A DNA stretch of 64,000 bases, taken from contig JBPCLP010000008.1 in NCBI GenBank assembly GCA_051003195.1, positions 28,154-92,153 on the forward strand. Direction: 5' to 3'. The notes under the pieces were generated by a model. That model was not told the origin of the DNA, did not search any database, and was given only the letters and a program-made list of their open reading frames with translations. A program made the translations under genes and the position numbers. Below, one piece after another: positions 1 to 64,000 of this stretch (the first letter of the stretch is position 1; every line of letters starts with the position of its first letter). The DNA comes from Candidatus Sumerlaeaceae bacterium. GTDB taxonomy: Bacteria > Sumerlaeota > Sumerlaeia > Sumerlaeales > Sumerlaeaceae.

Positions 1-381
1 GCAGATCTGCCGGGCGCATGGAACGATAAGGTGGAGTCTTTTCTTGGGCTGGTGCCGCCCACCGACGCTATGGGATGCCTGCAGGACATCCACTGGAGCA
101 GTGGCGCGATTGGGTATTTTCCGACTTACACGCTTGGCAACCTGATTGCGGCGCAACTCTTCGAGACTGCAAAACGTAATGTCGCAGACCTGGAGGAAGG
201 ATTTGGGAGGGGTGATTTTGTCCCACTTCTGAAGTGGCTGCGAGAGAACGTACACCAGCACGGAAAACGTTACAGCGCCGGGCAACTCGTGCAGCAGGCG
301 ACCGGAGCTTCGTTGAGCGCGGCCCCGCTGCTACGGCACCTGCGCACAAAGGCACACGAGTATTACGGCGTTTCTGCATAA
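1..381 (+). CDS. M32 metallocarboxypeptidase (carboxypeptidase Taq family), C-terminal fragment; 5' end lies outside the window
   Basis: Reading frame is open from nt 1 (ADLPGAWNDKVESFLGL...). C-terminal HWSSGAIGYFPTYTLGNLIAAQ block is typical of M32 carboxypeptidases. Stop at 379-381. Confidence 0.7.
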   Translation, partial: ADLPGAWNDKVESFLGLVPPTDAMGCLQDIHWSSGAIGYFPTYTLGNLIAAQLFETAKRNVADLEEGFGRGDFVPLLKWLRENVHQHGKRYSAGQLVQQATGASLSAAPLLRHLRTKAHEYYGVSA

Positions 382-537
382 GGGGGCTGTGGGGTTTTAG
401 CCGGCGAATCGAGCTCCGCTTTGCGTGTGCCTGGTCAGAAAGAGCAGACACTCCCTGCAAGGGCATAGTTCTGGCGATGTTCGCCGGATTGTTGTAATAA
501 GTGCCCGGCCTGCGCTGACCTAAGAGAGGGGCAAGTT

Positions 538-924
538 ATGGCTATTGCCGCGTGTATTGAAGAATTTTCCGTCGAAACAACGACTGAACAGATTAAGGGT
601 GCTGTGGGGGGGCTGCTTCCAAGGCCCCACTTTAAACCCAGAGTTTCCTATCGAGAGCCTTACTGGTTGGTGACCGTGAGTATATCCCCAAAATTTCGAG
701 GACGCATTCCGTTGCAGGTACAGTTACCTGAACGGGTGGCCGAAGTGCAGGCGAGCCTTGAGAAACTCGGGCTTTTCGTGAGCCCTGAGGATGTGGCCAA
801 TCCCGATCTTGAACACGTACGCTGGCTGATGGCGGCGCCTTCGAGAGTGGAACTGGAAACAGGGCGCACACGGCGCCGCGAGTGGTATGGCAGAGGCTGG
901 CATGGGCTCTCAACTGCCAACTAA
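538..924 (+). CDS. hypothetical protein (128 aa)
   Basis: ORF with an AGAGAGGGG Shine-Dalgarno-like sequence 6 nt upstream of the ATG. No recognisable domain. Its 3' end overlaps the next ORF in another frame. Confidence 0.35.
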   Translation: MAIAACIEEFSVETTTEQIKGAVGGLLPRPHFKPRVSYREPYWLVTVSISPKFRGRIPLQVQLPERVAEVQASLEKLGLFVSPEDVANPDLEHVRWLMAAPSRVELETGRTRRREWYGRGWHGLSTAN

Positions 925-1192
925 TAAAATCGACGAGGTTCTCGCGCCCGTCCTGATGCGACACCCGGGCTTTTCCCTGGAGCAGTCGTCGCTGATAGAC
1001 TCGGTCTGGTCGGGTCGTATTCGCCGTGGGCGCGAACTGCAGAAATTCCGAATGAATGAACTCGAGATTGCATTGCGCGATGCGCTCTACTCAAGCCAGC
1101 TTCAGTTGCGAAGTGCGCGCATCAGCCCCGATTTCATTGAGCTGCAGGTCACCGCGCCAGACGCAAATCCGCCGCAAGGCTTTTGTCTGTAG
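902..1192 (+). CDS. hypothetical protein (about 96 aa; alternative start at 887)
   Basis: ORF in the +2 frame overlapping the end of 538..924. GAGGC precedes the ATG at 902. No recognisable domain. Confidence 0.3.
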   Translation: MGSQLPTNKIDEVLAPVLMRHPGFSLEQSSLIDSVWSGRIRRGRELQKFRMNELEIALRDALYSSQLQLRSARISPDFIELQVTAPDANPPQGFCL

Positions 1193-1210
1193 CAATTAGA
1201 AAGGCCCACT

Positions 1211-1519
1211 ATGAAAGGCATACCTGCGCTTACCGCCATCTCAATAATGGCAGCTTCAGTCTCCTTCGCCCAGACTAGCGGTAGCACCCCAACCGGTACC
1301 GGATCGTCCTCAAAGGCCGCCGGCAGTGCGCCCATTACAAGTACGGGCTCCAGCAGTGCCGATGTGCGAAGCAACAATGCCAGCACCACGGGAACCACAC
1401 GCGGCACTGGCACGGCAGGGCATCCAAGTAATGCCAGCTCGACCGGACAAGCGCATGGTACGGGTACGTTAAAATCCGACACACCGACGTCCGTTTCCGG
1501 GGGCTTATCGACCCGTTAG
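1211..1519 (+). CDS. small secreted low-complexity Ser/Thr/Gly-rich protein
   Basis: N-terminal signal peptide (MKGIPALTAISIMAASVSFAQ) followed by STGT-rich repeats. RBS-like AGAAAGG upstream. Confidence 0.4.
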   Translation: MKGIPALTAISIMAASVSFAQTSGSTPTGTGSSSKAAGSAPITSTGSSSADVRSNNASTTGTTRGTGTAGHPSNASSTGQAHGTGTLKSDTPTSVSGGLSTR

Positions 1520-1671
1520 TCGCGTTGAAGATCCACGCAGCGTGAGGACGGAGTATCGTTGCGGCTGCGCTGCAAGCTTCCTGACGCAGGAGCACGGGCA
1601 AAAAGTACGATGCGGGAATGATTTTCCGTAAAATTTCAATAAGGGAGCCGTCCGGATAGTAGCGCTATCCC

Positions 1672-3321
1672 ATGAGCGAATTGGAGGCAGAAGCGTTGTC
1701 CGGGACGGCCGGACTTCCGAATGCCACACCACTTCGCACTGCTTCGATACATATCCAGGCGTGGGTCCCGCTGCGGCGGTCCCTGTTTCGCGCACTGTGG
1801 CTTGCGTCATTTGTTTCGAATATCGGGTCATTTATGCACGAGGTGGGAGCGGCATGGCTGATGACCGGGCTGAAGCCGATCCCGTGGATGGTTTCGCTGG
1901 TGCAGGCTGCGGCAAACCTGCCGGTTTTTCTGCTCGCATTGCCCGCGGGCGCGATTGCAGACGTGGTGGACCGGCGGCTCCTGATTATCTGGACTCAATT
2001 ATGGATGGGATTCTGCGCCGGTGTCCTCGCAGCTTTTACTTACGCCGATATGACCGGCCCATGGATGCTGCTGACGTTCACCTTTCTTTTGTCGGTCGGC
2101 GGCGCAATGACATGGCCGGCGTGGCAGGCAATTACACCCGAACTGGTGGAGAAACACGAAGTGCCGGCGGCAATCGCGCTGGGTGGAATTGGGTTTAACC
2201 TTTCCCGCATCGTAGGACCGGCGATTGGTGGCTTTATCGTGGGCAGTGCAGGACCCGCAGCCGTGTTCCTTGCGAACGCCCTTTCGTATATTGCGATTGT
2301 CGGCGTGCTGATTGCGTGGCGGCGCAAACCTATCAAGCGCCGCCTGCCGCCGGAGACCATCGTTGGCGCGATGCGTTCGGGTGTGCGTTACCTGCGTTTT
2401 TCTCCGGCACTTCGGGCGATCCTGATCCGCTGCGGCTCGTTCATCCTTTGCTCGGGCTGCTACTGGGCGATCCTGCCGTTGCTGGCACGACAGGACATCG
2501 GGCTGGATTCAACGCACTATGGGCTGCTGCTGGGCTGGTTTGGGGCGGGGGCAGTGGTCGCGGGGCTGGTGCTGCCGAAATTGCGCAAGTATGTGTCCTC
2601 AAACACGCTGGTCACCCTGACGTGTTCGCTTGTGGCGCTGCAAATGGCGGCGCTGGCCTACGTGCGCGAGCGGCACAGCCTGCACCTGATCATGGTGTTT
2701 GGTGGGTTTGTGTGGTCGAGCGCGATGTTGTGCTTCAATATCGCGGTGCTGCACGCGGCACCGGAATGGGTTCGCTCGCGCGCGGCGGCGCTTTTCCTGC
2801 TGGTATTCACGGGCGGCCAGACAGTGAGCAGCATTGTGTGGGGGGCAGTGGCTACGCGCTACTCCATGCCAACGGCGCTGATTGTCGCGGCGGGTGCATT
2901 GCTGGCAGTTGTGGCAATTACCTCTGCATTTTATCGGATGCCGGCGAGCGAGAAGTACAACTTATCGCCTGGCGGTCAGTCGCAGCTTCTCCCGCTGGAC
3001 GATGACCTCGAGCATGATGAAGGGCCGGTGCTCGTCCTGGTTAAATACTTTATACGCGCGCAGGACCTGGATGATTTTCACGCAGCGCTCTGGCCGTTAC
3101 GGCGCATACGCCTGCGTGACGGTGCAAGCCAGTGGGGCCTGTTTCGAGATACCTCGACGCCGGATCTATACGTTGAGACGTTCCTGGTTCCCTCGTGGAT
3201 CGATCATCTGCGGCAACACGAGCGCATGACTGTGGATGACCTGGCTGCCGAAAAGCGGGCGATGGGTTTTCACAGCGGAGATGTCCCACCGGAAGTGGTG
3301 CATTATGTTGCGAGCGGGTAA
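1672..3321 (+). CDS. MFS transporter (EntS/MFS_3-like, 12 TM) with a C-terminal ABM/Dabb-like alpha+beta domain of about 120 aa
   Basis: Twelve hydrophobic segments with MFS-type motifs (GAIADVVDRRLL, GFNLSRIVGPAIGG). The C-terminal region VLVLVKYFIRAQDLDDFHAAL...WGLFRD...DLYVETFLVPSWIDHLRQHER resembles the ferredoxin-like ABM fold. Confidence 0.8.
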   Translation: MSELEAEALSGTAGLPNATPLRTASIHIQAWVPLRRSLFRALWLASFVSNIGSFMHEVGAAWLMTGLKPIPWMVSLVQAAANLPVFLLALPAGAIADVVDRRLLIIWTQLWMGFCAGVLAAFTYADMTGPWMLLTFTFLLSVGGAMTWPAWQAITPELVEKHEVPAAIALGGIGFNLSRIVGPAIGGFIVGSAGPAAVFLANALSYIAIVGVLIAWRRKPIKRRLPPETIVGAMRSGVRYLRFSPALRAILIRCGSFILCSGCYWAILPLLARQDIGLDSTHYGLLLGWFGAGAVVAGLVLPKLRKYVSSNTLVTLTCSLVALQMAALAYVRERHSLHLIMVFGGFVWSSAMLCFNIAVLHAAPEWVRSRAAALFLLVFTGGQTVSSIVWGAVATRYSMPTALIVAAGALLAVVAITSAFYRMPASEKYNLSPGGQSQLLPLDDDLEHDEGPVLVLVKYFIRAQDLDDFHAALWPLRRIRLRDGASQWGLFRDTSTPDLYVETFLVPSWIDHLRQHERMTVDDLAAEKRAMGFHSGDVPPEVVHYVASG

Positions 3322-3408
3322 TGTGGTTCCAAAAGATTCGTTACATATTTTCGGTTTCCGGCGCCCCTTCAGGGCGCGAAAATGGAGTGCTGTAACCCCA
3401 GGGCTGCG

Positions 3409-3432
3409 GATTCCAAAAAGCCGGAATCCTGA
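3409..3432. repeat. 24-nt hairpin-forming direct repeat, copy 1 (GATTCCAAAAAGCCGGAATCCTGA)
   Basis: Read directly from the sequence. Internal palindrome GATTCC...GGAATC. Second copy lies 75 nt downstream. Confidence 0.8.
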
Positions 3433-3483
3433 CCCTGGGCTGTGTTCCGCTGCACCTTCGGTGCAAAAAACCTGAGGGCGGCA

Positions 3484-3507
3484 GAGTCCAAAAAGCCGGA
3501 ATCCTGG
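3484..3507. repeat. 24-nt direct repeat, copy 2 (GAGTCCAAAAAGCCGGAATCCTGG)
   Basis: 22 of 24 positions identical to copy 1. Lies in the intergenic region downstream of the MFS gene. Confidence 0.8.
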
Positions 3508-3542
3508 AATTATGCCGCGAAACTCTGAGACAGCACACCAGG

Positions 3543-3629
3543 GTCTACCGTTACTTCGTAATCTGTTCTGTGTGCCGAATCGAGGGTAAGTTTGCGTTGG
3601 TCTGGTAATGAACTACTGATTCGGCACAA
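3543..3629 (+). repeat. REP/MITE-like intergenic palindromic element, copy 1 (about 87 bp)
   Basis: GTCTACCGTTACTTCGTAATC-TGTTCTGTGTGCCGAATCGAGG...ACTACTGATTCGGCACA. Internal 11-bp inverted repeat TGTGCCGAATC/GATTCGGCACA. Near-identical copies at 5731, 33769 and 39579. Confidence 0.85.
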
Positions 3630-3683
3630 TAGGGGGAAGAGTACCCGCGCGAGTGAACTTTCGCGACGGGGGAAGGATTGTAC

Positions 3684-4199
3684 TTACGCGCGTTTTTTGC
3701 GGGAAGCCTTGCGCCGATCCAAAGTCCTATCCGTAGCGCGGAGATAGTTTTCGAAATCCCGTACGAAGCGTTCCTGGCCGCGTGTCTCGATAGACCCCGG
3801 CCGGGCGGCACGCACCAGGTTGATCGCCTCCTCGGCTGTTTTGCCTGACGCGATGAGGTAACATGCGAGCATCGTTCCCGTGCGACCGTAGCCGCCGCGG
3901 CAGTGCACGGTGATCTGGCGTCCTTCCGCGCGCTGCATTTTCGCGAATTCTACAAACTCCTCGGCCTGCTTGAGTGTCGGCGGGTGGAAGTCGGGAATCG
4001 GCAGGTGCAGATAGTGCAGGCCGTGCTCTGCCACCAGGTGCAGAGGAACTCCGTCTTCATCGAGCGATACCAGCGCTTCTGTCCCGCGATCGCGGAGTTC
4101 GGCCAGCGCCTCGCCGCAATCGCCATAGGAGTCGGGATGGCCACAACCGGCCATCTCCCCTTCCAGCAGGTATCCGAAATTGTTAAGCATCGTGTTCAC
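3684..4199 (-). CDS. dual-specificity / tyrosine protein phosphatase (CX5R family)
   Basis: Active-site signature VHCRGGYGRTG (HCxxGxxR) in a 171-aa protein. Confidence 0.8.
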   Translation of the reverse strand: MNTMLNNFGYLLEGEMAGCGHPDSYGDCGEALAELRDRGTEALVSLDEDGVPLHLVAEHGLHYLHLPIPDFHPPTLKQAEEFVEFAKMQRAEGRQITVHCRGGYGRTGTMLACYLIASGKTAEEAINLVRAARPGSIETRGQERFVRDFENYLRATDRTLDRRKASRKKRA

Positions 4200-4280
4200 G
4201 CTCGCCGACGTGCAGGATTCGCGCGGTAATTCACAACAAAAAAGCGGATCATTGCCCGGCTGCTTCGCGGGCTTTCCACA

Positions 4281-4721
4281 TCAGCAGTAGGTGTTGAAGG
4301 CGTTTACGAGATCTTCGGCGACCTGGTCGGCGCTGCGTCCCTCGATGTTGTGACGCTCGAGCATTGTGACGACTTCGCCGTCTTTCAACAGTGCGATTTG
4401 CGGCGAGGAAGGATTGTAGCCTTTGAAATAGGCGCGCGCCTTTGAAACCGCATCTTTGTCGACACCGGCAAATACCGTCACAATTCGATCGGGCTGCTTT
4501 TCATTCCCCAGGGCCTTGGCGACACCCGGGCGAGCGTTTCCGGCGGCGCAGCCGCACACGCTGTTTACGACAACCAGCACGGTACCCTTATTTTCGCCGA
4601 GGACTTCGTCCACCTGGTCTGGTGTGCGCAGATCTTCGACGCCGAGACGCGTCAGTTCCGCGCGCATGGGTTCGGTCATTTCGGGTGGATACCCGGTTGC
4701 CATCTGGAAGAAATTGGACAT
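4281..4721 (-). CDS. bacilliredoxin-like thiol-disulfide oxidoreductase (YphP/YqiW, DUF1094 family)
   Basis: 146 aa with a CGC redox motif (NSVCGCAAGNARP) and overall BrxA/B-like layout. Confidence 0.65.
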   Translation of the reverse strand: MSNFFQMATGYPPEMTEPMRAELTRLGVEDLRTPDQVDEVLGENKGTVLVVVNSVCGCAAGNARPGVAKALGNEKQPDRIVTVFAGVDKDAVSKARAYFKGYNPSSPQIALLKDGEVVTMLERHNIEGRSADQVAEDLVNAFNTYC

Positions 4722-4795
4722 TTCGTTACTCCTTGGTTTTGCAAATCGTGTGTGTTTCGGTTTCGCCTGCCCAGGCTAAAGCCTGCACATCGAAG

Positions 4796-5692
4796 CTATT
4801 TCGCGGCTGCCTTTTCATACACCATTTCACCGTCGGTCGTCACTATCGTGTGGAAACGTGCGATGAGTTCGCGAGTGACGGGGCCGGGTTTGCCGTCGCC
4901 AATGGGACGCCCATCAATTTTCACGACGGGAATGGCCTCGGCAGCGGTGCCGGTAAGGAAGACTTCGTCGGCATCGTAGACTTCGAAGCGTGTGAAGGGT
5001 TCTTCCTTCACGACCATGCCATCCTTTTCAGCGAGTTCCATGATTGCATCGCGCGTGATACCGCGTAGCGCGCCGAGGTAACAAGGTGGGGTCGTGAGCA
5101 CGCCATCCTTCACGAGGAAAACATTGTCGCCCGTACATTCCACAACGAAGCCGTTGTGGTCGAGCATCAGCGCTTCGCGGACATTGGCAAGCTGGCCTTC
5201 CATCTTGGCCATGATGTTGTTGAGGTAATTGCAGCTCTTTACACGCCCGTTCCATGCGGCCACGTTGAAGCGGTTGCTCGGCACGGTCACGATTTCCAGG
5301 CCGTTATCGTAGTCGGACTGCGGGTAGAGCTTGATGCTGGCCGCGATAATGAAAATGGTCGCCTTGGGGCAGAGCCGAGGGTCGAGTCCAAGGTCGCCGG
5401 TGCCGCGCGTGACAACGAGGCGGATGTAGCCGTCGTTGAGTCCATTGGCGCGAATGGTTTCCACGATCGCGTCGCGCAGCTCTTCGTAGCTCATCGGGAT
5501 TTCGAGCCGTATGTATCTCGCGGACGACCAGAGCCGCTCCAGGTGCTGCTTGAGCCGGAATATACAGCCGTCGTAGATGCGGATACCTTCGAATACGCCG
5601 TCGCCGTACAGTACACAATGATCGAAGACGCTGATTTTAGCGTCCTCTTTGTCATAGAGCTGTCCGTCGATCCACACCTTCATCTGCTGCAT
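4796..5692 (-). CDS. ilvE: branched-chain-amino-acid aminotransferase (PLP fold type IV)
   Basis: 298 aa; class IV aminotransferase blocks (YGDGVFEGIRIY, IRLVVTRG, EVFLTGTAAEA). Confidence 0.9.
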   Translation of the reverse strand: MQQMKVWIDGQLYDKEDAKISVFDHCVLYGDGVFEGIRIYDGCIFRLKQHLERLWSSARYIRLEIPMSYEELRDAIVETIRANGLNDGYIRLVVTRGTGDLGLDPRLCPKATIFIIAASIKLYPQSDYDNGLEIVTVPSNRFNVAAWNGRVKSCNYLNNIMAKMEGQLANVREALMLDHNGFVVECTGDNVFLVKDGVLTTPPCYLGALRGITRDAIMELAEKDGMVVKEEPFTRFEVYDADEVFLTGTAAEAIPVVKIDGRPIGDGKPGPVTRELIARFHTIVTTDGEMVYEKAAAK

Positions 5693-5730
5693 CGGGCGTT
5701 TGCCTCCTGGGTTGGTAAAATCCTAGTGTA

Positions 5731-5819
5731 GTCTACCGTTAGTTCGTAATCAGTTCTGTGTGCCGAATCGAGGTCAAGTCTGGCCTTTAGTCCTCGTAAG
5801 GAACTACTGATTCGGCACA
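5731..5819 (+). repeat. REP/MITE-like intergenic element, copy 2
   Basis: About 90% identical to the copy at 3543 over the core. Sits between the ilvE start and the 3' end of the BNR gene. Confidence 0.85.
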
Positions 5820-5948
5820 TCAGTTAGAGCTTTGGATGCGCTTACATTCGCAGGATTTAGGAACCAATGTGTCGGTGCGGTCCCGACCGGACTCCTGCGC
5901 GCAGACTGGTACCTCCAGCAATGCCAGCGCTGAGCCCGGAGAAATTGC

Positions 5949-8900
5949 CTATTTTAGCATCTGCCAGTCGGACGCGGCGGCAACGCTTTGGATGGAGTAC
6001 TGCTCGGCCTTCAGGCTGTAGTTGTCTATGAACCATCCAGTCGGGCCATTTCGCTTTTCTGTGAAGCCGTTCCAGTTGTAAGTAAATACAACCTGCAGCG
6101 TGTGACCGGCCCATACTGCGGGATCGAGCTCCAGAGTCGTCAGCGTGTAAGGCAGCCCAGGACCGCCGTTCACATACCCGTCCTGGTTGGGATAGGCTGT
6201 ATATGTGCCGTCGAATTTCCCAGTGTAGCCATTTTTAATTTCCAGTACACCGGCAAGTGCACTGGCCATGTCCTGCTGCGAGCCGCCGTCTCTCAGCAGG
6301 AAAACTTTGCCGCCGGCCAGGCCGTAAAGCGATGACGCGTTTGTCTGATCAAACGAGAGGACAATGCGATTCGCGGTGGCAGGAATCAGGCTGACGGGAG
6401 ACTTTAACTGGTCGAGCTGATATTGATAGGGAAACGGCTCTTCGAAATGGGCGCACGTTGCGCCAGTCGCGGGTTTGGAGGTATCTGCCACCCACGCAGA
6501 ATCCACTCCGTTCAAGTTCGTCTGCGTAAATGCTCCGAAGCCACTCTCAAACCCTTCTGAAATATCCAGCAGCGTGGCAGGCACGCCGGAGCGTAACGTG
6601 ACCGGAAGGCTTGCCGCAAAATTGCCTAGATTGCTGGACAGCGTGAGCACCAGGTTGAGCTGGCAGCCGGCCGGAATAGAATCGGGAGTCGTGAACTCGA
6701 ATGCGGTAGAATTGCCCTGGGGGGCGCCACCCTGCGGTAGCGTCGGGTAAACTGACGCGGCCTGTATCACGCCTGCTTCGGTGCTGAAGCTGGCCAGTGC
6801 GGCCACCACACCAGTGGCGTCTTCGGAACCGACATTGCTCAGGTTAATCGTAAGGCGTATTCGTTCATTCCGGTCGATGCTTCCATTGCCATTTCCGCCG
6901 ATGCCGGAGTCGTCGATGGTAACGGAATCGAGCTTGATCTCAGGCCTGCCAACCATCCAGACGCCGCGTCCATGCGTGCCTGCGAGAAGTATCGAACGCG
7001 CATTGTCGATGCAGAGATCATCGACAGCGGAATTGGGTAACCCGGTGGAATAGTTCTGCCAGGAGGTGCCACCTGTCGTGGTACGGTACACGCCGACTTC
7101 TGTACCCAGGTACCACACGGAGGGGTTTGTGGAATCCAACGCAACACAGTTGACCGCGATTGCTGGAAAACCGGCGCTTCGGTTGGTGACGATGGGGCTG
7201 CCGGCTGCATTGGATATCTCATAAACCTGGTTGCTGGTAAAGCGGTAGAACACTGCGATGAAGTGATCAGGGTTTGTTGGATCCACTGCGATATCGGAAC
7301 AGTAGGAGCCATTAGGGTGCGTCGTAACAAGCGTCCATGCCGGGAGAACGGCCGACATGTTGCTGGTGCGAAAGACTTTGCCGCTTTCGAATCCAAGGTA
7401 GCAAATCTCGCCGTTGCCTGGCGCGAACGCGACGGCGGATATTTCATTGCCGGGATCAAGCTTGCCCGTCACATCAGCCCAGGTTGCACCGGTGCGCGCG
7501 GCGGAATTGCGCAGGAGCGAATCTCCGCCGAGCACGAGCATGTTCGGATTTGTGCTGTTCAGTGCGCCCTTTGCATAGAACGGGAAGGAATACGAACTGC
7601 TGGGGAACTGCGTGCTATTCGGCGAGATTTCACTCCAGCCATACCCCTGGATCGAACTGCGATATACGGTGTCGAAGATGTAGCCATTATATACATAACG
7701 GCTGTCGGTTGGGTCCCATAAAGTAAAGCCGCCATCGCCTGCGTTCACCAGGCTCCAAATGCCGGAGCCCAGGTAGCGGCATGTTCCATTATCCTGAGTA
7801 CCTGCGAGGATCTCGAACCTGGTTGGGTGGAGCGCGACCGCGTAGTTGTTGACCTGCAGCAAACCGAGCCCGGTGTTCAGGCTAACCCAGTCCGACACTC
7901 CGGGAGCATCTGTATAAAAAAGGCCGCCGTCGTTGCAGTCATAGAAGCGTGCGCCATCGGGTCGAAACAGTCCAAACTGATGATCGGCATGAAGCGACCT
8001 GTTACTTGCGACGTTTATAAAGTTGGAACTGCCATTCGTGGATCGATAAAGTGGCTGGCTGCCAGAAATATAAATCTCGTTTTCATTAACCGGATTTACC
8101 GCGACATACACGTTGTAGAAGAACTGGCCAGATCCTGAGCTCGCGTTGTAACTGCTGTCGATCTGGTTCCAGATGGCCCCTCCGTTTGTGGACTTGTAGA
8201 TTTTCAATTTGTCGTAATCAGGCGTCTGGGTCGTGAAATCAGTGTCGGCGTTAAAGACGGCGTACATGATGTTCGGGTTGGAAGGAGCCTGTACGAGATC
8301 GGCCAGTCCATCGCGGTGATTTGTGGCAATGCCCGTGTTCTGCTGTACCCAGGTGACACCGTTGTTTGTGGACTTGTAGAGACCTGAAGAGCCGGACGTG
8401 GAACTGGTTCGCGTCGCCCACCAAACCTGATTATTGCTCAAGTCCTGGATCACATTGTTAAAGCGTCCAGCCTGCGCGAGCGTAATGGACTGGAAGGCAT
8501 CGCTGGTGATGTAAATCCCGGCGAACGTCGCGGCAACAATCCTGCGCGTGGGTCCCGTTAAAGTGGTACGGTCGATCGTGATCTGCGCAATTTTTGAGCT
8601 TGCGAGGGTAGCGGACTGCCGGCTCACCCAGTTCGCACCGCTGTCGGTGGAGACGAGAATACCGGCCCCGGATTTCGCATCGCCCGACAACACGGCCTCG
8701 CCGGTGCCAACGTAGATTTCATTCGGAGCACCCTGGTTGACGGTAATACAGCCCGTCGCGAGGCTCGGCTGGTTGTCGGTGAGTGGTGTCCACGTCGCAC
8801 CATGGTTTGTTGTCTTCCACACACCGCCGTCTGCACCGCCGATGTAGAGAGTCTGGTAGGTGGGATCCGACGGATCAAATGCGGCGGACGAAATGCGACC

Positions 8901-9500
8901 GGACACCTTGCACTTGGGGCTGAAGGAGTTGGCCTGGCTTCCGACGACGGGTTGGCCATTGTATACAACGTTTGGACCGAGCTCGACCCAACGTGACCCG
9001 AAGATTTGCCCGGCGGGAAGCAGAGGAGTCTCGGGATCGGCGGGTGGTCCAACAGGCGCTGCCGTCGACTGGTCGCGCGACGGCAATTGTGGCAATGCGC
9101 GCAGCACCGGTTTGTTGCTGCGGATGTTTTCGATGCCGAGCAGCCGTAATCTCGCATGGCTGACCTTATTCTCGTCGGCCGCTAACCGGCGCCTTTTGGA
9201 TTCGTGCTGCAAGCGCCTGAAGACCATCGATTCGTCTTCCTCGCGTTCGACGACTTGCCCGGGAGCGGCGATGTCTCTCTCATCCTGGTCCCCCTTCACC
9301 GTAATTTTGGCAGGAGGGGTGGGCGGCACGGCCAGGGTGTTCAGATCGCTGGACGCGGCTGCAGGGAAAATTTGAGCATGTGCTGCCGAGCTAAGTCCAA
9401 TCGACAAAGCAAGCCAGACTTGCAGCGTGCCGCGGCTGCGGCTCGAAATTGCATCGCTCATGCGTAACGCATACACTTCAGAGTCAAAGGCATGACACAA
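5949..9500 (-). CDS. large secreted BNR/Asp-box repeat beta-propeller protein (sortilin/Vps10- or GH74-like) with C-terminal CARDB/Ig-like domains; signal peptide likely begins at the internal Met at 9461
   Basis: 1183 aa. Multiple S-x-D-x-G-x-T-W Asp-box motifs (TTNHGATW, STDSGANW, STNNGVTW, STNGGAIW, TTTGGTSW). Hydrophobic signal sequence LALSIGLSSAAHAQ. Confidence 0.8.
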   Translation of the reverse strand: MCHAFDSEVYALRMSDAISSRSRGTLQVWLALSIGLSSAAHAQIFPAAASSDLNTLAVPPTPPAKITVKGDQDERDIAAPGQVVEREEDESMVFRRLQHESKRRRLAADENKVSHARLRLLGIENIRSNKPVLRALPQLPSRDQSTAAPVGPPADPETPLLPAGQIFGSRWVELGPNVVYNGQPVVGSQANSFSPKCKVSGRISSAAFDPSDPTYQTLYIGGADGGVWKTTNHGATWTPLTDNQPSLATGCITVNQGAPNEIYVGTGEAVLSGDAKSGAGILVSTDSGANWVSRQSATLASSKIAQITIDRTTLTGPTRRIVAATFAGIYITSDAFQSITLAQAGRFNNVIQDLSNNQVWWATRTSSTSGSSGLYKSTNNGVTWVQQNTGIATNHRDGLADLVQAPSNPNIMYAVFNADTDFTTQTPDYDKLKIYKSTNGGAIWNQIDSSYNASSGSGQFFYNVYVAVNPVNENEIYISGSQPLYRSTNGSSNFINVASNRSLHADHQFGLFRPDGARFYDCNDGGLFYTDAPGVSDWVSLNTGLGLLQVNNYAVALHPTRFEILAGTQDNGTCRYLGSGIWSLVNAGDGGFTLWDPTDSRYVYNGYIFDTVYRSSIQGYGWSEISPNSTQFPSSSYSFPFYAKGALNSTNPNMLVLGGDSLLRNSAARTGATWADVTGKLDPGNEISAVAFAPGNGEICYLGFESGKVFRTSNMSAVLPAWTLVTTHPNGSYCSDIAVDPTNPDHFIAVFYRFTSNQVYEISNAAGSPIVTNRSAGFPAIAVNCVALDSTNPSVWYLGTEVGVYRTTTGGTSWQNYSTGLPNSAVDDLCIDNARSILLAGTHGRGVWMVGRPEIKLDSVTIDDSGIGGNGNGSIDRNERIRLTINLSNVGSEDATGVVAALASFSTEAGVIQAASVYPTLPQGGAPQGNSTAFEFTTPDSIPAGCQLNLVLTLSSNLGNFAASLPVTLRSGVPATLLDISEGFESGFGAFTQTNLNGVDSAWVADTSKPATGATCAHFEEPFPYQYQLDQLKSPVSLIPATANRIVLSFDQTNASSLYGLAGGKVFLLRDGGSQQDMASALAGVLEIKNGYTGKFDGTYTAYPNQDGYVNGGPGLPYTLTTLELDPAVWAGHTLQVVFTYNWNGFTEKRNGPTGWFIDNYSLKAEQYSIQSVAAASDWQMLK

Positions 9501-9622
9501 TCATGTGACAACCCGGCGCGGGCAACCTTAAAGGATTAAGGAACAATGGATGGAAAGCTGCCTGACGCAGAGAATCCAGATTGTTTGAACGCAGAGTGCA
9601 GCATGAGGTATAGTGTGCTTCG

Positions 9623-10579
9623 ATGGCTGACACTCCAGCAGTTGAATTTCGCGAAGTTGGACACAATTACGGTAATCATCCCGCGTTGCAGGGAGTATCG
9701 TTCCAGGTGGGACAGGGCGAAATTTTTGCGCTGCTGGGCCCAAATGGCGGCGGTAAAACCACCCTGTTTCGCATTTTATCCACGCAGATGCAGGCCAGTG
9801 CCGGTACGGCATTCGTACTTGGAGTGGACGTCTCACAAAATCCCGGCGTCGCACGACAGCACATGGGAGTCGTGTTTCAATCGCCAAGCCTCGACAAGAA
9901 ACTGACGGCTGAAGAGAACCTGGTGCACCAGGGACATTTATATGGGCTTCGAGGATCGCACCTGAAGGCGCGCATGGATCGGGCGCTTGAGGCCGTGGAC
10001 CTGTTCCAGCGCAGGCGGGAGCGGGTCGAAAAGTTTTCAGGCGGAATGCAGCGACGTGTTGAGGTGGCAAAGGCGCTGATGCATGATCCCGACCTGCTGC
10101 TGCTTGACGAGCCAAGCACGGGACTGGATCCGCACGCCAGGCTGGAACTCTGGGCGCAACTGGTGCGCCAGCGCGAGGAGAATGGTGTCACAAGCCTGCT
10201 GACTACGCACCTGATGGAAGAGGCCGAGAAGGCGGACCGCGTGGCGATTTTGCATAAGGGCAGGGTGGTTGCACTCGGTTCACCGGAAAAACTGAAGGCG
10301 ACGGTCGGGGGTGAAGTTCTGGAATTGCAGAGCAACGAGCCCAAGCGGTTACAGGCTGGTATTGCCCAGAAGTTTGGTGGCGATCCGGTTGTGATAGCTT
10401 CTGATACCGTCCGGTTGGAAACGAGCCGCGCCGACAGCACTCCGGGTGCGCGGTTGCTGGTGGACATTGTCGAGGCGTTCCCCGGCCTGGTTGAATCGGG
10501 CCGTGTAGGCAAGCCGAGCCTGGAAGATGTCTTCGTTAGATGCACGGGTCATAGATTTGAATCGGGGCCAGAAGTTTAA
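9623..10579 (+). CDS. ABC transporter ATP-binding protein (ABC-2 exporter type)
   Basis: Walker A GPNGGGKTT, ABC signature SGGMQRRV, Walker B LLLDEP. Confidence 0.9.
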   Translation: MADTPAVEFREVGHNYGNHPALQGVSFQVGQGEIFALLGPNGGGKTTLFRILSTQMQASAGTAFVLGVDVSQNPGVARQHMGVVFQSPSLDKKLTAEENLVHQGHLYGLRGSHLKARMDRALEAVDLFQRRRERVEKFSGGMQRRVEVAKALMHDPDLLLLDEPSTGLDPHARLELWAQLVRQREENGVTSLLTTHLMEEAEKADRVAILHKGRVVALGSPEKLKATVGGEVLELQSNEPKRLQAGIAQKFGGDPVVIASDTVRLETSRADSTPGARLLVDIVEAFPGLVESGRVGKPSLEDVFVRCTGHRFESGPEV

Positions 10580-10640
10580 TGCCGAAAACACAACATGTCT
10601 TCACATGCTCTCTTTTTAGTAATCCCGGTTTGCGAAAAGG

Positions 10641-11513
10641 ATGAACCACATCGATTCAACAGGCAGTGCGGCAGGCGTGAACATAATGCCGCAGGACGGC
10701 ATGCGGGAAGTGGAGCCGCTAAGCGGCATCCGCGCATTCGGTTTGGCAGCGGGCACACTGTGGCAGCGCGAACTGGTGCGATTTTTTCGGCAGCCTTCGC
10801 GTGTGATTGGCGCGTTTGCATCGCCACTGGTCTTCTGGCTGCTCATCGGTTCGGGGCTGGGCCGATCTTTTCAGCCACAGAATTCCGCCGGTGCGGCGGG
10901 GGGCGATTACCTGCAGTACTTTTTTGCGGGAACGCTCCTCCTGATTCTGCTGTTTACCGCGATCTTTTCAACGATATCGCTGATCCAGGACCGGCGCGAA
11001 GGATTTTTGCAGGGAGTCATGGTAGCGCCCATTCCGCGAGGTGCGATTGTCATGGGGAAAGTGCTTGGCGGAACCACCCTGGCGATGTTGCAGGGCCTGC
11101 TGTTTCTTTTGCTGGCGCCCCTGGCGGGCATCTCCGTCGGCCCGTCGACAGGTTTCCTCGTAGCCGGTGCGAGTTTCCTGGTGGCATTTGGACTCACGGC
11201 GCTGGGATTTGTGCTGGCCTGGCCGATGGAAAGCATCCAGGGCTTTCATGCGGTGATGAACCTCGTACTGATGCCGATGTGGCTTCTAAGCGGAGCGTTG
11301 TTTCCGGCCTCGGGCGCGAGTGGCTGGGTTCGTGCACTGATGCTGGTCAATCCGCTGACATACGGACACTCGCTGATACGTCGCGCCCTGGCGCCTGACA
11401 TCGTGGTCTCGCCGGGTCTCGGGGTGTCGCTCGGCATTACCGTGGGTTTCGCGATCGCCACATTTGCAGGTGCGTGGATCATGGCATCGCGCAAGAGGAG
11501 AATGCCGCTGTGA
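10641..11513 (+). CDS. ABC-2 family transporter permease (6 TM)
   Basis: Immediately downstream of the ATPase gene. Six hydrophobic segments in ABC-2 architecture. Confidence 0.8.
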   Translation: MNHIDSTGSAAGVNIMPQDGMREVEPLSGIRAFGLAAGTLWQRELVRFFRQPSRVIGAFASPLVFWLLIGSGLGRSFQPQNSAGAAGGDYLQYFFAGTLLLILLFTAIFSTISLIQDRREGFLQGVMVAPIPRGAIVMGKVLGGTTLAMLQGLLFLLLAPLAGISVGPSTGFLVAGASFLVAFGLTALGFVLAWPMESIQGFHAVMNLVLMPMWLLSGALFPASGASGWVRALMLVNPLTYGHSLIRRALAPDIVVSPGLGVSLGITVGFAIATFAGAWIMASRKRRMPL

Positions 11514-11530
11514 GCAGCGAAGGCGGAGAG

Positions 11531-12268
11531 ATGATGACGGAGTCGGCAGATGGTCAAGCAAGCGCGGCCGAAGTTGGGTCGACTCGCCAGCGGTCGTCAT
11601 CGCCGAAAGGCGCGTGGCTGGCGTGGATTGCGTTCACCGTGTTGATTATCGGCGTTGGCGCCGCGGCGATGTTTCAGAAACTACAGGGAGCGCGGCTCGG
11701 CGAGCCGCTCCCGAAGCTCGGGGCTGTTCCGGCATTTGGCTTTACGAACGAGAAAGGGACGTCCGTTACGCTGGCGGACCTGAAGGGGCGGCCCTGGGTG
11801 GTCGATTTTATTTTTACGCGGTGCGGTGGCCAATGCCCCCTGATGACGAGGCACATGATGGGCCTGCAGGGCTGGTTGCGGGACAAAGGGCATACCGAAG
11901 TGCAACTGGTGAGCGTGACGGTAGACCCTGAAACGGACACTCCTGAAAAGCTGGCGGAGTATGGAAAAACTTTCCACGCAGATCCCGGACAATGGACTTT
12001 TCTGACCGCTGCTAAACCTGAGATTTACGATTTGATTACCACCGGTTTTAAGCTGGGCGTAGAGGAAAACCGGGACAAGCCGGTGACGGAGATGTTTGTT
12101 CACAGTAATAAATTTGCGCTGGTGGATGCGGAGGGGCAGATCCGCGGCTATTTCGTGCTGGAGGAAGAACCGGAAATGAAGCGCATGCAGGCAGCAATCC
12201 GGCGCATCGGCATCGAACAGCGGGAGTCGCGGAAAAACAGCACCAGTGCCGACGGAAAGGACTTCTAG
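11531..12268 (+). CDS. SCO1/SenC family copper chaperone / thiol-disulfide oxidoreductase
   Basis: Thioredoxin-like fold with CxxxC (FTRCGGQCP) and a conserved His downstream. N-terminal TM anchor. RBS AAGGCGGAGAG precedes the ATG at 11531. The track's longer ORF from 11474 overlaps the permease. Confidence 0.8.
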   Translation: MMTESADGQASAAEVGSTRQRSSSPKGAWLAWIAFTVLIIGVGAAAMFQKLQGARLGEPLPKLGAVPAFGFTNEKGTSVTLADLKGRPWVVDFIFTRCGGQCPLMTRHMMGLQGWLRDKGHTEVQLVSVTVDPETDTPEKLAEYGKTFHADPGQWTFLTAAKPEIYDLITTGFKLGVEENRDKPVTEMFVHSNKFALVDAEGQIRGYFVLEEEPEMKRMQAAIRRIGIEQRESRKNSTSADGKDF

Positions 12269-12367
12269 TGTGGCGAACCAGAAGTTCATATCCACGTATC
12301 GATGTGATTCTGCGCTCGTTCGGCACACAGAACCAGTGAACGGATTTATGGGACACCGCACCAGAAC

Positions 12368-12808
12368 GTGCTGAATCGTCCTCTCAATGATTTGCCGGGT
12401 TTGAACGCATGCCTCAATGCGACCAGTGCGATGCTCCTGATTCTCGCATGGGTTTTCATTCGCCGCGGAATGGTACGGGCGCACGCGTATTGTATTACTG
12501 CCGCGCTGGCGAGTTCCGCTGCGTTCCTGACCTCCTATCTATACTACCATTTTGTGCTGCACGGACGCACGCCTTTCGGGGGTAGTGGGATCGTTCGGAC
12601 GATTTATTATAGCATCCTGCTTACGCATACCGTGCTGGCGATGGTCATTGTGCCGTTGATCGTGATGGCGCTCGTTCACGCTGCGAGGCGGCACTGGGAC
12701 AAACATCGCCGACTGGCTCGATGGACGATGCCGCTGTGGTTGTATGTTTCTGTGACGGGTGTCCTGGTGTACTGGATGCTTTACCAGATGCCCCCGGTGT
12801 TGCGATGA
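12368..12808 (+). CDS. DUF420 family membrane protein (YozB-like, usually linked to SCO/cytochrome oxidase assembly)
   Basis: 146-aa polytopic membrane protein with conserved His residues, located directly after the SCO gene. Confidence 0.65.
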   Translation: MLNRPLNDLPGLNACLNATSAMLLILAWVFIRRGMVRAHAYCITAALASSAAFLTSYLYYHFVLHGRTPFGGSGIVRTIYYSILLTHTVLAMVIVPLIVMALVHAARRHWDKHRRLARWTMPLWLYVSVTGVLVYWMLYQMPPVLR

Positions 12809-13089
12809 CGAAAGAGCAAATTGCAAAGACCGAAAGATTCAACAGCCATTCGGCGGCGCGCGCGGTTGCGATTGGCGTGTTCATAGTGTTGTGTTTCGGC
12901 GCGTGGAGCTGTCCTATGTGCAAAGATGCGGTAACGAGTGAAAGCGCCAGTGGAACTGCAGGCGCAACCATCGGGACGCGCGCACGTGGGTACTACTACA
13001 GCATTGTTGGAATGGTAAGCATGCCATTCCTGGTAATCGGTGGTGTGACGTGGGCTCTGATGCGGGAACGTCGTACCGGCACAGCATAG
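12805..13089 (+). CDS. small 2-TM membrane protein with a CPMC motif (94 aa)
   Basis: ATG overlaps the DUF420 stop (ATGA). Two hydrophobic helices flank CPMCKD. Same operon as SCO/DUF420. Confidence 0.5.
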   Translation: MTKEQIAKTERFNSHSAARAVAIGVFIVLCFGAWSCPMCKDAVTSESASGTAGATIGTRARGYYYSIVGMVSMPFLVIGGVTWALMRERRTGTA

Positions 13090-13132
13090 ATTAGCCTGTT
13101 GCATTAGTGGTGGATGGCGTCCGCCTGAACGT

Positions 13133-14599
13133 GTGCCTGATAAACCTTTCGAATTAAGCCAGCCTGTGGACGTGGATACCGGAAAGCAACGGCGCCGCGG
13201 TTGTGCCGGCTGTGGGTGCAGCGGTGGTTGCCTCACTGTTGTCGCCGTGTTAAGCCTGCTGCTCGGACTTTTCATCGTCAGTGTTCCAGCGGTTATCCGG
13301 CATTTCATGATGAAATCGATGACCACGGCTGATAACACACGACTGCAAACTCTGCTTAGAACTCCTGTAAACTTCCCCGCGGACTGGCAACAGGCGCCGG
13401 TGTTCTCGCTGGAGCTTAAGGCGGGTGTTGAGCGCACCGCAAAAGCATTCGACGCAACCGCCACTTCTTTCACCACCCAACTGCAGGATACGACCATTAC
13501 GGCCGCGATCATCGCGCTGCAGACCCGAAATCCTATCACCCCGGAAGCATGGACATCTATCGGGTTAATCGTCAGAGCAGCCAATTCGGTTATGCAGGAG
13601 ACTTCGGCAATCGCACATCTGCCGGACTACACGGCGGAATGTATTGCCCGTGCCGACCTTTGGGAGAACTCTGCCACCGGTATAGGGCTCGCCCACACCT
13701 TGCAGTTGGGACCAGCATGGGCACTTGCAGCGCATGAGTCCGCACGTGCGGAGGATTGGCCGCTTGCTTTCCACCAACTGGAAACAGCGTTTCGCCTGGG
13801 CCAGGCGGCGGCAGCCCCCGGCGATCCTGCATCGCGGTTGCGCCAGCATTTAATCCGCCATGCAGCCATTGCGACGGCTGCGATTGTAACGAGCTGCACG
13901 CAGGTTCAGCCAATGCATCACCTTCTGCACAGCCTTCGGGAGATACGTCCGAGACTGGTGCATGCGTCTGAGATGGATCCGCTGGCTCGTGATGCCGTGG
14001 GCAAGCTCCGCCAGTATGCGCGCGACGGCTTCCCTTCGAATCTGCAACCGGGCCAGCCGGGTGCCTTCTATATCCTTCAAGGAATTGAGGCCGAAGTTTA
14101 CAAGTACCCGAAATTCATGGCGGAGAATCTGCCGTTTACGGATCCGCGCAGGCCTGATTTCGAGCAGGCCGTGCGGCAGGCGGAGACCATGGGCGGCGTC
14201 GTGCGACTGAGCACGCTGCTACATCTCGCGGCAAGTTTTGTCCCGGATGTCGTCGTCAGAGTGCTGATGCAGGTTAATCCAAAAAGCGCGGCGGATGAAC
14301 AGCGGACAAATGCGTACGTAGATCTGGCCGCTCTTGCGCTGGCGAGCCGATTGTACGAAGTTGAGAGAAACGTGCCGCCGGGTTCGGCTGGAGATCTTGT
14401 TCCCGCGTTTATTGAAGCGCCGCTGCAGGATCCGTTCAGCGGAAAAGCGTACTTGTGGGACTCAGCCTCAGCGCGGTTTTACAGCGTCGGCCCTGACGGG
14501 AAGAACGATTACCTGAAAACGATTTCGGGCTCGGATGACGATCCAGGGGATATTGTACTGGGCAGCGATGGCTCGGCCTATATTGCCTATTGGCCGTAA
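13133..14599 (+). CDS. hypothetical membrane-anchored protein with an N-terminal Cys cluster (CAGCGCSGGC)
   Basis: 488 aa. Cys-rich motif immediately before a single TM helix, then a large soluble domain with no recognisable family. Confidence 0.6.
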   Translation: MPDKPFELSQPVDVDTGKQRRRGCAGCGCSGGCLTVVAVLSLLLGLFIVSVPAVIRHFMMKSMTTADNTRLQTLLRTPVNFPADWQQAPVFSLELKAGVERTAKAFDATATSFTTQLQDTTITAAIIALQTRNPITPEAWTSIGLIVRAANSVMQETSAIAHLPDYTAECIARADLWENSATGIGLAHTLQLGPAWALAAHESARAEDWPLAFHQLETAFRLGQAAAAPGDPASRLRQHLIRHAAIATAAIVTSCTQVQPMHHLLHSLREIRPRLVHASEMDPLARDAVGKLRQYARDGFPSNLQPGQPGAFYILQGIEAEVYKYPKFMAENLPFTDPRRPDFEQAVRQAETMGGVVRLSTLLHLAASFVPDVVVRVLMQVNPKSAADEQRTNAYVDLAALALASRLYEVERNVPPGSAGDLVPAFIEAPLQDPFSGKAYLWDSASARFYSVGPDGKNDYLKTISGSDDDPGDIVLGSDGSAYIAYWP

Positions 14600-14607
14600 A
14601 TAAGAGT

Positions 14608-14640
14608 CGGCACACCAGAGAACTGGTGTGCCGAATTTGT
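14608..14640. terminator. bidirectional rho-independent-type terminator hairpin between convergent genes
   Basis: CGGCACACCA-gagaac-TGGTGTGCCG followed by AATTTGT. Shares the GTGTGCCGAA core of the REP-like element. Confidence 0.6.
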
Positions 14641-14642
14641 AA

Positions 14643-15023
14643 TCAAGTTGCCGAAAGAGTCTTTTTTGCGGACTCGCTGATCTTCTGGTTCGAGTCTTCC
14701 CGCTCGCGAATTACTTTGGCGGCTTCCTCCTGCAGGTTGACCGGTTCCGGTTTCGATGGCTTTACCCGGATGACAAAGTCGTCGCGTGTCTCGCTGCCCA
14801 GCTTGGCTGTAAAGCCCTCGTTGCGCAACGCCTGGAGTAAATCGCGCTGCACTTGACGCACTTTGTCTGTCTCTGCAAAGGTTCCGTATCCGCGCTTGTA
14901 GCGCCGGACTTCGAGCCGGTAGCCACCCGTCTGTGTCGCTGCAGGGTCGTAATCCAGCATGAAGTCGGGATAGTTTCGCAATACCCGCTCGGCCAAATGA
15001 CGAAGTTTAGTCTCGTCGGCCAA
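14643..15023 (-). CDS. hypothetical protein (126 aa)
   Basis: ORF last in the amylosucrase operon on the minus strand. No recognisable domain. Confidence 0.45.
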   Translation of the reverse strand: MADETKLRHLAERVLRNYPDFMLDYDPAATQTGGYRLEVRRYKRGYGTFAETDKVRQVQRDLLQALRNEGFTAKLGSETRDDFVIRVKPSKPEPVNLQEEAAKVIREREDSNQKISESAKKTLSAT

Positions 15024-15116
15024 TTGCCCCGCCTCCTTTCTGCAGTCTTCTAATTAACAGTTATAACTCAAAATGAGGTAAGTTCGTCAAATGGATTTTG
15101 CGCGAGCTCCGGAGGG

Positions 15117-15473
15117 TTAGCCGTTTTTGAGTTCGCTCAGAATGTTCGATAGTTCTTTCAGGCGGGATCGATTAATCCGCACGGTGGGGCCGGTCCAGTC
15201 CGGATTGGTGGCGAGGTCTCGTTTTGCTTCATCCACCATGTCGGTTATGAGAGAGATAATTGAAGGCAAATCAAGCACCTTGTCGATAGCCACGGCTGCT
15301 TCCTCCGGGGCATAGATATAGCTCGTCCCTTTGATCTGATCCTGGGCGGCCTTGGCGGCCCGAAGCGCTCCGATTGTGAACCTGGTTTCCAAGGGGGAGG
15401 TGACGTCTCCTGCTGTAGAGTGTACATTTACATGCTTTGTTGTTGAGGGATAGTACCTGTCCAACCGGTCCAT
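15117..15473 (-). CDS. hypothetical protein (118 aa)
   Basis: ORF 21 nt downstream of the amylosucrase gene, same strand. Confidence 0.45.
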   Translation of the reverse strand: MDRLDRYYPSTTKHVNVHSTAGDVTSPLETRFTIGALRAAKAAQDQIKGTSYIYAPEEAAVAIDKVLDLPSIISLITDMVDEAKRDLATNPDWTGPTVRINRSRLKELSNILSELKNG

Positions 15474-15494
15474 TCAAGTAACTTTGCGCTGAAT

Positions 15495-17528
15495 TTAGGA
15501 CTCACGCAGCTTACTGGGTGCTGCCGACAGCCACAGAAGCTGGTAAGAAGACAGGTTCAGCGGCTGGTCTGCATCGTACGGGGTACCAGTGATCCGGTCG
15601 GTGCAATGTGAGCCGATGCCTCGCAGAATATCGGGGTGCAGCTGGTGCGACGTCTCGGTCATGTTCGCAATTACCACGATCGGCTCGGCCTGGTGCTCGC
15701 GGCTAAAGGTCAGTACATGTGGATTACCGGTATGGATGGTTCGCAGTGTCGAGCCTGACAGTGCAGGGAGGGCTTTGCGGGTACGGAGGAGCCGCTGGAT
15801 TCCGGTGAAGAATCGTTGGGGCAGATCGGCTGCGCGGCGTTCAGCAGTGCCCCAATGGAAGGCGGGACGATGAACCCATCGGCTGTCCTCGGCTTTTTCT
15901 GGATTCGCTTCGTAGGAGTAATCGTTTAACTGCCCGATCTCGTCGCCAAGGTAGATCAACGGGATCCCGCCGGCGGCAAAGATCAGCCCGTGAAGAAGGA
16001 GGATGCGCGCGAGCGCCAGTTCGGTAAGTGTTTGCTGGTGCTTTCCTGAGTCCTTGAGCGCCTCTTCAAGTCCGGCTAAAGACGCCAAGGTTCCGCTGAC
16101 GCGGGCGTCGCCGGTGACGGGATTCTCCTGGAACGGAACGCCGCGGGCGAACGAGCCGGAAAAACGCCCGGTGTAGAATGCGTTCAGGAACTGACGGTGA
16201 CCATGCGGATCGATGCCGACTCGACGGGCATCGTCATCAGCGAAGGTCCATCCGATGTCATCATGGCAGCGGACATAATTAACCCATGAGGTGCCGGAAG
16301 GAAGTGCGTATCTTGTGGCGAGACTATGCTCGAGCAGGCGTACCTCGCGCGTAGCGAGAGTTTCCCAAAGCAGTGCCATGAGCAGCGGATTATAGGATAG
16401 CTGGCACTCGCCGGGCGAGACATATTTGAGCACTTCGTCGGGATGGACAATGGCCTCACTTTTGAACAGCAGCGCTGGTGCAGCGATGCGCACGATAGCA
16501 TTCATCGCCTGGATGATCATGTGCGCCTCGGGCTGGTTTTCACAGGTCGTGCCGAGTCGCTTCCATATAAACGCGACCGCATCCAGGCGAAGAATTTCGA
16601 CGCCCTGGTTTGCCAGGAAAAGCATCTCCGCAGCCATGGCGCGGAACACCGCTGGATTATCGTAGTTCAGGTCCCACTGGAAGGAATGGAATGTCGTCCA
16701 GACCCATCGGTGCATGGTTTCGTTCCATGTAAAACTGCCACGGCGGGTGGACGGGAAGATTTCGCGAAGCGTTTGCTCGTAAGCGTCGGGTTCGGTTCGA
16801 TCAGGAAAGGTCAGGTAGAATTCGCGGAACTCGACGTTGCCCGATTTTGCGCGCTCAGCCCAGAGGTGTTGGTCCGAAGTGTGGTTGAAAACGAAATCAA
16901 GGCATAGACTAATGCCGGCGTTGCGGAATTCATGACTGAGTGCTGCAAACTCGTCCATCGTGCCGAGACGCGGGTCCACGTCGCGATAACTGCTGACCGC
17001 GTATCCGCCATCGGAATTCCCCTCAGGCGAACGGAAAAGAGGCATCAGATGCAGGTAGGTGATTCCGAGTTCCTTAAGATACGGGAGACGCGCCCGGAGA
17101 CCCGCCAAATCCCCGGCGAAGAGGTCGACGTACGCAATGGCGCCGACCATCTGGTTGGACTGAAACCAGTCGGGAGTTCGTTCTCGCTGAAGGTCGAGTT
17201 CGTGTAGCTCGGCGGGTCGAGCCTGGAACGCCGCGGCCGTTTCCAGCAGCAGCTGCTCGAGCTGATGTTCGAAATCTGAGCGGCTGCCGTAGAGGAACAA
17301 AAGCAGGTCGAACAGGCGTGGCCATTCGCCTTGGAGGCGCTGTTCGAAATGCGCGAAATGATTCGCGGACGTAAAACTCGACTTCAACCGCGGGAGCTGC
17401 CGAGTGAGGACTTCTGAGGCATTCGTCACTGCAGCTTCAGAACTGCTATGGTGAGGCTGTGAATTCGGCATGTTTCGCCTGGCAGCTTGCGATTCCAGTG
17501 CCATCCAGGCAGGTTTACAGTTGAGCAA
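15495..17528 (-). CDS. amylosucrase / GH13 sucrose-utilising alpha-amylase family enzyme
   Basis: GH13 catalytic blocks DFVFNHTSDQHLW, ILRLDAVAFIWKRLGTTCENQPEAH, EVLKY, HDD. Length 677 aa. Confidence 0.8.
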   Translation of the reverse strand: MLNCKPAWMALESQAARRNMPNSQPHHSSSEAAVTNASEVLTRQLPRLKSSFTSANHFAHFEQRLQGEWPRLFDLLLFLYGSRSDFEHQLEQLLLETAAAFQARPAELHELDLQRERTPDWFQSNQMVGAIAYVDLFAGDLAGLRARLPYLKELGITYLHLMPLFRSPEGNSDGGYAVSSYRDVDPRLGTMDEFAALSHEFRNAGISLCLDFVFNHTSDQHLWAERAKSGNVEFREFYLTFPDRTEPDAYEQTLREIFPSTRRGSFTWNETMHRWVWTTFHSFQWDLNYDNPAVFRAMAAEMLFLANQGVEILRLDAVAFIWKRLGTTCENQPEAHMIIQAMNAIVRIAAPALLFKSEAIVHPDEVLKYVSPGECQLSYNPLLMALLWETLATREVRLLEHSLATRYALPSGTSWVNYVRCHDDIGWTFADDDARRVGIDPHGHRQFLNAFYTGRFSGSFARGVPFQENPVTGDARVSGTLASLAGLEEALKDSGKHQQTLTELALARILLLHGLIFAAGGIPLIYLGDEIGQLNDYSYEANPEKAEDSRWVHRPAFHWGTAERRAADLPQRFFTGIQRLLRTRKALPALSGSTLRTIHTGNPHVLTFSREHQAEPIVVIANMTETSHQLHPDILRGIGSHCTDRITGTPYDADQPLNLSSYQLLWLSAAPSKLRES

Positions 17529-17602
17529 AGGCGCCCTGGAAGCACTGCGTGAAGAGCCGCCGCCCAGTGAAGACTGACGTCAGCGCGTCCTCTGACGAAG
17601 AA

Positions 17603-17989
17603 TTACCGCTGCATTCCCACGCAGTAGTCCGTCACGTCTGGCGTCCTCCATTTCAGCGGGAAGCCGATGCACTGAACTGGTTTGGAAGCGTGGACCTGGC
17701 AGCGGTTGTTTTCGAGGAAGATGCAATCCATCTCCGGCCCGGGTTTGTCGAGGAGCCATAAATCGCCGGCCGAAGAGTGGTCCGTAATTTCTGGTGTGCG
17801 GGTATATCGGGATTGAAATTCGGCGACGGAGATTTTGAGCAACGCAGCCATTTGTCCGATGTCTTCCGGGGTGACTCGGACGTAGCCTTCGCCGCGGCAA
17901 CAGTTCCCGCACATCGCGCAGGAGAATTCTGTAATGTTGTAGCTGTCGCTCATACCTAAGATCGCAGTCGATTGCACAACGTACCGCAT
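17603..17989 (-). CDS. YkgJ-family Fe/Zn-chelating domain protein (CxxCxxCC, UPF0153)
   Basis: CAMCGNCC motif plus distal Cys residues. Start may be the internal Met at 17953. Confidence 0.6.
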   Translation of the reverse strand: MRYVVQSTAILGMSDSYNITEFSCAMCGNCCRGEGYVRVTPEDIGQMAALLKISVAEFQSRYTRTPEITDHSSAGDLWLLDKPGPEMDCIFLENNRCQVHASKPVQCIGFPLKWRTPDVTDYCVGMQR

Positions 17990-17999
17990 CTTTCATTCG

Positions 18000-18737
18000 A
18001 TGCGCGATATACAAGTCGGAATGGGACGCAGCCTCGAATCCATACAACGCGAAGTGATCGCGTGCCGCGCATGCGAACGCCTCGTGGAATGGCGCGAGCG
18101 AGTCGCGCGTGAAAAGGTACGTCGTTTTCGCGACCAGGATTACTGGGGCAAGCCCGTGCCGTCGTTTGGCGATCCGACTGCGCGGCTGTTGATTCTTGGT
18201 CTTGCACCGGCCGCGCATGGGGGCAACCGGGTGGGACGCATTTTCACGGGCGATCGTTCGGGCGATTGGCTGTTTCGTGCGCTCCACAGGGCCGGATTTG
18301 CAAACCAGCCGACTTCAGTTTATCGGGAGGATGGACTGGAACTGCGCGATTGTTACATTACGGCAACAGCGAGATGCGCCCCGCCGGATAATAAGCCGCT
18401 GCCGTGCGAGCTGGAAACTTGCCGCGGTTTTCTTGATCGTGAAGTCGATATTTTATGGCCGCAGTTAAAGGTGGTAGTGGTCCTGGGGAAAATTGCGCAT
18501 GATGCGTGGCTTGCGCAATTGCGGCGGAGAGGCATTGAACTCGGCAAACCTGTGCCGTCATTTGGACATCTGGCGGAGCATCGTTTTGCAGGCGCTCCAG
18601 CGCTGCTTTGTTCGTTTCACCCGAGCCAGCAGAACACGCAGACGGGAAAATTGACGGAGCCAATGTTTGATGCGGTGTGGGAGCGCGCCCAGAGCCTGGT
18701 TTGTGGCAGGAATGCCGAACTTGGAATGGAGCTTTAG
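18000..18737 (+). CDS. uracil-DNA glycosylase superfamily protein, family-5 (UdgB)-like
   Basis: GLAPAAHGGNRVGRIFTGDRSGDWLF motif A (GLAPA type) and CxxC-type Fe-S cysteines. Alternative start at 18021. Confidence 0.7.
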   Translation: MRDIQVGMGRSLESIQREVIACRACERLVEWRERVAREKVRRFRDQDYWGKPVPSFGDPTARLLILGLAPAAHGGNRVGRIFTGDRSGDWLFRALHRAGFANQPTSVYREDGLELRDCYITATARCAPPDNKPLPCELETCRGFLDREVDILWPQLKVVVVLGKIAHDAWLAQLRRRGIELGKPVPSFGHLAEHRFAGAPALLCSFHPSQQNTQTGKLTEPMFDAVWERAQSLVCGRNAELGMEL

Positions 18738-18865
18738 GCTGGGTTAGTACCGCAACAACAATACTGCCCAGGCGAAAGCCTGTACATCGGGACGAAATTG
18801 AATGCGCTTCCTGCAGGATGTGAAAACCTTTTGCACATGCGAGCGGCGTCGCAGCGAATCCGATT

Positions 18866-19726
18866 ATGAGTGACGATATTCTTCTCGGTGCGCACATGAG
18901 CACGGCGGGCGGTATGCCGCGTGCGATTGAACGCGGCGAATCCATTGGCTGCACGGCAATCCAGGTTTTTGTTAAAGGCAACACGCGCTGGCAGTGGCCG
19001 CCACTGAAGCCCGAGGACATAAAGCAGTTTCGCGAGGGAATGGAGCGGAAGAGTATACGTTCAGTAATCGCGCACGCTATTTACCTCGTGAATCTCTGTT
19101 CCGACAAGCCCGAGTTTGTACGAAAGTCGATCGACGATATGATCGATGAAGTGAACCGGTGCGACGTGCTTGGCATCCCGGGCGTGGTGATGCATCCTGG
19201 TGCACATTGCGGTGCGGGTTGCGAAGCCGGTATTGAAGCAATTGCCCACGGTCTCAACGAGGTGTTTGCCTCGACACCAAAGGGCACAGCGCGTATCCTG
19301 CTGGAGACAACGGCAGGACAGGGCTCATGTCTTGGGAATCAATTCGAAGAGCTGGCGGCGATTATCGATGGCGTGGAACGCAAAGATCGGCTGGGCGTTT
19401 GCCTGGACACGTGCCACGTATTTGCAGCCGGTTTTGACGTGCGGACGCGCGAAGGCTACGACCTGATGTGGAAGGACTTTGACAGAATCGTCGGTCGCAA
19501 AATGTTGATGGCGATTCACCTGAACGACAGCAAGCAGCCGCTGGGATCACGAAAGGACCGTCACGAGCACATCGGCAAGGGCCAACTGGGGCTGGAGCCG
19601 TTCAGGTTCATTATGAACGACCCGAAACTGAAGAAAATACCCAAGGTCCTCGAAACCGACAAAGATGACAAGATGACGGAAGACCAGGAGAACATGGCGA
19701 CGCTTCGGTCGCTGCTGGCGAAATGA
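18866..19726 (+). CDS. nfo: endonuclease IV (AP endonuclease family 2)
   Basis: 286 aa with Nfo metal-binding blocks (GAHMSTAGG, HAIYLVNL, VVMHPG, LETTAGQG, LDTCH, AIHLNDS). Confidence 0.9.
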   Translation: MSDDILLGAHMSTAGGMPRAIERGESIGCTAIQVFVKGNTRWQWPPLKPEDIKQFREGMERKSIRSVIAHAIYLVNLCSDKPEFVRKSIDDMIDEVNRCDVLGIPGVVMHPGAHCGAGCEAGIEAIAHGLNEVFASTPKGTARILLETTAGQGSCLGNQFEELAAIIDGVERKDRLGVCLDTCHVFAAGFDVRTREGYDLMWKDFDRIVGRKMLMAIHLNDSKQPLGSRKDRHEHIGKGQLGLEPFRFIMNDPKLKKIPKVLETDKDDKMTEDQENMATLRSLLAK

Positions 19727-21708
19727 ACTTTCGCTGGTACGCGGCCCGTTTGCGCGCCATGCCGCTGCCTGAGTATTTTTATCGAGCGAAGCAGTCGGCG
19801 GCGCTTAAGAAGCGCGCTGCAGTGGCGGGCCGCACGCCAGCTCTAAGGTTCTTTAGTACGTTGGCGGAGCTGCCCGAAATTACGGAGCCGCGGCAAGTGC
19901 GATTTTTCGATGTCGTGCTGTTGTATGACGGAACTGAAGAGATCGACTGGCACCGCGATTACAGCACCGGCAAACGCTCACCGCGTCGATTCTATGGACG
20001 TATCGATTATCGCGACAGCGCACGTATAGGCGACGCGAAATATATCTGGGAACTGAATCGCCACCAGTTCATGGTGCCATGGGCGCTTCACTACGCGGCG
20101 ACCGGAGACGAACAGGATGTTGCCGCCATTGTGCATCTGCTTCTCAACTGGATAGCGGCTAATCCGAGGTACGTTGGGATTAACTGGGCGAGTTCGCTGG
20201 AACTCGCGTTGCGGCTCCTATCGTGGGGAATCGTATTCGACCTGTGCCGGCATTCCACTGTGCTTAACAGCATTCGGCCCATGGTGGAACGCTCGGTCAC
20301 GGAGCAGGCCGGTTACATTCACGATACGCTGTCGCTCTATTCCTCCGCGAACAATCACCTGGTGGGGGAGCTGGTTGGGTTGGTAGCGGCAGGCGTTTTC
20401 TTCCCGAACGCGCCCAGTGTACGGCAGTACGCGGAGTTTGCGCGCGCAGAGCTCCTCCGGCAGGCGCATCTTCAAAATCACGCAGACGGCGTAAACCGCG
20501 AACAGGCAGTTTATTACCACTATTACACGCTGGAATATCTTACTACCGCCATGGCGCTTTTCGAGCGGGCGGGGTGGAACTTTCCGGATGAGACAGCGGC
20601 GCTCGTGCGCAAGATGCTGGAGTTCATAGATGCGGTCGTAGACGATGAGGGCGTAGCGCCGGAGATTGGTGATCGCGATGATGGCTCAGTAACGGGATTG
20701 AATCTCGGGACCAACGTTGGATTGTACGAGTCGCTGCTTTGGACAGGATGGCGCTTGTTTGGTGAGCAGTCGTTTGCCGACCACGCAGCAGGCGTCGCAC
20801 GAGGGCGTGGTGATGAACCATCCGTAGATCCGCGCACGGTGTACTGGCATGGATTGCCGGAAAATGACTCCATGGAAAGGTGGGCGGAGAGTGAACCTGC
20901 GGCCACGGCAACTGCGAGGATTTTTCAACAAGGTGGCTATGCCGTATTTGGATTGCCTGCAACAGAATCGGTGGATGCTTTGCGCATTCTTTTTAGAGCG
21001 GGTCCTTTTGGCTATCCGAGGATTGCGGCGCACTCGCATTGCGATCAGCTTTCCCTGTGTGCGAAGCTCGGCGAGATGGAACTGCTGACAGACAGCGGAA
21101 CGTATTGCTATCATTCGAATGAGCGCTGGCGCCGCTATTTCAAAGGCACGACTGCGCACAATACGGTGCGAGTGGATGAAATGGACCAGGCCGAATACGG
21201 AGGTCCATTTCTCTGGGTGACGCATGCAGACGCCGAGTTACAGGAGTTGCAGAAACGTGAGTTTGGTTTTCGAATCGCGGGGGTGCATTCCGGATACCGA
21301 CGGCTTGCGGAACCTGTCGAGCACAGCCGAACCATCGAAGTTTCGAGTGGAGAACGGAAGCTGCTTGTTCGTGACACTCTCGGCAGCGGTGAGGCGCACA
21401 AATACGAACTGATCTGGAACTTTGGTCCGGGGATCGAACCGGAGTGGAGCATCGATGAGGAGCAGATGCCAAATACGGAAATCACGTACCGCAGAGCGGA
21501 GTGGCTGCTGCGAACCGGCCAAAATATGGTTGCGCGATTTTCGGTTAATTCCGAGCATCCGTTCCAGGTGCAGCTTTTTCACGGCGATGAGGTGGAGCCG
21601 GCGGGCTGGTATTCGCGTAAGTTTGGCGAACGCGTTCCTATTTACCAGCTGCGGATTACCGTGACTGCGGGATGGTGGTCGGTGGATAGCGCTTTAACAA
21701 TTCACTGA
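19723..21708 (+). CDS. heparinase II/III-like family protein
   Basis: 661 aa. The NWASSLELALRLLSW and NNHLVGELVGL regions are typical of the heparinase II/III alpha-toroid. ATG overlaps the nfo stop (ATGA). Confidence 0.65.
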   Translation: MNFRWYAARLRAMPLPEYFYRAKQSAALKKRAAVAGRTPALRFFSTLAELPEITEPRQVRFFDVVLLYDGTEEIDWHRDYSTGKRSPRRFYGRIDYRDSARIGDAKYIWELNRHQFMVPWALHYAATGDEQDVAAIVHLLLNWIAANPRYVGINWASSLELALRLLSWGIVFDLCRHSTVLNSIRPMVERSVTEQAGYIHDTLSLYSSANNHLVGELVGLVAAGVFFPNAPSVRQYAEFARAELLRQAHLQNHADGVNREQAVYYHYYTLEYLTTAMALFERAGWNFPDETAALVRKMLEFIDAVVDDEGVAPEIGDRDDGSVTGLNLGTNVGLYESLLWTGWRLFGEQSFADHAAGVARGRGDEPSVDPRTVYWHGLPENDSMERWAESEPAATATARIFQQGGYAVFGLPATESVDALRILFRAGPFGYPRIAAHSHCDQLSLCAKLGEMELLTDSGTYCYHSNERWRRYFKGTTAHNTVRVDEMDQAEYGGPFLWVTHADAELQELQKREFGFRIAGVHSGYRRLAEPVEHSRTIEVSSGERKLLVRDTLGSGEAHKYELIWNFGPGIEPEWSIDEEQMPNTEITYRRAEWLLRTGQNMVARFSVNSEHPFQVQLFHGDEVEPAGWYSRKFGERVPIYQLRITVTAGWWSVDSALTIH

Positions 21709-21769
21709 TAAAGCTGCGATCAAAAGCTATTACCCAGGTCTAAACCACGCTGGGCACAGCGCGTCTGGA

Positions 21770-21967
21770 CTACGGTTCATCTTCCTGCACGCGCTGCATG
21801 AAATAGTGAGGCGTTCCCTGTTCGTCGGCAACGGTCTCGGCTGGAAATTCTCCGCTGATAAAATCTTTGTAGTCGTCCAGCGTGAGGTCTTCCTGTGTGC
21901 CGATGAAGTGCGGACACCAGGATTCTGGTGAGTCGAATTCCGTGTCACAGAAGGGGCAGGTTACCAT
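21770..21967 (-). CDS. small zinc-ribbon-like protein (65 aa)
   Basis: CPFC...13 aa...CPH arrangement. Lies 18 nt downstream of the HEAT-repeat gene on the same strand. Confidence 0.4.
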   Translation of the reverse strand: MVTCPFCDTEFDSPESWCPHFIGTQEDLTLDDYKDFISGEFPAETVADEQGTPHYFMQRVQEDEP

Positions 21968-21985
21968 AGGCTAAGAATGTTCTGA

Positions 21986-24574
21986 TTAACCTGGCGGTTG
22001 CGGTTCGGGCCCACGCTTGCCACCGCGAATCCACTCCTGTCGCACCTGCATGTAGGCGCGTTTTTTGTCCATCTCGGTGATAACCGCCTCGCCCTTTGCG
22101 GCGGCGCCTGCGTGAGGCATGAACTTAGCCGCCGCACCGAGTTTTTCAGGGTCGACTGTAATGGCCGCCGCCGGCGCGACTCCCTGGCCGGTCTGGTATT
22201 CGCCCAGCAACTTGGCAACAATGCTTTTTCCGGCGAGGGTGAGGTCCGGCTTCGCTGCTAATTTCTCGAGACGCTCCTTCAGCGGGCTGCGCTTGGGACC
22301 CAGTTTCGCCAGTACCTCGGCGACCTTCACCTTGATCTGGTTCTCGGCAGTTTCCAGCGCGTTGACGAGATCACGATGCAGATGATCCAGCGAAGCAGGT
22401 GCAATCGCGCCGGCGCCCATATCCTGAAGCGCCGTAAGTGCAGCGCTGGCGATCATGGGGTCGCTGTCCACCAGGTGGGGCAAAATCACACGAATCGCAG
22501 GCGTGATCTTACGCTGCCCAAGTGCATTCATGGCCGTAACTTTTTTCGCGCGTCGTTTCGCGGCCATCAGATAGCTGGCCTCCAGGTCGGCCATGTACGC
22601 GAGATCCTGCTCGGTGACCTGCGCGGGTGCAATTTCCGCAGGGGGGGCCGCCCCGTTGTCTTCCGCGAAACCAGGCGCCATGGTGGCTTTCCCGGCCTGC
22701 TTTGACGCGCGCATGTGCGCACGCATCAGGATTTCGGCGGTTTCGGTGCCGGCGCTGGGCAGCCGGCCCGTCTGGATCTGTTCGAAGATCTCAGCCATGA
22801 GCACGTGCGCTTCATCGTTGTCGATCTTATCAAGTGCGTAGACGAGTGATGCAATTACGCGGTCTTTGCTGAGTTCCTCGCGTGTATCGGTCGCAGTATC
22901 GAGCACGGTTTCTTTGAGGTACTCGCTGCGGCGCGTGTCGTCATGCAGTGCGGTGTTGAGCAGCAACTGGCGAATGACTGGAAGCTGGGAAGGATCCGGG
23001 TTCTTGGAAAAAAGCTCGCCGAGTGCAAGGTAGGCGCCGCTGTAGATCTTCGCATGCTGCATGGAGACCTGGTTTATAACAGGCATCACGTGCGGAGCGA
23101 GCCGGGCGAGAAGATCGATTAAAGGCTGGCGAAATCCGAGTGGTTGTGAACGTCCAGCGCGCGCAAGCTCAGGACGGTCGATGCTCCATAGCGCAGTTGT
23201 TCCAACGTGCGCGGCCCATGTAAGCAGTGCGGGATCCATACCGTCCTGTTTGCCTGCAAAAAAATTGAGGACTGCGCGAACCGGGAATTCGAGATCGTCC
23301 TTGGGAAGAATCTTAATAACCTGTGCGATCAGTTTTCCGCGTGGCTGTAGTTCGGTTGTATTTCGTGCGGCGCGGCCAAGTGACGAGATGATTGCGAACG
23401 CATCGCGACGGGTTTCGCCTTCGGAAAGTTTACCGCGCAGATCCTGCGCCAGAGCCTGGATCAGCGCGTTTTGTGCAGCCGGATTTCCGATCGAGCCGAG
23501 GGCAAAAATCGCCTCGGTACGTGCATCGGCACGGCGCTCGTGCAATGCATCGGTAATAAACGGCACCGACTGCGCGTTCGCAAGCAGCCCCAGCGCTCCA
23601 ACGGCATACCGGCCGATTTTGCGCAGCAGATTATTACGCGCGAACTGCTGATAGGTACTATACGCTGTGAAGTTGCGGCCCAGTTCACCAAAGACGGAAG
23701 AAGCCACCGCGCGCGACGTTCGTCCCAATGTCGCATATAGCCGTTGCTCCACGCCCGCGAGAGCCCCCGCCGCGGAAACTTCCTTGGGAGAAAACTCGAC
23801 CATGAGCATGGTCGCTTCATTGTACTTGTCGTGGTTGGGACTAAGCAGACAGCAGCGGAAAATCGCACGCATCGCCCGGTCGAATCCCTGCAGGTCCTCC
23901 GGCGTTGGTTCGTGTAAGGCATTGCGAGCGGGAAGCGTGCGGCTAAGTTCTACAATGGCATCGGTGATCTGGGTTCGTGCAGAGCCCGTGACCGGCCGCT
24001 CCCGACGCGCGGCGGCCGCATTGGCGCGTGCAAATTCTTCCTGGGCATCGGTGGCGGATATCGGGTCCAACCCGAATTTATGGGGCGATTTGTTGATGCT
24101 TCGAATGAGACTTTGAGCGCGGTCACGCTCATGCACAAGTCCGCCCAGCGCGTTACCAATCTGCCTTGCGCGCTGGGTGCGATGTTCCGGCTCCTCTACG
24201 CTTGTAATTAGGGCAATTGCGTGCGTTTCGGCGGCCGGCATGTCATTATTCTTAACGCGGTCCACAAGGTCGTTGATCAGTCGTTCGCCGGAGATCTCCT
24301 CCAGACGCTGATTCCATGCGAGTGTTGCGTCGATGTCTGGCTGCACCAGCCCGAAAACCTGCTGTGTAATGGCTGCAGGCAGCTCGGCGGTGAGGGCGTC
24401 GTAGAACTGGTGAATGGGCTCAGCCTGCAGGCTTCTGTACAGTCGAGCAACCATCTCGGCCAGAACCTGTACATCGGCAGCGTTCGCCTCGGGCAGCATG
24501 GCAAAGGCAAGCGCGGCCGCAGGGGTGACCTGTCCTGACTCCAGCGCGTGCTCAATGGGATCGGTGATACTCAT
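21986..24574 (-). CDS. large HEAT/PBS-lyase-like repeat protein (862 aa), function unknown
   Basis: Repeated AxxALGxIGxxxAxxALIxAL-type helical repeats (for example EAIFALGSIGNPAAQNALIQALAQDL). No catalytic motif recognised. Confidence 0.6.
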   Translation of the reverse strand: MSITDPIEHALESGQVTPAAALAFAMLPEANAADVQVLAEMVARLYRSLQAEPIHQFYDALTAELPAAITQQVFGLVQPDIDATLAWNQRLEEISGERLINDLVDRVKNNDMPAAETHAIALITSVEEPEHRTQRARQIGNALGGLVHERDRAQSLIRSINKSPHKFGLDPISATDAQEEFARANAAAARRERPVTGSARTQITDAIVELSRTLPARNALHEPTPEDLQGFDRAMRAIFRCCLLSPNHDKYNEATMLMVEFSPKEVSAAGALAGVEQRLYATLGRTSRAVASSVFGELGRNFTAYSTYQQFARNNLLRKIGRYAVGALGLLANAQSVPFITDALHERRADARTEAIFALGSIGNPAAQNALIQALAQDLRGKLSEGETRRDAFAIISSLGRAARNTTELQPRGKLIAQVIKILPKDDLEFPVRAVLNFFAGKQDGMDPALLTWAAHVGTTALWSIDRPELARAGRSQPLGFRQPLIDLLARLAPHVMPVINQVSMQHAKIYSGAYLALGELFSKNPDPSQLPVIRQLLLNTALHDDTRRSEYLKETVLDTATDTREELSKDRVIASLVYALDKIDNDEAHVLMAEIFEQIQTGRLPSAGTETAEILMRAHMRASKQAGKATMAPGFAEDNGAAPPAEIAPAQVTEQDLAYMADLEASYLMAAKRRAKKVTAMNALGQRKITPAIRVILPHLVDSDPMIASAALTALQDMGAGAIAPASLDHLHRDLVNALETAENQIKVKVAEVLAKLGPKRSPLKERLEKLAAKPDLTLAGKSIVAKLLGEYQTGQGVAPAAAITVDPEKLGAAAKFMPHAGAAAKGEAVITEMDKKRAYMQVRQEWIRGGKRGPEPQPPG

Positions 24575-24817
24575 GCCAGTGGGGACAACAGAGGCCGGGA
24601 AACCTGTGGATGCAAACGGGAAATTCAGCCCTTACATAGGTGTGAGAGCGAGACGCGCGGCAAGTTAATGCGGCCCGCCCGCCCGATAAATGAACTTTGT
24701 CGGATTTGAGGTGTCTTAGTGGCAGGATAATTGCATGCTAGGTACAGGATGCACTTCAAATCCAATCAAAAGCCGACCGTAGCCCTGCGCTAACGAGCCG
24801 GTTATAAGGAGTATTTC

Positions 24818-25279
24818 ATGCTTAACAGGCACTTATCGCGTTTCGGACTGATCATAGGCTGCGGGCTTTTTGCCGGTTCCGCTGCTGCCCAACCCGTGGC
24901 CGGAACCCCCGACCTGCAAACGACCAGCATTACATTCAAGACCAAGTGCAAGGAAACGACCTGCACGATCAAGAATGTAACAACGCTGATTGAGAACATT
25001 GGAACGGGCGACGCTGCAAATACATCGCTCGACTATTATCTCTCCGCGGATAATATTTTGACGACCGAAACGGACACCTTTGTCCATCGTGTATCGCTCG
25101 GCAAGGTGAAGGCTGGAAAGACCAAGAAGCGGACACTGGGTGGTGGGTTGCTGAAACAGCACAACGTAGTATCTGGCCAGTATCTATTTGTTGTGATCGA
25201 TGCCGACGGCACCCTGGTTGAACTGGACGACACCAACAATACGTTCAGCTCGCAGATTATTCTCGCTCCTTCAAATTAG
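24818..25279 (+). CDS. secreted hypothetical protein, possibly CARDB-like beta-sandwich
   Basis: Signal peptide (GLIIGCGLFAGSAAAQP), good RBS AAGGAG. Pattern PDL..T....N.G.G.A resembles CARDB. Confidence 0.5.
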   Translation: MLNRHLSRFGLIIGCGLFAGSAAAQPVAGTPDLQTTSITFKTKCKETTCTIKNVTTLIENIGTGDAANTSLDYYLSADNILTTETDTFVHRVSLGKVKAGKTKKRTLGGGLLKQHNVVSGQYLFVVIDADGTLVELDDTNNTFSSQIILAPSN

Positions 25280-26186
25280 AGGTGGAGACCGGTTCCAGGT
25301 TTTCCAGCTTATAGACGACCAGGTCACCGGATGTAATACGGCTCTGGGTCAGCAGGTGGGCAACTTCCTGCAACTGGCCCAGGGCCGTTTCTGGTTTAGA
25401 GGGGTCAATGCCGTTCCTGGACGTGACGGTCGCAAAGTGCGTGTGGCTTTGCACTCCCGAGGTTGCTTTATCATCGGGATTGACGTAGAACACCGCCTGA
25501 GTCGCAGAGGTCTCGTCTGCCGCCGAGCGTAGAACTAAACCGAAGAAAAGCGCATCCACGTCGCGCAATACTGCCTTCGGATGAAAGTAATCTGCACGTT
25601 TCGGGCCGAGAATCGGTTCGCCATAGGCCGGGGCTTTACGTATGGCCGAGGTTTCGAGGGCGGTGAAACGGCCTACGCCGGCCACACCCAGTAGTTTGCC
25701 GTGACGCGCCGCCAGCTCCGTAAAGACCTGTTCCATGGTTTGGGTGCTTTCGGTTAACCGGTAGCGGGCGATGGGCAAAGCCTGAGCATCGACGCCCGCC
25801 ACGAAGGCTCCCCAGCCGCTTGCGCTTTCTACCCCAGTCGCCGTTCGCGTGCAATATCCGCATGCAGCATCGAGAGACTTGATAAAGAGCCTGCCGTTTA
25901 CAATGAGACCTTCACCCTGTCGCGCTGCGTCTGGCTGGAGTGCTCCGCCGCCCAAAGCGTACAGGAAGGCATTTTCGGGGATCTTCTGAAATCGGGGGCC
26001 TGTGCACTCCCCATCCAGTACCGTGGTAACCCGGCCCAGTACGCGCCCGTGCGCGACTCCATTCAGTACCTCGGTTTGCTCAAGCCCGGCAGAAACAGTA
26101 CCTCCGAGCGTAACCATTGCAACTGCAGCTAATATCTTCATCAATCCAACTACTCCGTTCGAATTGCGCGGCATTTTAGTGCGCAA
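25257..26186 (-). CDS. secreted hypothetical protein (possibly phosphodiester glycosidase/DUF2233-like); likely start at the internal Met at 26141
   Basis: Signal peptide MKILAAVAMVTLGGTVSA. About 295 aa mature protein. Confidence 0.5.
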   Translation of the reverse strand: MRTKMPRNSNGVVGLMKILAAVAMVTLGGTVSAGLEQTEVLNGVAHGRVLGRVTTVLDGECTGPRFQKIPENAFLYALGGGALQPDAARQGEGLIVNGRLFIKSLDAACGYCTRTATGVESASGWGAFVAGVDAQALPIARYRLTESTQTMEQVFTELAARHGKLLGVAGVGRFTALETSAIRKAPAYGEPILGPKRADYFHPKAVLRDVDALFFGLVLRSAADETSATQAVFYVNPDDKATSGVQSHTHFATVTSRNGIDPSKPETALGQLQEVAHLLTQSRITSGDLVVYKLENLEPVSTSNLKERE

Positions 26187-26271
26187 GAATTCTTGCGCAG
26201 GGGTTCGTTTTGCGTTCAGATTCAGCGTGGCGTGTGGATAACCACTTTTAGATACGCGGGGCAGTCGCTCA

Positions 26272-28767
26272 TTGATCAGGCTTACAGCTCAATGGAATTC
26301 TTTTAAAGTGCGAGTATTCCGGCGCTGCGCAGTTGCAGTTCTGCTGTTCACGACCAGCTTTACACATGCCGCAGATTCGCAGCAGGCAATCGCCGGCTGG
26401 CTTTCGGAAGACGCAAGGCCGAGCGTACCCGAGTGGCTAAAGTGGCTACTGGTCGGCGGCGCCATTCTGTTCGTTGTACCGACTTCGCTGAACGTTGTCC
26501 TTCGGCGCGAGGTTCGACGCAAAACAGCGGAGCTGTCTGAAAAAAATGAGAGACTGGAAAAAGAGGGTGCGGAGCGCTCGCGGGCTGAGCAGTCGATGCG
26601 AAACAGTGAGCGCCGGCTGCGCCAACAGAACTCGACGCTGGTTGAACTGGCAAGAAATGAGGCAACAAACAGCACCGGTACTGATGCGTTGCCCGGGCTT
26701 CAGCGGATGCTGGAAGCAACTGCCGAAACTTTGGGCGTCGCGCGCACGAGCTTGTGGCTCTTTAATGAATCGCGCACGCAGATCCGGTGTGTGGACCTCT
26801 ACGAGCTGAAGCCGGCCCGCCACCTCGCGGCTATGGAACTGGCCGCGACCGACTTTCCCCGCTATTTCGAAGCCGTGGAGGAAGACCGTATCATGGCCGC
26901 GGATGATGCGATCGCGGACCCCAGAACGTCGGAGTTTGCAGAGTCTTATCTCAGGCCTCACGGCATCACATCCATGCTGGATGTCCCCGTGAGAGCCGCA
27001 GGTCGTGTGATCGGTGTTTTGTGCAATGAGCATTGCGGGGAGATGCGGGTCTGGCAACTGGATGAGCAGAACTTCTGCAAAGCAGTGGCTGATCTTGCGG
27101 CGCTGGCGCTTGAGTCGGCGGAAAAGCAGCGGGCGCAGCAGGAGCTGCAGATCAGTGAGCGTTACTATCGGTCGCTTATAGAAAACACCTCGGACATGAT
27201 CATCATCATCGATGCCGATGGAACGATGCGGTATCTCAGCCCATCCTATCACAGGATTCTTGGATACCAGCCGGGTGAGAAAATCGGTACCAGCTGTTTC
27301 GAACTGATTCACCCCGACGATGTTGCGACGGTGCAGGATATTTTTGGCCGGCTGGTTGTGTACCCGGGCTCGGTGGAGCGGGCACGATATCGTTATCGCC
27401 ACGTCGACGGCAGCTGGTGCCACATGGAAGCCTTCGGCAAGAACCTGCTCAATGACGATGCTGTTTCGGCAATCGTGGCTAACGTTCGGGATGTGACCGA
27501 ACAGGTGAAGGCCGAAGAAGACCTTGAGCGGGACCGGCAAAGCCTCGAGGAAACCGTGAAGACCCGCACGTTCCAGGTTTCAAAAACGGTGCAACGGCTT
27601 CAGGATGCGAACTTACGGCTGGAAGCTGCCAATCGACACAAGAGTCGGTTTCTGTCTTCGATGAGCCATGAGTTGCGCACGCCTTTGAATGCGATTCTTG
27701 GTTTTGCAGATCTTTTGCGCGGGCAGTTTTTTGGGCCGCTGAACGACAAGCAGCTGGCGTATGTGAACCAGCTTGATGCGAGCGGCAAACACCTGCTGGC
27801 ATTGATCAACGACCTGCTGGACATGGCGAAGATCGATGCCGGCGCAATGGACACGACGATGGAGCGTTTCGCGCCACGGGATTGCATCGACGCAACGCTC
27901 AGCATGCTAAGTGCAAACTTCCGCAGGAAACAGATCGAATCCACGAGCGAAATTGATCCCGCGCTTGAGACGCTCACGGGCGATCTTCGGAAATGCAAAC
28001 AGATCATGCTTAATCTGCTTTCCAATGCGGTGAAGTACACACCTGAAGGCGGCAGTGTGGCTGTGCGTGCAGGCTACGATACCGATGGAGCCGTGCGGAT
28101 CAGCGTAAGCGACACCGGCATCGGGATTGATCCAGAGGAATGCGAAAAGATTTTCTCCGAGTTTCACCAGGCAGACCGCACGCGTGATGAGCAACTTGGC
28201 GGCACTGGAATTGGCCTGGCGCTTACACGAAGACTGGTGGAATTGCACGGGGGCCGCATAGGTGTGCAAAGCGAGCCTGGCAAGGGAAGCACGTTCTGGT
28301 TCACTTTGCCTCAGCAGACCGATAGTTATTCCTGCGCGCTGAGTTTTGCGCAGGGTGATGGCGACGTCGCATCGTCAAAATCCGCGCTGGGGGACTACCG
28401 CATCCTCGTGGCAGAAGACAATGAAGTAAACCTTTCGATGCTTCTGGATATGTTAAGCGCCCGCGGGTACAGCGCGATCGTAGCTCGAAATGGTAAGGAG
28501 GCAATCGAGCTGGCACAACAGCACGAACCCCATTTGATCCTGATGGATATTCGCATGCCCATAATGGATGGAATTGAGGCAACCATGAGGTTGCGAGCCC
28601 TGCCAGCCATGGCCGACACTCCCATTGTGGCACTAACAGCAAGTGCAGGTGCGGACTCCGAAGAGCGCTGCCTTGCAGCGGGGTGTACGGCGCATTTACC
28701 AAAACCCATCCAGACGAAGGAACTATTTGGACTTCTCAGACGCTACCTACTGGAAGCCCCGCTTTGA
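26272..28767 (+). CDS. hybrid sensor histidine kinase (TM-GAF-PAS-HisKA-HATPase_c-REC)
   Basis: H-box SMSHELRTPLNAI, G-box GTGIGLAL, C-terminal receiver domain (ILVAEDNEVN...LMDIRMP), PAS block (IIIDADGTMRYLSPS). Confidence 0.9.
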   Translation: MIRLTAQWNSFKVRVFRRCAVAVLLFTTSFTHAADSQQAIAGWLSEDARPSVPEWLKWLLVGGAILFVVPTSLNVVLRREVRRKTAELSEKNERLEKEGAERSRAEQSMRNSERRLRQQNSTLVELARNEATNSTGTDALPGLQRMLEATAETLGVARTSLWLFNESRTQIRCVDLYELKPARHLAAMELAATDFPRYFEAVEEDRIMAADDAIADPRTSEFAESYLRPHGITSMLDVPVRAAGRVIGVLCNEHCGEMRVWQLDEQNFCKAVADLAALALESAEKQRAQQELQISERYYRSLIENTSDMIIIIDADGTMRYLSPSYHRILGYQPGEKIGTSCFELIHPDDVATVQDIFGRLVVYPGSVERARYRYRHVDGSWCHMEAFGKNLLNDDAVSAIVANVRDVTEQVKAEEDLERDRQSLEETVKTRTFQVSKTVQRLQDANLRLEAANRHKSRFLSSMSHELRTPLNAILGFADLLRGQFFGPLNDKQLAYVNQLDASGKHLLALINDLLDMAKIDAGAMDTTMERFAPRDCIDATLSMLSANFRRKQIESTSEIDPALETLTGDLRKCKQIMLNLLSNAVKYTPEGGSVAVRAGYDTDGAVRISVSDTGIGIDPEECEKIFSEFHQADRTRDEQLGGTGIGLALTRRLVELHGGRIGVQSEPGKGSTFWFTLPQQTDSYSCALSFAQGDGDVASSKSALGDYRILVAEDNEVNLSMLLDMLSARGYSAIVARNGKEAIELAQQHEPHLILMDIRMPIMDGIEATMRLRALPAMADTPIVALTASAGADSEERCLAAGCTAHLPKPIQTKELFGLLRRYLLEAPL

Positions 28768-29897
28768 TGCTCCCGCGATTCCGAATTCTTATTGTAGATG
28801 ATGTGGAAGCAAACCGGATGCTGCTTGCCGACAGTATGTTTGCATTGGGGCACGATCCACAGACTGCGGAGAATGGCCGTGTGGCACTGGAGCAGATGCG
28901 TTCCAACCCGCCGGATCTTGTATTGCTGGATATTCTGATGCCGGTGATGGACGGCTACACGACGCTCCAGCATATCCGGGCTGACGAAAAGCTGCGGCAT
29001 TTGCCGGTGGTTGTGATCTCCGCGGTGGACGAACTGGAGACGGTGGTGAGGTGCATCGCGGCAGGCGCAGACGATTACCTCGTGAAACCGTTCAATGCTA
29101 CGCTGCTGAAAGCACGGATCAGCGCCAGCCTGGACCGCAAGCGCCTGCACGATGAAGAAGCCGCCGCGCGGCGCGAACTCGAAGAGGCAAACGCGCTGAA
29201 GGACAAGTTTCTGCAGATCGCAAACCATGATATCCGAAATCCATTAACCGTGCTCAACGCGTGCCTGTACTCTCTACGCAAGGAATCGGCCGGTGATGGC
29301 GATGCGCGACTCATGGAAATGATTGCGACGATGGAACGCGCCGCAAGCCGCATTGGCAACATCGTAAATGACTTCCTCGACTTTCGCGAAATAAGCGAGG
29401 GCCGCTGCAAACTGGAGCTGGGCTCAGTTGATCTGAATGAGCTGGTGGGTGCCATCGTGGAAGAAAGCCAGCAGTACGCCGCACGCAAAAACATCGGGCT
29501 GCAGTTTGACCCGATGGCAGAACTGCCCGAGTGTCACGCCGACTATAATCGCACGGTGCAAATCACGGCAAATTACGTCAGCAACGCCATTAAATTTACG
29601 CCGCATGGAGAAAGCGTGGCCGTGCGGACGCTGCAAAAGGACGGTAAAGTACGAACCGAGGTGCAGGACTCAGGGCCGGGTGTTTCAGTCGAAGAGCGTT
29701 CGAGGCTGTTCCAGGAATTTGCGCGTTTATCGAATCGCCCAACGGGAGATGAGAAGAGTACCGGCCTTGGACTTTCCATCGTAAAGCAACTCGCCGAAAT
29801 GCAGGGTGGAAGCGTCGGTGCAGAGTTCCCGCCCCACGGTGGGTCGATATTCTGGTTTGAATTGCCGACGGCTGGGCCTGCGACGCCCCGCCTGTGA
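28767..29897 (+). CDS. hybrid histidine kinase (REC-HisKA-HATPase_c)
   Basis: Receiver domain (ILIVDDVEANR...LLDILMP), H-box IANHDIRNPLTV, G-box STGLGLSIV. Start overlaps the upstream stop (TGATG). Confidence 0.85.
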   Translation: MLPRFRILIVDDVEANRMLLADSMFALGHDPQTAENGRVALEQMRSNPPDLVLLDILMPVMDGYTTLQHIRADEKLRHLPVVVISAVDELETVVRCIAAGADDYLVKPFNATLLKARISASLDRKRLHDEEAAARRELEEANALKDKFLQIANHDIRNPLTVLNACLYSLRKESAGDGDARLMEMIATMERAASRIGNIVNDFLDFREISEGRCKLELGSVDLNELVGAIVEESQQYAARKNIGLQFDPMAELPECHADYNRTVQITANYVSNAIKFTPHGESVAVRTLQKDGKVRTEVQDSGPGVSVEERSRLFQEFARLSNRPTGDEKSTGLGLSIVKQLAEMQGGSVGAEFPPHGGSIFWFELPTAGPATPRL

Positions 29898-29954
29898 GTA
29901 GCAATCGGCTTCAGCCTCGCCGATCTTCATAGTAATCTGGTTCTCAGTAAAACG

Positions 29955-31412
29955 CTACCGCTTCTTCTGGCGTTCTTTCTTCGCCAGCCGCTGGCGCATC
30001 TTTTTCTCGTAGGCTTTTCGGTTCTGGCGGCGCGCGCGCTCCGCTGCGCTGATGTTCGTCGCTGTCATGCTGCTTTTCATCCCGGTGCCATCGGGCCCGG
30101 CTCCCGCGGCGGTCATTTTGTCCTGCATCTGGAACAGGCCCTTCATCATCTGTCGCGTCGTCTCGAATTGCTGCACCAGGTTGTTTACGTCCTGGGGAGT
30201 GGTGCCGCTGCCCTTGGCAATTCGTGCCTTGCGCGAGCCGTTCAGCACTGACGGCTCCTCGCGTTCGCGAATTGTCATGCTTTGTATAATTGCCTCGATC
30301 TTCTTCATCTCGTCTTCGGGAAGATCGATGTCTTTCAATGCGCTGCCAACACCGGGGAGCATCGCGAGCAGGTTTTTTAGAGGGCCCATTTTTTTGACCT
30401 GTTGCATCTGCGTAAGAAAGTCCTGCAGGGTGAAGCTGGCCTTGCGCATCTTGCGCTGCATATCCTCGGCCTGCTTCTCGTCGAAGTGCTCCTGGGCCTT
30501 TTCGACGAGGGACAACACATCACCCATGCCAAGGATGCGACCGGCCATGCGGTCCGGAAAGAATTCCTGCAAGTCGTCCAGCTTCTCACCCGTTCCGATG
30601 AACTTAACAGGACGTCCTGTAATCGACTTAATCGAGAGCGCGGCGCCACCACGTGCATCGCCGTCCATTTTCGTCAGGCAAACCCCATCAATGCCGACCT
30701 TGTCATTGAAGGTGGAGGCGCTGACTACCGCGTCCTGGCCTGTCATTGCATCGGCTACCAGGAACGTGTACGTTGGCTTTGTCAGTCGCTTGATATCGAG
30801 AAGCTCGTCCATTAACACATCGTTGATGTGCAGGCGACCGGCGGTATCGATGATAACGAGGTCGCGACCGTCTGCCTGCGCCTTCTCGACTCCTCGTTTC
30901 GCGATATCGGGGGCCGGCTTGTCGGTGCCTTCGCTGTATACGGGAACGCCGGCATTTTCTCCGACAACGTGCAACTGGGTGACTGCGGCTGGGCGATAGA
31001 TATCGCACGCGACCAGCATCGGCTTCCAGCCTTCTTTGGCATAGCGCTTCGCGAGTTTGCCGCAGAAAGTCGTTTTCCCACTGCCCTGCAAGCCTAACAT
31101 CAGCACGACATTGGTGCGGCCTTTCTGCAACTGGAAGGGCACCACTTCGCCGCCGAGAAACTCGACAAGTTCATCGTGGACAATTTGAACCATCTGCTGC
31201 GCGGGTGAGACCGAGAGCAATACCTGCTCGCCGACGGCCTTTTCCTGGACTCGCGCAACGAAGTCCTTCACCACCTTAAAGTTAACGTCGGCCTCGAGCA
31301 GCGCCATCTTCACGTCGCGCATTACATCTTTGATGTTGCTCTCGTTGATCTGCCCCTGGCCGCGCAGGTTCTTGAATACACCCTCCAGCCGATCGCTCAG
31401 GTTTTCAAACAT
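29955..31412 (-). CDS. ffh: signal recognition particle protein Ffh
   Basis: N domain, GTPase with GLQGSGKTT, DTAGR and TKMDGD motifs, M domain with a Met-rich C-terminus. Confidence 0.95.
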   Translation of the reverse strand: MFENLSDRLEGVFKNLRGQGQINESNIKDVMRDVKMALLEADVNFKVVKDFVARVQEKAVGEQVLLSVSPAQQMVQIVHDELVEFLGGEVVPFQLQKGRTNVVLMLGLQGSGKTTFCGKLAKRYAKEGWKPMLVACDIYRPAAVTQLHVVGENAGVPVYSEGTDKPAPDIAKRGVEKAQADGRDLVIIDTAGRLHINDVLMDELLDIKRLTKPTYTFLVADAMTGQDAVVSASTFNDKVGIDGVCLTKMDGDARGGAALSIKSITGRPVKFIGTGEKLDDLQEFFPDRMAGRILGMGDVLSLVEKAQEHFDEKQAEDMQRKMRKASFTLQDFLTQMQQVKKMGPLKNLLAMLPGVGSALKDIDLPEDEMKKIEAIIQSMTIREREEPSVLNGSRKARIAKGSGTTPQDVNNLVQQFETTRQMMKGLFQMQDKMTAAGAGPDGTGMKSSMTATNISAAERARRQNRKAYEKKMRQRLAKKERQKKR

Positions 31413-31592
31413 TAGCTCTGTATCGTCTTCCTGTATTGCCTGGTCCCAGGCTCAGTACACTGCCCGTACGTCTACCAATTGGCATCAAGTTCGTATTCGC
31501 TGCGGCGATCAACCCCTCGCCAGCAAATATTGCGCAAGTATGTAAAAATCTCTTTTGACGTGGCCCTGCCGGATTCCGCAACTGGATGCCTC

Positions 31593-32915
31593 ATGAGCAG
31601 CGCTCCCCTTCAATTAACTGGAATTGCGTGCCGGCGTCTGCGCACACCCGGGATGCTGCTGGAGAACGTTTTTATCGAATTCGACGGCCCGCGAGTCTCC
31701 GTGGTCGGCGACTTCAGTTCTTCCTGGTTGCCGCCGGGTGCCTTCAATGCGCGGGATGAAGAGCTGCTCGTGGTGCCGGGATTCGTGGATGTGCATGTGC
31801 ATGGGGGAGGCGGAATCGATTTCCTGACGGCCGACGAAGCGGGCCTTGCCACTGTTTCAGCCACGGCGGCGAGCGGCGGCTGCACAACGATGGTCGCAAC
31901 CACCACCCTCGCCAATGATGACGAGGGGCTCGAGCGTTTCACTGAGTTTGTCAGGATACTTCGCAACACGTCGCCGCCACGATACCGGCAGGGCCGGGTT
32001 GAATCAAGTGCCAGAAAGCCCGCCGCCGGGGCTGCTACAGCGCAGGGCAGTGCTGCAGCAGTGGCTGAGGCGGTTGCGGAAGACGAAGTGTGTTCATTAC
32101 CCGGCACGCGCATCATGGGCATTCACCTTGAAGGGCCGTTCCTGAACCCGGAACGGCGGGGTGCGTTTACGAACCGGTTTTTACGCCCGGTTGATCTCAA
32201 GGTCGCCGAAAAGGTGCTCGAAATCTGTGGTGACCTGCTGCTGAAGGTCACGCTGGCCCCGGAGCTGCCAGGAGGAGCACAGCTGGTGCAGTTGCTGACG
32301 AGTTCCCGAAGCGCGCCTGTGGAGGTGACGCTTGGCCATACCACATGCGACTACGAGCTTGGCATCAGAATGTTTGGGAATTCCCACGTTCGGCAAATTA
32401 CCCACGTCTTCAACGCAATGAGCGGGCTACACCACCGCACGCCAAACCTGATCACGGCCGCACTACTGGACGATCGCGTCTGCCTCGAAATTATTCCTGA
32501 TGGCCTGCATGTCGCCCCACCGGTTGTGAAGCTCCTTCACAAAATTGTCGGCGCAAAGCGGCTGATCGGCACCACCGATGGGGCGAGCGCGGCGGGTACG
32601 CCACCAGGCAGCTCGTTTGAAAGCTTTAGCGGCCATGCGGTGGTTGGATCCGATTGCGGAGTGCGGCGCACAACGGACCATGTACTGGTAGGAAGCGCGG
32701 CTTTAATGAATGACGTGTATGAACGCCTGCAAACGCTCGCTGGCATCCCGGCAGAAGATGCTTTGCTTATGTGCACGCAGAACCCGGCACAGTCCATCAA
32801 CCGCTTTCATCAAATTGGCAGTATCGATAAAGCCAAGCGCGCTGACTTTGCAATTTTACGTGGCACAACCGTCGAGGCGACTGTGCGTGATGGCGTTTTG
32901 GTTTATCAAAAATAA
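31593..32915 (+). CDS. nagA: N-acetylglucosamine-6-phosphate deacetylase with an internal Ala-rich low-complexity insertion
   Basis: VVPGFVDVHVHGGGGIDF and GIHLEGPFLNPERRGA blocks typical of NagA amidohydrolase. Start chosen at the Met at 31593; the ORF track begins at 31479. Confidence 0.8.
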   Translation: MSSAPLQLTGIACRRLRTPGMLLENVFIEFDGPRVSVVGDFSSSWLPPGAFNARDEELLVVPGFVDVHVHGGGGIDFLTADEAGLATVSATAASGGCTTMVATTTLANDDEGLERFTEFVRILRNTSPPRYRQGRVESSARKPAAGAATAQGSAAAVAEAVAEDEVCSLPGTRIMGIHLEGPFLNPERRGAFTNRFLRPVDLKVAEKVLEICGDLLLKVTLAPELPGGAQLVQLLTSSRSAPVEVTLGHTTCDYELGIRMFGNSHVRQITHVFNAMSGLHHRTPNLITAALLDDRVCLEIIPDGLHVAPPVVKLLHKIVGAKRLIGTTDGASAAGTPPGSSFESFSGHAVVGSDCGVRRTTDHVLVGSAALMNDVYERLQTLAGIPAEDALLMCTQNPAQSINRFHQIGSIDKAKRADFAILRGTTVEATVRDGVLVYQK

Positions 32916-33765
32916 CAAGCCGTCGCGTGCTTTAGCCGTTGTTGTTTTATGGTGCCTGGTCGCTGGGTTGTGTGCAGCGACTTACGGTGACTCGTCCACT
33001 ACGAGAGTCGTTTCGCTTGTGCCTGGGCTTACAGAAACATGTTTCGCGATAGGCGCGGGACCCCAGGTGGTCGGTGTGAGCGACTACTGCGCATACCCTG
33101 CCGAAGCCAGGACTCGTCCGCGCGTGGGCGGACTCAGCAATCCTCGGCTCGAGCAACTGCTTTTGCTGCGGCCAACGGTCATTCTGCTCTATCGCTCACA
33201 GGCTGACTTTGCGCATAAATTGCGCATCTTGAAAATAGATTGCCGGCTGTTCGCGTTGGATCGACTTTCGGATATCTACGAGGCTGCTGAGCAACTGGGC
33301 GGCATTACTGGAAAGCGAGCCGAGGCGCATGTGCTGGTGCGATCGATGCGCGAGCAATTTGAAGCGATGCACGCACGTACCAGTGAAACCGCTGCTGTGC
33401 GGGCGGTGGTACTAGTCAGCCGGGATCCTGGAGACCTGCGGAATCTGTTCCAGGCAGGGCCAAAGAACTTTCTTGGTGAACTGATGAACCTTGCGGGCGG
33501 TTCTCACGCAATTGCTACAGATGCTGCGATTACAAAGGAACAACTGATCCTCGGGAATCCACAGGTCATCATTGACCTGTCGGGCGGTGAAAGCGCATCC
33601 ACGGCGGAAGCAAAAGAGGCCGCATTGCGCGTATGGGCGCAATTACCGACAATAGATGCTGTGAAGAACCATCACGTCTACTATCCCGCGGCTGCCCATG
33701 CGTTGGTTCCGGGACCGTACCTGGTTGAAGCAGCAAAAGAATTCGAGCGCATGCTGCACCGCTAG
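32890..33765 (+). CDS. periplasmic substrate-binding protein, TroA/BtuF-like (Fe3+-siderophore/cobalamin type ABC PBP)
   Basis: Signal peptide (ALAVVVLWCLVAGLCAA). VVSLVPGLTETCFAIGAGPQVVGVSDYC block typical of cluster A-2 binding proteins. Start overlaps the nagA 3' end by 26 nt. Confidence 0.7.
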   Translation: MAFWFIKNNKPSRALAVVVLWCLVAGLCAATYGDSSTTRVVSLVPGLTETCFAIGAGPQVVGVSDYCAYPAEARTRPRVGGLSNPRLEQLLLLRPTVILLYRSQADFAHKLRILKIDCRLFALDRLSDIYEAAEQLGGITGKRAEAHVLVRSMREQFEAMHARTSETAAVRAVVLVSRDPGDLRNLFQAGPKNFLGELMNLAGGSHAIATDAAITKEQLILGNPQVIIDLSGGESASTAEAKEAALRVWAQLPTIDAVKNHHVYYPAAAHALVPGPYLVEAAKEFERMLHR

Positions 33766-33768
33766 CGT

Positions 33769-33857
33769 GGTCCACTGTTAGTTCGTAATCAGTTCTGTGT
33801 ACCAAATCGAGGTCAAGTCCGCCCTTTGGTCTGGTAAGCAACTACCGATTCGGCACA
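33769..33857 (+). repeat. REP/MITE-like intergenic element, copy 3
   Basis: GTCCACTGTTAGTTCGTAATCAGTTCTGTGTACCAAATCGAGGTCAAG...ACTACCGATTCGGCACA, between convergent genes. Confidence 0.85.
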
Positions 33858-33879
33858 CTTGTCACCAGGCGTCAAAGTC

Positions 33880-36800
33880 TCATGCCGAGGCTGCTACGGG
33901 CTCCATCTCTTCGATCTCGCGCACAATTTCATGGTGTTCGATTTCATCAAGCTTAATGCTGACCACGCGGCTGACGCCCTGCTCTTCCATCGTTACGCCG
34001 TAGATCGTGTTGGCGAGATTCATCGTCTGCTTGTTATGCGTGATGATAATGAACTGGGTTGTGTCCGCGAACTCGCGCACAAGGTCTTTGAAACGCTCAA
34101 TGTTTTTGTCGTCGAGCGGTGCGTCGATTTCGTCGAGAATGCAGAACGGGCTCGGCTTGCGCATAAAGATCGCAAACAACAGCGCGACTGCGGTGAGTGC
34201 CTTCTCACCGCCGGAAAGCAGGGAAATATGCTGCGGCTTCTTGCCGGGGGGCTGCGCCACGATATCGATCCCACCTTCGAGTACGCCGTTTTCCTCAGTC
34301 AGAAGCAGGTCGGCTCTTCCTCCACCAAACAGGCGCCGGTACACCTGCTCGAAGTTGGCGCGAATTTCAGCAAACGCGGTGGCGAAAAGATCCTTTGTCG
34401 TTTCGTCGATCTTCGCAATGGTTTCCGCGAGCAGGTTCTTGGCATCCAGGAGGTCCTTCTCCTGCGCGGTCAGGAAGTCCAGGCGTGAATTTGCCTCGTT
34501 GAACTCGTCAATTGCCCCCACGTGAACGGGGCCCATTCCATCGATTGTGGCGCGAATCTCCTGGATGCGTGTTGCAATCTCGTCGGGTGTACGAAGACGC
34601 GCGAGCGCTACTTCAACGGCGAGATCTGCATTGTGAGCAATGATTTCTGAGCGGGCCTGCTCATCGCCTGCTGCGGAATCCGATGCTTCATCTGCCAAGG
34701 CAGTAATGTCGTGAATGACCGCGACGTCCGCTGTTGCTGCATCCGGGTTCTCCGGGGTGTTTTCGACAGCGTCCTCTGAAGAGAGGGCAGAGTTCTCGTT
34801 TAACTCAGGCTCTGGGAAGAGGACGCGCTGGATTACATCGTCGAGCACCAGCCCAAATTTTTCCTGCGCCTGCACGTTGATGTTGTCGAGCTGCAGGGTG
34901 TACTCTGTGCGCTTCAATTCCACTTCGTGCAACTCGTTCTGCGCCTCGTTGTAATCGCGCTGAAGCACCTGCGCGTGCTCGCTGAGTTTACGCAGGTCCA
35001 GATGGACGTTTTCCTTGCGCTGGTTCTCCTGCGTAAGCTGCGCCGAAAGGCTTTGCTGGTCTACCTGCAACTTCGCAAGCTGCTCGTGCAACTGCGACAG
35101 CTCGCCTGCGCACTCCGATTGTGTCACATCCATGCGCTCAATTTCGGCGCGCTTGTCAGCCTGCGCCTGCACCAGGCGCTGGCCCTCGCGTTCACCGCTC
35201 GCAATGCGCTCGCGAAGGTTCTTTAAGCGCTCCGTACCGGTCGAGATTGCGATCATCAGCTCGTTAACAAGTCGACCAGCCTCAGCCACTTCATGTTGTT
35301 TTGCTGTCGCAGTTTCCTCAATGCCCTGGAGCTGTTCCTCAAGAGCAGCTGCATTGGCGGCCAATTGCTCCAGCAGACCTGAACCCTCATCCTGCGTGTT
35401 TCGGTGTTGCTCAACCTGCTGCTGCATTCCGGCACGGCGCGTTTCAAGCCGTTCCAGCTGCTGTGCTTTCTCGGAGGCGCGGTGGTCCACCACCTCGAAG
35501 TCCTTACGCAGGCGGGCTGCCTCAATTTCCTGCTGATGAGCTTCGCGCGACAGGCGTTCCGTGCTGTCACGCAATTCGCCAAGGCTTCCCTTAAGGTGCG
35601 AAACGCGTTGCTCGGTCTCCTGCTCGCGGCTGCGCAGGTGCACGAGACGATCCGCCAGTTCTTTCACTTCGCGTGTGCGGTTGAGAAGACCCGTTGCCTT
35701 AACACTTCCGCCCGTCATGGCTCCGTGTGCAGATACCATCTCTCCATCGAGCGTAACAAACTTCGTGCGGATACCCCGCCGCTCCAGAGCGACCGCGACA
35801 TCCAGGTTCTCAACCACAACGACGTTCCCCAGCAGGTACTGGACAACCTTTTGGATGCGAGTATCGTATTTCACGAGATCGGTTGCAAACCCGACAACGC
35901 CCGGCTCGGCAACCACCTGCCGCAGATTATAATTATTTTCGCGGCCTTCGATTAGATCAAGCGGCAGAAAAGTCGCGCGCCCGACACGTGACTCCTTCAG
36001 CCAGCGGATGGCCGCTTTGCCCATGTCGGAATTATCCACAACGATGTCCTGCGCCTGACTTCCCAGGGCGACCTCGATTGCGAGCTCGTGCTCACGCTGC
36101 GCTTCCAGCAGTGTGGATACCACACCCACCAGTCCGTGCAGCTCACCGCGCTTGCCGGCAGACATGACTTCCTTCACACCGCGGTAATAGCCCTCAAAGT
36201 TTGCCTGTAAGTCGGCCAACGCTTCGTGCCGGCTCTGGCACTCATGCGCGGCGCGGCGAGCCTGCTCGAGTTCCATGCTGAGATTGTAGTGCTCAAGGTC
36301 GCGCGTTTTGAATTCATCGCGCGCGGCCGCCGCTGCCTCACGAAGACGTTCCCGCTGGATTTCGGACTGCTCCGCAGCGCCACGCTTGTCGTCGCATTCG
36401 ACTTTGAGCAATTCGATCTGTTCGCGCAACATTCCGAGCTCGCTGTCGCTCTGTTCGATCTCATGGATCAGCTTTTCTTCCATTACATGAGCGACGCGCA
36501 CTTCGTTTTCTTTCTCCAGCCGTGCGCGTGTTGCAGTGCTGATTTCCTGTCGAAGGCGCACCATGTCAGAACTTGCGGCGTCGCTGTCGCCCTTAAGCGT
36601 CTCGTAATCCGATTTGCGCTGCGCGTGTTCGGCCAGCAGCCGCTCAAGTTCGGCTTCTTTTTCCTGGGTTTCGGCAGCGAACTGTGCCGTTGCTTCCTGC
36701 AGCTGTTTTGCGTTTTCATCCAGCTCGCGAATCTGTGAGTCGAGCTGCTCGCGCCGTTCGGCGCTGTTGGCCTGCCGCTGTTCCAAAAGTGCGATGCGTC

Positions 36801-37707
36801 CCTGGACTTCCTGCAGATCGCGGTTAAGCTCGTAATTCAGTGCCTGTGTCTCTTCGACCGCCTGTTGCAGTTCGTCAGCCTGTGTGCGATACGATAACTG
36901 TTCCTCGTCGATCCGCGAAAGCTCATTGCGGAAATTCTGTACGCGCTCAAACAGCTCCTGGTAATGCGCTTCGCTGGATGCGCTGCTCTCGCGAAATGCA
37001 TAGTAACGCCGGACGAGCAGTTCCATCTCAAGTTGCTTAAGTTCCTGGGAGAGCTGCTTGTATCGCTCGGCTTTGTTGGCCTGCCGCTTGAGGCTGTTGC
37101 ACTGGCGCCGTACTTCGTTTATCAAATCCGCCAGGCGCAGTAAGTCGTCATCCGTGCGGTTCAGCTTGTGCAGCGCCTCGTCTTTGCGCGCCTTGTACTT
37201 TGAGATGCCTGCGGCTTCGTCAAAAATGGCGCGCCGCTCTAATGGCTTGGAGTTGATGATCGCGTCGACTTTGCCCTGCTCCAACACCGAATAGCTGTCG
37301 GTGCCGATACCGGTATCCATGAGATTGGTCGTTATATCTTTTAGCCGGCACTGAGTCTTGTTGAGCGAATACTCGCTTTCGCCAGTCCGGAACAGCCGCC
37401 TTGCGATTTCGACATCGTCAAAATCAAGCGGGAGGAATCGGCCCTCGTTGTTTAAGGTAAGGCTGACACGCGACATGCCCATGGCCTTCTGGCCCCCTGA
37501 GCCATTGAAGATTACATCTCCCATGCGACTGCCACGCAAACTCTTTGCACTCTGCTCGCCCAATACCCATCGTATAGCGTCGAAAACATTAGACTTACCA
37601 CATCCGTTAGGGCCAACAATGACCGTCACACCGGGATGAAAATCGATGGTGGTCTTATTGGCAAAGCTCTTAAAGCCGTGGATCTCCATCCGCTTGAAAA
37701 ACTGCAT
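33880..37707 (-). CDS. smc: chromosome segregation protein SMC
   Basis: 1275 aa. N-terminal Walker A (GPNGCGKSN), long coiled coils, hinge, C-terminal signature LSGGEKALTAVALLFAI and Walker B ILDEIDAPLD. Confidence 0.95.
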   Translation of the reverse strand: MQFFKRMEIHGFKSFANKTTIDFHPGVTVIVGPNGCGKSNVFDAIRWVLGEQSAKSLRGSRMGDVIFNGSGGQKAMGMSRVSLTLNNEGRFLPLDFDDVEIARRLFRTGESEYSLNKTQCRLKDITTNLMDTGIGTDSYSVLEQGKVDAIINSKPLERRAIFDEAAGISKYKARKDEALHKLNRTDDDLLRLADLINEVRRQCNSLKRQANKAERYKQLSQELKQLEMELLVRRYYAFRESSASSEAHYQELFERVQNFRNELSRIDEEQLSYRTQADELQQAVEETQALNYELNRDLQEVQGRIALLEQRQANSAERREQLDSQIRELDENAKQLQEATAQFAAETQEKEAELERLLAEHAQRKSDYETLKGDSDAASSDMVRLRQEISTATRARLEKENEVRVAHVMEEKLIHEIEQSDSELGMLREQIELLKVECDDKRGAAEQSEIQRERLREAAAAARDEFKTRDLEHYNLSMELEQARRAAHECQSRHEALADLQANFEGYYRGVKEVMSAGKRGELHGLVGVVSTLLEAQREHELAIEVALGSQAQDIVVDNSDMGKAAIRWLKESRVGRATFLPLDLIEGRENNYNLRQVVAEPGVVGFATDLVKYDTRIQKVVQYLLGNVVVVENLDVAVALERRGIRTKFVTLDGEMVSAHGAMTGGSVKATGLLNRTREVKELADRLVHLRSREQETEQRVSHLKGSLGELRDSTERLSREAHQQEIEAARLRKDFEVVDHRASEKAQQLERLETRRAGMQQQVEQHRNTQDEGSGLLEQLAANAAALEEQLQGIEETATAKQHEVAEAGRLVNELMIAISTGTERLKNLRERIASGEREGQRLVQAQADKRAEIERMDVTQSECAGELSQLHEQLAKLQVDQQSLSAQLTQENQRKENVHLDLRKLSEHAQVLQRDYNEAQNELHEVELKRTEYTLQLDNINVQAQEKFGLVLDDVIQRVLFPEPELNENSALSSEDAVENTPENPDAATADVAVIHDITALADEASDSAAGDEQARSEIIAHNADLAVEVALARLRTPDEIATRIQEIRATIDGMGPVHVGAIDEFNEANSRLDFLTAQEKDLLDAKNLLAETIAKIDETTKDLFATAFAEIRANFEQVYRRLFGGGRADLLLTEENGVLEGGIDIVAQPPGKKPQHISLLSGGEKALTAVALLFAIFMRKPSPFCILDEIDAPLDDKNIERFKDLVREFADTTQFIIITHNKQTMNLANTIYGVTMEEQGVSRVVSIKLDEIEHHEIVREIEEMEPVAASA

Positions 37708-37929
37708 TAATTTTCCTCTTGGGGTATGGTAAGCTGAGAGAAATCAGCAAAAATGAAGGGGCGCGCCTGCGCGCGGCAGCTTGTGGATAACTCCCCTTCA
37801 GATGATACAAACGCGTACTGTTGCGATTCGAAATCCAATTGCAACACTTTTTATGCGACTGAGTACAATATATTGTACTTCACGCAACGCCTGTGGCCAT
37901 ATATGTGTAAGGTATTTGAATTCCGTACT

Positions 37930-38343
37930 CTATGTTGTACCTTGGGTCCGCCGCCTTTTCTCGGCTGCCCTATGCAAAAGCTTCGCATTTTTGAGATTGG
38001 CTTTTGAGGCAATGTCAAAGATGTCGCCGACCAGTGGAATCAAGCCTATGAGCCAGTCGACACCGACGTTCACGCCCATCCGGAACACCAGCGCACGGCC
38101 GAATCCGTGACGTTTGGCGACGTACATGGGGTAAACCGACGGCAATAGCGCCAGTGTGTCGCCGACGACAGGGATAAGGCCGGCAATTGCATCCGCGCCA
38201 AAGCGAATCCCAAACAGTGAGAATTGACTGTCCATCAACTGCGCGAGTGTCTGCACGCGCTTCAAGTCGGCATCCAGGTCCGTTCTTGTGCGCTCGATCG
38301 GCACCGCCTCGAGTACTTCTACTTCAGGTTCAAGTTCAGCCAC
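37930..38343 (-). CDS. DUF4112 domain membrane protein
   Basis: GADAIAGLIPVVGD...IGLIPLVGDIFD twin motif characteristic of DUF4112. Confidence 0.65.
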   Translation of the reverse strand: MAELEPEVEVLEAVPIERTRTDLDADLKRVQTLAQLMDSQFSLFGIRFGADAIAGLIPVVGDTLALLPSVYPMYVAKRHGFGRALVFRMGVNVGVDWLIGLIPLVGDIFDIASKANLKNAKLLHRAAEKRRRTQGTT

Positions 38344-38458
38344 GCAGCGCCTCCGCTCGTTTACATCTGGCAGCGCATTTGATGCGCCGAGCTGAAGCGC
38401 GACAGTGAAGAGTTTGGACTTGCGAGTAAATCACGCACACCAAAGCTTCGCGTTACTT

Positions 38459-39565
38459 ATGAATTTTGGACGCGATTACGATCGTACCGAGCTTCGTCGG
38501 CACTGTGGGTCAACCGGGCAGATCGCCCGGATCACAAGCAGCGAACTGAACGACGGCCGGGAACAGGGGGTACGCTGCCTCGATTTTCGAACCGGCTCCG
38601 GATTCAATTTCACGGTACTGCCCGGCCGTGGAATGGATATCGCCTTTGCGGAATTCCGGGGCCGAAACCTTGCATGGATGTCTCCGACCTCGATTGTCGC
38701 GCCGGAGTACTACGAACCCCAGGGCTGGAACTGGATTCGGGGATTCTTTGGGGGTCTTCTGACCACTTGCGGATTGGTGAATGTCGGAGTGCCCGACACG
38801 CACCGCAACGAGCCTATCGGCGCCCACGGGCGTGTCAGCAACACGCCGGCGTCTAATGTAAGTTATGATACCTTCTGGGTAGAGAACGAGTTGCACCTGG
38901 TTGCCCGTGGAGAGATGCGGGAAGTGCGGCCGCCGCATACCAACCTGCTGCTGCGGCGCACGGTGCATGCGATTGCTGGAGAGCGCCGGCTGGAGATCCG
39001 GGATCGCGTGATCAATGACGGGCCGGAAAAGACGCCGCATCAGATACTCTATCACATCAACGCCGGGTTTCCGGTGGTAAGCGCAATTTCGCATTTTGTT
39101 GCCGGCACGCGGAACGTTACTCCGCGCGACGATGCCGCCGCCGATGCTAAAGAACTCTTTCGACTGTGCCAGGGACCGACACTCGGCTATACAGAAAAAG
39201 TGTATTACCATCAGCTGGTTTGCGGCACGGACGGGCGTTGTTCCGCCGCGGTAATAAATCCGGAGCTCGATGGCGGACTGGGATTATACGTGAAATATGA
39301 TCCTCGCACTCTGCCGACACTCGTTCAGTGGAAAATGATGGGCGAAGGAATGTATGTACTGGGCCTGGAACCGGCGAATACGTACGGTATCGGCAGCGAA
39401 CGCCTTCGCGCACTGGGTTTGCTCAAGACGCTGGAACCGGAAGAGCAGGTTGAGTACACCGTCGAAATCGGCGTGCTCAGCGGCAGCGAAGAAATCGAGG
39501 CGTTTGAAAAGGCTGCGCTCCGCGACGCTCCCACCGAGCCGGAGTACGCATCCATTCTCGTTTAA
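38459..39565 (+). CDS. DUF4432 family protein (aldose-1-epimerase-like fold)
   Basis: N-terminus MNFGRDYDRTELRRHCG...RCLDFRTGSGFNFTVLPGRGMDI matches DUF4432 architecture. The track ORF starts further upstream, at 38405. Confidence 0.65.
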   Translation: MNFGRDYDRTELRRHCGSTGQIARITSSELNDGREQGVRCLDFRTGSGFNFTVLPGRGMDIAFAEFRGRNLAWMSPTSIVAPEYYEPQGWNWIRGFFGGLLTTCGLVNVGVPDTHRNEPIGAHGRVSNTPASNVSYDTFWVENELHLVARGEMREVRPPHTNLLLRRTVHAIAGERRLEIRDRVINDGPEKTPHQILYHINAGFPVVSAISHFVAGTRNVTPRDDAAADAKELFRLCQGPTLGYTEKVYYHQLVCGTDGRCSAAVINPELDGGLGLYVKYDPRTLPTLVQWKMMGEGMYVLGLEPANTYGIGSERLRALGLLKTLEPEEQVEYTVEIGVLSGSEEIEAFEKAALRDAPTEPEYASILV

Positions 39566-39578
39566 GGGCTGACCCAGA

Positions 39579-39634
39579 TATGCCGAATCGACGGGACGTT
39601 TGCCTTTTGGTCTGGTACGAAACTACGGATTCAC
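39579..39634 (+). repeat. REP/MITE-like intergenic element, partial copy 4
   Basis: ATGCCGAATCGACGG...TTTGGTCTGGTACGAAACTACGGATTCA. The right half of the element is conserved; the left half is missing. Confidence 0.7.
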
Positions 39635-39635
39635 C

Positions 39636-40205
39636 CTAGGGTTTCCGCGTGATCTCCTTGAGCAGACGCTGCATGAATTCTTTTTCGCCCGCGGCAAGAT
39701 TGACCAGCCGACCGCCTGCGTCGATGAAGCCAATCGCAATTCTCACCATAATTCCCAGCAGAACGAACATCAACAGCAGTGCTGCGGGACGGGCTCCAAG
39801 CGATCCCATCCGTTTCGCGAAGTCTGCCGCGACTTCGATTTCGCGCGGACTGCGGCTATCCTGCCCCGGTGTGAGGATTTCCGATTCGGAATCCTGCCGG
39901 CTATCTGCGGATGTCGCCGCGCTACGTTTTAACTTTTCGGCTTCACCGCGCTCAATTGGGCGTACGGGTATGTCGTTTGCCCTGCCACGGATCACGAATT
40001 CCCAGCGGTTCACCTGCTCGACAAGCGGCCGCGGATCGAGCAGAACGCGCGCGATCTGGTAGAACATATACCCCGACATCAGCACGCCGACACCGATAAG
40101 AATGAGTCCAATCGAGGCAGCTGTCATACGAAAGCTGGTGCCTGGATCGGGTTCGGGTGCCCGGTGCAGAATCACTTCTTCATGTGGCGAACTGTTCAGC
40201 GGCAT
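39636..40205 (-). CDS. hypothetical membrane protein (2 TM, 189 aa)
   Basis: Two long hydrophobic helices separated by a charged region. No recognisable domain. Confidence 0.5.
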   Translation of the reverse strand: MPLNSSPHEEVILHRAPEPDPGTSFRMTAASIGLILIGVGVLMSGYMFYQIARVLLDPRPLVEQVNRWEFVIRGRANDIPVRPIERGEAEKLKRSAATSADSRQDSESEILTPGQDSRSPREIEVAADFAKRMGSLGARPAALLLMFVLLGIMVRIAIGFIDAGGRLVNLAAGEKEFMQRLLKEITRKP

Positions 40206-40255
40206 GAACCTGCATACAAAGTCGGATGTGAATCGTGCATTTTAACAGCGCATAC

Positions 40256-41530
40256 TCAGGTGTGCCGCAGGGCTTCGATAGGATCCAGCCGCGAAGCTTT
40301 TATGGCGGGAAGCATACCGAAGATCAGCCCGGTACCTGCTGCGAATCCAAAAGCGAGGAAGACCGCCCAGCCCGGGACGGTTGCTTTATCGAGGCGCGCA
40401 CCAGGAATCGATGCGACCAACGCGGCAAGTGCCTGCCCACCGAGCACACCGATGAACCCTCCCAAAAGACAGAGGGTGATCGCCTCCACCAGGAACTGAA
40501 GGAGAATGGCCGATGAGCGCGCTCCTACTGCCTTGCGCAGGCCTATCTCTCGTGTGCGTTCCGAGACGGACACCAGCATGATGTTCATGATGCCAACGCC
40601 GCCGACGATGAGCGAAATACCTACGATGCCGACTGCAACCAGTGTAATCGTCACGGCTGTCTGGTTAAACTGCTCCAGGAATTTCTGGATCGCTTCCAGG
40701 CGGAACGGCTCAGGCTCGCCGGGTTTAATGCGCCTTTCGTTGCGCAGGTAAAAGCGTATCTCCGCGCGCGCTTCCTCAGAGAGCTCGGGCGACCGCGATG
40801 CAGCCACCACGGACATGTTCCAGCTATTTTGGCGCCAGGCCGTGTTGAAGGGAATAAAAATTTCGAGACCCGCCTGGTCTCCTCCGAAAAGCGACATCTG
40901 CTGGGGCGGTTCAACCACGCCGACGACCGTGTATCGCCGATCACCGATGAGAATGGATTCGCCAACGCAATCCTGCGGCAACGCGAGTTTCTGCTGTGCC
41001 TGCGGGTTGATCAGGCACACCGCCCGACCCTGTGTGTTGTCAATAACACTGAAAGGGCGTCCAAGCTTTACCGATCGATTCTCTATCGAATGCCAGGCTG
41101 GTTCGATCCCCTGTATGCCAACTGACTCCTCAGACTTATCCAGATGCCGGACTCTCTGGTTGTTCCACGTCGTTCGCGAGAACGCCCGCACGGAGGGACA
41201 GTGACTCAACATGTTGTCGAAATTGCGCGGCTTGAACTGGAGCTGACGCCAGCTCGCATTTTTATAAGGCCCTGTCTCCGGGCGGTCGGGCCAGATAAAG
41301 ATTTTGTTCGTGCCGACCGTCTCAAAATCCGCGAGCACTTTTTGCTTCAACCCGGTCAGCGCTGCAATCACACCGGTAACGGAGGCAACGCCGATGATGA
41401 TCCCGAGCATGGTGAGTATGCTGCGTAGTTTGTTCGTCCAGATTTGCCCCAGGGCCAGCGCCACGCTCTGGTAAAGCAGCACAACCACGGCGAGCGGACC
41501 TCGCGTAAGCCAGTCCAGCACGTGCGTCAT
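40256..41530 (-). CDS. ABC transporter permease, MacB/FtsX type
   Basis: N-terminal TM, large periplasmic domain, C-terminal FtsX-like 3-TM bundle. Overlaps the ATPase gene by 4 nt. Confidence 0.85.
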
Positions 41531-42252
41531 TTTGCTTCAGCCACTGGGCGCAGCGAAGCAGCGTCCTCGGAAACTGGCAGGTCGCTGCAGATCTTGCCAT
41601 CGCGCATGCGCACGACTCTTCGAGCATGGGCGGCAACTTCCGCTTCGTGCGTCACCACGATGACCGTCTGTCCCTCTGCATGAAGCGTCGCGAAGAGGGC
41701 AAGAATCTCCTCGCTCGTGACCGAATCGAGATTGCCCGTAGGTTCATCAGCCAGAAGGATACTGGGGTGTGCAACCAAGGCACGCGCAATTGCGACGCGC
41801 TGTTTCTGTCCTCCGGAAAGCTGGTTGGGTTTATGGTGCATGCGCGAGGCGAGTCCGACCCGCTCCAGGGCGCCGGTTGCCAGGCGCTGCCTGTTCCACC
41901 AGTTGCCTTTTGAATAGATAAGTGGCAGCTCGACGTTCTTGAGTGCGCTAAGGCGCGGCATGAGCTCGAACGATTGAAAGACAAAGCCAATGCGCTCGTT
42001 GCGAACGCTTGCCAGCGCAGTGCCGGAGAGGTTCGATACAGGTTGCCCGTCGAGTTCATAGATACCCGAGGTCGGCCGATCGAGGCACCCCAGGATGTTC
42101 ATCAACGTGCTTTTGCCTGAGCCCGAAGCACCCATCATCGCGACATACTCGTTTGCCTGCACCTCAAGCGATACGCCTGCAAGTGCATGGATTGTTTCAG
42201 CTCCTACACGATAGGTTTTTGTAATTTCCTGGAGACGGATAACCGAGCTCAT
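41527..42252 (-). CDS. ABC transporter ATP-binding protein, MacB/LolD type
   Basis: GASGSGKST Walker [16 protein letters not shown] signature, [11 protein letters not shown] Walker B. Confidence 0.9.
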
Positions 42253-43655
42253 TTTGCCGCGGACTTCTTCGGATCAGTCGCCTGCTTCGTTCCTGTGGAT
42301 TCCTTTTCGTCTTTAACCTTCTGGTCATGCTTGAGCGATTCCAGGATCTTATAAGGACCAATAATGATCTGGTCGCCTTCGTTGAGGCCGGAGGTAATTA
42401 TGGTATGCGTCACATCACTTGGGCCGACGGCCACCGGTACCATTTGCGCTTTTCCCTTTTCAAACCGGCACACCAGCGTCGCCATGGATTTATCTTTTTG
42501 GGCTTGCGGCAATACTTTGCGCAACTCCGCAGGCAGATCTTCCACCGGGCGTCCCTGCACGGCCTGACTCGGTACTTTCAAAACGCCGGTGTGGCGACTC
42601 GTTTCAATGTCGACATCGCCGGTCAGTCCGCTTGGTATTCGCTCTCCATTGGTTTCGAGAAGAACTTCCGCGATGAAGTTTTTCTCCTTTTCCTTTTCCT
42701 TCGAGGCGAGCGCGACCTTGGTCACCTTACCTTTGAAGACACGATTCGGGAATGCCTGCATATGTACCTCGGCACTTTGGCCGGCACGTACCGATGCAAT
42801 ATCAGCTTCATCGATACGAGCAACCAGCAGCATCTGCGAAAGGTCGGCAACTTCCAGGATGACCGTGCCCGCATTGTTCATGGTCCCCGTGATGGTCATC
42901 TCCCCAACTTTCGCATTAACCCGGGTCACAATTCCGTCGATAGGAGAGACGATGTTCGCATTGCGAAGATCTTCCTGCGCGCGGGTGATTTCCGCGTCGG
43001 CGGCTTCCAGGTTGTGACGGCTGGCAGACAGGCCCGCATCATCTGCTTCGAGGCTGTGTTCCGCTGCTTCAAACTGGCTGTGCAACTCGTCAACTTTGCG
43101 TTTGGCCTGGTCGTAGTTTTGCTGGCTCGTGTTTCGAGAGGCCATCAGGTTGCGTTCCCGTGCAAAGTCCCTTTCGGCATCTACGACGGTAAACCTTTGA
43201 CCGGCAAGCTGGCTGCGTGCAGAGGCAATGCGGGCCTGGCCCACCTTAATCTGGGCCTGCTGAGCAGCGTAACGAGCTTTCGCTGAGCGAACCGCTGCCT
43301 CAAGGTCGGTTGCGTCCAGCCGTACGAGAAGGGACGGGCTCGTGTGTGCGTTTCCTTTCGTGACAGTCGACCCTTCATCGTGGGGCAGTTCGATGAGGCG
43401 CGCCGAGACCTTCGCGCTGATGGAGACGTGGTGACGAGGTTCAATATCACCCGGTGCCTGAACCACTTCGGCGAGATCACCACGAGCTACCTTGCCAAGG
43501 CGGACAGTGATAACATTCTCACCAGCGGCAGGAGTTTTCGATCGTAATAGACGCCAGCCCCACCACCCGCCGCCGGCAAGCAGCACGAGGCAAATAAGAA
43601 CCCATAACACCGTTTTATGGCGGGACACGCGACTCAGAACCTGGGATACTGCCAT
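42249..43655 (-). CDS. efflux transporter periplasmic adaptor subunit (HlyD/MacA family)
   Basis: N-terminal TM anchor, coiled-coil hairpin, beta-barrel and MP domains. Overlaps the ATPase gene by 4 nt. Confidence 0.85.
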
Positions 43656-43691
43656 CCCGCTTTCCGCGATGCAATCCCCCGTTTCAGGCGG

Positions 43692-44585
43692 TTATTCTTC
43701 CTCTGCCGCTTCGATGGTAACGAAAAGAGTTCCGTGAGGCGCCTCGAGGTTTTTGCGCTCGGGCGGCAGTTCGGAAAAGTGGTACGCGACGGACTCCTCA
43801 TAGCCAAGCGACTGGCCGGGGCGAACCACTGGTCCATTCTCAAACATGTAATAAAAGATCGTTTTGAAATGCTCGTCGATATCTTCAATTTCATTGAGGT
43901 CCTCTGCCCGGTAAGCGAGTTCCGGCAAACCGTAAATGGTGTGACCGGCCGAGAGAAACCAAATCTCTCCATCTACTTCCGCCGGCAGAAATCCCACCAG
44001 TAGTTCGCCTGGCATTCCTTCATCGCGCAAACTGTCCCAAAGGGATGTCAGGGTGCCATCATCAGCCTCGGGGGGCTCACCCGCGCTTTCCGTTGGGCGA
44101 ATTGCATCCTCGATGGCCTGGTCCGCGTATGCTTCCATGACTTCGGCGGGAAAGCAGGTATAGTTATTTTCATTCACGACCGCCAGCCCCCCCTGCGCAA
44201 TAAGTCCCATGCTCGTCTTCAGCAGCAGGATAGCGCTCTCAATTGCATGGTACTCGTCGCTTCCAAGGCAGGTGAGCGAAGCGTATACACGATGTTGCCG
44301 CAGCGTATCGCGGTAGTCCTCGGGTAGGGCGGCAATTTCTACGGTGCTGCGGAACGTCTCCTCCGGCAAAGCGTGGCCATGCACCTGCACCGCAACGTTC
44401 AATTTGCCGCAAGTCACAACGCCAGAGGAGACACTGCTGCCATGTTCGGTCGCGCGCATATTAAATTCCGACACTTCGGGAGCAGTACCTTCCGGCTCAA
44501 GGGCAACCAGGTACTCGCGCAGCGCTTCCGCATCCATACGGGGAAACTCATTAAACAGAACAAAGCATTGGAAGGCTTCTATCAT
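43692..44585 (-). CDS. hypothetical acidic cytoplasmic protein (297 aa)
   Basis: Strongly acidic ORF (many D/E) immediately downstream of the MacAB module. No motif recognised. Confidence 0.5.
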   Translation of the reverse strand: MIEAFQCFVLFNEFPRMDAEALREYLVALEPEGTAPEVSEFNMRATEHGSSVSSGVVTCGKLNVAVQVHGHALPEETFRSTVEIAALPEDYRDTLRQHRVYASLTCLGSDEYHAIESAILLLKTSMGLIAQGGLAVVNENNYTCFPAEVMEAYADQAIEDAIRPTESAGEPPEADDGTLTSLWDSLRDEGMPGELLVGFLPAEVDGEIWFLSAGHTIYGLPELAYRAEDLNEIEDIDEHFKTIFYYMFENGPVVRPGQSLGYEESVAYHFSELPPERKNLEAPHGTLFVTIEAAEEE

Positions 44586-44836
44586 GATTCTCTTCTTCTG
44601 AGTTGCGGTCGATGCAACAGGTTCTCCCGCCTGATCCGGAAATCATCCTGCGACTGCAAGCGAAAGTAGCTTTTCAACTTGGGTATTCACGGCCCGTGTC
44701 GGTCGAATTAACCCATTGCATTAACTAAATCTCTGACGGAAGGTAGAGCTCTTATTGCACCACAGCAGGTTCACGCCAGCCTGCCATCAGTCAGATCGAT
44801 TCGCTCGTAGCAACGCACGACCCTGGGAGTACGATT

Positions 44837-47464
44837 GTGGTTTTGAACGACATTGATCTTTCATCGCTGTTTGGTGCGCTGCCGGACGAGATATTTGTTC
44901 TGGATTGGGATGGAATCTACCAGGAGGTCTCGGCGGTATCTGCGGGGCTTTTATCAAGCCGCGGGCACGAACTCGTCGGTCATTCCGTGCAGGAACTTTT
45001 TCCTTCCGAGACAGCGGACCTTTTTCTCGGGTACATACGCAGCGCGCTCAGTTCCAAACAGGGGGTCCATGGAGAATACGTACTCCAGAGTTCCCATGGC
45101 CCGATATGGTATAGCGCTTCCATCACGCCGCTTTCGGACACCACGGTATTGTGGGTAGCCAGAGCTATCACCGAAAGTAAACGCGCCGAGAAAATACGCG
45201 GCGTTTTCGCATGGCTTGGAGCGCAACTGGCATCTGCTGTGGATGCACAGGAGGCCGCTCGTACTGTTCTGCAGGCGGCGGATGAAATCGTCTGCTGGGA
45301 CGCAGGTTTTATCAATTTGTTGGCCGATGAGGAAAGCACCGACTCAGAGCTTTTGACTTATTCGCTCGTCAGCTTCGATAAGGTGCACGGGGAACGGATT
45401 GATGCGCTTAGAGCGGGCCAGACTTTGCCTGCTGGTCCCTATGCAAAGCAGGCTCTTGAGCAGGGCGCCCATCTTGTACAGCGAATAAGCGCGCCACGTG
45501 AGGAAGTGGTACGGTTCGGCAACCTGGAAGCGCTTTCGGCATCTCTTATGTTCGTGCCGATCCGTCACGGAAATCGAGCTACAGGCGTGATGTCCATTCA
45601 AAGCTATACGGATGGGGCTTACGACGAACAGGATCTTCACATACTACAAACGCTCGCGGACTTTTGCAGCGGGGCTCTCCAGCGCACCTACGCCGAACAG
45701 AGAATGCGCGACAGTGAAAAAGCACGAGTGGACAGCGAGAGACGTTTCCAGGCACTCATCGAGAATTCCACGGACGCTGTTCTGCTGATTGATGCCAACG
45801 CGTGTGTCACCTATGTCAGCCCCGCTATTGAGCGTCTGCTGGGCTTCAAGCCTGAAGAATATATGAAGTGTGCGAACTTCAGCATTTTCCACGAGGAGGA
45901 TCAGCCCCGAGCCCAAACCGTTTTCCAGCACTTGCTCGAACATCCGGCGGAGCCAGTCTTTGCCACATGGCGTATGCAGCACCGCGATGGTGAGTATCGA
46001 TGGCTGGAAACGACCGCTCGCAACATGTTGGGGGACACGGCCATCAATGGGATAATATGCAGTATGCGCGACGTGACCGAGCGTCAGGCGGTGGAGCAAA
46101 AGCTGAAGCACGGCGCCTATCACGATGCGCTCACAGATCTTGCCAATCGCGCAGCGTTTATGGAGCATTTACAAAGGGCCATCGCAAAGTCCGAACGCCG
46201 TAGCGACTATGGATTTGCCGTGCTCTTTATGGATGTGGATCGTTTCAAGGTGGTCAACGACAGCCTCGGACACATTGCGGGCGATCGCCTGCTTGTTCAA
46301 ATTGCTGGCAGGTTGATCAAGTGCCTTCGCACGAGCGACATCGCCGCCCGGTTGGGTGGTGATGAATTTGCATTTTTCATCGAGGACGTTTTTCTGCCTG
46401 GCGATGCAACTCGCGTCGCGGAGCGAGTTCACCAATGCCTGGGAGAGCCTTGTACAATCGACGGAGCGGAAATTTTCACAAGCGTGAGCATCGGCATCGC
46501 ATTGAGCAGTGCTGGATACGAACAGCCAGAGGACATACTGCGTGATGCAGATACGGCGATGTATCGCGCCAAAGGGCAGGGCAAGGGCCGGTACGCGATT
46601 TTCGATTCGCAGATGCACGACAAGGTCGTTGGGCAGTTCCAGATGGAGAGCGACTTGCGCCGGGCAATTGGAAGGCAGGAGCTGCTGCTCTATTATCAGC
46701 CGCTGGTGTCGCTACAGAATGGCCATGTAGTCGGGTTCGAGGCGCTGGTTCGGTGGCAGCACCCGGAACGTGGACTCGTGCCGCCATCGGAATTTATTCC
46801 GCTGGCGGAAGAAACCGATTTGATATCGGAGATCGGCTGGTGGGTATTGCGGGAGGCATGCCAGTGGATGCGATCCTGGCAGATCGAGTCGTCAATAGGA
46901 CGACGCCTCTCCATCAACGTTAACCTCTCGGCTCGTCAGTTTACACAGCCCGACCTTGTCGAGCAGATCGAGGCGATTCTGAAAGGAATCGGGCTCGACC
47001 CGCATTGCTTGAAGCTCGAAATTACGGAGACGACGATTGTCGAAAACGGCGAAAGCGCAATTGAGATGCTGTCTCGCCTGAAGGAGCTGAACGTTCAGCT
47101 TCATGTGGACGATTTCGGTACGGGCTATTCTTCGCTGGCATACCTGCACCGGTTTCCAATCGATGCCCTGAAGATCGACAAGACCTTTGTTCAAAGCCTT
47201 GGAAAAAGCGAAGAAGCGCTGGAGATAAGCCGCGCCATCATTGCACTTGCCCGGAACATGCGGATGGATCCGATCGCAGAGGGCATCGAGACCGCCGAAC
47301 AACTGCGCATTCTGCTGGAGCTTGGATGCACGCTGGGGCAGGGCTTTTATTTCAGCAGACCGCTTCCGGCCGCCGAGGCAAAAACCCTGTTCGAGCGGGT
47401 CTTTACCTGCCTGCCTCCAACAAAAGGAAGCCTTTCGTTTGGCGGCCTCATCTTACCCAATTGA
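44837..47464 (+). CDS. PAS-GAF-PAS-GGDEF-EAL signalling protein (diguanylate cyclase/phosphodiesterase)
   Basis: GGDEF (RLGGDEFAFF), EAL (EALVRW, QPLVSL), DDFGTGYSS motif. Upstream PAS and GAF modules. Confidence 0.9.
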   Translation: MVLNDIDLSSLFGALPDEIFVLDWDGIYQEVSAVSAGLLSSRGHELVGHSVQELFPSETADLFLGYIRSALSSKQGVHGEYVLQSSHGPIWYSASITPLSDTTVLWVARAITESKRAEKIRGVFAWLGAQLASAVDAQEAARTVLQAADEIVCWDAGFINLLADEESTDSELLTYSLVSFDKVHGERIDALRAGQTLPAGPYAKQALEQGAHLVQRISAPREEVVRFGNLEALSASLMFVPIRHGNRATGVMSIQSYTDGAYDEQDLHILQTLADFCSGALQRTYAEQRMRDSEKARVDSERRFQALIENSTDAVLLIDANACVTYVSPAIERLLGFKPEEYMKCANFSIFHEEDQPRAQTVFQHLLEHPAEPVFATWRMQHRDGEYRWLETTARNMLGDTAINGIICSMRDVTERQAVEQKLKHGAYHDALTDLANRAAFMEHLQRAIAKSERRSDYGFAVLFMDVDRFKVVNDSLGHIAGDRLLVQIAGRLIKCLRTSDIAARLGGDEFAFFIEDVFLPGDATRVAERVHQCLGEPCTIDGAEIFTSVSIGIALSSAGYEQPEDILRDADTAMYRAKGQGKGRYAIFDSQMHDKVVGQFQMESDLRRAIGRQELLLYYQPLVSLQNGHVVGFEALVRWQHPERGLVPPSEFIPLAEETDLISEIGWWVLREACQWMRSWQIESSIGRRLSINVNLSARQFTQPDLVEQIEAILKGIGLDPHCLKLEITETTIVENGESAIEMLSRLKELNVQLHVDDFGTGYSSLAYLHRFPIDALKIDKTFVQSLGKSEEALEISRAIIALARNMRMDPIAEGIETAEQLRILLELGCTLGQGFYFSRPLPAAEAKTLFERVFTCLPPTKGSLSFGGLILPN

Positions 47465-47466
47465 GA

Positions 47467-48279
47467 TTACCTGACCGGCAATAGTGGACTGTCATCGAAT
47501 TCTGCCGCGATGTTTCTCCATTTCGAAGCGCCGGGGTTGCGCAGATGAAGGGCTTTTGGACGCACACCTGGAGCAATCCAGAACGGTTCCCACGACAGAT
47601 CCAGTTCAAGCGATACCCGATGCATTCCAGCCGCCGTAGTCGTAGTGCTGACATCCCACGCTGTCAGGCGCCGGCGATACGGCGAGACACCCGCTGCCTG
47701 TTCCGTTTCCCAATAAATTTTTGGCGCCTGTTCAGGCACAACATTGGGCGGTGCGTCGGCCGCAATGCGCAACCTGCTTCCAAGCTGATGCGCGGAGGTG
47801 CCTTCTGGGAAAACAATGATCAGGCCGTCTGTTCCTTCGCGCGTGATGGATGGCGGCGGAACGGGCTGTGCGGACAGGTGAGCCCTTCGCCTGGCATCTT
47901 TCCAGTTTTCATCCAGCCATTGTAACGCTCGAGTCCATGCGTCGACGTCGTCCGTGAGCCAAAGCCCCTGCTGGTAATTGTGCATCACGTTTGGAAACGC
48001 TTCGGGCGCTATGTCTTTCAAACGCCAGCGCCCCAATGCAGTTCGTATGGCGAGCAGGGTCATCGGCTCTGCGTTCCCCTTCCGCAGGACATCCCGGATT
48101 TCCTGTTCGCTTAATTTGATCCAGCCGGGATGAAGCAGGCTGTAAAAGTTGCGCCAGGGGTCACCGGCCGATCGAACTCCGTTTTCGACCCCGAAGAAGT
48201 AATAGGCCGAAAGTGCGGTGGATGCTACAAGAGCGGTAATGCCCGCCAACGTGCGGCGACGGGGCGAGTGCAATGTCAT
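47467..48279 (-). CDS. hypothetical protein with N-terminal membrane anchor (270 aa)
   Basis: Start overlaps the upstream membrane-protein gene by 4 nt. Confidence 0.5.
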   Translation of the reverse strand: MTLHSPRRRTLAGITALVASTALSAYYFFGVENGVRSAGDPWRNFYSLLHPGWIKLSEQEIRDVLRKGNAEPMTLLAIRTALGRWRLKDIAPEAFPNVMHNYQQGLWLTDDVDAWTRALQWLDENWKDARRRAHLSAQPVPPPSITREGTDGLIIVFPEGTSAHQLGSRLRIAADAPPNVVPEQAPKIYWETEQAAGVSPYRRRLTAWDVSTTTTAAGMHRVSLELDLSWEPFWIAPGVRPKALHLRNPGASKWRNIAAEFDDSPLLPVR

Positions 48280-50201
48280 GGTACGAACTCGAACAAAGCG
48301 GCTTCGGGTTCAGGCTCGAGCCACAACGAACTCTCGGCGCCGCTGTCGATCCGATGCATGAGCAGCCGGAAATGTTTAGGATCCGCCATCGCTACGCGAA
48401 AGTTTTCCGATTTACGAAGCGCGTAGATATGCGTCGCCCGCGCAGCCGTCAGGTCCGCAAGCCATCGTGCCGAAGGCTCGCCAGCCTTGGAATCCGCAAT
48501 ACGTACGACGCCGGCACCGGTATTAGGAGCGTAGGCGAACCATGGCGCCATCTCGCCCGGAATAGCGAGCGTCGCTTTCTTTTCCGCGACATGCTCGCGC
48601 CAATAATCTAAAGTGGAATACTCGTCAGGAAATGAATCGTCACGCAATGCGCGGCGATCACCACTCAGCAGGTTGTACGCGATGAGTTCCACAGGTCGCG
48701 TGCGATACTGAATGCTGGGAATCGTGGCATATAAATCGTATCCCATGCACGCTGCTGCAAGAGTAACCAGCGCCCGCCTCGGCAGTGTCGTAACGTAAGA
48801 CAGCAGCCAGCAAAAACATAAAGCACCGAGAGCCAGTTCAAAGAGTGCAAACCTGGCGAGAATACGAGTTGGGCAGGATACGAGCATCACGGCAAAAAGT
48901 ATGAGAATCAGAAGACGTTCGCGCCAGGCAACCCCGCGAACACCCAACAGCAGGAACAGTGCAAGCGCTGGTAATCCAAGCGTGACTGAGTGCAGACCCA
49001 TTCCCCCGCTCCACGATGCGAGCAACGACGGACGCCACGTGTCCATCGCCATTCGCCACCATGCGCGAACACCACTGGCCTGTGCATAGCGTTCGGTGTA
49101 TTGCGTGTTAAAGTCCGGCTTGTAAGGCCCGGGGAAAATGACTTTCTGGCCTGCAGCCACTTCGATTGGATACACGGGATTGTTCAACTTCAGAAGGCCG
49201 TGCATATACCAGGGACCTGCAATCAAAGCGCACGCCGCGACAACCAGTATCAGCGCAATGCCCGTCCGACGCAGACGGTGCGAGGGCCCTCCCTGCGTAC
49301 GCATTATCACAACCGTCAGGTAGGCAATACCCAGGGCGACGCTGCCTGTTAGCCCGGTTGGTTTACTCGCTGCGAGTTGAGCAAACGCCAGGCTGGTCAA
49401 CAGCATGGTGCGTAGCGACGGCCCTTCGCTCCAGGTAACCAGGCATGCCCATACAACCATAAGCTGCGCCGTGAAAAACACAATATCCGCATAAGCTTCG
49501 ATACTCTGCAACAGGACCTCCGGCGCCAGCATACAGAACAGAGCCCCCAGCGGAACCGTCCATCGCGGCAGGCCCGCCCTGCGGAAAATACCCAATAACA
49601 GTACGGGTATGGCCGCGAAGAATGGCCATTGCGCCAGTGCGGTGCCATCCAGCTTTCCAGTCCAGTCGAGTATCAGGAATGGCAGCATGGCTTTCAGGTT
49701 CGCGTACACCTCGCCGGCACCAAGGTAAGGATACAGTGTTGGATCGCCAAAAGAATCCAGTTGGAAGCGGTGCGACTGCGCCCATCGCATTGGCGCGAGA
49801 CTATGATAGGAAGCTGCATCCCAGATGCGAATGGGCAGAGTAGCCCCGACAAGCAGAGCAATCACAAGCACCGCGGCGACGCAACCCCACGCAGCAATCT
49901 CGCTCCGGCTCATTTGCCGAAGTGTTGTAACTGTATTTCGAAATGTTACATCGCCCGGCGTGAAGCGTCTGCTGCAGAGAGCTGCCATGCCCACCGCCAA
50001 AGCAGCCGAGCCGACTACCGTCCATGTATTGATGAACGACGTGGTGTAGCCCAGGATGACTGGCAGGCCGTAAAACGTAGTAAACGCAGTAAGCAGCACG
50101 GTCGTCGGGTAATCCGCCCGGCGTGCCGGTTTCCAGAAACGGTCGGTCAGCACGCACGCGGCGCCAAGATGTACGAGTGCGAGTAAAGCGATCCAGAGCA
50201 T
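48276..50201 (-). CDS. large polytopic membrane protein (641 aa, at least 13 TM), possible GT-C-type glycosyltransferase
   Basis: Many hydrophobic helices with interspersed loops. The GT-C assignment rests on the architecture only. Confidence 0.55.
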   Translation of the reverse strand: MLWIALLALVHLGAACVLTDRFWKPARRADYPTTVLLTAFTTFYGLPVILGYTTSFINTWTVVGSAALAVGMAALCSRRFTPGDVTFRNTVTTLRQMSRSEIAAWGCVAAVLVIALLVGATLPIRIWDAASYHSLAPMRWAQSHRFQLDSFGDPTLYPYLGAGEVYANLKAMLPFLILDWTGKLDGTALAQWPFFAAIPVLLLGIFRRAGLPRWTVPLGALFCMLAPEVLLQSIEAYADIVFFTAQLMVVWACLVTWSEGPSLRTMLLTSLAFAQLAASKPTGLTGSVALGIAYLTVVIMRTQGGPSHRLRRTGIALILVVAACALIAGPWYMHGLLKLNNPVYPIEVAAGQKVIFPGPYKPDFNTQYTERYAQASGVRAWWRMAMDTWRPSLLASWSGGMGLHSVTLGLPALALFLLLGVRGVAWRERLLILILFAVMLVSCPTRILARFALFELALGALCFCWLLSYVTTLPRRALVTLAAACMGYDLYATIPSIQYRTRPVELIAYNLLSGDRRALRDDSFPDEYSTLDYWREHVAEKKATLAIPGEMAPWFAYAPNTGAGVVRIADSKAGEPSARWLADLTAARATHIYALRKSENFRVAMADPKHFRLLMHRIDSGAESSLWLEPEPEAALFEFVP

Positions 50202-50384
50202 CAGTATAAGCCCTCGTACGAGGCAGCCAAGCCTGCCAACCCCGAAAGCCGATCGTCATCCCTGTTCACCGCCGGTCACGACCGAATGCTCAGGTCTGAA
50301 GCTCAACATAAAACCTGTATCACGTCTGGCTGGCTGTATTTTCTGCTGGCGAAGGTGTTTCCGAGGGGCGATCAAAAACGCGTT

Positions 50385-51842
50385 ATGACAGCATCTTTAA
50401 CCTACGAACCGGTGATCGGATTCGAAGTCCATGTAGAGCTTTGCACGGCATCCAAGGTCTGGTGCGGTTGTTCTACCGTCTTTGGCGCACCGCCGAACAC
50501 CCAGGTCTGTCCGGTGTGCCTCGGAATGCCCGGTTCGTTGCCCGTGCTCAACCAGCAGGCTATCGAATTCGCGCTGCGCACCGCGATTGCACTGAACTGC
50601 GATATTCCTGAGCGCATGAGTTTCGACCGCAAAAACTACTATTACCCCGATCTACCTAAAAACTACCAGATATCGCAGCAGTATGCGGCGCTCGGAACGA
50701 ACGGCTACATCGACATCGATGTGAATGGCGCCTTCAGGCGCATTCGAATTAATAACGTTCATCTCGAAGAAGACGCAGGCAAGCTTCTGCACCCTGAACA
50801 CTCCATCGGCGGTGATGATCATTCCCTCGTGGACCTCAACCGCGCCGGAACCCCGCTCCTGGAAATTGTATCGGAGCCTGATCTGGAGTCGCAGGATGAG
50901 GCGCTGGCATACATGCATACGCTGAAGAACCTGCTCGAGTACCTTGAAGTCAGCGACTGCAAAATGCAGGAAGGCCGTTTGCGCTTTGAAGTGAACATCA
51001 GTGTTCGCCCGTCCGGAACCAAGACGCTGGGTACCAAGGTGGAAATTAAAAACCTGAATTCCATGCGCGTCGCGTTGAAGTGCATTGAATACGAGACTCG
51101 CCGGCATAACGAGGTGCTTGGGGCAGGCGGGCGCGTTCTACAGGAGACGCGGCTTTGGGACGAACCCACAAGCATAACGCGCACCATGCGTTCAAAGGAA
51201 GTGGCAAACGACTATCGCTATTTCCCCGATCCAGATCTTGTGGAAGTGCAGGTAACGCCGGAGTGGCGTGAACAGATCCGGGCGAATCTCCCGGAATTAC
51301 AGGACGAAAAACGCAGGAGATTTATCGAGGAATATGGCCTGCCGGAATATGATGCCCGCATTTTGACCTCAACCAAGCCGATCGCGAGCTACTACGAGCG
51401 CGCGGTGATGGCGCACAAGAATGCCAAGTCGTTGAGTAACTGGATGATGACGGAAGTATTGCGCGAACTGAAGGAGCGCGGTCCGGATTCTGAGCCGGCC
51501 GATCTGCCACTCAATCCAGAAGACCTCGCTTCGTTGATACGGATGATTGACGAAGGCAAAGTCACAGGGAAAATTGCAAAAGACGTCTTCGCGAGGAGTA
51601 TGGCCGCGCAAGGTCGTCCGGCAGACATAGTCGAGCGCGAAGGCCTCGCGGCGGTCAGCGACCAGGGCGAGATTGAGTTACTCGTCGATGAAGTCATTGC
51701 CGAGAATGCGGATGTGGTAGCGAAAATTCGAGGCGGACAGGCCAAGGCTTTACAGGCGCTGGTTGGCCAGGTGATGAAAAAAAGCCGGGGGAAAGCAAGT
51801 CCGGCGGTTGTGAACGAGCTGTTGGCAAAAAAACTGGGGTAG
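50385..51842 (+). CDS. gatB: aspartyl/glutamyl-tRNA amidotransferase subunit B
   Basis: VIGFEVHVELCT...CPVCLGMPGSLPVLN, Zn-binding cysteines, C-terminal YqeY-like tail. Confidence 0.93.
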   Translation: MTASLTYEPVIGFEVHVELCTASKVWCGCSTVFGAPPNTQVCPVCLGMPGSLPVLNQQAIEFALRTAIALNCDIPERMSFDRKNYYYPDLPKNYQISQQYAALGTNGYIDIDVNGAFRRIRINNVHLEEDAGKLLHPEHSIGGDDHSLVDLNRAGTPLLEIVSEPDLESQDEALAYMHTLKNLLEYLEVSDCKMQEGRLRFEVNISVRPSGTKTLGTKVEIKNLNSMRVALKCIEYETRRHNEVLGAGGRVLQETRLWDEPTSITRTMRSKEVANDYRYFPDPDLVEVQVTPEWREQIRANLPELQDEKRRRFIEEYGLPEYDARILTSTKPIASYYERAVMAHKNAKSLSNWMMTEVLRELKERGPDSEPADLPLNPEDLASLIRMIDEGKVTGKIAKDVFARSMAAQGRPADIVEREGLAAVSDQGEIELLVDEVIAENADVVAKIRGGQAKALQALVGQVMKKSRGKASPAVVNELLAKKLG

Positions 51843-51859
51843 TGCGGTGGCCCAGGCTT

Positions 51860-52975
51860 TCAGTTCTGCCTGGCGGCTTCCTGCTTTCGACTCTCGATTT
51901 CCACCATCGTCGCGCCCGCCTGCTCCAGCAGCTTCACATGGCGCGCGCGAAATTCCTTTTCCCCATTCCGGGTATCGAAGTATAATACACCACGGCAGTC
52001 GTCTCCCTTGAGAAGGGGTACCGCGATATACCCGTTTACGCGAAGCGCGACCATGCTGGCGCTGGGGCCGACGTCTTCCACGCGATCGTCGTCCGCCATT
52101 GCGTTACTAATGGCACGCTTGCGCTTAAATGCAATCGTGGCGGCGGTCAGCGGTACAGGGTGCGCGCGCTCGTAGCCCGACCACGAAAAAGCATCACCGA
52201 CCTGGTTACGAATGACCCAGCGACCGGTCTTTGAATTTTGAATCATCAGGAATCCGTAGTCGGCATCGACTGCCGCGCGGAGGCGCATAAGCATGCGTTG
52301 AAAAACAAACTCAAGTGAGGCTGGTTTCAAAAGTACCTCTTCGAGAAGCGAAGCCATCTGGCGCGAGACCCAGACAAGATCATCCGCATCTTCCGGCGGA
52401 GCCGCGTCTTCGCTTTGCGTTTTCTGCAAGGCCGGAAGCATCTTTGGCCTCGTGGGCAGTGCGGCTGGTGTTACCGGTTCCCTGTTCGGCTGCTCTGTAG
52501 CCTGGCCATTATCCTTCTTTGCGACGGCTGCGTTCGCTTTATCGCCACCGAGGGAGTCGCGTACACGGATGGACTCGGAACGAACGATCTCGGACGCCCG
52601 CTTCCACTCCTCTTTCTCCACCGCCTCTTCTTCGAGGCAGAACAGCAACTGGCTGTTACCGATACGGATATCGTCTCCATTGGCCAGAGGTCTCTCCTGG
52701 ACAATTTTGCCATTCACACGCAGGCCGCCTTCACCGCCAACGTCGCGCACGTACCAGTTGCCGCGGCTAAAGTAAAATTCTGCGTGGCGATCGCTCGTGC
52801 CCAACTCCGGCACCTCGATCGCATTGTGTTTCCCACGGCCCGCACTTTGGACCTTCTCTTGATCCAGCGGATAAGTGCATGCCCAGTTAATTGCAGGAAT
52901 GTCGACGATCAGTTTCGCGTTCAAAAAACCAACTCCCGAAAACGGATCATTAAAATCTGCGACGCCGAGAACCAT
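51860..52975 (-). CDS. FHA domain plus GAF domain protein
   Basis: N-terminal FHA (GRGKHNAIEVP...SDRHAEF...NGKIV). C-terminal GAF-like region. Confidence 0.7.
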   Translation of the reverse strand: MVLGVADFNDPFSGVGFLNAKLIVDIPAINWACTYPLDQEKVQSAGRGKHNAIEVPELGTSDRHAEFYFSRGNWYVRDVGGEGGLRVNGKIVQERPLANGDDIRIGNSQLLFCLEEEAVEKEEWKRASEIVRSESIRVRDSLGGDKANAAVAKKDNGQATEQPNREPVTPAALPTRPKMLPALQKTQSEDAAPPEDADDLVWVSRQMASLLEEVLLKPASLEFVFQRMLMRLRAAVDADYGFLMIQNSKTGRWVIRNQVGDAFSWSGYERAHPVPLTAATIAFKRKRAISNAMADDDRVEDVGPSASMVALRVNGYIAVPLLKGDDCRGVLYFDTRNGEKEFRARHVKLLEQAGATMVEIESRKQEAARQN

Positions 52976-53020
52976 ACGTCAAAGCCAAACATCACCCCAC
53001 TGTCAGCGTTGCGAGGGTGG

Positions 53021-54250
53021 TCATATATCCTCAGCAGGTTCGGGCGGCTCCGGCAGGATCAATGTCATTGTTGAATTGGCATCGCTGGACGCTGGCATAA
53101 ATGCGTGAAAGTAGATCCATGGATCTCCCGAGGGAGTAGTCAGGTGAAGTTTACCTGACCTTGGAGCAGGCACTCGTGGCATCACGATGTTTTCGTCGGT
53201 CAGCAGATTGTACCACGTGGCAATGAACTCAGGCCTGTCTTCCGCGTTGGCCGGCAGTTGCATATCGCCGTTGAAGTTGCGCAGTGGGAAGACGGCAAAC
53301 ATAAACCCATCGGCGATGATTGCACCAAACATGCCCCGCTGCGCTAACTCGGGTGCCAGCCGAAACTTACCGCCGAATCGACGGGGTATACTGGACAGGC
53401 TGCGTATGTTGCGCCACGCCGCCCGGTGGTCCTTCGAACCTGTGGTTGAAAGGGCATTACCGTACTGAATGCCGGCTGCCCCCGACCCTAACCAGAACAG
53501 TTCCCGGAAAATTTGCGGGCGGTCTGTTTCGAGCAGGATCGGCATTTGCCCCAGTTTCGCGCGAAGATACGACAAGGTTGCCTGCCCGGCATACTGTGGG
53601 GGTATTGCCGCGTCATTTACCACCGCAAAATCACCGCGCCGCGCCGGCTCGAAATCGGATTCACGGCGGCAGACGTAACCAACCAGCGCTCTGGGCAGGG
53701 CCGCGTCAAAAGCTTTGAGAACAGACGCGGCTTCTGTGTTCGACGGAAGCTCCAAACTAAACATTGGCGGCGCAGCATCATTACCGAGTTTCGCCGCGAA
53801 TACCTGGGCGAACATTGGCCACGAGATATCATGATTGCGTAGCTCAGTTGCCAGTGCGCTCGTCACTCTGCAGTCCGTCATTACACCATATCGCCCGGCC
53901 TCGAAAATGGAGGCGGTTAGTCGCAGCCAATACCCAGCCGGTCGCGTCGATTCCGCATCCGCGCCGGCAGGCGAAAACTCGTAGTTCGATTCGTACAGGT
54001 GTATGACCTGCCCGTCGGTCTGACGTTCTTCACCGTAAGCGAAATTGGCAGCCTGGCGCGTAACGGTCGTGTGAAACGATGCCCGGCCGCTGTTGCCCGG
54101 GGAAAATATGGCAGCTTGTGGATCGTGTGCAAACCTAAGGCGTGTCGGATCTCCCGCCGAAAGCTGCTGCGCAGAAACATGCAGCGGAAGGAACAGGCAA
54201 AGCAGCAGCAGGAGTTTCCCGCCGGGACGACGACACACGGGCCGTTTCAC
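53021..54250 (-). CDS. secreted hypothetical protein (409 aa)
   Basis: Signal peptide (LLLLLCLFLPLHVSAQQ). Start overlaps the methyltransferase stop (ATGA). Confidence 0.55.
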   Translation of the reverse strand: MKRPVCRRPGGKLLLLLCLFLPLHVSAQQLSAGDPTRLRFAHDPQAAIFSPGNSGRASFHTTVTRQAANFAYGEERQTDGQVIHLYESNYEFSPAGADAESTRPAGYWLRLTASIFEAGRYGVMTDCRVTSALATELRNHDISWPMFAQVFAAKLGNDAAPPMFSLELPSNTEAASVLKAFDAALPRALVGYVCRRESDFEPARRGDFAVVNDAAIPPQYAGQATLSYLRAKLGQMPILLETDRPQIFRELFWLGSGAAGIQYGNALSTTGSKDHRAAWRNIRSLSSIPRRFGGKFRLAPELAQRGMFGAIIADGFMFAVFPLRNFNGDMQLPANAEDRPEFIATWYNLLTDENIVMPRVPAPRSGKLHLTTPSGDPWIYFHAFMPASSDANSTMTLILPEPPEPAEDI

Positions 54251-55011
54251 CGTTTCTTACCTATCAGTATGAGACGGGGCGATTTAATGGTCCATTTTCC
54301 GCCACTGTAATTCCCGAGCACAGACTGCACGGGTACACCTGCCGTGTTCATCATCAACTCCAATTCGTCTGGCGTAAACAGCCGCACACTTTCATGGAAT
54401 TGCTTTCTTTCTCCCGCGGAAGAAACTGCAATGGTCTCCTTGTTTACGCGTAGCGGGTTGCTGGAGATCCAGCGCCTTTCCTGGACCGTGCAACCTTTTG
54501 TAGATTGGCGGATGGACTCCGGCTTAAGTTCCATGCGCACGCGAGCTGCGTTCATGAAATCAATCACAACAAATCCTTTGCTGCGACACACGCGCGCGAG
54601 TTCGTGCAGCACGGCGGCGTTCTGCGCATCGGTGTCCAGGTAGCCGAAGCTGGAAAACAGATTGGCCACCAGCTCGAAGCTGTCGTTCTTCAGGGGCAGG
54701 TCCCGAAGATCTGCGCGCAGGTAGCACGGCGACGGGGCACCTGGCAGATTTGACGTGGCAGCCACATCGAGCAGGTCACGGCTTAGGTCGATCCCGATGG
54801 CACGCATTTCCGCCAAGGCAAATGCACGGGCATGCCGCCCCGAGCCACAAGGAGCATCCAGAACGCGCGAGTTTTTTTGGAGCAACGCAACCCTGATGAG
54901 CAGTTCAACTGCCAGTTTCGCCTCTGCCTCATCGCGATGTTCGTAGAGCGATAAGTATTCGGCACCAAATGCCGAGCGGAACCACTCACTCATTCGTCGC
55001 GGCCATTTCAA
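54247..55011 (-). CDS. class I SAM-dependent methyltransferase
   Basis: Motif I VLDAPCGSGRH, motif post-I GIDLS, motif II. Confidence 0.8.
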   Translation of the reverse strand: MKWPRRMSEWFRSAFGAEYLSLYEHRDEAEAKLAVELLIRVALLQKNSRVLDAPCGSGRHARAFALAEMRAIGIDLSRDLLDVAATSNLPGAPSPCYLRADLRDLPLKNDSFELVANLFSSFGYLDTDAQNAAVLHELARVCRSKGFVVIDFMNAARVRMELKPESIRQSTKGCTVQERRWISSNPLRVNKETIAVSSAGERKQFHESVRLFTPDELELMMNTAGVPVQSVLGNYSGGKWTIKSPRLILIGKKR

Positions 55012-55885
55012 AGAACGATGTCACCCGAGATGACGAACCAGCGGCGGGACTTTGTCGAGCCACCCGCAGCATTTCCGCAATGAACTCTTCGGTTGGTTCT
55101 ATTGGTGCTTCAACAGCTCCACCGGCCTTCAGGAGTTGATGCGCGCGGAAGTGCTTCTCCTGCTCATGCAGTTTGGTCACCCACATCGGGCGATTTAATG
55201 CCCGTAGCTTTCGCACAGTATCAACCGTGCCACCGCGAGTTCCGGTTTCTGCGATGAACGAGCCGCGGCAGAACGCAGCCACGAGTGAATTCCGACGTAG
55301 AAAGCACCAGGGCTGCACTTTGGATCCAGGCGGAAACGGCGACGCGATCAGCACCCGCCCACCAGGCGGAACATTAAACGAAGGAACAAACTGTTCAATG
55401 GGTGTGGGTGGAAAAACAACTGTAGCTCCTTCGGCTTTCAGCGCTGCATCGTGTGCGCCGGCATCAACACCCGGAGCATTGCCGCTCACGACAGCAATAT
55501 CACGTTTCGCAAAAGCGCTCGCATAATTACGCGCGGCGTTTCGTCCGGTGGCGGACGGTCGACGTGTCCCGATGATCGCCATCGCTTCTGTGTTAAAAAG
55601 CTCCAGTTGCCCTATTGCATACAACACCGGTGGAGTATTGTCTCCCAGTGCATCCAACAGTCGCTTTGGATAGGCAGAACAGCCCAGCGGTATGACGTGA
55701 ACATCGTTATCGAGTATCCATTTGGCGAGCTGCCTGCTCTGTGCGCTGGGGGTGCTGCCCGGGTGCTGATTTGGCAACGATCCCTCCGAACCCGGTCGTT
55801 CCAGCCTGAGAAAGTCCGCAAGCCTGGTCTCCCCCAGTTGGCGATGCTGCTCGATCCAGGCAGCAAGCTGTTGTGCAGCACTCAT
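54986..55885 (-). CDS. dprA: DNA-processing protein DprA (Smf family)
   Basis: Block PVLYAIGQLELFNTEAMAIIGTRRPS...AVVSGNAPGVDAGAHDAALKAEGATV matches the DprA Rossmann core. Confidence 0.75.
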   Translation of the reverse strand: MSAAQQLAAWIEQHRQLGETRLADFLRLERPGSEGSLPNQHPGSTPSAQSRQLAKWILDNDVHVIPLGCSAYPKRLLDALGDNTPPVLYAIGQLELFNTEAMAIIGTRRPSATGRNAARNYASAFAKRDIAVVSGNAPGVDAGAHDAALKAEGATVVFPPTPIEQFVPSFNVPPGGRVLIASPFPPGSKVQPWCFLRRNSLVAAFCRGSFIAETGTRGGTVDTVRKLRALNRPMWVTKLHEQEKHFRAHQLLKAGGAVEAPIEPTEEFIAEMLRVARQSPAAGSSSRVTSFFEMAATNE

Positions 55886-55980
55886 GCCATGCGTTAAACC
55901 GCCACTGTCGCAGCCAAAGCGAGCGAAAACGCGAAAAGTTTAGCATTGCCTGCGCGTGCGCCGTTGGCCGAACTAGCAGG

Positions 55981-56766
55981 GTGTCGAGAGAGAATAACCG
56001 CGTATGGCAGCTCGATGCATATACCGTCGCCCTGGGCGAGAGCGCGCCCGACGGCCGAATCCTTGCCCGACAAATTGCCGGAATCGGCGCCCGTTTACTC
56101 GCCGGAACGATTGATTGCATTGTGCAGTCTATTTTTGCGACGCTGGCGGTAGCGGCTGTTTACTGGTCCCACCCCGAGTTCGTGCGTCCGCAGGAGCGAA
56201 TGTGGCTTTTTATCGCCGCCGTGGTCGAGTGGCACGTCCTGTACTTTATGCTCTTCGAAGCGTTCACGTCGGGCAGAACCCCGGGTAAAAGCATTGTGGG
56301 CCTCCAAGTCGTGGATGCGCGCACCGGCGGCCGGGCCAGCTCGCTCCAGTTGCTGGGGCGCAATCTGTTCCGAGCCATCGATCTGTTGCCTGTCCATTAC
56401 CTCGCCGCAGCACTTAGCATGGCAATGGGACCGGCACGACAACGCCTCGGCGATCGCATCGGTTCCACGTGTGTGATTTATGTGCGAAGTCTGGTCGAGC
56501 AACTCCACGCCGCCAATGTCCCCGCGAGCAATTTTTCCACCTCAGACGACGGCTACCTGCTGCAGGCCTTTGTTCAGCGATTGCCCGGCATCCACGAAAA
56601 CATGCGCCCGTTCCTGGCCCGCGAGACGGCGCGCTATTTCCAGAAAAAATATCCTGCGGCCGAACCCGGCCTCGTAAGGCTTTACGAGGAAGAGCAATAC
56701 GACCAGTATTTGCAACGCCTCTGCCGCGAAGAGACCGCCGCCGCCGCGCTCCACTTGGACGAATGA
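55981..56766 (+). CDS. RDD family membrane protein (GTG start inferred; the track ORF begins at 55873)
   Basis: RDD-domain layout: TM with the R/D/D triad (GRTPGKSIVGLQVVDARTGG...FRAIDLL). Divergent from dprA. Confidence 0.6.
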   Translation: MSRENNRVWQLDAYTVALGESAPDGRILARQIAGIGARLLAGTIDCIVQSIFATLAVAAVYWSHPEFVRPQERMWLFIAAVVEWHVLYFMLFEAFTSGRTPGKSIVGLQVVDARTGGRASSLQLLGRNLFRAIDLLPVHYLAAALSMAMGPARQRLGDRIGSTCVIYVRSLVEQLHAANVPASNFSTSDDGYLLQAFVQRLPGIHENMRPFLARETARYFQKKYPAAEPGLVRLYEEEQYDQYLQRLCREETAAAALHLDE

Positions 56767-56833
56767 GAATGACCCGGCACTCCAGAAATGAATACGGAAC
56801 GTTTACGGCGCTAAGGTAACGCGCTCAACCGGA

Positions 56834-56911
56834 TCGGGGCGTAGCGTAGCCCGGTTATCGCGCCTGCCTTGGGAGCAGGAGGTCGCAGGTTCGAATCCTG
56901 CCGCCCCGACC
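56834..56911 (+). tRNA. tRNA-Pro (anticodon TGG)
   Basis: Cloverleaf read by hand: acceptor CGGGGCG/CGCCCCG, anticodon stem CCTGC/GCAGG with loop CTTGGGA (U33-UGG-G37), T-loop GGTTCGAATCC, encoded CCA. Confidence 0.85.
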
Positions 56912-57039
56912 AGTAACAACTCCTTCCGAAATGCCAAAAAAGGCACAAAACGCACGAAATAGAACCACGCGAATACCTCTTTCGATAGTAAGGAGCTGAT
57001 GTCCATCCGATCTCGCCCGAGCTGCTGCAACCGGAGGTT

Positions 57040-58452
57040 TTAATCCTTCGTGTGCAGGTAATGCATTCCCCAGCCGAGTTCCTCATTTCGGGTGCTACCG
57101 GTGCTGAAAATGCTGTCACCTCCGCCTAATGCATAGATTCTTTCGTTCACAACACAGGCTGCGAAGCTATGGCGAACCGTTGCAAGTGCCGCACCCTGGG
57201 TCCAGGTGTCGCTCGCTGGATCATAGACGTAGGTGTCCTGGGATATTTCGCCACCCGAACTGCCACCAAACGCATAGACTTTTCCACCCATGCCCACGAC
57301 ACCTAAGTTGTGCCTGGCAATCGGCATGGGGGACTTCGACGTCCACGTGTTGCTGCCGGGATCGTATTCCTCATTGGCTCCGGTATAAGTGGGCGACGCT
57401 CCAATCAACCCGCCGATGACGTAGATTTTTCCATTCACGGTGGCCGCGCCTGCTCCCTGCCGCACCGCCAGCATCGGTGCCAGCGGCGTCCAACTGTTGG
57501 ACACAGGGCTATAGGCTTCCGTGCTGCCCAGCGAGTTAAGAGCGCTGTCACTACCGCCAAATACGTAGATCTTGCCGTCGGAAACAGCCGCTGCGGCGAA
57601 GCTCCTGCCGACCGACATTGCCTGGGCGGGCGCCCATGCGTTTGTGCCGGGGTTGTACACCTGGTTCGTAGCGACAGCGACACCGGCAGATCGCCCGCCA
57701 ATGGCATATATCAGCCCATCCACCTGGGCACAACACAACCCCACACGGTTGTCTGGTGTGGCCAGCGAGCCCCAGCTGCTGGCAGCCGGGTTGAAGACGA
57801 GGTTATAGGGCGTGCTGCCGACGGCGCCAATGGCATACACTTTTCCAGCGGCCGATGCTGCCGCAAGTTGGGACATCGCAACCGGCATGGGAGGCCGCGT
57901 TTGCCAGCTGCCGAAAATGGCGCCGGTACGCGAAAAGCCGGCTGGCGCCGTCGCGGTGTTTCCCACGATCGCATAGCCGGCGGGAGTGCCATTCAGCGCG
58001 CTGTCTGCCACGTCGGAGTTGAGCGCCCGCACCGCAAACGGTACCGACTCCAGGCGTGTGGGCGGCAGTACGACATTTTGGGGAAGGTTGGCGTCAACGG
58101 CGACCTGCAGAAACATGGGCTCGTTGGTTACAAAGGCGGCGTCAGTCAACGGGCCCCCGAACAGAACGGTGCCCGTGCCCACGGTATGGTTCACCACGCC
58201 ATTACTCACGTTTAAAGCGGCTTGCTCGCCAAACACCTGGGTACCGGGCGATGGACCCACGCCCGCCGCACCGCGCCAGATGGAAAAGAAAAGCGTATGG
58301 GTGCTCTCCAGCGCACTGCCACCAGCACCCGTCAGCTTTGCCTGGTAATTGATACGCACCGGCTGCGTTGCTGAAGCGCTGACGCAAAACATTATGAAAC
58401 ACGCTGCGAGACATTGTACCGACGCTCGGCCGCCATTTCCGTGAATTCCCAT
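57040..58452 (-). CDS. secreted Kelch-repeat beta-propeller protein
   Basis: Signal peptide. Repeated Kelch motifs (GKVYAIGA, GLIYAIGGRS, GKIYVFGG, GKIYVIGG, GKVYAFGG, ERIYALGG) with W/Y spacing. Confidence 0.8.
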   Translation of the reverse strand: MGIHGNGGRASVQCLAACFIMFCVSASATQPVRINYQAKLTGAGGSALESTHTLFFSIWRGAAGVGPSPGTQVFGEQAALNVSNGVVNHTVGTGTVLFGGPLTDAAFVTNEPMFLQVAVDANLPQNVVLPPTRLESVPFAVRALNSDVADSALNGTPAGYAIVGNTATAPAGFSRTGAIFGSWQTRPPMPVAMSQLAAASAAGKVYAIGAVGSTPYNLVFNPAASSWGSLATPDNRVGLCCAQVDGLIYAIGGRSAGVAVATNQVYNPGTNAWAPAQAMSVGRSFAAAAVSDGKIYVFGGSDSALNSLGSTEAYSPVSNSWTPLAPMLAVRQGAGAATVNGKIYVIGGLIGASPTYTGANEEYDPGSNTWTSKSPMPIARHNLGVVGMGGKVYAFGGSSGGEISQDTYVYDPASDTWTQGAALATVRHSFAACVVNERIYALGGGDSIFSTGSTRNEELGWGMHYLHTKD

Positions 58453-58663
58453 GAATCGCCCCCGGCTCTGATTTTAAAAATTATAAAATCGGCGGCATTC
58501 CAGTGTCAATCACGCAGAGGCGCGATCATGGGGCAGCGTCGAGCTAGGTTAAGATCGGGCGACAAATACCTGCTGGCATCAGGATCCTGGACTGGATTCT
58601 TCTCCATGTAGATCCCCTCGAAGTCCGGGGGGTAGAGGTGTCAGGGAAAAAGCTGGCATGCTG

Positions 58664-58802
58664 AAAGCGGTACTAAAGTACGCGCATTCGCCCACAGCCG
58701 ATGTTCAGGCCAAATCTCCGCACCAGCTGTAAGCCCTCCCCGGATTGTAAACAAACCATAGCGCGCAGCGCTTTGGAGTGCGCGTACTTCAGTACCGCTT
58801 TC
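58664..58802. repeat. 24-25 bp imperfect inverted repeat pair flanking an 88-bp spacer
   Basis: Left arm GAAAGCGGTACTAAAGTACGCGCAT, right arm TGCGCGTACTTCAGTACCGCTTTC. 23 of 24 positions complementary. Confidence 0.75.
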
Positions 58803-59496
58803 CACTAATCTTCAGATAAACGTCCATGCCGTCGCTGCAGACGGAGAGCATATACCGCATCCCCGGAAACAAACCCGGTGCCCTGATTGTCGCGGTGAAG
58901 AACATGGTGCGGACAACCGGCGATGACCACCCTTGCTCGACGTTCCATGGTATGGGACTTCATTTTCGTTGTCATGGACTAATGAAGTTCTGGGCACGAC
59001 CCATGACACGTCGTTATAGACCGGGACCAGGCCCATACGGTGCAGCGCATGAGCGAGCATGGCAGTAGCCTTCGAGGACGGCGAGGGGAGCTTCGCGCTC
59101 GGCGCCGTAGAAGAAGGTTCGGGCGCGGCTTACCGCCGGGACTGATGAGTTGCCAAATCCTTGCAGATACTCATGCCCTGCCTGCTCACCAGCTATTTTA
59201 TACAGAGCGTCGAGCATCTGGTGATAGCGTCTGTGGCCGACAAACTGAAATGGGTAGCGAAGTTGCTGTGTCGGGCCAGGATTAGGTTTTGAGGTGACAG
59301 GTTATGCATTGATTCCAGCTGCATGCATCCTGTAGCTAATTTGGTGTGGCTGGATAGGCAAGAGTTGTTGTTCCGGGTTACCCGTACATCGTCCTCTGAT
59401 CGTGCCCACTTATTCTGACCGCCGAATCGCTCCGCTTTAGGCAAAGCCAAAGCAAGCTTTCGCACCAAAGCGGCTACGCCGCCGGGGTTGTTCGGA

Positions 59497-59610
59497 CGGG
59501 GTGCAGGGTTCACGTCCCGGGTTCAGGGTTCGCGGTTCACAGTTAGGATTGAGGGTGCAGGATGTGGGGTCGGGGTTCAGGACTCGGGTTCGAACCAGGG
59601 CTCACGGTGA
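59497..59610. repeat. degenerate GGGTTCA-type heptamer tandem array (G-run rich)
   Basis: GGGTGCAGGGTTCACGTCCCGGGTTCAGGGTTCGCGGTTCACAG...GGGGTCGGGGTTCAGGACTCGGGTTCGAACCAGGG, about 35-45 bp upstream of the ATG at 59644. Confidence 0.7.
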
Positions 59611-59643
59611 CCATAATCTAATCGACAATGGGATCATTCCGAT

Positions 59644-61431
59644 TTGAATCATCGCATGTTCTTACAGCAAAGACTCCCGTACCTCGTCATTGGCATGGTC
59701 GCCCTATGCGCGATCGCGCAGGCGGAGTGGCGCAATGCACTTGTGTCGCTGGCCGAGCCGTCAGACCCGGTCACCCTGGTCAGCCGCGCAAAACCTGCCG
59801 GGCATATTCAGTTGCCGCCCCGGCCCACGCCGCAGGAACGAAAAGCCGCTGCCGATCTCCAGCATTGGATCGCGCAGATTACCAGTGCTACGCTGCCCAT
59901 TAAGAAATCCGCTCGCGGTGCGGTTGTCAGCATCCGCACCGATGACGCATGTAACGACGAAGAATACCGGATCCAGGTGGATGGCCGTCGCATCCTGTTA
60001 TACGGCGGACGCACGCGCGGTGTTGTAAACGCGGTGTACGCGTTGCTGGAAGAAGACATGGGGTGCCGCTTCTACACGAATGAGTCCATCCGTTTGCCTA
60101 CCACCAGTACCCTGGTTGCCAGGCCGGTTCCGCGGCGGTATGGTCCGCGCCTTAAATTGCGCGATCCGTTTTACTATTGTGCGTTCGATCCTGTGTGGTC
60201 GCTGCGCAACCGCACCAACGCACCCGATGCGAAGGTACCGGAGGCGCACGGCGGGCACGTGGACTATGACAACATGTTCGTCCACACAATGGACAAGCTC
60301 GTCTCGGCAACGGTCTATTTCAAGAAGCACCCCGAATACTTTGCGCTTCAGCCGGACGGATCGCGCAATCCCATTGCCCTGTGCGCCACCGAGCCGAAAG
60401 TTGCGAAGATCGCGATCAAAGCGGTGCGCGACATTCTTCGCCGCAACCCCAATACCGAAATCATCAGCGTCTCGAAGAACGACACCACGGTCGTCTGCCA
60501 TTGCGAGCGCTGCAAAAAGCTACGCGATGCCGAAGGTTCGGACATCGCTAATCAACTGGTGCTGGTGAACAAAATCGCGGACGCCATCGCCGCCGATTAT
60601 CCGCGGGTTACCATCGACACGCTTGCGTACCTTGAAACCATCCAGGTCCCGAAAACGGTGCGCCCGCGAAAGAATGTGGCCATCCGCCTGTGTAACGATG
60701 CGGTCGGTGCCTGGACTTACCCTTTCCGACCCGCCGAGCAGTGCGACATCGCGAAGCTCGCATCTGCCTGGGCAGCGGTGCACCATCGCATCTACATCTG
60801 GGACTATAACGTTAACTTCAGTCATTACCTTGCGCCGATGCCCAACCTCGATATCATGGCGGCAAACATACGCTTCTGGATCCGCAACAACGCCGAAGGC
60901 GTGATGTTGCAGGGAGGCTACCAGGGCGCTGCCGAGCAGGATCACATGAAGTGCTGGGTGACTGCCAAACTCATGTGGGACGCTTCATGGGATGAGAAGG
61001 AACTTGTGCACGATTTCATCTGGGGACACTACGCCAGCGCTGCACCGGCAATGCAGGAATACGATGACCTGCTGCAGCAGATGCGCGTGGAACATAAGCC
61101 GACGATGGACAAGCCCGCGCAGGGAATCCGGTATCCGATGGACGCGCCGTTCATCACGCGCGATTTCATCACCAGCGCATCGGCGTTGTTCTCACGGGCC
61201 AGGGAACTGGCTGGCGGTGACACGGCGTTGCTGCAACGTATCGAGCGCGCCGAACTTCCGATTCTCTACGTCCAGTGTGAGCGTGGAGCGGAGTTTACAG
61301 GACCGGAATACGCGGCTGTGGTCGATCGGTTCGCACTCGTGGCCCGGCGCGAAAAAGTAAACACGACCCGCGAAGGACCTACAGACCTTGATGCGAAGAT
61401 CGCCGGATACCACGCCAAAGTCAGGAAGTAG
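59644..61431 (+). CDS. secreted DUF4838-like protein (GH20-like N-terminal region, CxCxxC motif)
   Basis: Signal peptide (LVIGMVALCAIAQA). VVCHCERCKK motif and overall size and layout as in DUF4838 proteins. Confidence 0.6.
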   Translation: MNHRMFLQQRLPYLVIGMVALCAIAQAEWRNALVSLAEPSDPVTLVSRAKPAGHIQLPPRPTPQERKAAADLQHWIAQITSATLPIKKSARGAVVSIRTDDACNDEEYRIQVDGRRILLYGGRTRGVVNAVYALLEEDMGCRFYTNESIRLPTTSTLVARPVPRRYGPRLKLRDPFYYCAFDPVWSLRNRTNAPDAKVPEAHGGHVDYDNMFVHTMDKLVSATVYFKKHPEYFALQPDGSRNPIALCATEPKVAKIAIKAVRDILRRNPNTEIISVSKNDTTVVCHCERCKKLRDAEGSDIANQLVLVNKIADAIAADYPRVTIDTLAYLETIQVPKTVRPRKNVAIRLCNDAVGAWTYPFRPAEQCDIAKLASAWAAVHHRIYIWDYNVNFSHYLAPMPNLDIMAANIRFWIRNNAEGVMLQGGYQGAAEQDHMKCWVTAKLMWDASWDEKELVHDFIWGHYASAAPAMQEYDDLLQQMRVEHKPTMDKPAQGIRYPMDAPFITRDFITSASALFSRARELAGGDTALLQRIERAELPILYVQCERGAEFTGPEYAAVVDRFALVARREKVNTTREGPTDLDAKIAGYHAKVRK

Positions 61432-61445
61432 ATGAGCGTGCCTCC

Positions 61446-61475
61446 TTAATCAAAACTAATCAAAACTAATCAAAC
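61446..61475. repeat. 9-bp tandem repeat (TAATCAAAAC) x3.3
   Basis: CTTAATCAAAACTAATCAAAACTAATCAAACA directly after the stop of the DUF4838-like gene. AATCAAACAGG recurs at 61508. Confidence 0.8.
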
Positions 61476-62547
61476 ATTGGCGTCGCTCGTTGGCATTTCA
61501 CGCTTTAAATCAAACAGGCCGATGGGGTAATTTCGCCCTTTGATTTCCGTAATGTTCAGATCATGTCGCCTCCAGTTCTTCTTTTGTTTTTTCGTCGGAG
61601 GCGTGTGAGGCGAGTGCGGATTGCGGAGTACAAGCCGGACTCGGAATCGTCGGCGGTAAGGCACGGCGGGTTGCGTTGTCAGCGTCATCATAATGTCTCC
61701 TTGGTGCTTTCAAGTTCAAGTTGGTAATTTCGCCACTTGAATAGCGGTAATCTTTCTGTAAGGTTTGCTCGTGCCGGCCCAACTCCGCCGCTTCAGTTTC
61801 ATCAGCAAACCAACAGCCTCCGCGAAACCTTCATGGCTGTTGCCTTCGGTTATTTGCTGGAACCCGTCAACCGCAGGCGAGACGCCTGCGCCACGAGGGT
61901 CGGCGGGGTCGGGGAATTGCGTTTGTTTTATCATTATGAGGACCTGTGTAGCACAGGCTTTTGGCTAATACAATTCCCGCACGACCCCTTAGAGACCCTT
62001 CGGGCACCTAAAAGTGCACAGGTTTCGGCTACAGTCGCCCGGCAGCCGCGGCCATGAAAAGAATCTGATCGGGAGCTGACCCAAAATCTTCCGCTGTTTC
62101 CCGGCTGTGTATTAACAAATTAACACATGGCCTGTCCCCTTGTTTCTACCTCGCCGCGGCAGTCATGAACCTCAAGCGCCTGGCGGCGCTGATCACCGCG
62201 CCTGGGGTGCCCAAAAAGCTGCACCAAGCCGCGTTTCCGCTCCTTCAGCGCCTGTTAAGCATATCATTGGAGCCCGATGTGAGTTCTTCGAAACGAAGCC
62301 ACTTCGGCCTTTGCTTCAGATGAACAAGGAACCGGGCCGTATGGGAAAGGGGTTCTTCAACAGCCCCACCGTCCCCGAATTAGCTCAATTAAACATGCCA
62401 TTGGCCGGGAAGTTGCACTATATAATATATATATTCTAGAGTCTACCGGTCCTTATTGATTAGTCATTGGACACCCGGAGGCGACTGGTAAACTAAACCC
62501 ACCGACCAGGTAAGGCGTACCGCGACGGGGTAATTGAGGAACGAATT

Positions 62548-64000
62548 ATGAGACGCTATTTTGCACAGGCCTTTAAAATGGCTCCAATAAACCCCCGAAT
62601 GATGGCGCTTCGGGCATTGGAGCGCATGCTGCTCAGCGTGCTTGTGGTACTTTGCACCAACCTTGCCATGGCTGCTTCATCGGGCTCGGTAGGGTATCTT
62701 GCCGACCAGCAGGTTGATGGCGTCGATGAGCTGTGGAGGGTAGACGCAAAGACTGGACTCCTGAGCAAGGTGAACGCGCCCCTGGTCGCTGGGGGGGATG
62801 TTCTTACCGGTTTGATCAGCCGTAAGGGTTCGGCCATCCTCTATCGTGCGGACCAGGATGTGAACGACATTTACGAGCTCTACTACAAAGACCTGAAGAC
62901 GGGCACTGTAAGCAAACTAAACCCGACGCTGGTGCCCGATGGAGATGTGGATTCTGGTTTCCAGATGGACTCAAAGGCTGCGAGCGTAGTCTACCGGGCA
63001 GACCAGGACGAGACCAGCGTCAGCGAGCTTTACCGGGTGGACCTGAAGACGCGTGTCGTCACTCAATTGAATCCCCCCCTGGCAGTAGGCAGGGATGTCT
63101 CTGATGGTTTTCAGGTTGATCCAAAGGGCACAAGCGTGGCGTACCGGGCCGATCAGGACACGGACGATGTGAAGGAACTCTATCGCGTCGTCTTGAAAAC
63201 TGGCGTGGTGACCAAGCTCAATCCACCTCTTGTATCAGGTGGTAACGTGCGAAATCTGCTGTTCGACTCAAAGGGTGCGAGCATAGTGTACAGGGCCGAC
63301 CAGGATGTGGACGGTGTCTCGGAACTTTACCGAGTAGACCTGAAGACACTTATCGTCAGGAAACTGAATTCGCCGCTGGTCGCCGGTGGAAACGTCTCGG
63401 CTGATTTCCAGATTGATCCAAAAGGTGCAAGCGTGGTGTACAGGGCCGACCAGGATGTAGACGAAGTCTTTGAACTTTATCGGTCCGACCTGAAGACCGG
63501 TGTCATCACAAAAGTGAACCCGCCGCTAATTTCAGGTGGTGACGTCCGGAGTTTCGCCATCGATCCCAAGGGGACAAGTGTCGTGTACAGGGCCGACCAA
63601 AGGTTCGCTGGCGTCATCGAAGTCTTCCGGTTGGACCTGAAGACCGGTCTTGTTGTCAGATTGAGCGAACCAATGCCTCCCGGCGGCGACGTGGTGAGCT
63701 TTCAGATCGACTCGAAGGGTGCGAGTGTAGTTTACGTAGCCGACCAGGACTCGGATGACAGGAATGAACTTTACCGCGCTGACCTGAAAACTGGTCTGGT
63801 AACCGAGCTGAATGCACAGTTGGTAACAGGCGGAAATGTCGTGGATTTCCAGATAGATCCAGGTGGAGCGAGCATCGTGTACAGGGCCGACCAGGACGTG
63901 AACGAAGTTTTCGAACTTTACCGCGTGGACATAAAAACGCGACTGGTGATGAAGCTGAATCAGCCCCTTGTGTTGAACGGTGATGTGCTGGCTTTCGGGG
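62548..64000 (+). CDS. secreted tandem-repeat beta-propeller protein (at least nine 48-aa PD40/TolB-like repeats); 3' end outside the window
   Basis: My own translation. RBS GAGGA sits 7 nt before the ATG. N-terminal signal/anchor (MMALRALERMLLSVLVVLCTNLAMAAS). Then ELYRVDLKTGvVTKLNPPLVsGGDVxxFQIDPKGASVVYRADQDVDEV repeated with a 144-nt period to the window end. Absent from the supplied ORF track, which lists only ORFs with an in-window stop. Confidence 0.85.
   Translation, partial: MRRYFAQAFKMAPINPRMMALRALERMLLSVLVVLCTNLAMAASSGSVGYLADQQVDGVDELWRVDAKTGLLSKVNAPLVAGGDVLTGLISRKGSAILYRADQDVNDIYELYYKDLKTGTVSKLNPTLVPDGDVDSGFQMDSKAASVVYRADQDETSVSELYRVDLKTRVVTQLNPPLAVGRDVSDGFQVDPKGTSVAYRADQDTDDVKELYRVVLKTGVVTKLNPPLVSGGNVRNLLFDSKGASIVYRADQDVDGVSELYRVDLKTLIVRKLNSPLVAGGNVSADFQIDPKGASVVYRADQDVDEVFELYRSDLKTGVITKVNPPLISGGDVRSFAIDPKGTSVVYRADQRFAGVIEVFRLDLKTGLVVRLSEPMPPGGDVVSFQIDSKGASVVYVADQDSDDRNELYRADLKTGLVTELNAQLVTGGNVVDFQIDPGGASIVYRADQDVNEVFELYRVDIKTRLVMKLNQPLVLNGDVLAFG

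Follow-up and report, generated by a model that had tools for sequence, protein, structure and literature searches.

At the right-hand end of the window (the whole 64,000-nucleotide stretch that was analysed), an open reading frame on the + strand runs from an ATG at 62548 to the window end at 64000, giving 484 translated codons. Its translation and its homologues suggest an exported beta-propeller protein. The features of the locus are:

61432..62547, neither strand: 1.1-kb spacer (GC 0.522) between a DUF4838 gene and the propeller gene.
62535..62539, + strand: Shine-Dalgarno-like GAGGA, 7 nt 5' of the ATG at 62548, seen directly in the sequence.
62548..64000, + strand: open reading frame of 484 codons that meets no stop in the window, for a predicted exported beta-propeller of the PD40/DPPIV-N type (translation, homologues).
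62599/62602, + strand: alternative ATG start (M18/M19), which coincides with the start of the homologues.
62548..62679, + strand: predicted Sec signal peptide, residues 1-44 (charge, hydropathy, AxA site).
62686..63999, + strand: nine tandem blade units of 49-50 aa each (ADQ anchoring, DNA periodicity, AF2 strands).
63286..63308, + strand: longest exact repeated word, 23 nt, GTGTACAGGGCCGACCAGGATGT, with a second copy at 63436-63458 (k-mer count).

The initial annotation, made from the letters and a list of open reading frames, had proposed a good ribosome-binding site and start codon at 62548 followed by a frame open to 64000, and we agree: GAGGA stands 7 nt from the ATG and the 484 codons are unbroken. 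The reading frame has homologues with E values as low as 1e-180, and its GC content at the three codon positions (0.64/0.37/0.63) is what one expects of coding DNA. At the alternative start, M19 falls in an invariant Met column of the A3 alignment. It had also been remarked that the gene is absent from the supplied track of open reading frames. Mundane explanations exist for this: the frame meets no stop in the window, and public annotation seemingly lacks the protein as well.

The protein is predicted to be exported by the Sec pathway. Its N-terminus reads MRRYFAQAFKMAPINPRMMALRALERMLLSVLVVLCTNLAMA, followed directly by ASSG. A positively charged n-region with Arg residues precedes a hydrophobic core, LLSVLVVLCTNLAMA, which spans approximately residues 23-43 (hydropathy exceeds 1.6 in windows beginning at residues 23-33), and cleavage would likely occur after AMA (A44), between AMA and AS. 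AF2 renders residues 16-38 as a helix with low pLDDT. All of these traits look Sec-like, as the initial annotation had supposed in calling this a signal-peptide protein. The N-termini of homologues are comparable, and relatives carry signal peptides of their own. Since VLC does not form a lipobox, a lipoprotein was rejected. Among the domains precomputed from Pfam for some relatives are PF03160, PF18962, PF07589, PF00041 and PF17892, which we take to be Calx-beta, the T9SS tail, PEP-CTERM, fn3 and a cadherin-like domain, respectively; the first four of these modules, together with the relatives' signal peptides, support an extracellular role.

Past the signal peptide, the in-window protein consists of tandem units only. 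Anchored on the invariant ADQ, the units start at residues 52, 101, 151, 201, 250, 300, 349, 398 and 447; eight are complete, and the window end cuts the ninth within its last strand. Elsewhere in the window the unit does not recur. At least nine near-identical units of 48 aa (144 nt) had been claimed. The count of nine stands and the period does not: the ADQ-anchored starts lie 49-50 residues apart, which sets the period at 49-50 aa, the array has a DNA periodicity of 147/150 nt, and even the consensus string offered for the supposed 48-aa unit counts 49 residues. Nor are the units near-identical. Protein identity between units averages 57% (range 43-69%, median 57-58%) and DNA identity 61% (range 52-72%), a k-mer count of the propeller gene yields no exact word of 25 nt or more common to units, and 2.2 copies, at 76%, are all that Tandem Repeats Finder (TRF) detects. 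It is true that GTGTACAGGGCCGACCAGGATGT occurs twice, at 63286 and 63436 as listed above, and a 20-nt core of it occurs three times, the third at 63877. This 23-nt word encodes the most conserved peptide of the protein, VYRADQDV, and it does not bear out the DNA-level conservation of the repeats for which it had been cited.

Each unit holds four strands (VVYRA, ELYRVD, TKL and xFQID), the first strand of the array beginning at residue 47. We ran AF2 on the 484-aa window fragment with an alignment of 80 sequences, and the model (pLDDT 93.4, pTM 0.87) contains 36 strands in nine sets of four, so that each repeat corresponds to one blade. Structure prediction had been proposed as a check on propeller closure, and the outcome is favourable: nine four-stranded blades in a predicted closed ring. 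The top Foldseek matches of the model were DPP-IV, S9 peptidases and TolB. The in-window part is thus modelled as a single nine-bladed ring, in which the number nine is not proven by AF2, because AF2 would close any number of blades supplied to it. By analogy with PD40 blades, the chain would begin with strands B-C-D and end with strand A; the first blade would thus be filled out by the last strand, a putative "velcro" closure of the ring.

In profile searches, DPPIV_N alone among the Pfam families exceeds its curated threshold (38.1 bits against 22), with weaker propeller families also appearing; the NCBIfam TolB propeller model TIGR02800 matches with an E value of 5e-8, but with 32 bits against a cutoff of 343. 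The initial annotation had likened the units to PD40/TolB-type blades and recommended a search with Pfam PD40 (PF07676, gathering score 20.9 bits). That profile gave no match to the window protein at E ≤ 10, and none to its nearest relatives, L001p and P0001. It does pass its cutoff, at 44-68 bits, in the homologues P0014, P0022 and P0047, whose identity to the window protein is given as 35-41% and as 37-43%. Since PD40 matches the homologues and not the protein itself, membership of PD40 is transitive only, at the level of the superfamily. At that level the profiles and the predicted fold agree in assigning the protein to the PD40/DPPIV-N propeller lineage; the proposed lineage is therefore upheld by DPPIV_N, TIGR02800 and the PD40 matches of homologues, while the match to PD40 itself falls away.

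The family is large. A word-indexed search of a collection of 15 billion proteins gave at least 1,526 relatives, the best identity among the matches listed being 46%, to a 578-aa protein of a Planctomycetota MAG; many of these relatives bear the source labels "Tol biopolymer transport system component" or "PD40 domain-containing protein" (JGI, NCBI). An exhaustive search of 1.84 billion representatives of 50%-identity clusters brought up 4,944 clusters at E ≤ 1e-3, of which 1,492 reach E ≤ 1e-30, and identity exceeds 50% in none of them; many cluster representatives are about 1,050 aa long and some reach 3,385 aa. Among species-representative genomes the closest relative is L001, a 479-aa protein with nine units from the MAG of an uncultured "delta proteobacterium", at 53% identity. 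Family members occur in Planctomycetota, Nitrospira, Binatia, Chloroflexota, Woeseiaceae and other taxa. Nine blades is the usual number; 10-11 blades, or multiples, also occur, and members of the P0001 clade have 11 units. The genomes of several relatives carry two to four tandem propeller paralogues. The Pfam lists of the best 120 of the at least 1,526 homologues name no catalytic domain of peptidase S9. A single-protein search of the PDB by sequence found matches only at E ≥ 0.04, and the A3 profile found none. A literature search on PF26549 and PF26550, which appear in the precomputed domain lists, found nothing. We take the window gene to be an ordinary member of a large bacterial family that is uncharacterised, and the highest identity to anything public is 53%.

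We turn to the age of the repeats. The initial annotation had read them as the product of recent expansion or concerted evolution, and had thought in-frame change of copy number by recombination plausible. Stated fully, this reading holds that near-identical DNA repeats would let blades be frequently added or dropped in frame, through recombination or slippage, and so vary a surface propeller in the manner of a contingency locus. It has some points in its favour. Blade number varies among distant relatives (9, 10, 11, 15-21). The blades of the window protein have no positional counterparts in L001p or P0001, as past independent amplification or homogenisation would leave them; each is instead closest to the most consensus-like blade of those proteins, and blade identity between proteins (0.56) is about that within the window protein (0.57). 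L001 is indeed homogeneous at the DNA level, its units having exact words of at least 40 nt in common and using the same codon for identical residues at a frequency of 0.80 against 0.59 expected.

The window gene itself tells against recent expansion. For identical residues in pairs of its units, the same codon is used at a frequency of 0.45, against 0.40 expected from the codon usage of the gene, so synonymous sites are close to saturation. A few pairs use the same codon more often than the average pair, namely units 8-9 (0.70) and units 5-6 and 5-8 (both 0.61), which favours the recent-expansion reading to that extent. On the other side, the units are only 52-72% identical in DNA, the longest common word is the 23-nt one in two copies, located on the conserved VYRADQDV, and TRF barely detects the array. 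Low DNA identity, near-random synonymous sites and the weak TRF signal indicate that the blades are old and offer no substrate for efficient homologous recombination or slippage; with a mean DNA identity of 61% and no word above 23 nt, change of copy number by recombination is no likelier here than in any diverged repeat protein. A contingency or phase-variable tandem-repeat gene, which is recognised by near-identical DNA repeats, was rejected on the same figures (52-72% DNA identity, a longest word of 23 nt, TRF 2.2 copies at 76%). We consider recent or ongoing expansion of this array very improbable. DNA-level homogeneity thus occurs in the propeller family, in L001, and not in the window gene, which gives no sign of ongoing concerted evolution. 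What is seen is compatible with an amplification or homogenisation long ago, after which the blades drifted around a consensus under strong selection. In this reading the blades are old copies kept near the family-wide consensus by purifying selection rather than recent duplicates.

The end of the gene lies beyond the window, and relatives help to judge how far. L001 has nine units and its protein stops 2 aa after its truncated ninth unit, and little of the window gene may therefore be missing. In 64 of 175 relatives the C-terminus lies within 8 aa of a truncated last unit, and the commonest count among these 64 is nine units (36 proteins). Typical C-termini of stand-alone relatives are GGDVLEFSLIQ and GGEVYDFVIVP, each followed by a stop, and the last residues of the window protein, NGDVLAFG, resemble this degenerate terminal strand. 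On balance we slightly favour a gene that ends no more than about 10 codons past the window.

In a competing view, what the window contains is just the N-terminal propeller of a longer, multidomain protein, with more blades (a 10-11-bladed ring, or a second propeller), C-terminal adhesion, sorting-signal or enzymatic modules, or both. Some 72 of the 175 relatives (about 41%) do have more than 60 aa beyond their last detected unit, the Pfam lists of relatives include PF03160, PF18962, PF07589, PF00041 and PF17892, many representatives have the length of about 1,050 aa already mentioned with others up to 3,385 aa, and alignment to the 11-unit P0001 clade predicts one more unit past the window. 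The end of L001 at 53% identity, the modal count of nine in stand-alone members, the likeness of NGDVLAFG to their terminal strands and the missing S9 catalytic domain in the lists of the best 120 homologues all weigh against it. We rate a longer protein as a serious possibility, though one that we do not favour.

Direct searches for the missing 3' part gave the following. Exact DNA searches returned no match to the gene start in genome contigs and none to the window end in metagenome contigs, and a protein search found no identical fragment to the last 100 aa. Look-ups through neighbouring proteins led only to short Logan contigs of SRR33880242, a run that contains the same organism, and all of these contigs end before the propeller gene. 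The product is also absent, even as a fragment, from the collection of 15 billion proteins in which four neighbours on the same contig are present (GatB, DprA, Kelch and DUF4838; MGI8905271, 75, 77, 78). A pseudogene or an assembly artefact of the MAG, with a downstream frameshift or with collapsed or expanded repeats, would explain this missing record and would accord with the gene's absence from the supplied track. Such an explanation has to contend with 484 unbroken codons that show family-typical conservation in every blade, a very confident AF2 model, a good ribosome-binding site and normal GC3; moreover, annotation pipelines often mark repeat proteins of variable length as "incomplete" where there is no real lesion. 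We judge the pseudogene or artefact unlikely, and a lesion downstream of the window end, taken by itself, a little more unlikely still.

The region around the gene is ordinary chromosome. Four proteins of the window (GatB, DprA, Kelch and DUF4838) have identical counterparts on a contig of a Sumerlaeaceae MAG at NCBI, which identifies the host as Candidatus Sumerlaeaceae. The window carries SMC, GatB, DprA, tRNA-Pro, sensor kinases and glycan-active enzymes, and the genes near the propeller gene are DUF4838, Kelch, tRNA-Pro and DprA. An AT-richer, island-like setting had been described for the gene, a description that we could not sustain in the presence of housekeeping genes in the same window. 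The gene has a GC content of 0.548 against 0.569 +/- 0.015 for the window (8th percentile), and its GC3 of 0.63 resembles that of neighbouring genes (0.61-0.71); the deficit comes from codon position 2 (0.37) and reflects amino-acid composition. Downstream of the tRNA-Pro gene, neither an integrase nor att-like (tRNA-derived) direct repeats were found within the window. The only AT-richer part around the propeller gene is the upstream spacer (61432-62547, 0.522). This spacer contains no Pfam-matching open reading frame and no Rfam match, the Rfam scans of window and spacer yielding only tRNA-Pro, and its terminator-like hairpins exceed shuffled controls by only about 2 SD. With these 1.1 kb between it and the DUF4838 gene, the propeller gene probably forms a separate transcription unit. 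An all-against-all BLAST of flanking open reading frames at 67 related loci detected no conserved neighbour genes; all that it picked up were antisense shadows of the propeller gene or synteny confined to Nitrospira.

Most blades carry a conserved acidic hairpin loop, A-D-Q-D-x-D-G-x-x-E. Across 1,625 blades the best conserved positions are the A-D-Q at the strand end (A 100%, D 92%, Q 82%), followed by the E-L-Y with which the next strand opens (E 94%) and by the tyrosine in VVY (94%). The loop consensus is DQDTDGVxE, in which the Gly at position 6 is conserved in only 38% of the family. A strict motif, Dx[DN]xDG with an acidic residue, fits one of the nine window blades and 12% of family blades; the relaxed D-x-[DN]-x-[DN]-x3-E fits six of the nine and 39%, respectively, and both are found at a rate of about 0 in shuffled controls. 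The loop probably has a putative role that is either structural or in binding a cation or another ligand. Binding of a cation in particular we treat as a lead and not as a finding, and as doubtful.

Taken together, we are reasonably confident that the window contains the 5' part, or nearly the whole, of a chromosomal Sumerlaeaceae gene for a Sec-exported, stand-alone nine-blade propeller of the PD40/DPPIV-N lineage, with old blades and a putative role as a binding scaffold. A propeller that has no catalytic domain in the window would act in the periplasm or outside the cell, holding a protein or glycan ligand, and a putative exported, non-enzymatic binding platform is the most likely description of it. 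The gene points neither to a mechanism of variation nor to a mobile island. Its significance is small, as one more divergent member of a widespread, uncharacterised family of exported PD40-like propellers; that family has thousands of members in environmental bacteria, without a solved structure or known function. The window gene is nonetheless a clean example of an aged and still regular nine-blade array, useful for studies of the origin of propellers by amplification, and the conserved acidic loop gives a lead on cation or ligand binding that can be put to the test.

Among known systems, the closest in blade motif is the PD40/TolB type (PF07676; COG0823, "Tol biopolymer transport system component"), with which the window protein shares the progression SPDG/DPKG, hhY.AD and ..ELY.V. 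TolB, which is among the top Foldseek matches, is likewise exported to the cell envelope, as predicted for the window protein. TolB is a six-bladed propeller with an N-terminal alpha/beta domain, encoded in the tol-pal operon. The window protein differs in having nine blades, no additional domain in the window and no tol-pal genes nearby. Assignment to TolB as the TIGR02800 equivalog was accordingly rejected (32 bits against at least 343, nine blades, no N-terminal domain, neighbours other than tol-pal).

DPP-IV and prolyl oligopeptidase of family S9 (PF00930, PF02897) have the DPPIV_N profile in common with the window protein. Their propellers are, in the case of DPP-IV, eight-bladed, strongly diverged and fused to an alpha/beta-hydrolase, whereas the window blades are 57% identical to one another and neither the window nor the Pfam lists of the best 120 of at least 1,526 homologues show an alpha/beta-hydrolase domain. 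With the S9 catalytic domain missing from those lists, a DPP-IV/S9 peptidase seems unlikely. The nine-bladed propellers of eIF2A and eIF3b are 8-13% identical to the window protein; they are eukaryotic, cytosolic and WD40-like, and resemble it in ring size alone, not in family.

The acidic loop recalls the calcium blades of integrin-alpha, VCBS and PilY1 propellers, whose Dx[DN]xDG loops are followed two positions on by an acidic residue (PMC3123361, PMC8023676). In unit 5 the loop DQDVDGVSE fits Dx[DN]xDG with the acidic residue at the described spacing, the window loop lies in a hairpin that joins two adjacent strands of the AF2 model, and the protein is predicted to be extracellular. It differs in that the window loop would be B-C by analogy with PD40, as opposed to A-B for the integrin loop, and neither FG-GAP nor VCBS profiles match the window protein. 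One can extend this likeness to a picture in which the window protein represents a large clade within the PD40 lineage, its members being exported, stand-alone propellers with a ring size of nine that is unusual in bacteria, blades that would be repeatedly re-amplified or homogenised in different lineages, and, on most blades, Dx[DN]x[DN]-x3-E loops that would form a ring of Ca2+ or ligand sites. Repeated re-amplification or homogenisation would explain both the absence of positional orthology and the DNA homogeneity of L001, and if the picture is true, a "calcium blade" has arisen independently in the PD40 lineage. We hold this to be speculative and, as a whole, doubtful.

A further comparison is with the highly repetitive propellers amplified from single blades, which are defined by a median blade identity above 60%; blade amplification is documented also in DPPIV-like lineages (Pereira & Lupas 2022, PMC9218822). 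As in those proteins (PMC9218822), the window protein is a bacterial, predicted exported protein with a regular tandem array of similar blades that are without positional orthology between relatives. Its relative L001p, at 61-62% blade identity, lies within that class. The window protein narrowly misses it, with a median of 57-58% against the required >60% and with saturated synonymous sites, and was for this reason not classed as a recently amplified propeller (PMC9218822). Those same two observations mark it as an aged, rather than a recent, product of blade amplification.

The PD40-like propeller product (window 62548-64000), predicted to be exported, is itself missing from the 15-billion protein collection, where not even a fragment of it occurs. 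Four proteins from the same NCBI MAG contig do occur there: GatB, DprA, the Kelch-repeat protein and the DUF4838 protein (MGI8905271, 75, 77 and 78, respectively). The propeller gene probably has no protein in public annotation, either because it was flagged as a pseudogene or because the gene was not called. GatB differs in length between sources, at 518 aa as called in a Logan contig versus 485 aa in the NCBI annotation, where the start lies 33 codons later; this is a start-codon discrepancy only. Features noted outside the propeller gene and its upstream spacer are as follows.

5949-9500, minus strand, gene whose 1,183-aa product matches Sortilin/Vps10 (Asp-box)
50286-51842, plus strand, GatB ORF (longest form, 518 aa)
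56835-56912, plus strand, tRNA-Pro (TGG), 5.6 kb upstream of the propeller gene
57040-58452, minus strand, Kelch-repeat protein gene

The Kelch-repeat and Sortilin/Vps10 genes are two more propeller-type genes in the window, belonging to lineages other than the PD40-like one.

We find no sign of an island inserted at the tRNA-Pro gene, because neither an integrase nor a tRNA-derived direct repeat follows it within the window. The spacer that separates the propeller gene from DUF4838 has a GC fraction of 0.522, among the lowest 1% of the window, and contains no feature matching Pfam or Rfam; the following elements were recognized.

61432-62547, the 1.1-kb spacer itself
61447-61474, tandem repeat TAATCAAAAC (2.8 copies), directly after the DUF4838 stop
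61470-61691, minus strand, small ORF
61526 and 61723, copies of the 18-nt direct repeat GGTAATTTCGCC(C/A)(T/C)TTGA
61716-61934, minus strand, small ORF
62417-62442, AT palindrome

Both small ORFs look non-coding.

The closest relative of the window propeller (53% identity) is a 479-aa protein, likewise of nine units, encoded at 5920-7359 of locus L001 (CAVXZE010000009.1, an uncultured delta proteobacterium MAG). Its repeats are far more homogeneous at the DNA level than those of the window gene, with exact words of at least 40 nt in common between units and a same-codon fraction of 0.80 against 0.59 expected. Of the two genes, the one in L001 is the better candidate for a recent amplification of blades or for gene conversion. 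A transposase-like ORF lies immediately downstream of the L001 gene.

Blade number varies further among other relatives. The Planctomycetota clade P0001-P0005 has 11 units, including one additional degenerate unit relative to the window protein (a 51-aa insertion at residues ~258-310 of P0001); AlphaFold confidence is low for this extra unit, possibly a blade that is decaying or looped out. In several genomes, two to four paralogues of the family stand in tandem (related loci L005, L007, L013, L028, L033 and L046). Some family proteins have 15-21 units, with representatives of up to 3,385 aa, which suggests that the family includes multi-propeller giants.
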